A stretch of DNA of 20,000 bases from IMG/VR virus record IMGVR_UViG_3300037466_003063. The stretch is one strand, 5' to 3'. The notes under the pieces were generated by a model. The model was not told the origin of the DNA and ran no database searches. It saw nothing but the letters and a program-made list of their open reading frames with translations. Source of the stretch: an uncultured virus (IMG/VR IMGVR_UViG_3300037466_003063) (taxonomy: Duplodnaviria; Heunggongvirae; Uroviricota; Caudoviricetes). The position numbers and the translations under genes were made by a program. The number at the start of each line of letters is the position of its first letter. Positions within the stretch are counted from its first letter, which is position 1. Positions 1 through 20,000 of the stretch are shown one piece after another.

Positions 1-3
1 CGC

Positions 4-417
4 TTGGCCGAGGAATTTGCCGCTGGCTATACGCCGGGTCGCGGGCAGTCGCTTATGGACTTGCTCGAAGAAGCATTCCTGTGGCTGCGAGAACGGTCAA
101 TCCCGGAAGCCCTCTCCTCACTTCCTCAATCAGATGATCGAGAATTGGTGGAGCGGTTATCGCGGCTTGATATGCGACAGGTTGATGCACCTGTTGTGAT
201 TGCTGAAGCGAAGTCACGCCTTCTCCAGCTATCCAGAGATGTGGATTTACTGCGAGAGGTGCTTGAGCGCATCCAGAAAGAGGACACGCGAACCGAGCGA
301 ACGCCGCACTTGTCTTATGCCGACGACCGCGAGTTGTGGACTGAACGCAAGATCGAAGGCCGTTGTGCGAAGATAGCTCGCGAAGCGCGTGCCGCAGTAT
401 CGTCTGGGACAACATGA
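4..417 (+). CDS. Hypothetical protein, probably 5'-truncated by the window edge
   Basis: Open frame from the window start. Its TGA (415-417) overlaps the ATG of the next ORF (ATGA coupling). Confidence 0.6.
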   Translation: MAEEFAAGYTPGRGQSLMDLLEEAFLWLRERSIPEALSSLPQSDDRELVERLSRLDMRQVDAPVVIAEAKSRLLQLSRDVDLLREVLERIQKEDTRTERTPHLSYADDRELWTERKIEGRCAKIAREARAAVSSGTT

Positions 418-788
418 GCATCCTCATTTCCCTGATCTCGGGCGGGGCAGCCATGCTGGCGAGCAGCTGGTTCGCTGCGAAACTCGTTCCAGAGCCGAAA
501 AACAGCGTGCCGATTCCCCATCCGGAGCCGCCGTCGCTCTGGGAACCTGGCAGCACGGCATTCTGGCTGGATCCGGACCTATGGAATCGCACGCCTGAGA
601 TCGACGACCGACTCGACATCTGCTGGATGCATCTCGATGGACCGATCCTGCGCCGCGAAGCCGTCGCCGGCAGACCGCTTCAGGTGATGTGGGGAACCCT
701 GCGCCGCGAAATGCAGGTTCAGACGGTGTGGACGGACATCTACGGAAAACATCATCTGCCGCCGCCAGTTGACGGCGTAAGGCTTTGA
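414..788 (+). CDS. Hypothetical protein with N-terminal membrane anchor (124 aa)
   Basis: ATG 414 is coupled to the upstream stop. Hydrophobic N-terminus MSILISLISGGAAMLASSWFAAK. Confidence 0.65.
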   Translation: MSILISLISGGAAMLASSWFAAKLVPEPKNSVPIPHPEPPSLWEPGSTAFWLDPDLWNRTPEIDDRLDICWMHLDGPILRREAVAGRPLQVMWGTLRREMQVQTVWTDIYGKHHLPPPVDGVRL

Positions 789-803
789 GTTCAGGCTAAT
801 GCA

Positions 804-1127
804 ATGGTGATCGCGTATATTATCGCGCTTCAATTTGCCGCCGATCCGCTCGACCAGGCGAAGGCCGCATACGAGCAGTGCGTCACTGCAGAAGCGGTTC
901 ACCTCGGTGCCGATAATCAGGAAAGCGCCGACACGATTCTTCGGGCGGTGAGGTTCAAATGCGAACCCGAGTGGCAGCAACTGGCGGCCACGTTCCCGAG
1001 CGGCACCGGCGTGTTCATCGCGGAACAGGCACGATCGCGCGCTCTGGCGAAGTGGCATTCGGATGCGGAAGGCGCTGCGGTTGCGGCGTTGCTTTCAGTC
1101 CGTTTACAGCGCCAGGGGCGTAGGTAG
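804..1127 (+). CDS. Small, probably secreted hypothetical protein
   Basis: Short hydrophobic leader (MVIAYIIALQFAA), helical body with two Cys. Confidence 0.65.
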   Translation: MVIAYIIALQFAADPLDQAKAAYEQCVTAEAVHLGADNQESADTILRAVRFKCEPEWQQLAATFPSGTGVFIAEQARSRALAKWHSDAEGAAVAALLSVRLQRQGRR

Positions 1128-1134
1128 GACTGCT

Positions 1135-1290
1135 TCACTGCCCCATCGCACCGGAACTGAACATCATCTCGTTGGCGATCACGGCAATCATGCCCCATAA
1201 GAACATGACTACGACGGGCGCCACCATCCATTTTTCAGGAGGCCACTCCTCGGTGACGCGTGCGATCGTCGGGAATAAACGTTTAAACAC
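1135..1290 (-). CDS. Putative small single-TM protein (51 aa, MFKRLFPTIARVTEEWPPEKWMVAPVVVMFLWGMIAVIANEMMFSSGAMGQ)
   Basis: Hand-translated, below the ORF-track cutoff. GTG start, one hydrophobic segment, fills the gap between two + strand genes. No clear RBS. Confidence 0.35.
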   Translation of the reverse strand: MFKRLFPTIARVTEEWPPEKWMVAPVVVMFLWGMIAVIANEMMFSSGAMGQ

Positions 1291-1389
1291 AACGCTTCTT
1301 AACGAAGATTAAGCAGCACGCCAACAGGGCAGAAAATTTGACCTGGATAGCAGTTGAAACTACACTCCAAAGTGGAAAGGAGTGAGATT

Positions 1390-1578
1390 ATGCTGCAGAC
1401 CGTCATCAACGATGTGATCGCCCAGGCTCGCCTGCGGATCGAGACTCGCGTGTCGACTGCCGAAGACGAAATCGTCGCCATCGGCAAGGAGCTTTCGGCG
1501 CGTATCAGGAAGCGTGCTCTGCTTTCCGTCGCCGTCACCGCCGTCATCAGTTTCGCGCTCGGTGCGATTCTGTTTTAA
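1390..1578 (+). CDS. Small protein with C-terminal TM helix (62 aa)
   Basis: RBS AAAGGAG before ATG 1390. Helical N-terminus and C-terminal ALLSVAVTAVISFALGAILF. Confidence 0.7.
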   Translation: MLQTVINDVIAQARLRIETRVSTAEDEIVAIGKELSARIRKRALLSVAVTAVISFALGAILF

Positions 1579-1597
1579 TTGCGGTTTCAATAAACGG

Positions 1598-1626
1598 TTG
1601 ACGTAGTCACGACTCGTCTGTAGTCA
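1598..1626 (+). promoter_or_regulatory. Sigma70-like promoter for the non-coding region
   Basis: TTGACG (1598-1603), 17 nt spacer, TAGTCA (1621-1626). Overlapped by operator-like TCAATAAACGGTTGA (1587-1601). Confidence 0.65.
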
Positions 1627-1632
1627 ACCGAA

Positions 1633-2300
1633 TCAGTCGGTGGCGACGGGAAGCATGGTAAGCCGGAGAGGGGTTGCAAACCCTCAAAGGAGCCGCCCGA
1701 GACCCGCTTGGCCCGAGGTCTGGTTGCGATATATCGGGCAGAGAGAATCATCTTCCGGCGGCGGCCGGAACACCGACAACGAGTTTGGGGACCGGTTACT
1801 TCCGCTCTGCAGAGAGGGAGCGATGGCCCAAATAAGCGAGGCTCTACGGCTCGCAGGACGATGCAGTTCTGCTTGCCGGACATGCGGAGTGGCCGTGCCG
1901 CAGCTTCGACGAAGAACCCCCTCGGCGGGATCCTGCATCGGGTCGGCTGCCGAGGGGAGCGGTGACACCTGCGAGGCGGGGAGTGCTGCTGCTCTGGGAT
2001 GGACGCACGGATCTGCGTTCGCCACACTAAGGAGTCGGCAGGATCCCACTCCCCTTCTCGCAGGTGAGCGCCGGCAGCGGGGTGGAGACTCAGCCTCGCA
2101 AGCGCTTAGGAGCATGACAGCCGGTAAATGCTCCCGCGAGTGGACCGTGAACGAGGGTGCTCCTGGCGTCCGACAGTCCTCATCCAGGTAGGGGAACGGC
2201 GAGTTCGGCCAAGGCGGTCTGTTGCGTCTTAGCCGGTTTCCTCGTCGGCCTCTGCTCGAAGCCCCGCCGGTCAACGCATGACACCGGCGGGGCTTTTCTG
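1633..2300 (+). ncRNA. Candidate large structured non-coding RNA (~650 nt), family unassigned
   Basis: Bounded by a promoter and an intrinsic terminator, with no credible ORF. Many helices: 1636-1642/1771-1777, 1695-1700/1734-1739, 1753-1759/1764-1770, 1784-1789/1827-1832, 1918-1926/1949-1957, 1966-1975/2057-2066, 1978-1985/2047-2054, 2109-2115/2128-2134. Confidence 0.7.
2259..2300 (+). terminator. Intrinsic terminator
   Basis: 13 bp stem AAGCCCCGCCGGT (2259-2271)/ACCGGCGGGGCTT (2283-2295) followed by TTCTGTT. Confidence 0.85.
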
Positions 2301-2370
2301 TTAGAAACCGCAGAACCAACGTAGTTGATTCGGGAAGGGACTGTCAGTGGCAGCTGATGGTCCCTTTTTT

Positions 2371-4980
2371 CTATACCCCGAACAGGTCGATCCCCATCTT
2401 GATGCGGTACGCTTCTTCATCACCGCGGTAGTAGAGCCGCTGCTGGCCGTAGGTCTTGTGCCGGTAGCGCTCGCCCCAACAGAACCATCCCGGTACGAGC
2501 CGCATCGCGCGGCCGAGCGTCTGCGCCGCCTGCTGGTTGTACGATTTCGCGTCCGAGCCGAGGCATTCGACCCAGATTTCGACCAGGCAGGTTTCGTCGC
2601 GCGGCTTGGCCGGTCCTTCGTCGTCCATTCCGCCGGTCGACACAGGGCGATCAAGCCATGCAGCGATCCTGCCAGCGAGTGCGTCGTCCGCGGATTCGAC
2701 CCGAGCAGACTCCTGCCGCCGTGCGGCAATCACCTTGGCTTCTTCGTCGTCGAGATAGAGCGGCAGCGTGCCACGTGGCTGCACCGAGCGCATCTGGCGG
2801 TAAATCGCCACCGCCTCGGCCCAAAGCTGGTCGACTTCGCGCTCCAGACGGTCGGTATCGATTTCCTCGACGTGGCAGCTGACCGGCCAGTAGCGGCGAC
2901 CGCCGGTGTCGTCCTTCAGGTAGCGGTCGTCGTTGGTCGAACCGATGAAGATGCACTGCCGGTCGTACTGCTCGGCGCGGCGGTTGTAGGCGAGGCGAAC
3001 CTTGTCGGTGCGGCGGCTGATGAACGCCTTGATGTGGCGAACGTCAGCGCGGGCGAAGCCGGAAAGCTCGGGGATTTCGAGGATCCATGCTCCCTGCATC
3101 AACTCGACCATCTGCTTGGCGTCCTCGAAGTCGCCGTCGAGTTCGGCGAACCAGCTTTTCGCGAGGATCGAGATGAAGGTCGATTTGCGCTTGCCCTGCA
3201 GACCTTCGAGAATCACCGCGAAGTCGAACTTGTGACCTGGCTCGAACACGCGGGTCACGCCGGCGGTGAGCATCAGCCGAGCTACAGACCGGTGGTAGGC
3301 GTCGTCGGGCGCCCCGACATATTCCACGAAAAGGCGCTCGATTCGCTCGGTTCCGTCCCACTGCAGACCGGAGAGATATTCCCGAACGGGGTGAAAGGCG
3401 TTCTTACGACCAGCGATGTTGATCGCTGCACGTAAATCTCGGTCGGGAACCTTGATCCCATAACCGCCCTGAGTTTCCGGAGCTTCGATGAGCGCCCTGA
3501 TCGCATCGTCCTTGTCCTCGGTCCAGAAGTCCCCGTTGATCGTGTCCCGAAGCACCCATGACGGGCCTTCCAACTGCAGCGGCTGCTTCGCCTGGTTCTT
3601 CCGCTTCGGGTTTTTACGACCCGGCTGGCCGCGCTGCACGATTTCCTTGGTGAACTCGTTGTAGGAAGCGACGCCGCGCGTCCAGATGTCGTTCTCGACG
3701 ATCAGCCGGAGGTTGTGCAGCGTCGGCTTGAGACCGCCTTCCTCGTTGAAGTGCAACAGCGACTTCCAGTCGAGCTTGAGCGCTTCGGCGCGCTCCTCGG
3801 GAGACAGGTCTAGCGCGGCGAGGTCGTCATCTTCGATGAGTTCGTCGAAGTCGCTGGATTCCCCCTCAAGCTCGTCGAAATCGCTTGCCTCACTGCTTTT
3901 CTCAGGCGCCCGTGCAAGCTCGTCAAAGTCGCTCGCATCTCCGGCGTCATCCGAATCGAAACTATCATCGGTGGGTGCCTCCTCGAAGTCGTCGAACTGG
4001 TCGCGCAGCGCCGCGGCACGCGCATCCGCGGCCCATTGCCGAACGGTCGCCATTGTCACCGGCTGGCGGCGGTTGCGGCCGAACCCGCGCCACTTCTTGC
4101 GCATCTCACGCAAGCCAGCCTTGGTGTCGTCGAACTTCTCCGAGCGCTTCGACTGCTCGACCCAGAGATCGAAGCCGGCATCGCTCGCACCGAACTGGTG
4201 GTGGAGCGCCTGCCCGAGCGTCACCCAATCGTGATAATCGTCTAAGCGCTCGACCGGCAGCGACTCAAGGTCGCGCTCCATCTGACCCGGCTTGAAGGTC
4301 AGTGGCTCTCGCGTCTCGAATTCATACTCTGCGGTTTCAGCGGCGCCGAGCGATTCGATGACGTTCGCGGGAATGTGATGCACCTCGACGCCGAACAGCA
4401 TCGAATCGAGGTCGAACGGCCGTTCCCAGACGTACGGTTTGCCGGTGTCGGGATGAATCGAGGGCGGCATCGCGACATGCTTGCCCGTACCGAAAAGTTC
4501 GATTTCCCAATCGTACGACCAGACCTCTTTCTTCCGGTCGTGGTCATAGCGCCGGTGCTTGCCCTCGCTGACCGCGAGCTTCTTGCCGAAGAAGGGCTTG
4601 TCGGTCGTGAAATAGAGGTGCCGTGATTCGCCGCCTGACCCTGACTGGACCGAGGGCAGCGCCTTTACATCGACACCGGGCAGCAGCTTGGCGAGCGCTT
4701 CCCGCGCTTCCTCGGCACATTCCGCGATGCGGATGTCCATGTCGATGACAAGCAGATAGTCGCCGTTGACCAGATGCGACGGTTCACCGAGTCGCACGCC
4801 AAGATTGTTGCCGCGCGCGTGCGTCGACCGGAGCGTGTCGAGCGACGCGACGGCGCGTTCCGACCAATCGTTGCCGATCGGCCGCTTGGTGCGCGGATGC
4901 AGCCAATGACAGGCGAAGCCCGCATCGCGCAGCGGCCCGATGGCCGCGAGGACAGAATTATCGTGCGGATCGGTGCTCAT
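2371..4980 (-). CDS. Primase-helicase: N-terminal Prim-Pol domain, PriCT-2, acidic linker, C-terminal VirE/VapE-type P-loop helicase
   Basis: Prim-pol motifs NLGVRLG, VIDMD, SRHLYF, VAMPPSIHPDTG. PriCT-2-like YHDWVTLGQALH. Walker A GLQGKRKST and FIGSTNDDRYLKDDTGGRRYWP. Confidence 0.92.
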   Translation of the reverse strand: MSTDPHDNSVLAAIGPLRDAGFACHWLHPRTKRPIGNDWSERAVASLDTLRSTHARGNNLGVRLGEPSHLVNGDYLLVIDMDIRIAECAEEAREALAKLLPGVDVKALPSVQSGSGGESRHLYFTTDKPFFGKKLAVSEGKHRRYDHDRKKEVWSYDWEIELFGTGKHVAMPPSIHPDTGKPYVWERPFDLDSMLFGVEVHHIPANVIESLGAAETAEYEFETREPLTFKPGQMERDLESLPVERLDDYHDWVTLGQALHHQFGASDAGFDLWVEQSKRSEKFDDTKAGLREMRKKWRGFGRNRRQPVTMATVRQWAADARAAALRDQFDDFEEAPTDDSFDSDDAGDASDFDELARAPEKSSEASDFDELEGESSDFDELIEDDDLAALDLSPEERAEALKLDWKSLLHFNEEGGLKPTLHNLRLIVENDIWTRGVASYNEFTKEIVQRGQPGRKNPKRKNQAKQPLQLEGPSWVLRDTINGDFWTEDKDDAIRALIEAPETQGGYGIKVPDRDLRAAINIAGRKNAFHPVREYLSGLQWDGTERIERLFVEYVGAPDDAYHRSVARLMLTAGVTRVFEPGHKFDFAVILEGLQGKRKSTFISILAKSWFAELDGDFEDAKQMVELMQGAWILEIPELSGFARADVRHIKAFISRRTDKVRLAYNRRAEQYDRQCIFIGSTNDDRYLKDDTGGRRYWPVSCHVEEIDTDRLEREVDQLWAEAVAIYRQMRSVQPRGTLPLYLDDEEAKVIAARRQESARVESADDALAGRIAAWLDRPVSTGGMDDEGPAKPRDETCLVEIWVECLGSDAKSYNQQAAQTLGRAMRLVPGWFCWGERYRHKTYGQQRLYYRGDEEAYRIKMGIDLFGV

Positions 4981-5021
4981 TCTTCACGTTGCGCCTTGAA
5001 AGAGATTGACGAGCAAGGCGC

Positions 5022-5321
5022 TCAGAAGAATGGGCAGAAGTCCTCGAACACTGGCGGCGCTCGATCGACCGCGGCGAGCGCGGCGACATTGTCCGGCTGA
5101 TTGGCGACTCGGACCATCTCTCGCGCGTTGTCGGGAGTGACCTTGCCCTGGCGGAGCCACTTGTAGATCGCCTCGTGCGACTTGCCGAGATCGCCTTTCA
5201 GCCTCTGCACGTCGAGCACGCCGAGGGTCGTGCGGTAGGTCGGAAAAATGCCAAGCAGCATGTTGTAAAGCGCGCCGGCGGCCCAATCGGGACGGCCGGG
5301 AATGCGGGTCTGGACGGTCAT
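5022..5321 (-). CDS. Cro-like HTH DNA-binding protein (99 aa)
   Basis: Start reassigned to ATG 5321 (RBS GAAGGAG). HTH-like VQRLKGDLGKSHEAIYKWLRQGKV. Sits at the divergent promoter upstream of the primase. Confidence 0.75.
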   Translation of the reverse strand: MTVQTRIPGRPDWAAGALYNMLLGIFPTYRTTLGVLDVQRLKGDLGKSHEAIYKWLRQGKVTPDNAREMVRVANQPDNVAALAAVDRAPPVFEDFCPFF

Positions 5322-5479
5322 GGTCGCTCCTTCGTTCGCGGCGAACCTATGCGGAAGCGATGTGGAAATCAACCGTTTAGTGTTTCTGTCACCAAAGGGT
5401 TGAAACGTCGCGGCGGCTGTGCCACAAAATGCGCGACTCGCCGACATGGCCGTCACGGACCAACACGAAGGGACCATCA
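5322..5479. promoter_or_regulatory. Divergent control region with two operator-like sites
   Basis: Intergenic gap between divergent operons. Contains TCAACCGTTTAGTGT (5369-5383) and TCACCAAAGGGTTGA (5389-5403). Confidence 0.6.
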
Positions 5480-6049
5480 ATGAGCCTCGAAGAAAGACTC
5501 GCAGAAAACACTGCGGCGCTGAACCGCAACAGCGACCTGCTGGAGCGCGTCGTGGCCGGCCAGGAAGCCGCCATGGCGAAACTCGAATCGAACAGCGGCA
5601 GCGGTCGCAAGCGTTCGACGAAGAAGGACGAACCGGCGGCAGGTGATTCGTCGGGAAACGCAGGCAACGAGCCTGCCGACACGGGATCGCAGGAGGGCGC
5701 TGCCGCAGCTGCGTCTGAACCTGAAGTCACCACGCAAACCGTCGCCGACATCGCGCAAGGCATCACCAGCGAAGCGCAGATGAAGGAATATGTTTCGGCC
5801 TGGACCGGTGGAACCGAGGATCAGGATGAGCGTGCCAAGCGTGTCGGCTTGCTGAAGGCGATCGCCGGCAAGCTCGGCGTCTCCCCGAATTTCGCGTCAC
5901 TTACGCCGCACGCCGCCAAGACGGTCTTCTTCATCGAGCGCGCGAAGGCTCTCGGTGTCGACGAAGTCGATGTGGAAGCCGCCTACGACTTCGACGGGGA
6001 TCCCGCCCAAACCGTTGCCGCCGCCGCGCCGGCGAGCGACTTCGAGTAA
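5480..6049 (+). CDS. Phage hypothetical protein (189 aa), first gene of the replication operon
   Basis: ATG 5480 after GAAGGGACC. Coiled N-terminus MSLEERLAENTAALNR, low-complexity linker, acidic C-terminus. Confidence 0.8.
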   Translation: MSLEERLAENTAALNRNSDLLERVVAGQEAAMAKLESNSGSGRKRSTKKDEPAAGDSSGNAGNEPADTGSQEGAAAAASEPEVTTQTVADIAQGITSEAQMKEYVSAWTGGTEDQDERAKRVGLLKAIAGKLGVSPNFASLTPHAAKTVFFIERAKALGVDEVDVEAAYDFDGDPAQTVAAAAPASDFE

Positions 6050-6204
6050 GCGGGACGGGCCGAGCGGTCGAACCAGGCGCGTCTTACCTCCCCTTCGCGC
6101 CGAGGCTTCGATCCAGTGAGGGTAACACCTCCCGGCCCAACCCGGCTCTCCGGCGACAGGCGGGTTTCCATCCCCTTGGCCCGCCTGTCACCCGAGCGCC
6201 GGAT

Positions 6205-6390
6205 ATGATGAACGCAAACCTGCCCAACAGGACCCTCGAAGACATTCTCGACATCGCGTTCGTGATGCGAGGTCTGCCGCGGCACGTTCGCGACATCAGC
6301 ATTCTGGAATCGGAGAATGTCGTCGACTGTCGCGACCTGTTTCTCCGGCGGAGCCGCATGGCTGAATATCTCTGCAGCGACGGCGCATGA
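6205..6390 (+). CDS. Small hypothetical protein
   Basis: Its stop overlaps the ATG of the HNH gene (ATGA). Confidence 0.55.
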   Translation: MMNANLPNRTLEDILDIAFVMRGLPRHVRDISILESENVVDCRDLFLRRSRMAEYLCSDGA

Positions 6391-6923
6391 GCGAAGAGTG
6401 GAGAGATATTAACGGTCACGCAGGCTACCAGGTGAGCAACCTAGGTCGCGTGAGATCACTCGATCGAGTGAAAGTCTGCCGCGGTAGATGGGGGCTGTGC
6501 AAGCGTCGCCTCAAAGGTCGAATGCTAACGACGACGCGATTTCGTAATGGGTATCTCGGTATCGTGCTAGGAAGTGGCTCTAAATCTCATTTGGTACACC
6601 GTCTGGTTGCGCAAGCGTTCATTGCAAACCCGCTCGAACTTCCAGAAGTAAATCATAAAGATGGGATTAGAAGCAACAATGTTGTCGGGAACTTGGAATG
6701 GGTAAGCAGCACCGGCAATAAATTGCATTCCTACCGAGAGTTGGGCCGGAAGCAGCACGAGTGGACAATTCCTGTCGCACTTGTTGGCGGGTCTGAAAGA
6801 TTGGAATTTCCGTCAGAGTTGGCAGCTGCAAAGCATCTCGGCGTGGACGCCGGAAGTATTCGTTCCGCCCTAAAGCGAGATCATTGCTGCAGAGGTTGGC
6901 GCGTTGAAAGGATTGCGGCGTGA
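6387..6923 (+). CDS. NUMOD4-HNH homing endonuclease
   Basis: NUMOD4 EEWRDINGHAGYQVSNLGRVRS; HNH core VHRLVAQAF...VNHKDGIRSNNVVGNLEW; C-terminal HTH-like FPSELAAAKHLGV. Visibly lower GC than neighbours. Confidence 0.92.
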   Translation: MSEEWRDINGHAGYQVSNLGRVRSLDRVKVCRGRWGLCKRRLKGRMLTTTRFRNGYLGIVLGSGSKSHLVHRLVAQAFIANPLELPEVNHKDGIRSNNVVGNLEWVSSTGNKLHSYRELGRKQHEWTIPVALVGGSERLEFPSELAAAKHLGVDAGSIRSALKRDHCCRGWRVERIAA

Positions 6924-8140
6924 GCGACACGCTTCGTGATCTGGAGTTATGGGAGCATTCCCCATTCGGTCCTTCTCAGGCTGAGGGTTGGTCGAATTGT
7001 CTCGATTACGTGTGGGCGAATCTCGGACTCCCCGACCTCAACTTGAAGGTGGCAGCTGAAGGAACGTTCGCGCACATCATCTCAGACGAGTGTTTGCTAC
7101 TCGGCAGCGATGCGTACGACTACATCGGTCATCGGATAAAGGTAAGCGACTGGACATTCGAGTGGACTGCTGACGACGCAGACCTGTTGCAGCCGGGAAT
7201 AGACTGGATCCGCGAACAAGGCGGAATCTTCTTTGGCGAGCAACGTGTTGACGTATCGCCTTGGACGATTCCCCATCAGCACGGCACGCTTGACCGCGCT
7301 GTTATCGTCGAGCGCGACGATGCCTGGTGGGTGATCATCGTCGATTGCAAATGGGGTAGGGGTATCCCTGTTAGTCCTGTACGCAACAAGCAGCTGGTGC
7401 TCTACGCACTCGGCTTCTGGAAAGCGCACGCGGAAAAGATTTGTGTCGGCAAACCAGTCAAGTTCCAACTCGTCATCGATCAACCCCGTTGCGGCGGCGG
7501 AGGCGGCTTCTGGGACACAACGCTCGGCGAACTGCGGGAAATAGGCTACTATCTGCGTGAGCGCGCGATGGCGAGCAGCACGATGGAGAATCCGCCGCGC
7601 AATCCGACCGAAAAGGGCTGCATGTTCTGCCGCCGCAAGCTCGCCCCAGGCGGCTGTCAGCCGTACGAGGAATGGCGCGTTCGCCTGCTCGGGCTGCGGT
7701 TCAGCGACCTCGACGTTGACGTGAGCGAAGCGCCGCTGCTCGAAACGGCGATGACTCCGCGGCGCCGCTCGTATCTGCTGCAGCACAAGGCAGGCATCGA
7801 GCGCTGGCTGGACACCCATTACGATGCTGCGCTCGATGACGCGCTCGCGGGCCGCGATGCCGGAACGATGAAGGCAGTGATCGACGGTCGCAAGGGACCG
7901 CGCGACAAGTGGAAGCATGAGGAGAGCGCCGGCGAAGTGCTCGAACAGCTTCTTGGCGACAAAAGTTTCACTAAAAAGTTGATTACTCCAAATCAGGCGT
8001 GTAAGCAGGTATCTCAAGAGGACCGGGACAAACTCGAAAATCTCATCGCCCGCGGTGAGAAGGGTCACAGCCTGGTGCCTCTGGAGGATGCTCGGCCCGC
8101 AGTGACGCGGACCGCAGCGAGCGAATTTGACGACCTCTGA
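6920..8140 (+). CDS. DUF2800-family (Cas4-like PD-(D/E)XK) phage exonuclease
   Basis: HSPFGPSQAEGWSNC, AAEGTFAH, GTLD, VDCKWGRG, NKQLVLYALG and C-terminal CMFC..C. Lies directly upstream of the DUF2815 SSB, as is typical. Confidence 0.88.
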   Translation: MSDTLRDLELWEHSPFGPSQAEGWSNCLDYVWANLGLPDLNLKVAAEGTFAHIISDECLLLGSDAYDYIGHRIKVSDWTFEWTADDADLLQPGIDWIREQGGIFFGEQRVDVSPWTIPHQHGTLDRAVIVERDDAWWVIIVDCKWGRGIPVSPVRNKQLVLYALGFWKAHAEKICVGKPVKFQLVIDQPRCGGGGGFWDTTLGELREIGYYLRERAMASSTMENPPRNPTEKGCMFCRRKLAPGGCQPYEEWRVRLLGLRFSDLDVDVSEAPLLETAMTPRRRSYLLQHKAGIERWLDTHYDAALDDALAGRDAGTMKAVIDGRKGPRDKWKHEESAGEVLEQLLGDKSFTKKLITPNQACKQVSQEDRDKLENLIARGEKGHSLVPLEDARPAVTRTAASEFDDL

Positions 8141-8153
8141 GAAGGGACCATTG

Positions 8154-8846
8154 ATGGCCGAGGAAAAGAAACAGGATCCGCGCACTTGTCAGCTGAAGAT
8201 GGTGCGGTTGTCGTTCACGGACGGGCTGAAGGACAAGAAGTCTCCGGTTCGCGACGGCAAGGAGAAGCACAGCTGCAATCTGATCATCGTGCAGTCTGCT
8301 GAGGATGGCGATGCGCTGTCGAAGCAGGCAGCGGCATTGTTCGACGAAAACCAGAAGAAGATCATCGCCTGCATCAAGGAAGCAGGTGACGCTCAGTGGG
8401 GCAAGCCTGACATCTATAAGAGCATCGCCGAAGACGATCCCAAGCGGCTCTGCTTCCGCAAAGGTGAGCGCTTCAAGAACGACGACGGCGAAATCTACAA
8501 GGGTTACGCCGGAAATTGGGGACTGTCCTGCTCTGGCCCCGGTGGCGGCAAGCATCGTCCCAAGATGTATGACCGCCACAAGCGCGACGTGGCCGAGAAC
8601 GACATTCTCGATGTCTGCTACGGCGGCAGCTACGCCGATGTGATCGTGTCTTTCTACGGCACCGACGAGGGCGGCAAGGGCATCTTCTGCTCGGTCGAGG
8701 CGATCCGTTCCCGCCAGGAAGGCACACGGATCGGCGGCGGCATCAACGTCAGCGCCGACGACTTCGACGATCTCGACGATGGCGACGCTTTCGAGGGTAC
8801 GTCGTCGTCTTCGTCATCGAGCAGCAGCGACAGCGACTTCGGTTAA
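8154..8846 (+). CDS. DUF2815 / Enc34-type single-stranded DNA-binding protein
   Basis: VRLSF, RKGE, YKGYAG, YGGSYADVIVSFY, GIFCSVEAIR and an acidic Ser-rich tail. Start reassigned to ATG 8154. Confidence 0.88.
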   Translation: MAEEKKQDPRTCQLKMVRLSFTDGLKDKKSPVRDGKEKHSCNLIIVQSAEDGDALSKQAAALFDENQKKIIACIKEAGDAQWGKPDIYKSIAEDDPKRLCFRKGERFKNDDGEIYKGYAGNWGLSCSGPGGGKHRPKMYDRHKRDVAENDILDVCYGGSYADVIVSFYGTDEGGKGIFCSVEAIRSRQEGTRIGGGINVSADDFDDLDDGDAFEGTSSSSSSSSSDSDFG

Positions 8847-8883
8847 TCGAAACCGGCGGGATTCCCCCTGTTGCCCGCCGGTC

Positions 8884-8922
8884 GGGGAGGTCGCTCATGC
8901 CCCCGAGTGACCTCCCCCTTTT
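8884..8922 (+). terminator. Intrinsic terminator after the SSB gene
   Basis: Stem GGGGAGGTCGCTC (8884-8896)/GAGTGACCTCCCC (8905-8917) followed by CTTTT. Confidence 0.7.
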
Positions 8923-8941
8923 GCGTCTGAGGATCCATCCC

Positions 8942-9508
8942 ATGCTCACTACAATCGAGGCAATTCCCGCGCCATGGAAAAGCGCACTTTCGGCAATCCA
9001 GAAGATCGACCTCAACGCCGTCATAGCCGGAGGCTGTCTGCGCGATCTCGATAACGGTCGCGAGGTCAAAGACATCGACATCTTCGTGGAGGGTCGAAGC
9101 GCGGACGCGCTTTTCGGTCTGCACAGGCAACTTGTCGATGCAGGTCTCGATTGCGCGGAAATCGATCCAGAGAAAATGTACCCGATCGGTGACGGCAACG
9201 ATCTGATTGGCTGTATCGACATCACGTTCGATGAGTGTCCTCCGCTGCAAGTCATCATGGTTTATTGGCCGCTCGATCGTCTTCTGGAACGTTTCGACTT
9301 TGGCATCTGCAAGGTCTCCTTCGACGGCCAGTGTCTTACATTCCATCAGGACTATTCCGCCGACAAGCGCGAGCAGGTCTTCAGGCTGCGCCGCGAGCGG
9401 ACAGGCAGCGAACTGGTCGCTTCAGTGCATCGCTTTGCGCGCCTGAATCGCAAGTACGAAAATTGGCGGTTTGAACTCTACACGCCGGATGATTCCGACT
9501 TCTTCTGA
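8942..9508 (+). CDS. Nucleotidyltransferase, CCA-adding/poly(A) polymerase head-domain-like (188 aa)
   Basis: Class II NTase signature IAGGCLRD...KDIDIF and downstream ERFDFGIC. Start reassigned to ATG 8942 because the longer start lies within a terminator. Confidence 0.8.
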   Translation: MLTTIEAIPAPWKSALSAIQKIDLNAVIAGGCLRDLDNGREVKDIDIFVEGRSADALFGLHRQLVDAGLDCAEIDPEKMYPIGDGNDLIGCIDITFDECPPLQVIMVYWPLDRLLERFDFGICKVSFDGQCLTFHQDYSADKREQVFRLRRERTGSELVASVHRFARLNRKYENWRFELYTPDDSDFF

Positions 9509-11466
9509 TGAGCGACAAACCAACTCTCATCGTCGATACCGAGAACTACCACCAGTTCTACTTCGCTGGCTTCAAGCGCCTCAGCGACGGGAAGACGGTG
9601 GGCATCGAGATGTCGCGCCGCACCCCGCGCGAGGACGATGACGCTAAGCGATCGCGCGTCCGCGGCATTCTGCTGCAGAACCGCATCGTCACTTTCAACG
9701 GTCTCGGCTACGACCTTCCGCTGCTCTGGTACTTCGTCACCGGCGCCACGAACGAAGAACTCAAGGCAGCGAACGACCGCATCATCAACGGACGCGTCCG
9801 CCCGTGGCAGGTCGAGGAGATGCTTGGGGTTCGTGTCCCCAAAGACCTCGACCACATCGATCTCATTGAGCCGCAGCCGAATCCATTCGTCAGCCTGAAG
9901 ACCCTCAACGGTCGTCTGCATGGTGAGCGGATGCAGGATCTTCCCGTAGACCCTGACTCGCCGCTCACCGATGAGCAGATGGACACGCTCATCGACTACT
10001 GTCTCAACTCAGACATTCCGGCGACTGAACGGCTGTGGCACGCCTTGGCTGAGCCGATCGCGATGCGCGAGGCAATCGGCCGCGACTACAGCACTGACTT
10101 CCGTTCCAAGTCCGACGCGCAGATGGGCGAGGCGATGATCAAGCGCCGCGTCGAACAGAAGCTCGGCGAGCGCGTGCAGAAGGTCAACACGCCGCCTGGA
10201 ACGACGTTCAAGTTCCCCATTCCGCCGTACATCAGCTACCAGCATCCGGACCTGGTTGCGATGCTCGAACGGCTGCGCGAGACATCGTTCTACGTCGAGC
10301 ACGACGGCAAGGTCGAGCTTCCCGGCTGGCTTGACGGCAAGCACATCGCCATCGGCGAGTCGACGTACGCGATGGGCATCGGCGGGCTGCACTCGACCGA
10401 GTCCAACCGCTCGATCTACGCCGATGAGGACAGCGTGCTCGTCGATGTCGACGTGGCATCCTACTACCCGGCAATCATCATCAATTCGGGTCTGTACCCG
10501 AAATCCCTCGGCCCCGATTTCATCGACGTATTCCGCGGCATCCGCGACGAGCGCGTCGCAGCCAAAGCGGCGAAGAACAAGACGGTCGAGGCCGGCCTGA
10601 AGATCGCGCTGAACGGCTGCTTCGGGAAGCTCGGCAGCCCGTACTCGGTGCTGTACGCGCCGCACCTGATGATCGCCACGACGCTGACCGGTCAGCTGGC
10701 GCTCCTGATGCTCATCGATCGCGCCGAGCAGGCAGGCATCTCCGTCGTGTCGGCGAACACCGATGGCGTCGTGTTCCGCTGCCCGCGCGAGGAATGTTCA
10801 TTCCCGATCGAGAAGACGCGTTTCGAGGGCGAGGGCATTCTGCGCGACATCGTCGAACAGTGGGAGCGCGACACGGGATTCGTGCTCGAAGCGACCGAGT
10901 ATCTGTCGCTGCACAATTCCTCGGTGAACAGCTACATCGCGATCAAGCCGGACGGGAAGACGAAGATCAAAGGGCCGCTGCGCACGCCGCGGCACGAGGA
11001 CCCGCCCGACATGCGCGCCCAACTGATGAAGAATCCGCAGGCGGAGATCGTGTCGCTGGCGGTCCAGGCGCTCATCACGAAGGGAACGCCGCTCTACGAC
11101 ACTATCAGCGGCTCGCGCGACATCCGCGACTTCGTGACGGTCATCAAGGTCGACGGCGGTGCGACCTGGCGTGGAGGTTACCTCGGCAAGACCGTGCGCT
11201 TCTATTGGGCAACGGACGGCTGCGAAATCCTGCGCGCGAAGGGCCACTGGAAGACCGGCACGCACGGCAAGGTGCCGAAGACTGACGGCTGTCGACCGCT
11301 GATGGATCTCCCCGAGGAGTTCCCGACCGACATCGATTACGACCGCTACGTCGCCGAAGCCGAGGAAGTGCTGATGGACATCGGCTACGTGCGGCGCCCG
11401 CCGGTGATCAAGCCGCTCAGGGTCTGGAAACACTCAGCCGTGCTCTGGTGGGCGCTCGCGGCCTGA
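9508..11466 (+). CDS. Family B DNA polymerase with 3'-5' exonuclease
   Basis: ExoI DTE, ExoII FNGLGYD, ExoIII YCLNSD; motif A DVASYYP, motif B KIALNGCFG, motif C NTDG. Confidence 0.92.
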   Translation: MSDKPTLIVDTENYHQFYFAGFKRLSDGKTVGIEMSRRTPREDDDAKRSRVRGILLQNRIVTFNGLGYDLPLLWYFVTGATNEELKAANDRIINGRVRPWQVEEMLGVRVPKDLDHIDLIEPQPNPFVSLKTLNGRLHGERMQDLPVDPDSPLTDEQMDTLIDYCLNSDIPATERLWHALAEPIAMREAIGRDYSTDFRSKSDAQMGEAMIKRRVEQKLGERVQKVNTPPGTTFKFPIPPYISYQHPDLVAMLERLRETSFYVEHDGKVELPGWLDGKHIAIGESTYAMGIGGLHSTESNRSIYADEDSVLVDVDVASYYPAIIINSGLYPKSLGPDFIDVFRGIRDERVAAKAAKNKTVEAGLKIALNGCFGKLGSPYSVLYAPHLMIATTLTGQLALLMLIDRAEQAGISVVSANTDGVVFRCPREECSFPIEKTRFEGEGILRDIVEQWERDTGFVLEATEYLSLHNSSVNSYIAIKPDGKTKIKGPLRTPRHEDPPDMRAQLMKNPQAEIVSLAVQALITKGTPLYDTISGSRDIRDFVTVIKVDGGATWRGGYLGKTVRFYWATDGCEILRAKGHWKTGTHGKVPKTDGCRPLMDLPEEFPTDIDYDRYVAEAEEVLMDIGYVRRPPVIKPLRVWKHSAVLWWALAA

Positions 11467-11469
11467 GCC

Positions 11470-12942
11470 GTGTTCCAGCAGAACATCCTGCTGTCGATCG
11501 CGACGTGCGCACCGCTGCCGGTCTACGAGGGAGCGCCGTTCTCCGAAGCAGCAATCCACCAGTGGTCGCTGCGTGACTATCAGGTCGCGCTGCTCACCGA
11601 AGTCGCGCGGCTCATGGCACTCGGCTACCGGCGCATCCTCATCCAGCTGCCGACCGGCGGCGGCAAGACGCGCATGGCCGGCGCGATGCTCGGCAGCATC
11701 GATGGAACCGGCCAGTTCATCGTTCACCGCAAGGAACTGATCGACCAGACCAGCAGCACGTTCGACGAACTCGGCATTCGACACGGCTTCATCGCCGCAG
11801 GGCGACCGGATGACTTCGCGCCGGTGATGCTGGCCGGCGTGCAAACGCTTGTGAATCGCCTCGGGCTGCCTCCGGACCTCGCGATCATCGACGAGGCGCA
11901 TCACGCGACCGCGTCATCCTGGGACCGTATCATGGAGCATTACTATGACTCCTATGCCCTAGGTCTGAGCGCGACGCCGGAACGCCTCGACGGTCGCGGC
12001 CTGCAGGATCACTTCGACGTGATAGTCTGCGGCCCCTCGACCGCCTGGTTGATCGAGCACGGCTACCTGTCGCCGTACAGCTACTATGCGCCGAGCCTGC
12101 CCGACCTTACCGGAGTCCACACCGTCGCCGGCGACTTCAACCGCGGCGAACTCGCGCACGCGATGGACAAGCCGAAGCTCATCGGCGACGTGGTCGAGCA
12201 TTACTTGCAGCTGGCCTCGGGCAAGCAGGGCATCGTCTTCGGCGCGAGCCGCGAACACAGCCGCAACCTCGCCGACGCATTCGCCTTCAACGGCGTTCGA
12301 GCGGCGCACGTCGACGGTTCCATGGGCGACAAGCAGCGCAAAAGCATTGTCGACGCGTTCCGCGAAGGAGCGCTCGACGTGATGACCAACGTCGATTTGT
12401 TCGGCGAGGGATTTGACGTGCCTGGAATCGTCTATGTCGGGCTGGCTCGACCGACGAAATCCCTCGCGCTGTTCCTGCAGCAGGTCGGCCGCGGCCTTCG
12501 CGTGATACCGGGCAAAACCGAAGCGGTCATCTGCGATCATGCCGGCAATGCGTTCCGCCACGGCCTGCCCGACGACGAGCGCGAATGGAAGCTCGAAGGC
12601 CGACCGAAGCAGGCCCGCGGCGCTCCGGCAGATGCGTTTCCCATCCGCCAGTGCGAAACTTGCTTCCGCATTTCCCCGAGCAGCGTCCGCGAGTGTCCCG
12701 GCTGCGGTGAGGAATTCCCGATTCAGGTTCGCGAGCTACGGCAGGAAGCCGGAAAGCTCACCAAGCTCGAACGCGAGGAGCTTCGCAAGGCAGCCTCTCG
12801 CCGGCGGAAAGCCGAGGAGAAGGAATGCAAGACCTATGAGCAGTTCAAGTCGCTGGCGATCGCCCGCGGCTACGATCACCCGCACGCTTGGGCGAAGATG
12901 AAAATGTCGTTCAAGAACGGCGGTTATCGCAGGAGAGTTTGA
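11470..12942 (+). CDS. SF2 DEAH helicase with C-terminal Zn finger (RadD/YejH-like)
   Basis: LRDYQ, PTGGGKT, DEAHH, SAT, EGFDVP, QQVGRGLR, CETC...CPGC. Exact start uncertain. Confidence 0.92.
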   Translation: MFQQNILLSIATCAPLPVYEGAPFSEAAIHQWSLRDYQVALLTEVARLMALGYRRILIQLPTGGGKTRMAGAMLGSIDGTGQFIVHRKELIDQTSSTFDELGIRHGFIAAGRPDDFAPVMLAGVQTLVNRLGLPPDLAIIDEAHHATASSWDRIMEHYYDSYALGLSATPERLDGRGLQDHFDVIVCGPSTAWLIEHGYLSPYSYYAPSLPDLTGVHTVAGDFNRGELAHAMDKPKLIGDVVEHYLQLASGKQGIVFGASREHSRNLADAFAFNGVRAAHVDGSMGDKQRKSIVDAFREGALDVMTNVDLFGEGFDVPGIVYVGLARPTKSLALFLQQVGRGLRVIPGKTEAVICDHAGNAFRHGLPDDEREWKLEGRPKQARGAPADAFPIRQCETCFRISPSSVRECPGCGEEFPIQVRELRQEAGKLTKLEREELRKAASRRRKAEEKECKTYEQFKSLAIARGYDHPHAWAKMKMSFKNGGYRRRV

Positions 12943-13313
12943 TGAGCCGTTCAGAACGATCAATCCTCGCCGAGACGCTGTGCAAAGTATCGGCGATGCC
13001 AGAGACGCTGATCTATAGGCAGAATACGGGGCAGGCTTGGACCGGCAGACCCGTCAACGCGATGGTCGGCAGCTATCTGCGTGTTGAACCTGGCATGAAG
13101 ATCCTCGCTCAGGCGCGACCGATCGACTTCGGTCTCGCAGGTGCGGGAGACGCGTGCGGAGTCAGTCGCGGTCGCGCCGTGCAGATTGAAATGAAAACTT
13201 TGACGGGTAGGCAGCGTGAAGTGCAGCAGCATTTCGAACGCGCGTGGGTCAAGGCAGGCGGCATCTACATTCTAGCTAGGGACGCTGACACTGTTGTTAA
13301 CCATTTGAAATAG
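12942..13313 (+). CDS. VRR-NUC domain nuclease (123 aa)
   Basis: GAGD...IEMKTLTGRQREVQ...F...GG motif. ATG 12942 overlaps the helicase stop (TGATG). Confidence 0.85.
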   Translation: MSRSERSILAETLCKVSAMPETLIYRQNTGQAWTGRPVNAMVGSYLRVEPGMKILAQARPIDFGLAGAGDACGVSRGRAVQIEMKTLTGRQREVQQHFERAWVKAGGIYILARDADTVVNHLK

Positions 13314-13320
13314 GCTGTTT

Positions 13321-13361
13321 TCAACTTTAACTTGACAAAGCAACACCAAGGCTCATATATG
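13321..13361 (+). promoter_or_regulatory. Repressor gene promoter with overlapping operator
   Basis: TTGACA (13332-13337) with an AT-rich -10 region (CATATATG) 16-18 nt downstream. Operator-like TCAACTTTAACTTGA (13321-13335). Confidence 0.65.
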
Positions 13362-13423
13362 CTCAGGCGCAAAATGGTTTAACTTTCGTTAACGGTATTG
13401 CGCCGCAACAAGGGGAGTTTTAA

Positions 13424-14185
13424 GTGCTAATGACAACGACCACTGAAGTCCGCCCGCCGAAGCGGTCCTCTGTGGCGCCTACAGGGAAGCCAGGGAGTCA
13501 GCTAATCCAAGCGCCGCAGGCCCGCGTCATTCGGGATCCAGCCTTTGCTCATCGCCTCGAAAGTGCGTGCGATGCGCATCCTCATGCTCCGGATAAACAT
13601 CGCGGCCGCCTCGGCTGGCTGAAGGAGATGATGAAGAAGCAGGGTGTCGAGGTAAGCCACGAAACGTGCCGTAAGTGGTTTGCCGGCGAAGCTCGCCCGC
13701 GACCTGACAAGATGAACATTCTTGCCCAGGTGCTCGAAGTCGATCCTGCATGGCTTGCCATGGGTATCGATCCCGAGCTTCAGCCACACGAGCGGAAGGT
13801 GCGCAACGCGATGGCTGATGGCACCGTGAACCTGATTGCTGGCTTCGTGCAGATGGATGGCGGCTATCCGGCGTTCCCTGATGACGATGATCCTCGGGCG
13901 AATGCGGACAATGTCGACCTCTATGCGATCATCCGTGGCGTCAATTACGGCTTTCATGTCGTACTCGGCGAGAAGACTGATGCGGGTCTTCGGTTCCTGA
14001 TTCCAGCGGCTCACACGAACGTCGTCGTACTCGGCGTCATCCGTCTTACGTCGTTTCAGATTCAGGTCTACGAGCTTCAGGGCGATGTCATCAGGAAGTT
14101 CGGCAATAATCGTGGCGGCGCGATCGAGGTGGTGGCCGAGCCATCTGATCTGCGCAAGATCGATAACTTCCGCGAGCGGCTTTAA
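13424..14185 (+). CDS. XRE/cI-like HTH repressor with uncharacterised C-terminal domain
   Basis: HTH VSHETCRKWFAGEARPRPDKMNILAQVLEVDPAWLAMG. Has its own promoter, RBS GGGGAG and terminator. Confidence 0.82.
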   Translation: MLMTTTTEVRPPKRSSVAPTGKPGSQLIQAPQARVIRDPAFAHRLESACDAHPHAPDKHRGRLGWLKEMMKKQGVEVSHETCRKWFAGEARPRPDKMNILAQVLEVDPAWLAMGIDPELQPHERKVRNAMADGTVNLIAGFVQMDGGYPAFPDDDDPRANADNVDLYAIIRGVNYGFHVVLGEKTDAGLRFLIPAAHTNVVVLGVIRLTSFQIQVYELQGDVIRKFGNNRGGAIEVVAEPSDLRKIDNFRERL

Positions 14186-14209
14186 GAACAAGGGGAGTTA
14201 CGCGACGCG

Positions 14210-14243
14210 GAAAAGGGCGGTGGCTTCGGTTGCCGCCCTTTTT
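14210..14243. terminator. Bidirectional intrinsic terminator
   Basis: AAAAGGGCGGTGGC-TTCG-GTTGCCGCCCTTTTT. Confidence 0.88.
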
Positions 14244-14345
14244 GTTGTGCGCTGCAGCGTCAATTCAACTTTAAGTTGACTGAAGCGGTTGAAAGTTGTA
14301 GGTCCGATTCGTTGAGTCGATAAAGGGGAAAATGTAGGCGTGACA

Positions 14346-14507
14346 ATGGTCTTTGCATTCACTGTGCCGAAGCCAGAAGCTGAAGCGGTCATCGTCTACC
14401 AGGATGTGTCATGGCCGATTCAGACTGAGGCCAAGGCTTACAAGCTAGCAAAGCGAGTTGGCGTCCCAGGTTTTTGGAGACTGAAACACAGGGAGGCGCG
14501 TGATTAA
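14346..14507 (+). CDS. Small hypothetical protein (53 aa, MVFAFTVPKPEAEAVIVYQD...)
   Basis: Hand-translated. Lies downstream of the operator/promoter at 14265 and ends 2 nt before the next ATG. Confidence 0.4.
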   Translation: MVFAFTVPKPEAEAVIVYQDVSWPIQTEAKAYKLAKRVGVPGFWRLKHREARD

Positions 14508-14509
14508 GC

Positions 14510-14692
14510 ATGGTTGACGGCTGGTACGGAATCGTTCGCGACGGCGACAGCTGGCGCCCCGTCACGCCTTGCGAGAATCGCCATGCTATCGCGCTCGCCG
14601 ATGCGATCGACAGCGAGGAAGCGACGCATGTCGGCTACTGGACCGGCGAGGTGTGGGAAAACATTGAGGCTCTGGAAGGGGAAGACGCGTGA
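14510..14692 (+). CDS. Small hypothetical protein
   Basis: Its stop overlaps the next GTG start (GTGA). Confidence 0.6.
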   Translation: MVDGWYGIVRDGDSWRPVTPCENRHAIALADAIDSEEATHVGYWTGEVWENIEALEGEDA

Positions 14693-15012
14693 AGAAGTAC
14701 GACCGAGAGTCTTTCCTCGATCTCATGGCCGACAGCCCTACGCCGCTGCCTGTCATGCTCGAAGACCGACGCATGGGCATGTGCAATCACGTAACTGACA
14801 CTCACGTGCTCGTCGATGTTTACAGCGGCAATGACCATGACGCTCAGTTGCACATCCCGTTCAGCAACTTCTTGGACGTGCCGTTGCTCGGCTTGGTTGC
14901 CGGTCTGGAGGGAGTAGACCGTAGCGAAGATGCGAAGGCTCCGAAAGCAACCGGTTTTCCGTCAGAGTTTCAGGAAGCAGTTGCTGCTGTTCGTCGAGGT
15001 GAGGCAGACTAG
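14689..15012 (+). CDS. Hypothetical protein
   Basis: RBS AAGGGG and translational coupling to the upstream ORF. Confidence 0.65.
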   Translation: MKKYDRESFLDLMADSPTPLPVMLEDRRMGMCNHVTDTHVLVDVYSGNDHDAQLHIPFSNFLDVPLLGLVAGLEGVDRSEDAKAPKATGFPSEFQEAVAAVRRGEAD

Positions 15013-15060
15013 TTTCAACAAACAGTTGACTTTTCAATCCGGAGTCACGAAACATGGGGA

Positions 15061-15255
15061 GTGACCAAGCCAGCCCGCTTTCGCCAGTCCGATGTGACGC
15101 GCTTCTTCAAGGGAGCCGAGAAGGCCGGCGTGCAGTTGGCCCGTGTTGAGGTGGATCCTGTTACGGGACGATTGATTGGCGTGGTCGGTGCCGCTGTTGC
15201 TAGCGGTATAGGGGAAGAAGGACCGAACGAATGGGACGCCGCCCTTCAGACATAG
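15061..15255 (+). CDS. Probable excisionase / recombination directionality factor
   Basis: 64 aa protein (MTKPARFRQSDVTR...EWD) that overlaps the integrase start. Function is inferred from position. Confidence 0.6.
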   Translation: MTKPARFRQSDVTRFFKGAEKAGVQLARVEVDPVTGRLIGVVGAAVASGIGEEGPNEWDAALQT

Positions 15256-16373
15256 AGAAGCTGCCGCCTCACGTTTCAGCTTATTCAGATCGACACGGGA
15301 AGCGCCGCTACCGCTATCGCAAGACAGGCGCGAAGACCTACCACTTCAAGGGGCATCCTGGCACACCGCGGCATCCGAGCGAGGAATATAAGCGGGTCGC
15401 TGCTGGCGAGGTGCCTGCCAATGACACGCCGCGAGCAAAGCCTGGAACGATCGACGACCTCGTGATGCGTTGGTACGGGAGCGCCGACTTCAATTCGGCC
15501 TCCGAGCGCACGCGCACGAAGAACCGAGCGATCATTGAGGATTTTCGTTGCAGGTTCGGTACGCTTCACGCGTCGACAATGCGCTTCAGCAATGTCGAAA
15601 CCATCTTGGTCGCCAAGGCGAAAAAGAATGGCAACTCAGGCGGCCCATTTGCGGCTCAACGTCTTCGGAAATTGCTGCGGCGCCTGTTCGAGTTGGCGAT
15701 GAAGCTGCACTCGGCAAAGGTGATCGGATATGAAGGAATGACCGTCAATCCAGTCGAGTTGGCAGATGCTCCAGCTGTTCCGAAGACAAAGGGTTTCCAT
15801 ACCTGGAGCGATGACGAAATCGCTCAGTTCCGCGCCACTCATCCTGTCGGCACAAAGGCGCGCATGGCACTTGAGCTTCTGCGCTGGACACTGCAGCGCG
15901 GCGGTGACGCGAGAACGTTCAGTCCGAAACAGCGGAAGAACGGCCACATCGAAATCTGGAATGAGAAGACAGACAAGTATTCCTGGGTGCCAGAGCCTGC
16001 GCAGCTAACCGAGACGATCGAGGCAATGACGGTCATTGGCACCGAAACGCTGCTCGTCACTCAGTTCGGCAAGCCGTTCACCGAGAAGGGCTTCAGCAAC
16101 TGGTTCAAGAAGCAGTGCGTCGCCGCCGGCCTGCCGCATTGCACTGCTCATGGAGTCCGTAAGTCGACCGCACGCCAACTGGTAGATCACGTCGAGGCGA
16201 CGCAGCAGGAGCTTAAAGCTGCGGGTAACTGGAGTCAGGATCGAGAGGTTGCAACCTACGTTAAGGACGCCAATCAGAAGAAGCTCGCTGGTGCCGCCCT
16301 CACCCGTTTGGCCGAGTGGGATTTGGCGAACCATGGTTCTTCGGTTCGCCAAACAAAAGACTTAGGCGATTGA
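15231..16373 (+). CDS. int: Tyrosine integrase
   Basis: Arm-binding N-terminus DRHGKRRYRYRK; catalytic R (TLQRGGD), K (NEKT), HGVRK, GNW, and Y (VATY). Confidence 0.93.
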   Translation: MGRRPSDIEKLPPHVSAYSDRHGKRRYRYRKTGAKTYHFKGHPGTPRHPSEEYKRVAAGEVPANDTPRAKPGTIDDLVMRWYGSADFNSASERTRTKNRAIIEDFRCRFGTLHASTMRFSNVETILVAKAKKNGNSGGPFAAQRLRKLLRRLFELAMKLHSAKVIGYEGMTVNPVELADAPAVPKTKGFHTWSDDEIAQFRATHPVGTKARMALELLRWTLQRGGDARTFSPKQRKNGHIEIWNEKTDKYSWVPEPAQLTETIEAMTVIGTETLLVTQFGKPFTEKGFSNWFKKQCVAAGLPHCTAHGVRKSTARQLVDHVEATQQELKAAGNWSQDREVATYVKDANQKKLAGAALTRLAEWDLANHGSSVRQTKDLGD

Positions 16374-16507
16374 ATTAGAACAGTTTTTCGGCGTAGGTGG
16401 AGGCCCGAGCCGGAATCACCATTTTGTTGTAAATCAATGGGTTATTTGGCGAACCATCCCAAAACGACCTGTTTCTCCCCTTAGCATCCCTTCGCATTTG
16501 GCGAACC
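16321..16507. repeat. Integrase arm-type repeats and IHF site flanking the att core
   Basis: ATTTGGCGAACC at 16321, 16444 and 16496; inverted GGTTCGCCAAA at 16343-16353. AATCAATGGGTTA (16432-16444) matches the IHF consensus WATCAANNNNTTR. Confidence 0.85.
16398..16417 (-). other. attP core: 3' end of a tRNA, most likely tRNA-Cys
   Basis: The minus strand reads GATTCCGGCTCGGGCCTCCA: partial T-loop, T-stem CCGGC, acceptor strand TCGGGCC, discriminator T and CCA. The rest of the tRNA is absent. Confidence 0.85.
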
Positions 16508-16554
16508 TTTTGGGACATGCCAATGCAACCATACAGTGAGACTGTCCCCAACTT

Positions 16555-16594
16555 TCAATAAACGGTTGAAACTATACACCGACGCGAGTATCCT
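16555..16594 (+). promoter_or_regulatory. Promoter of the packaging operon with overlapping operator
   Basis: TTGAAA (16566-16571), 17 nt spacer, TATCCT (16589-16594). Operator-like TCAATAAACGGTTGA (16555-16569). Confidence 0.65.
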
Positions 16595-16600
16595 CGCGGC

Positions 16601-16906
16601 ATGTCCTTCTGGCTTGCTCTTGCCACTGTTGCGACCGGGTTGCTCATTGGCACGAGTCCGCCTCCTGATCGCTTTCGCGGCAACACGCACGCAACGGTGC
16701 AGTTTGAGACGCCTCGGCACATCAACCAGCTTTGCCGCACCAAAGACACGCCTGCAGGATCTAGGCTGTACGCGTGCATTGCAAGGGACGGACACATCAT
16801 CATGCCCAATCCCTGCGTCTATCCGATGCATCCTGGTTCGTATGACGAACTGCTCTGCCACGAACTCGGCCACATCAATGGTTGGCCTGTGACGCACGGT
16901 CCATGA
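16601..16906 (+). CDS. Small exported protein with HExxH zincin-like motif
   Basis: Signal-like MSFWLALATVATGLLIG, four Cys, and LLCHELGHINGWPVTH. Confidence 0.7.
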   Translation: MSFWLALATVATGLLIGTSPPPDRFRGNTHATVQFETPRHINQLCRTKDTPAGSRLYACIARDGHIIMPNPCVYPMHPGSYDELLCHELGHINGWPVTHGP

Positions 16907-17019
16907 GCGCATTCTACACGATGCTCGCGGAATGCTGCCTCGGTTGGGGCCACCTGTTTCTGCGTCTCAGCGAATGGCTGATCGATCGCGCAATGAGAGC
17001 GGAGATCGGTGACCTGTGA
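16903..17019 (+). CDS. Small hypothetical protein (38 aa, MSAFYTMLAECCLGWGHLFLRLSEWLIDRAMRAEIGDL)
   Basis: Hand-translated. Coupled at both ends: ATGA with the upstream gene and GTGA with the small terminase. Confidence 0.6.
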   Translation: MSAFYTMLAECCLGWGHLFLRLSEWLIDRAMRAEIGDL

Positions 17020-17765
17020 GCGAATTCGATGAGCTAATTGACGCTCCGCCCAAACGGAAGCGCGGTCCCGGCCGTCCCCGAAAAGAAGAAGTCGCAGCCC
17101 GCCTCGCCGAGCAGGAGCGCGAGGAAGAAGACTTCTGGTCGACGCCGGCGATGCAGGCAGCCATGAAGTCTGCTGCATCGGGCAACACGCTGATCGACGA
17201 ACGCGTCTTCCACATGCCCGTGTCGCAGAATTTCCTCGCGCGGGTCTTCGTCATGGACACGATGACGGTCAACCGTCGTCTGCGGCGCCTGAAGCCGGTC
17301 GGCTACGCCGGCGGCGAGAAGCAGAAGCGTCCGCTCTACGATTTCAAGTCTGCGTGCGAACATCTTCTCAAGCCGAAGATGGACATCGACACGTATCTCG
17401 CGACCCTGAACCCGGCGGACATGCCGAACGCCATCAACAAGACGTTCTGGGAAGCCAAGCGGATCAAGCTGAAGTTCGAGATCGAGGCGGGCCAAGCCTG
17501 GGCGACCGAGGACGTGCTGGAGGTCTTCGGCCGCATGGCGATGACGATCAAGAGTCATTCGCAGCTGTGGGTCGAGAATATGCGCTCGGCGCTGTCCGAC
17601 GAGCAGCTGGCGAAGCTCTCGACCATGGTCGACGTGTTCAACTCGGAACTCCACGACATGCTGATGGAGGAGCCGAAGAAGCGGCAGACCCGCAGCCGCC
17701 TCGCGGCGATCGAGCACGAGATGTTGGGCGACGATGACGATGAGGATGAGGGCGCTGCGGCGTAA
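17016..17765 (+). CDS. Terminase small subunit (DUF1441/Nu1-like)
   Basis: Directly upstream of and coupled (TAATG) to the large terminase. Winged-HTH-like segment, NKTFWEAKRIKLKFEIEAGQAW, and N-terminal AT-hook-like GRPRK. Confidence 0.82.
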   Translation: MSEFDELIDAPPKRKRGPGRPRKEEVAARLAEQEREEEDFWSTPAMQAAMKSAASGNTLIDERVFHMPVSQNFLARVFVMDTMTVNRRLRRLKPVGYAGGEKQKRPLYDFKSACEHLLKPKMDIDTYLATLNPADMPNAINKTFWEAKRIKLKFEIEAGQAWATEDVLEVFGRMAMTIKSHSQLWVENMRSALSDEQLAKLSTMVDVFNSELHDMLMEEPKKRQTRSRLAAIEHEMLGDDDDEDEGAAA

Positions 17766-19897
17766 TGCACACCGTCATTCACCCGACCACCAAGGAGGAA
17801 ATCACCCTCTTTGACTCGCTTGAGGAGATGATCGTCGCGGCCGCCGATGCGGTGCGACCGCCGGAGCGCATCACGGTCAGTGAGGCCGCCGAGCGCTATC
17901 ACATCGTCAACAATCCCGGCCAGCATGTCGGGCCGTTCAGTCTCGACCGGACACCGTACCTGCGCGAGCCGATGGATGTGCTGACCAGCCTCGATTATAC
18001 GGGCATGGCGTTCCTCGGGCCGGCGCGTACCGGCAAGTCGGCGATGTTCATCAACTGGCTGTGCTCGACGGCGATCATGGATCCGGCGGACATGATGATC
18101 GTTCACATGGCGCAGCATACCGCGCGCGAATGGTCGCAGGCCGACCTCGCCAAGGCGATTCGCAACAGCCCCGAGCTTCGCAAGCGCATGACTCCCGGTC
18201 GGCAGAACGATAACGTCTTCGACAAGCACTTCCTCAGCGGGATGCGCTTGGGCATCACCTGGCCGACCATCAATAACCTCTCGGGCAAGACCATCCCGCG
18301 CAGCTGGCTGATGGATTATGACCGAATGCCGCAGAACGTCGACGGCGAAGGCAACCCGTTCGATCTCACGAAGAAGCGCGGCGACACGTTCGGCCGCTAT
18401 GCGATGACGGGCGTTGAGGCGTCGCCAGGTTTCCCTGTCAACGACGCGAAGTGGCTCCCGAAGACTCCGCACGAAGGCCCTCCCACCGGCGACGAGAAGA
18501 CCGGTGGCGGCATCGTGCAAATCTACAACCGCGGCGACCGGCGCCGCTGGTACTGGCGCTGTCCGCAGTGCAACGAGTCGTTCCAGCCCCACTTCAAGCT
18601 GCTGCAGTGGCCGAACAGTGCAGACCCGATGGACGCCGCAGAGCAGGTCGTGCTGGTCTGCCCGCATGATGGCTTCCCGATGACGCCGGACATGCAGCAC
18701 GAACTCAACCTTGGCGGTCGTTGGATCAAGGAGGGGCAGGTGTGGCTGCCGGACGGTTCGATTGTCGGCACTCCGCGGCGTTCGGACATCGCATCCTTCT
18801 GGATGTTCGGACCGGCTGCAGGCTTCACCAACTGGAAGCTGCTGGTTCACCGCTACCTGGTAGCACTCGAAGCGTATGAGCGCACCGGCGACGAAGGGCC
18901 GCTGACCACCACGACCAACGTCGACCAAGGCGACGCCTACGTCCCCAAGGTGCTCGAAGCAGGCCGGCTCCCCGAGGAACTGAAACGCCGCGCGCAGGAT
19001 TGGGGCGGCAGCGCTGAGGCGCCGGTCGTTCCGGTCGAGGCCGGAGGCGGTTTCCTCGTCGCGACCGTCGACGTTCAGGCGGGAGGCAAGCCGTCGTTCG
19101 TCGTTCACGTCTATCTCGTCAGCGGCAACGACATCTGGCATGTTGAGATGTTCAAGATCCGCAAATCGAAGCGGGTCGACGGCGACGGCGATCATCACCT
19201 GATCGATCCGGCGTCGCACCCCGAGGATTGGGACCTGCTGATCGAGCAGGTGCTGCAGCGCACCGTGCCGCTCGGCGACGGCAGCGGCCGCAAGATGCAC
19301 ATCAAGATCGTTGGCTGCGACTCCGGCGGCGCGGACGGCGTGACGGCGAATGCCTACGACTTTTATCGTCGGCTGCGCGCCCGCGGCGATGACCTGCATC
19401 GGCGCTTCCATTTGCTGAAGGGCGCACCGAGCCGGACCGAGACAGCACCGCTGCGGCTCACCTATCCGAACGCGCAGCAGAAGGACAAGCTGGCGATCGC
19501 CCGCGGCGACGTTCCCGTCTACCTGATCAACTCGAACATCGTGAAGGATCAGGCGTCTAACATGCTCGGCCGCGAGGAAGCTGGCGGCGCAGTCCATTTC
19601 CCCGCCTGGGCGGAAGACTGGCTCTACACGCAGTTGACGACCGAGGTCCGCACCGCGAAGGGATGGGAAAATCCGAGCCGGCGTCGCAACGAAGCGTTCG
19701 ACTTGCTGTCCTACTGCATCGCGCTGTTGAGCCATCCGGACATTCGCGCGCACGTTGCAGGCTTCTGGGAGAAGCCGCCGTCATGGGCAGGGCCATGGGA
19801 GAGCAACGAGTTCGTTACCGGCGAAGGTGCTCCAGCGCCGTACGAGGCGAAGACCGAGCGCAAATCGCTCAAGGACATCGGCGACACCTTGCTTTAG
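17765..19897 (+). CDS. Terminase large subunit, lambda gpA family
   Basis: RPPERITVSEAA, TPYLREPMD, Walker A GPARTGKS, GDRRRWYWRCPQC, nuclease motifs TVDVQ, CDSGG and RNEAFDL. Confidence 0.95.
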   Translation: MHTVIHPTTKEEITLFDSLEEMIVAAADAVRPPERITVSEAAERYHIVNNPGQHVGPFSLDRTPYLREPMDVLTSLDYTGMAFLGPARTGKSAMFINWLCSTAIMDPADMMIVHMAQHTAREWSQADLAKAIRNSPELRKRMTPGRQNDNVFDKHFLSGMRLGITWPTINNLSGKTIPRSWLMDYDRMPQNVDGEGNPFDLTKKRGDTFGRYAMTGVEASPGFPVNDAKWLPKTPHEGPPTGDEKTGGGIVQIYNRGDRRRWYWRCPQCNESFQPHFKLLQWPNSADPMDAAEQVVLVCPHDGFPMTPDMQHELNLGGRWIKEGQVWLPDGSIVGTPRRSDIASFWMFGPAAGFTNWKLLVHRYLVALEAYERTGDEGPLTTTTNVDQGDAYVPKVLEAGRLPEELKRRAQDWGGSAEAPVVPVEAGGGFLVATVDVQAGGKPSFVVHVYLVSGNDIWHVEMFKIRKSKRVDGDGDHHLIDPASHPEDWDLLIEQVLQRTVPLGDGSGRKMHIKIVGCDSGGADGVTANAYDFYRRLRARGDDLHRRFHLLKGAPSRTETAPLRLTYPNAQQKDKLAIARGDVPVYLINSNIVKDQASNMLGREEAGGAVHFPAWAEDWLYTQLTTEVRTAKGWENPSRRRNEAFDLLSYCIALLSHPDIRAHVAGFWEKPPSWAGPWESNEFVTGEGAPAPYEAKTERKSLKDIGDTLL

Positions 19898-19978
19898 GTT
19901 GAAAATCAACTTTGTGATGACGCCGCCAACCGATTAGTGTAATCCTTGCGACTCTTCCTTGCAAGGGAGTTCACCCTA

Positions 19979-20000
19979 ATGGCTTATCTCCATCCTGACG
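19979..20000 (+). CDS. Start of the next gene (possibly head-tail joining protein), truncated
   Basis: ATG 19979 after AAGGGAG. Only 7 codons are visible; identity is inferred from gene order alone. Confidence 0.4.

Follow-up and report, generated by a model that had tools for sequence, protein, structure and literature searches.

GOLLD and ROOL, large ornate RNAs of bacteria (rumen and lactic-acid bacteria among them) and phages, are the described systems with which a long non-coding region in a phage genome is most readily compared. In the account of Weinberg et al. (2017; PMC5737381), both are often found near tRNA genes, an arrangement that is typical but not obligatory, and ROOL conserves six junctions and three pseudoknots. 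Both RNAs also figure in a cryo-EM preprint (10.1101/2024.12.08.627333). An earlier note on the DNA studied here, a 20,000-nt stretch from an uncultured soil phage (Caudoviricetes; record IMGVR_UViG_3300037466_003063; hereafter the window), had proposed that positions 1598-2300 encode a large ornate RNA of ~650 nt, either a divergent member of such a class or a new one. Two further phage systems bear on this locus. The sib element of phage lambda, one example of the long structured 3' tails found in operons of phages and bacteria, is an RNase III site downstream of int that acts as a 3'-end retroregulator, and satellite phage P4 carries an iteron-type origin, with the repeats TGTTCACC, beside its primase-helicase gene.

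Comparison with described RNA families

The locus is like GOLLD and ROOL in that several hundred non-coding nucleotides are present within a phage genome, and the function of neither is known. The window gave no matches to Rfam 15 at the gathering score, so that no family was recovered, whether group I or group II introns, RNase P, tmRNA, 6S, OLE, raiA, HEARO or others. When the limit was relaxed to E<=10, six matches were obtained within 1500-2450, with 14-17 bits against thresholds of 42-168 bits. These were hairpin and terminator look-alikes; GOLLD was absent among the six and ROOL likewise gave no match. The loci of 14 relatives and L032 did not match any Rfam family either. Because Rfam 15 gives no match, the stretch is not a member of GOLLD or ROOL. 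Unlike those RNAs, the stretch lacks a covariance-model match, support for multistem junctions or pseudoknots, a homologue family and nearby tRNA genes (ARAGORN found no tRNA or tmRNA gene in the 20-kb window), and the relatives of this phage are Sphingomonas prophages. With no relatives of the stretch anywhere searched, the proposal of a large ornate RNA akin to GOLLD or ROOL is not supported.

Absence of coding signal and presence of two intrinsic terminators

The non-coding stretch comprises ~790 nt (1579-2370), from the stop codon of a 62-aa ORF to that of the convergent primase gene. G+C content by codon position was flat along it (0.57-0.73), whereas strong periodicity was observed in the flanking genes, and codon scores were negative (-0.14 to -0.31) for all eight ORFs of at least 45 aa overlapping 1590-2310. 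Of thirteen stop-to-stop frames (30 aa or longer) compared with Pfam and PHROG, none matched the former and one gave an insignificant match (E 0.031) to the latter. The low quality of the ORFs had been pointed out before and is confirmed by these data; a conserved coding signal in the overlapping ORFs, which had been named as a finding that would speak against an RNA, was looked for and is absent. The description of the genome as otherwise densely coding was overstated, since several other gaps of 500-1900 nt occur elsewhere in the record, as delimited by a crude gene caller. The G+C content of the stretch is 0.60-0.68, against a record mean of 0.60, and its plus strand is G-rich over 1601-2000 (GC skew +0.12 to +0.14). 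A 9-nt inverted repeat flanks the stretch (1580-1588 and 2304-2312); it was rejected as a signal, the chance expectation being an estimated ~3 such pairs per 1.2 kb.

Two long open frames, of 183 aa (1640-2191, plus strand) and 211 aa (minus strand), raise the question of a protein-coding gene, and the 178-aa product that would start at ATG 1655 on the plus strand is present in a public collection as a called protein from 3 contigs. The codon score of this ORF was -0.30. A negative codon score does not carry much weight by itself, as the HNH gene at 6387-6923, which has Pfam support, has one too (-0.157). Both long frames were, however, free of homologues among 5.8 billion proteins, except for the window's own 178-aa gene call, and phmmer against 1.84 billion representatives returned a single match besides the window's own ORF. 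This match, P0002, was rejected: it is a junk 1079-aa translation with seven 126-aa tandem repeats, which inflate the score, shares a patch of 29-54 aa and is absent from IMG/VR. In addition, the two changes found in a minor allele of this locus (positions 2177-2178, see below) alter one amino acid in the 178-aa frame, according to our own reading. With codon periodicity, family match and homologues all lacking, translation of the 178-aa ORF is very improbable.

The downstream end of the stretch is bounded by two intrinsic terminators, each consisting of a GC-rich hairpin followed by a U-run on the transcribed (plus) strand. T1 (2258-2303) has a 13-14 bp GC stem (2258-2296; inverted repeat I6, 13 nt at 100%), an 11-nt loop and the tail UUUUCUGUU, and folds at -28.3 kcal/mol (z -5.3). 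This is the strong terminator of the earlier note. T2 (2335-2370; inverted repeat I10) is a second one that had not been listed; its U6 tail touches the primase stop codon, and its energy is -24.2 kcal/mol on the plus strand (z -4.9) versus -15.0 kcal/mol on the minus strand. Both were missed by the terminator scan, whose 8-nt loop limit is exceeded by the 11-nt loop of T1. The gene beyond them (2371-4980, minus strand) encodes a Prim-Pol/PriCT_2/VapE-like primase-helicase (PF09250, 2.8e-16; PF08707, 1.7e-17; PF05272, 4.3e-76). With GC hairpins and U tails at the junction, T1 and T2 resemble tandem intrinsic terminators between convergent genes and would stop rightward transcription before its antisense entry into the primase gene; unlike the case of tandem terminators alone, they cover only the last ~110 nt of the stretch. 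The stretch is very probably non-coding and transcribed, the latter because plus-strand terminators bound its downstream end.

Upstream ORF and start of the transcript

The 62-aa ORF (1390-1578, plus strand) is the last gene of the rightward orphan-gene block. It is preceded, at 8 nt, by an AAGGAG ribosome-binding site, ends in a hydrophobic C-terminal segment and has both GC periodicity (0.60/0.37-0.43/0.65-0.72) and a positive codon score (+0.15); no Pfam or PHROG family was found for it. The promoter-like site TTGACC-17-TACACT (1338-1366, plus strand), located upstream of this ORF, is a candidate transcript start on the basis of its consensus match. It was the sole promoter-like match in a scan of 1200-2800 (9/12 positions, with 0.2 +/- 0.4 matches expected in shuffles). 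The promoter that had been assigned to the stretch itself, TTGACG-17-TAGTCA (1598-1626), could not be upheld: by our own count the -35 box (TTGACG, 1598-1603) agrees with the consensus at 5/6 positions and the -10 box (TAGTCA, 1621-1626) with TATAAT at 2/6, the site was not listed by the scan, and it is buried in a plus-strand hairpin at 1595-1630 (stem 1595-1602/1623-1630) whose 8-bp stem, CGGTTGAC/GTCAACCG, has P 0.97 in the transcript model (-13.9 kcal/mol, z -2.4). Because the better promoter-like site precedes the ORF, the stretch is taken to be at least the roughly 720-nt 3' tail of the 62-aa ORF.

Ahead of T1, a single hairpin followed by a U-run is present, at 1553-1567. By our own reading an RNA ending there would lack the stop codon of the ORF (1576-1578), and read-through is therefore expected. 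For transcripts reading the 62-aa ORF, T1 and T2 would be the first convincing terminators, so that ~720 nt of non-coding RNA would be made. A predicted 17-bp helix on the plus strand (1520-1536 x 1639-1655, spanning 1520-1655; inverted repeat I4, 14 nt at 93%) joins the 3'-terminal part of the ORF to the beginning of the non-coding region. It has P 0.92 in the transcript model 1373-2300, the region 1500-1665 has z -4.2, and the duplex energy of the helix is beaten by 2.8% of shuffled targets.

The explanation that we tentatively place first, at a little under an even chance, is that a rightward transcription unit closes the orphan-gene block and that the stretch forms its 3' part, untranslated and rich in hairpins. 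The plus-strand RNA is predicted to fold into a twin hairpin (1918-2073), a hairpin at 2187-2256 and the two tandem intrinsic terminators. In favour of this explanation are the plus-strand terminators (T2 being far stronger on that strand), the plus-strand bias of the fold and an allele in which at least 10 pairs of the T1 stem are kept. Against it, the stability of 1636-1777 and 2067-2258, which make up roughly half of the stretch, hardly exceeds that of shuffled sequences, if at all, the twin hairpin folds as DNA too, and a co-occurring strain replaces or lacks it (see below).

Such a tail could also regulate the ORF, as in a hok-like type I toxin, where the structured tail would fold onto the ribosome-binding site of a membrane-protein ORF and block translation. 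The 62-aa protein has the hydrophobic C-terminus mentioned above, and the AAGGAG-containing 5' end pairs with 2174-2186 at P ~0.9 in the model 1373-2300, in which the 5' end is assumed. This pairing is nevertheless at chance level (25% of shuffled targets equal it, and 13.6% when the 78-nt island containing 2174-2186 is considered alone), and the minor-allele changes at 2177-2178 weaken it, again by our own reading. The scan of 1200-2800 listed no promoter on the minus strand from which an antisense RNA could start. In typical type I toxins the transmembrane segment is not C-terminal, unlike that of the 62-aa ORF. A toxin of this type is highly unlikely.

Predicted folding of the plus-strand RNA

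Folding energies were compared with those of dinucleotide shuffles (200 each for 1918-2070 and 1966-2066). The region 1630-2300 gave z -4.5 on the plus strand (20 shuffles), and without T1 (1630-2255) the values were z -3.2 on the plus strand and -1.45 on the minus strand. For 1373-2300, z was -8.45 with 20 shuffles and -4.86 with 50. Energy beyond that of shuffles together with a strand bias was thus found for the whole stretch and for 1918-2073, and not for 1636-1777 or 2067-2258. In these models the better-than-shuffle folding is real but local, the excess coming mainly from the twin hairpin plus the terminators.

The first half of the twin-hairpin domain is a 16-bp GC-rich hairpin (1918-1957, plus strand; inverted repeat I20, P 0.90-0.99) and the second a long interrupted hairpin of ~40 bp (1960-2073, plus strand; inverted repeat I1, 20 nt at 90%), with P 0.93-0.99 for its three lower segments. 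The latter is the best-supported structure of the stretch. Values of z on the plus and minus strands were -6.5 and -4.9 for 1966-2066, and -6.0 and -3.9 for 1918-2070, while 1914-2074 folds at -99.7 kcal/mol (z -6.0). A 336-nt segment, 1775-2110, had z -5.0 on the plus strand and was extreme among 54 genome-wide control values; 1778-1965 gave z -2.8 on the plus strand and +0.4 on the minus strand. Modelled as single-stranded DNA, the twin hairpin likewise folds (z -4.1), and inverted repeats of such length may originate in the DNA itself. Directly before T1, an interrupted 26-bp hairpin (2187-2256, plus strand) has P 0.96-0.98; the energy of the region 2183-2260 is -38.0 kcal/mol (z -3.2), versus z -0.2 for the wider 2067-2258.

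The hairpin at 1918-1957 and the long interrupted stem 1966-1985/2047-2066, both described in the earlier note, are therefore real features of the predicted fold, and its expectation of stability above shuffled controls holds for the twin-hairpin domain (z ~-6) but fails for 1636-1777 and 2067-2258, which are near chance. The remaining architecture did not stand up to the same analysis. The multi-branched 5' domain (1636-1777) has z -2.2 on the plus strand and -1.9 on the minus strand, and the GTCGGTG/CACCGAC helix that would close it, although present in the minimum-energy fold, has a pair probability <0.6, and of 0 when the upstream ORF is included. Hairpins proposed at 1784-1832, 1836-1854 and 2109-2134 are outside the set of well-defined helices; 1847-1878 and 2108-2115/2157-2164 are favoured instead. 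Only hairpins are well defined, and the ornate architecture is not supported.

Returning to the 3' tail of a transcription unit, a long stable hairpin in an operon tail near a terminator is what the stretch shares with sib-type 3' retroregulators of lambda, from which a cis role in RNA stability may be proposed by analogy. The twin hairpin would most likely act in cis, either as a barrier to 3' exonucleases or as a processing site for a double-strand RNase. Unlike sib, the stretch is far longer (720 nt) and has no sequence relationship to it, and RNase III processing here is only putative.

The same folding data bear on a stand-alone RNA of ~650-670 nt, transcribed from its own promoter near 1598-1626, which would be trans-acting or structural and would found a new class of large phage RNAs. 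Its size, phage context and end terminator are in agreement with this possibility, as are the z values of the whole stretch with and without T1, the plus-strand bias, the G-rich plus strand and the good -35 box; moreover, divergence of the minor allele sets in precisely at 1637, shortly past the proposed start. It is weakened by the poor, unlisted -10 box, the improbable closing helix, an excess stability that resides mainly in one twin hairpin and the terminators, the lack of an Rfam match or a second member, and the replacement or loss of most of the stretch in a co-occurring strain. We consider a stand-alone RNA doubtful.

Genome context

In relatives of this phage, inverted iteron arrays of 7-10-nt repeats lie 60-400 nt past the primase stop codon, an arrangement of the P4 type; in L005 and L013 the repeat is TGTTCAC. 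The phage has its own arrays, homologous to the origins of the relatives, in which CCTGTCAC occurs 9-11 times and ACTTAGGC 8 times; they are located at window coordinates -2750 to -2135, ~4.5 kb away from the stretch. A ~4.4-kb orphan-gene block that ends in the stretch is inserted in this phage at the primase-origin site of the relatives. The proposed transcription unit would end this block of small orphan genes, which in this phage lineage lies between the primase gene and the iteron-type origin. None of the 11 scanned small ORFs of the block has a Pfam or PHROG family, and IMG/VR contained no relatives of those at 1390-1578 and 804-1127. Relative L002 carries a different insert between the primase stop codon and the origin, a candidate HNH endonuclease ORF according to its motif.

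The position beside the primase gene, where the relatives carry iteron origins, could suggest that phage replication starts in the stretch or that the neighbouring primase is primed there. Iterons and tandem repeats are, however, absent from 1200-2450, the phage's own arrays lie elsewhere, and the stretch is rich in G+C and lacks an AT-rich unwinding region, so that an origin function has a very low probability. Neither a reverse transcriptase nor a tyrosine integrase was found in the 45.9-kb record (68% complete), and retron, diversity-generating element and attachment-site readings are unsupported for this reason.

Searches for homologues and strain variation

No match to the stretch was found in the phage GenBank collection (blastn in 'distant' mode) or in the plasmid collection. 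Blastn, nhmmer and tblastx on 18 loci around the primase genes of relatives (L002-L021; primases 48-68% identical) gave nothing, and the whole records of 5 relative phages gave no match below E 0.09. Among 401 Alphaproteobacteria genomes just 2 short matches were obtained, at chance level, and the 401 genomes of Sphingomonadaceae yielded 7, each 25-46 nt long, at a per-genome E of 1.9e-4 or worse. The best match among the genomes (L030), which covers 64 nt of 2144-2207 at 78%, falls within a bacterial phosphotransferase-like gene; it was treated as chance because only a 10-aa patch is shared at the protein level. IMG/VR contained neither an exact 31-mer of the 78-nt island (2132-2209) nor, in a translated-pattern scan, a match to a 194-aa frame. 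A covariance model of 1914-2074, built from the single sequence and lacking a positive control, found nothing below E 0.26 in the loci of 14 relatives and matched 0/5 relative records and 0/151 Sphingomonadaceae genomes. RNA complementarity to other parts of the phage did not exceed chance (best 14 nt, E 0.095). The collection of homologues that had been suggested thus yielded none, whether in the related loci and records, in the phage and plasmid collections, in IMG/VR or in the genomes of ~800 Alphaproteobacteria.

The stretch is an orphan, with no relatives anywhere searched. No helix is supported by covariation, because no homologue was found, and the evidence does not establish a 'new class', since none of the searches turned up a second member. 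As the evidence stands, the main value of these results is corrective: the stretch is an orphan that is not a relative of GOLLD or ROOL, and its 'ornate' fold is mostly unsupported.

Eleven sequencing runs contain the stretch, with no RNA run listed among them. Reads from a co-occurring minor strain showed the joints 1636>2132 and 2209>2372 (depth 17-26, 4/4 runs). In this strain 1637-2131, including the twin hairpin, and 2210-2371 are replaced or missing, whereas a 78-nt island (2132-2209, plus strand) is kept with the two changes at 2177-2178. The island is unstructured (z +2.4). Because the co-occurring strain replaces or lacks 1637-2131, the twin-hairpin element is dispensable or exchangeable. 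These data indicate that the stretch is lineage-specific, strain-variable and outside the described RNA families.

Variability of this kind fits a functionless spacer, left over from block-insertion recombination or from a long-decayed foreign gene, in which only the terminators matter and the hairpin is a DNA palindrome. The stretch is an orphan, varies among strains between otherwise identical flanks and is, over about half its length, no more structured than shuffles; the twin hairpin folds as DNA too, and L002 has its different insert (the candidate HNH ORF) at the same primase-origin site. On the other hand, two terminators 720 nt past the last ORF imply that the DNA is transcribed, its G+C content lies above the record mean, unlike that of typical spacers, a z of -6 with plus-strand G-U pairs is hard to obtain from decay, and no protein remnant was found in any frame. 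A spacer is a serious contender, yet on balance rather unlikely.

The same alleles would also be compatible with a swappable structured body (1637-2131) joined to a conserved single-stranded island (2132-2209) that directly precedes a hairpin and terminator, together forming a new lineage-specific phage RNA of ~0.7-0.9 kb, a proposal to which we give a small probability. If it were true, such an organization would be in keeping with an RNA decoy or a riboregulator acting in trans, encoded in an accessory block that may serve counter-defence. Were the twin hairpin and the island functional, the phage would provide a rare long non-coding RNA in a strain-variable accessory block of a relative of Sphingomonas prophages. 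Such elements could then contribute to regulation, to the stability of the message or to interference with the host.

A third allele, at a depth of ~10 in 4/4 runs, concerns the terminator that closes the proposed transcription unit: 7 bases of the T1 loop are lost at 2275-2283, and by our own reading at least 10 pairs of the stem are kept.

Predicted transcript ends of the flagged stretch

Taken from a 45.9-kb IMG/VR virus record (G+C content 60%, estimated completeness 68%), the window corresponds to its first 20 kb in reverse complement, and near-identical sequence is present in 11 DNA runs from soil and rhizosphere. The flagged stretch (1579-2370) lies between a 62-aa ORF (1390-1578, plus strand) and the convergent replication gene of a Prim-Pol/PriCT_2/VapE primase-helicase (2371-4980, minus strand). 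Other replication genes in the window encode an HNH endonuclease, a DUF2800 protein, an Enc34-type ssDNA-binding protein and a helicase.

The 3' end of the stretch is well marked. The strong terminator claimed in the earlier note was confirmed as T1 (stem 2258-2296, tail UUUUCUGUU; -28.3 kcal/mol, z -5.3). It is followed by T2 (2335-2370), whose U6 tail abuts the primase stop codon and whose folding energy is -24.2 kcal/mol on the plus strand versus -15.0 on the minus strand, indicating that both are plus-strand terminators. The 5' end proposed in that note is weak. Its promoter (TTGACG-17-TAGTCA) was not upheld: TAGTCA fits the -10 consensus at two of six positions, the site is absent from the promoter scan list, and in a model transcript (1373-2300) it folds into a hairpin (1595-1602/1623-1630, P 0.97). 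The sole match of the scan was TTGACC-17-TACACT at 1338-1366, upstream of the 62-aa ORF, which shows good periodicity, is preceded by a strong ribosome-binding site and encodes a hydrophobic C-terminus. Between this ORF and T1 the only hairpin with a U-run is located at 1553-1567; it would free the RNA ahead of the stop codon (1576-1578), so transcripts of the ORF should continue to T1.

The best-supported reading, which we hold tentatively, is that the stretch would form the tail of an accessory operon, a part transcribed but not translated, in which a twin hairpin (1918-1957 plus 1960-2073), strongly selected or palindromic, and the tandem terminators would shield the convergent primase gene. 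The same model transcript contains a 17-bp helix (P 0.92) between the 3' end of the ORF (1520-1536) and 1639-1655, for which 2.8% of shuffles had a better duplex energy. A hok-like control of the small ORF by fold-back is unlikely; the pairing predicted between its ribosome-binding site and 2174-2186 was not stronger than in shuffles. Upstream of the ORF, 262 nt (1128-1389) that include the promoter-like site have a lower G+C content (0.48-0.51) and hold a 51-aa minus-strand ORF with a hydrophobic segment (1135-1290).

Coding potential

As far as can be judged from the sequence, the flagged stretch is non-coding. G+C content by codon position was flat in 1621-2250 and strongly periodic in the neighbouring genes, and all eight ORFs of at least 45 aa overlapping 1590-2310 scored between -0.14 and -0.31 with a codon model trained on long genes of the same phage. 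Of the 13 frames that run from stop to stop over 30 aa or more, none matched Pfam and one gave an insignificant PHROG match. Among 5.8 billion proteins, no relative of the 214-aa minus frame was found, and the sole match of the 194-aa plus frame was the window's own 178-aa gene call. Searching 1.84 billion representatives with phmmer added nothing but a junk tandem-repeat translation, the cluster representative P0002 (1079 aa, with seven near-identical 126-aa repeats rich in R/S/G/A), which has a 29-54-aa patch in common with the plus-frame translation of 1898-2038 and resembles the translation of a tandem DNA repeat. The Pfam-supported HNH gene (6387-6923) likewise has a negative codon score (-0.157), so this score by itself cannot exclude a foreign gene, and the case for a non-coding stretch rests on the evenness of G+C content across codon positions and on the lack of homologues. 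These results bear out the statement that only low-quality ORFs are present, and make a protein-coding stretch very unlikely. Two other segments lack positively scoring ORFs: ~640 nt at 16374-17015, with a promoter-like TTGAAA-17-TATCCT (16566-16594), and 1.9 kb outside the window (-5214 to -3352; negative coordinates denote the same record).

Folding and known RNA families

On the plus strand the whole stretch folded with z -4.5 (20 shuffles), or -3.2 without T1 (60 shuffles); the minus-strand values were -2.7 and -1.45. This excess is concentrated, not spread over the stretch: z was -6.0 on the plus and -3.9 on the minus strand for 1918-2070, -6.5 and -4.9 for 1966-2066, -2.8 and +0.4 for 1778-1965, -0.2 for 2067-2258 and +2.4 for a 78-nt island (2132-2209). 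Across the record, 27 control windows, each 336 nt long and folded on both strands, averaged -0.59 (sd 1.26), the most extreme value being that of 1775-2110 on the plus strand (-5.0) and the runner-up -3.3. As DNA, the twin hairpin gave z -4.1. Helices with P of at least 0.6 comprised the small hairpins 1668-1685, 1754-1769 and 1853-1872, the twin hairpin, 2187-2256 and T1. Stability above shuffles was thus found for 1918-2070 and the whole stretch, not for 2067-2258. The proposed hairpin 1918-1957 and stem 1966-1985/2047-2066 (within 1960-2073) were recovered in this set, from which those at 1784-1832, 1836-1854 and 2109-2134 are missing. The supposed multi-branched 5' domain (1636-1777) was not supported: its closing helix is absent from the set and its z reached only -2.2 on the plus and -1.9 on the minus strand. 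The model predicts hairpins in succession, of which one is exceptional, and no ornate multi-junction fold. A perfect 10-nt complement, GGGATCCTGC (1927-1936) and GCAGGATCCC (2038-2047), each copy containing the palindrome GGATCC, might join the loop of hairpin 1918-1957 to the 3' side of the long hairpin as a pseudoknot or alternative pairing.

At gathering score, Rfam 15 gave no matches in the window, in 14 loci of relatives or in the upstream 5.5 kb; at E<=10 there were only six (14-17 bits), all hairpin or terminator look-alikes. The window contains no tRNA genes. With the defining features of GOLLD and ROOL taken from PMC5737381, membership of either family was rejected on these two grounds. 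That the stretch is a stand-alone new RNA is a live rival of low probability.

Homologues and strain variation

Relatives of the primase (48-68% identity) were found in seven IMG/VR loci, 11 metagenome loci and two Sphingomonas genomes. Neither blastn, nhmmer and tblastx nor a covariance model of the twin hairpin detected similar sequence in the relatives' loci and whole records, so the homologs sought in related phages were not obtained. About 800 alphaproteobacterial genomes yielded nothing above chance-level matches. Part of the island (2144-2207) matched 64 nt at 78% (per-genome E 1.4e-5, 401 genomes searched) in the catalytic-loop region of an alphaproteobacterial phosphotransferase-like gene (L030 1501-1567); this match is probably due to chance, because at the protein level only a 10-aa patch is in common.

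In all four metagenome runs examined, at least three alleles of 1607-2452 coexist with otherwise identical flanks, and assembly contigs break at 1636 and 2423-2452. A minor allele occurs in every run at a depth of 17-26; the main allele has ~94-102 where it was mapped. The minor allele has the left flank in common as far as 1636 and fits again at 2132-2209, with two changes; 1637-2131 and 2210-2371 are skipped or replaced, and the primase then resumes with changes at third positions. Within one phage population most of the stretch is therefore exchangeable or dispensable, twin hairpin and both terminators included, and the sole piece kept is the unstructured island. A third allele (depth ~10, four of four runs) lacks seven bases around the T1 loop (2275-2283); by our own reading at least 10 stem pairs remain. 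That the stretch is functionless spacer DNA is a live rival, if a somewhat doubtful one. A second polymorphic patch (251-382, inside the orphan ORFs 1-417 and 363-788) is represented in all four runs by a contig of roughly main-contig depth, with 13 other letters over 132 nt and seven listed changes (285-352).

Probable replication origin and inserted block

Within 60-500 nt past the primase stop, the relatives have short repeats (TGTTCAC, GTTCCAC, CCTGTCACAC; 7-10 nt) in inverted arrays (L005 6549-6811, L013 6140-6438, L008 6770-7015, L021 6263-6595, L020 6212-6550), which are iteron-type origins. The repeat word varies from relative to relative, as would be expected if each primase-helicase recognised its own iterons. 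No iteron-like repeats occur within 1200-2450 of this phage. Its arrays lie at -2750 to -2135 (L032 ~4137-4752), with 9-11 copies of CCTGTCAC in both orientations and eight of ACTTAGGC; they are homologous (75-81%) to the post-primase gaps of L004, L008, L015 and L020, face the same way with respect to the primase, and are probably the phage's iteron-type replication origin. Compared with the relatives, ~4.4 kb has thus been inserted between primase and origin: ~11 small plus-strand ORFs without a Pfam or PHROG family, then the flagged stretch with T1/T2. Promoter-like sites in the array region point into the small-gene block. The reading of the flagged stretch as replication origin is refuted by this arrangement and is held to be very unlikely.

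At the same site L002 (6463-7032) carries a different insert of ~500 nt, which L008 lacks, separating the primase stop from the iterons. It holds a 189-aa ORF; its reading on the reverse strand reveals a Cys/His motif resembling that of HNH endonucleases, by which it is a candidate member of this group. The junction between primase and origin resembles a hot spot of insertion. Outside the window, an irregular array (-11890 to -11400) repeats a GC-rich word, AGCGGGTCTC / CCGCTGCC, ~7-11 times at spacings of 19-54 nt.

Follow-up and report, generated by a model that had tools for sequence, protein, structure and literature searches.

Genomic setting of the gap

The window analyzed here, a stretch of 20,000 nt, is taken from the minus strand of an IMG/VR virus record of 45.9 kb (IMGVR_UViG_3300037466_003063), of which it covers the first 20 kb; the record is estimated to be 68% complete. 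Its source is a temperate phage of the Sphingomonas type, with an integrase gene (15231-16373), a repressor-like gene (13424-14185), and terminase genes (17016-19897); the closest cellular relatives of its primase are found on two Sphingomonas chromosomes, at 57-58% identity. Pfam and PHROG scans also identified a replication block with genes for a DNA polymerase, a helicase, a Gp2.5-like SSB, and a DUF2800 exonuclease. Within this block, an HNH/NUMOD4 endonuclease gene (6387-6923) occupies a patch of low GC content (0.52 vs about 0.61) and is probably a homing endonuclease insertion. The same DNA is contained in 11 DNA sequencing runs from soil and rhizosphere, with every sampled word present in each; no RNA run was among the runs listed.

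Our analysis concerns a gap of 790 nt (about 1580-2370) between the stop codon of the plus-strand ORF 1354-1578 and the stop codon, at 2371, of a convergent primase-helicase gene (Table 1). ORF 1354-1578 lies directly 5' of the candidate RNA described below, encodes 74 aa, and has coding-type GC periodicity. Its product carries a hydrophobic C-terminal segment (LLSVAVTAVISFALGAILF), like a tail-anchored small membrane protein, and neither this ORF nor ORF 363-788 has relatives among viral contigs. Between these two ORFs, codon periodicity is weak over 901-1350 (best GC3-GC2 0.06-0.08), where the gene content is uncertain and a further non-coding stretch may be present. No tRNA or tmRNA was found, nor was any partner gene (reverse transcriptase, IscB/TnpB-type, or other) among 63 ORFs compared with PHROGs and 14 compared with Pfam.

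In relatives with a 48-68% identical primase, the DNA 3' of the primase gene is unrelated. One of them (L002) has TGTCACAG iterons and a small ORF downstream of its primase gene, and iterons of the same type are found in the present phage ~4 kb upstream, outside the window. The small-gene block and the candidate RNA therefore make up an accessory insertion. The iteron cluster itself (at about 22154-22752 of G000:C1, equivalent to about 3154-3752 of L015) consists of nine copies of CCTGTCAC(A) and eight of ACTTAGGCA in ~600 nt and is likely the replication origin; the gap was considered for this role and rejected, since the iterons are ~4 kb off and outside the window. Elsewhere in L015, a GC-rich array of tandem repeats (periods 25, 40, and 54 nt; matches 83-98%) occupies 12664-12887 (about 31664-31887 of G000:C1), where there is no assigned gene.

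Table 1. Features in and around the gap, with positions in the window
Feature	Position	Strand	Basis and details
Terminator-like hairpin and T-run at the end of the small-gene operon	1553-1577	+	Terminator scan: TCGCGCTCGGTGCGA then TTCTGTTTTA
Promoter-like/operator-like site	1596-1630	+	TTGACG 1598-1603, 17-nt spacer, TAGTCA 1621-1626; read by eye
Candidate structured non-coding RNA, ~665 nt	1633-2298	+	No codon periodicity, MFE z-score, strand bias; ends inferred
Predicted hairpin, 7-bp stem, 6-nt loop GAUGCA (1860-1865)	1853-1872	+	Fold; loop unpaired probability 0.99-1.0
Predicted hairpin, 11-bp stem, weak 5-bp apical helix, 6-nt loop UGCAUC (1934-1939)	1918-1957	+	Fold; GGAUCC at 1928-1933
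Long imperfect hairpin, strongest local structure	1966-2066	+	20 nt, 90% complementary; window 1950-2099 z -3.7
Two short predicted hairpins with CCGGC (2071-2075) and GCCGG (2120-2124)	2067-2134	+	Fold
Island kept in the second allele	2132-2209	+	9 differences in 78 nt (88%)
Intrinsic terminator, perfect 13-bp GC-rich stem and U-rich tail	2258-2302	+	Inverted-repeat search, fold
Second hairpin, GGGAC...GTCCC then TTTTTT	2337-2370	+	Adjoins the primase-helicase stop codon; 150-nt window 2250-2399 z -5.2
Primase-helicase gene, convergent with the gap	2371-4980	-	Prim-Pol, PriCT_2, and VapE-like domains

Coding capacity

Open reading frames of 183, 211, and 146 aa run across the gap on both strands, and gene callers have taken the first of these, 1640-2191, for a gene, of which a 178-aa version stands in public gene calls from three contigs. 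If the call were right, the gap would encode a fast-evolving orphan protein. The limits of this ORF nearly coincide with those of the allele-specific cassette described below, the two cassettes appear to differ in length by 24 nt, a multiple of three, and the open runs exceed those of shuffled sequences, the longest being 219 codons (P 0.042) and the second 194 (P 0.004). However, codon-position GC is flat in the gap ORFs (0.59-0.68 at all three positions), as against about 0.65/0.43/0.80 in the real genes of this phage; for ORF 1640-2191 it is 0.62/0.68/0.64, so that GC2 is higher than GC1 and GC3, unlike in every real gene here. The presence of three long overlapping ORFs on both strands is typical of GC-rich non-coding DNA, and we attribute the longish open runs to the GC-rich center of the gap. 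Stop codons are not depleted (36 vs 38.5 +/- 4.3 in shuffles), no Shine-Dalgarno sequence lies upstream of 1640, and the translations are rich in Arg, Ser, Gly, and Pro. None of the gap ORF products matched a Pfam or PHROG family, and the 183-aa product of 1640-2191 matched only itself among 5.8 billion protein clusters. The gap is non-coding and the 178-aa gene call is spurious, which makes an orphan protein a very improbable explanation of the locus. Because of it, pipelines limited to intergenic regions would overlook the locus.

Transcription signals and predicted fold

The promoter-like site and the terminators of the gap would together delimit a plus-strand transcription unit of ~665 nt. 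The promoter-like site also contains an inverted repeat (GGTTGAC/GTCAACC) and two direct copies of GTAGTCA, and its absence from the list given by a consensus scan is explained by a poor -10 hexamer. At the other end, the two arms of the terminator stem (2259-2271/2283-2295) are 13 nt long, GC-rich, and 100% complementary, and are followed by a U-run, CTTTTCTGTT; a simple terminator scan did not list this site. The terminator stem, at 2261-2297, recurs in unrelated low-depth contigs of the same sequencing runs, with a shorter loop and other flanks. A perfect 9-nt inverted repeat, TGCGGTTTC/GAAACCGCA (1580-1588/2304-2312), brackets the entire gap, but was rejected as a signal since pairs of at least 9 nt occur at this level by chance (1.26 +/- 1.07 in shuffles).

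Folding energies set the gap apart from most of its surroundings. The region 1600-2300 on the plus strand folds at -339.5 kcal/mol (z -4.20, 20 shuffles), and the candidate RNA itself, 1633-2298, has an MFE of -331.7 kcal/mol, with z -4.21 against 12 shuffles and -4.89 against 40. On the minus strand, 1633-2298 folds at -288.1 kcal/mol (z -3.0), the plus strand being better by 43.6 kcal/mol. No other window among the 20 folded reached so low an energy as plus-strand 1633-2298 or gained as much relative to its shuffles (-35.6 kcal/mol). The z-scores of 18 control windows of the same length elsewhere ranged from +0.6 to -4.5, and as one coding control window reached -4.48 (12 shuffles), the z-score of the gap is extreme but not unique. 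Locally, in 150-nt windows on the plus strand, z is -2.8 for 1750-1899, -2.4 and -3.7 within 1900-2099, and -4.3 and -5.2 within the terminator region 2150-2399, whereas it stays near 0 in the 5' third (1600-1750); the values of -2.8, -2.4, and -3.7 compare with +0.15, +0.34, and -2.2 on the minus strand. The gap therefore holds strong local hairpins (Table 1) with a clear strand asymmetry. In the hairpin at 1966-2066, GAUCC (2042-2046) forms an internal loop and CGGAUC (2008-2013) the apical loop. The MFE structure has 12 hairpin loops, and no GNRA or UNCG tetraloop is among them. The ensemble diversity of 1633-2298 is at the level of shuffles (170.3 vs 169.9 +/- 40.1), so the global fold is ill defined and the long-range closing helix of the MFE structure is not to be trusted.

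We tentatively read 1633-2298 (+) as an orphan, phage-encoded, structured non-coding transcript of ~665 nt, which would be transcribed from its own promoter-like site and stopped by the intrinsic terminator. Its slot, flanked by the small-gene block and the convergent primase-helicase gene, is accessory and variable. The best rival to this reading, and itself a real possibility, is that the gap is a fast-evolving functionless spacer or recombination scar between convergent units, in which the hairpins are terminators and accidents of high GC content and the complementarities have arisen by chance. The shuffle-level ensemble diversity suits such a spacer, as does the inclusion of the terminator region in the strongest local z-scores. 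It fits poorly with the overall z-scores (-4.2 to -4.9), with a plus-strand bias that is also found outside the terminators (1750-1899 and 1950-2099), and with the size of the gap, as 790 nt is a long non-coding stretch by phage standards.

Long-range complementarities

The original prediction placed several long-range loop-loop pairings, pseudoknots or a switch, inside the candidate RNA, and the complementarities on which it drew are exact: GGGATCCTGC (1927-1936) is a perfect complement of GCAGGATCCC (2038-2047), CGATGCAG (1859-1866) is a perfect complement of CTGCATCG (1933-1940), and CCGGC (2071-2075) complements GCCGG (2120-2124), while the stem 1918-1926/1949-1957 is 9 nt long and 100% complementary. 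To set these against chance, perfect complements were counted in 300 dinucleotide shuffles of 1600-2300. There are three complements of at least 10 nt in the real sequence vs 0.28 +/- 0.56 in the shuffles, 23% of which hold at least one; ordinary local stems account for two of the three (1966-1975/2057-2066 and the terminator). For complements of at least 8 nt the count is nine vs 4.7 +/- 2.2, from which a single 8-mer is to be expected. As strings, then, neither the 10-mer nor the 8-mer goes beyond chance.

Pairing states taken from base-pair probabilities computed for 1633-2298 agree in part with the claim that the 10-nt segments lie in loops: 1934-1936 and 2042-2046 are free, but 1927-1933 (unpaired probability <=0.10) as well as 2038-2041 and 2047 (paired with probability ~1) are held in helices. 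The 10-bp pairing has zero probability in the nested ensemble. A complement of only 5 nt is trivial, and the proposed 5-nt pairing amounts to noise; 2071-2075 and 2121-2124 are mostly paired locally, and their long-range probability is 0.0008. When imposed as nested alternatives, the pairings cost +22.3 kcal/mol for 10 bp, +15.0 for 8 bp, and +5.1 for 5 bp. As a pseudoknot, the 10-bp helix would return -19.3 kcal/mol after the melting of helices at a cost of +21.0, and the 8-bp helix would return -11.5 for a cost of +8.3. The 10-bp and 8-bp pairings were also said to overlap and to compete; they do so in their long forms alone, and when trimmed to 6 bp each they use adjacent segments (1928-1933 and 1934-1939) with no overlap, and a model that combines both (1928-1933/2041-2046 with 1934-1939/1860-1865) is energetically neutral (+14.5 vs -14.9). 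The 10-nt complement GGGAUCCUGC/GCAGGAUCCC is probably a chance match; failing that, its pairing would be at most a roughly isoenergetic alternative conformer. Neither the 10-bp pseudoknot or switch nor the multimerization that had been suggested finds support beyond the sequence itself.

The 8-mer is a different case. Its full length is expected by chance, but its 6-nt core coincides with the complete loops of two predicted 6-nt hairpins, GAUGCA (1860-1865) and UGCAUC (1934-1939). A kissing-loop contact was taken as Watson-Crick complementarity over at least 5 nt between two unpaired hairpin loops, and in the predicted structure all six of six loop positions match with an unpaired probability of at least 0.99. 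The contact would form at zero cost with a gain of -6.5 kcal/mol. A full-loop match arose in 1.7% of cases for hairpin loops and 3.6% for all unpaired segments when the structure was kept and the loop letters were shuffled, and in 7 of 222 (3.2%) and 14 of 222 (6.3%) when the whole sequence was shuffled and refolded; these statistics are post hoc, the tests having been chosen after the match was seen, and depend on the predicted structure. The contact between 1860-1865 and 1934-1939 thus has modest support on the modeled fold. Two whole loops in perfect complement, found in 3% of null models, speak against a functionless spacer, whereas the chance-level 10-mer (23%) is what a spacer would be expected to show. 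Of the reported pairings, the 6-bp kiss is the most likely to form and alone merits follow-up; the re-ranking takes the 10-nt complement out of the evidence and leaves the 6-nt loop-loop match as the pairing worth testing. In the transcript that we tentatively prefer, this intramolecular kiss between sister hairpins (GAUGCA/UGCAUC) would clamp two arms of a central domain (1771-1964).

Another possible reading is an immunity-type or switch-type riboregulator like the P4 CI and P1/P7 c4 RNAs, in which loops pair with sites within the transcript to control termination or processing, with allele-specific cassettes setting the specificity. Mutually exclusive complements of the kind required are present, as 1968-1975 can pair with 1850-1857 or 2057-2064, and 2092-2100 with 1836-1843 or 1970-1977, and the 10-mer and the 8-mer overlap. 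The locus sits in a temperate phage with an integrase and a repressor-like gene, and the cassette is swapped between identical flanks in the population (see below). Yet there is no plus-strand gene downstream to be controlled, the next gene being convergent, and no Rfam family matched, even with E up to 10. The nested alternatives cost +15 to +22 kcal/mol, and complements of at least 8 nt stand only about 2 sd above shuffles. We regard a riboregulator of this type as improbable.

Homologue and RNA-family searches

Searches against RNA families, phage and plasmid collections, and relatives of the phage were uniformly negative for the body of the candidate RNA. None of the 4227 models of Rfam 15 matched at its gathering score across the 20 kb. 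With E up to 10 on 1400-2500, five Rfam matches appeared (E 2.6-8.5), none of them in the RNA body: four of the five fall on terminator-region hairpins (2195-2331) and one in the coding stretch 1429-1500, and they are noise. The ROOL model (RF03087, gathering score 99.1 bits) gave no match at its gathering score in the window and none with E up to 10 in 1400-2500 or in the 45.9-kb record, where the control genomes were also matchless and so the search had no positive control; nor did the GOLLD model (RF02032, gathering score 150 bits) with E up to 10.

At the nucleotide level, blastn with 'distant' settings returned no homologue in 50,697 phage records or 72,556 plasmids. None was found by blastn and nhmmer in seven viral loci with a 57-63% identical primase, nor in the whole records of five of these seven, and the same was true of two Sphingomonas prophage loci together with their genomes and of 11 metagenome loci with a 48-68% identical primase. 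Searches of 401 genomes of the order gave only seven chance matches of 25-43 nt, and those of 401 genomes of the family gave none at E 1e-5. A covariance model of 1915-2070 based on one sequence, with that window segment given twice as input, recovered only itself in 22 sources and nothing in five whole viral records. As a pattern, the 10-mer pair with its gap hit only two unrelated GGATCC-rich coding stretches among viral contigs, where four more patterns (two allele-shared flanks, a hairpin 20-mer, and the conserved island) had zero matches each, in scans that may have passed over records very near the window. The RNA would, by these sequence searches, be an orphan: none of the collections searched yielded a homologue, and nothing points to its conservation. 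This is also what would be expected of a spacer without function, as is the unrelated DNA found 3' of the primase gene in the relatives.

A second allele of the gap

Contigs from four of the DNA runs, aligned at 80% likeness, served to compare alleles of the gap. An identical 846-nt contig (1607-2452) is present in three of the four (X1, X3, and X6), and a 724-nt contig, also in three (X1, X3, and X10), is found at about a fifth of the main depth (17-26 vs 94-102). This shorter contig has both ends of the main allele, 1607-1636 and 2423-2452. The two alleles are identical up to 1636 and split at 1637, immediately 3' of the promoter-like site. From there, nothing in the second allele can be aligned at >=80% across 1637-2131, which appears to have been replaced by about 471 nt; the island that follows is kept (Table 1), and 64 letters then stand in place of 2210-2371. 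At the primase 3' end, the contig shows five differences in 81 nt (about 94% identical). All of the reported pairings fall within the replaced part. Predicted long duplexes joining the island to the 5' region gave no useful information. In run X6, the flank depth is about 168 vs about 118 for the main allele, a surplus that may point to a third allele.

In its behavior the slot resembles a promoter-linked cassette of defined extent that can be exchanged. That its body cannot be aligned at >=80% even between close relatives counts against strong constraint, and a body that has diverged this far next to a primase 3' end of about 94% identity is readily understood if the gap has no function. Against this, the island 2132-2209 has been kept at 88%. 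There is a bolder version of our preferred reading, in which the locus represents a new class of large phage RNA: interchangeable, allele-specific cassettes would stand behind a fixed promoter, and their loops (GAUGCA/UGCAUC and the three GGAUC(C) copies) would build a tertiary or homo-oligomeric architecture, diversified in an arms race over, for example, anti-defense or exclusion specificity. We consider this unlikely, if less so than the riboregulator.

Relation to known RNAs

The function of the putative transcript can only be guessed at, and we would suggest a phage accessory RNA, like other large phage RNAs. Among these, GOLLD and ROOL are located in phages or prophages. As described in PMC12286853, ROOL, GOLLD, and OLE resemble the present locus in their length of 500-800 nt, their many hairpins, and a loop-loop complementarity that includes palindromic loop motifs. 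That source also relates that kissing loops in GOLLD, ROOL, and OLE, at first interpreted as tertiary, turned out to bridge separate molecules, and that loop L9.3 of OLE alternates between palindromes including GAUC (PMC12286853). By analogy, the candidate RNA could be a self-assembling RNA of this kind, with GGAUCC (1928, 2041), GGAUC (2009), and GAUGCA/UGCAUC bridging homo-oligomers. Its size, phage location, and multi-hairpin architecture would fit, and GGAUC(C) occurs three times (at 1928, 2009, and 2041) within 120 nt, twice in unpaired loops. However, three copies are only mildly unusual, as are two GGATCC in 666 nt, given 20 GGATCC sites across the 45.9-kb genome. Unlike ROOL, GOLLD, and OLE, the locus has no model match, no homologue family, no covariation, and no predicted GNRA loops. 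Self-assembly of this kind would be an even less probable reading than the riboregulator, though not as improbable as the orphan protein.

The predicted kiss has its own precedents. ColE1 RNA I/RNA II and the HIV-1 dimerization initiation site are classical kissing complexes, formed by fully complementary hairpin loops. Like these, the candidate RNA has two stable hairpins, in its case predicted, whose entire 6-nt loops are complementary by Watson-Crick pairing. Unlike in ColE1 and HIV-1, both loops lie in one predicted transcript, on sister branches of one domain, so the contact would be a tertiary clamp and not a sense-antisense or dimer contact.

P4 CI and P1/P7 c4 are phage immunity RNAs with internal complementary sites. 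Like them, the locus belongs to a temperate phage, lies near a primase-helicase gene, and has allele-specific sequence and complementary sites in one unit. However, it is about ten times longer, has no downstream gene on the same strand and no Rfam match, and the phage carries a gene for a protein repressor-like product elsewhere (13424-14185).

A catalog of candidate structured RNAs from IMG/VR draws on the same type of source as the present locus, namely viral contigs from metagenomes, and comprises motifs from called intergenic regions, 29-151 nt in length and each with three or more distinct matches (PMC10690425). Its pipeline would miss the locus, which is ~665 nt long, lacks a second copy, and has a called ORF lying over it. 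The locus thus illustrates how comparative pipelines miss loci of this kind when a spurious ORF, here of 178 aa, is called over the RNA. Should the transcript prove real, the small set of known large structured RNAs of phages would gain a high-GC, Sphingomonas-type example from soil, in which closely related phages exchange the RNA body while the promoter stays the same.
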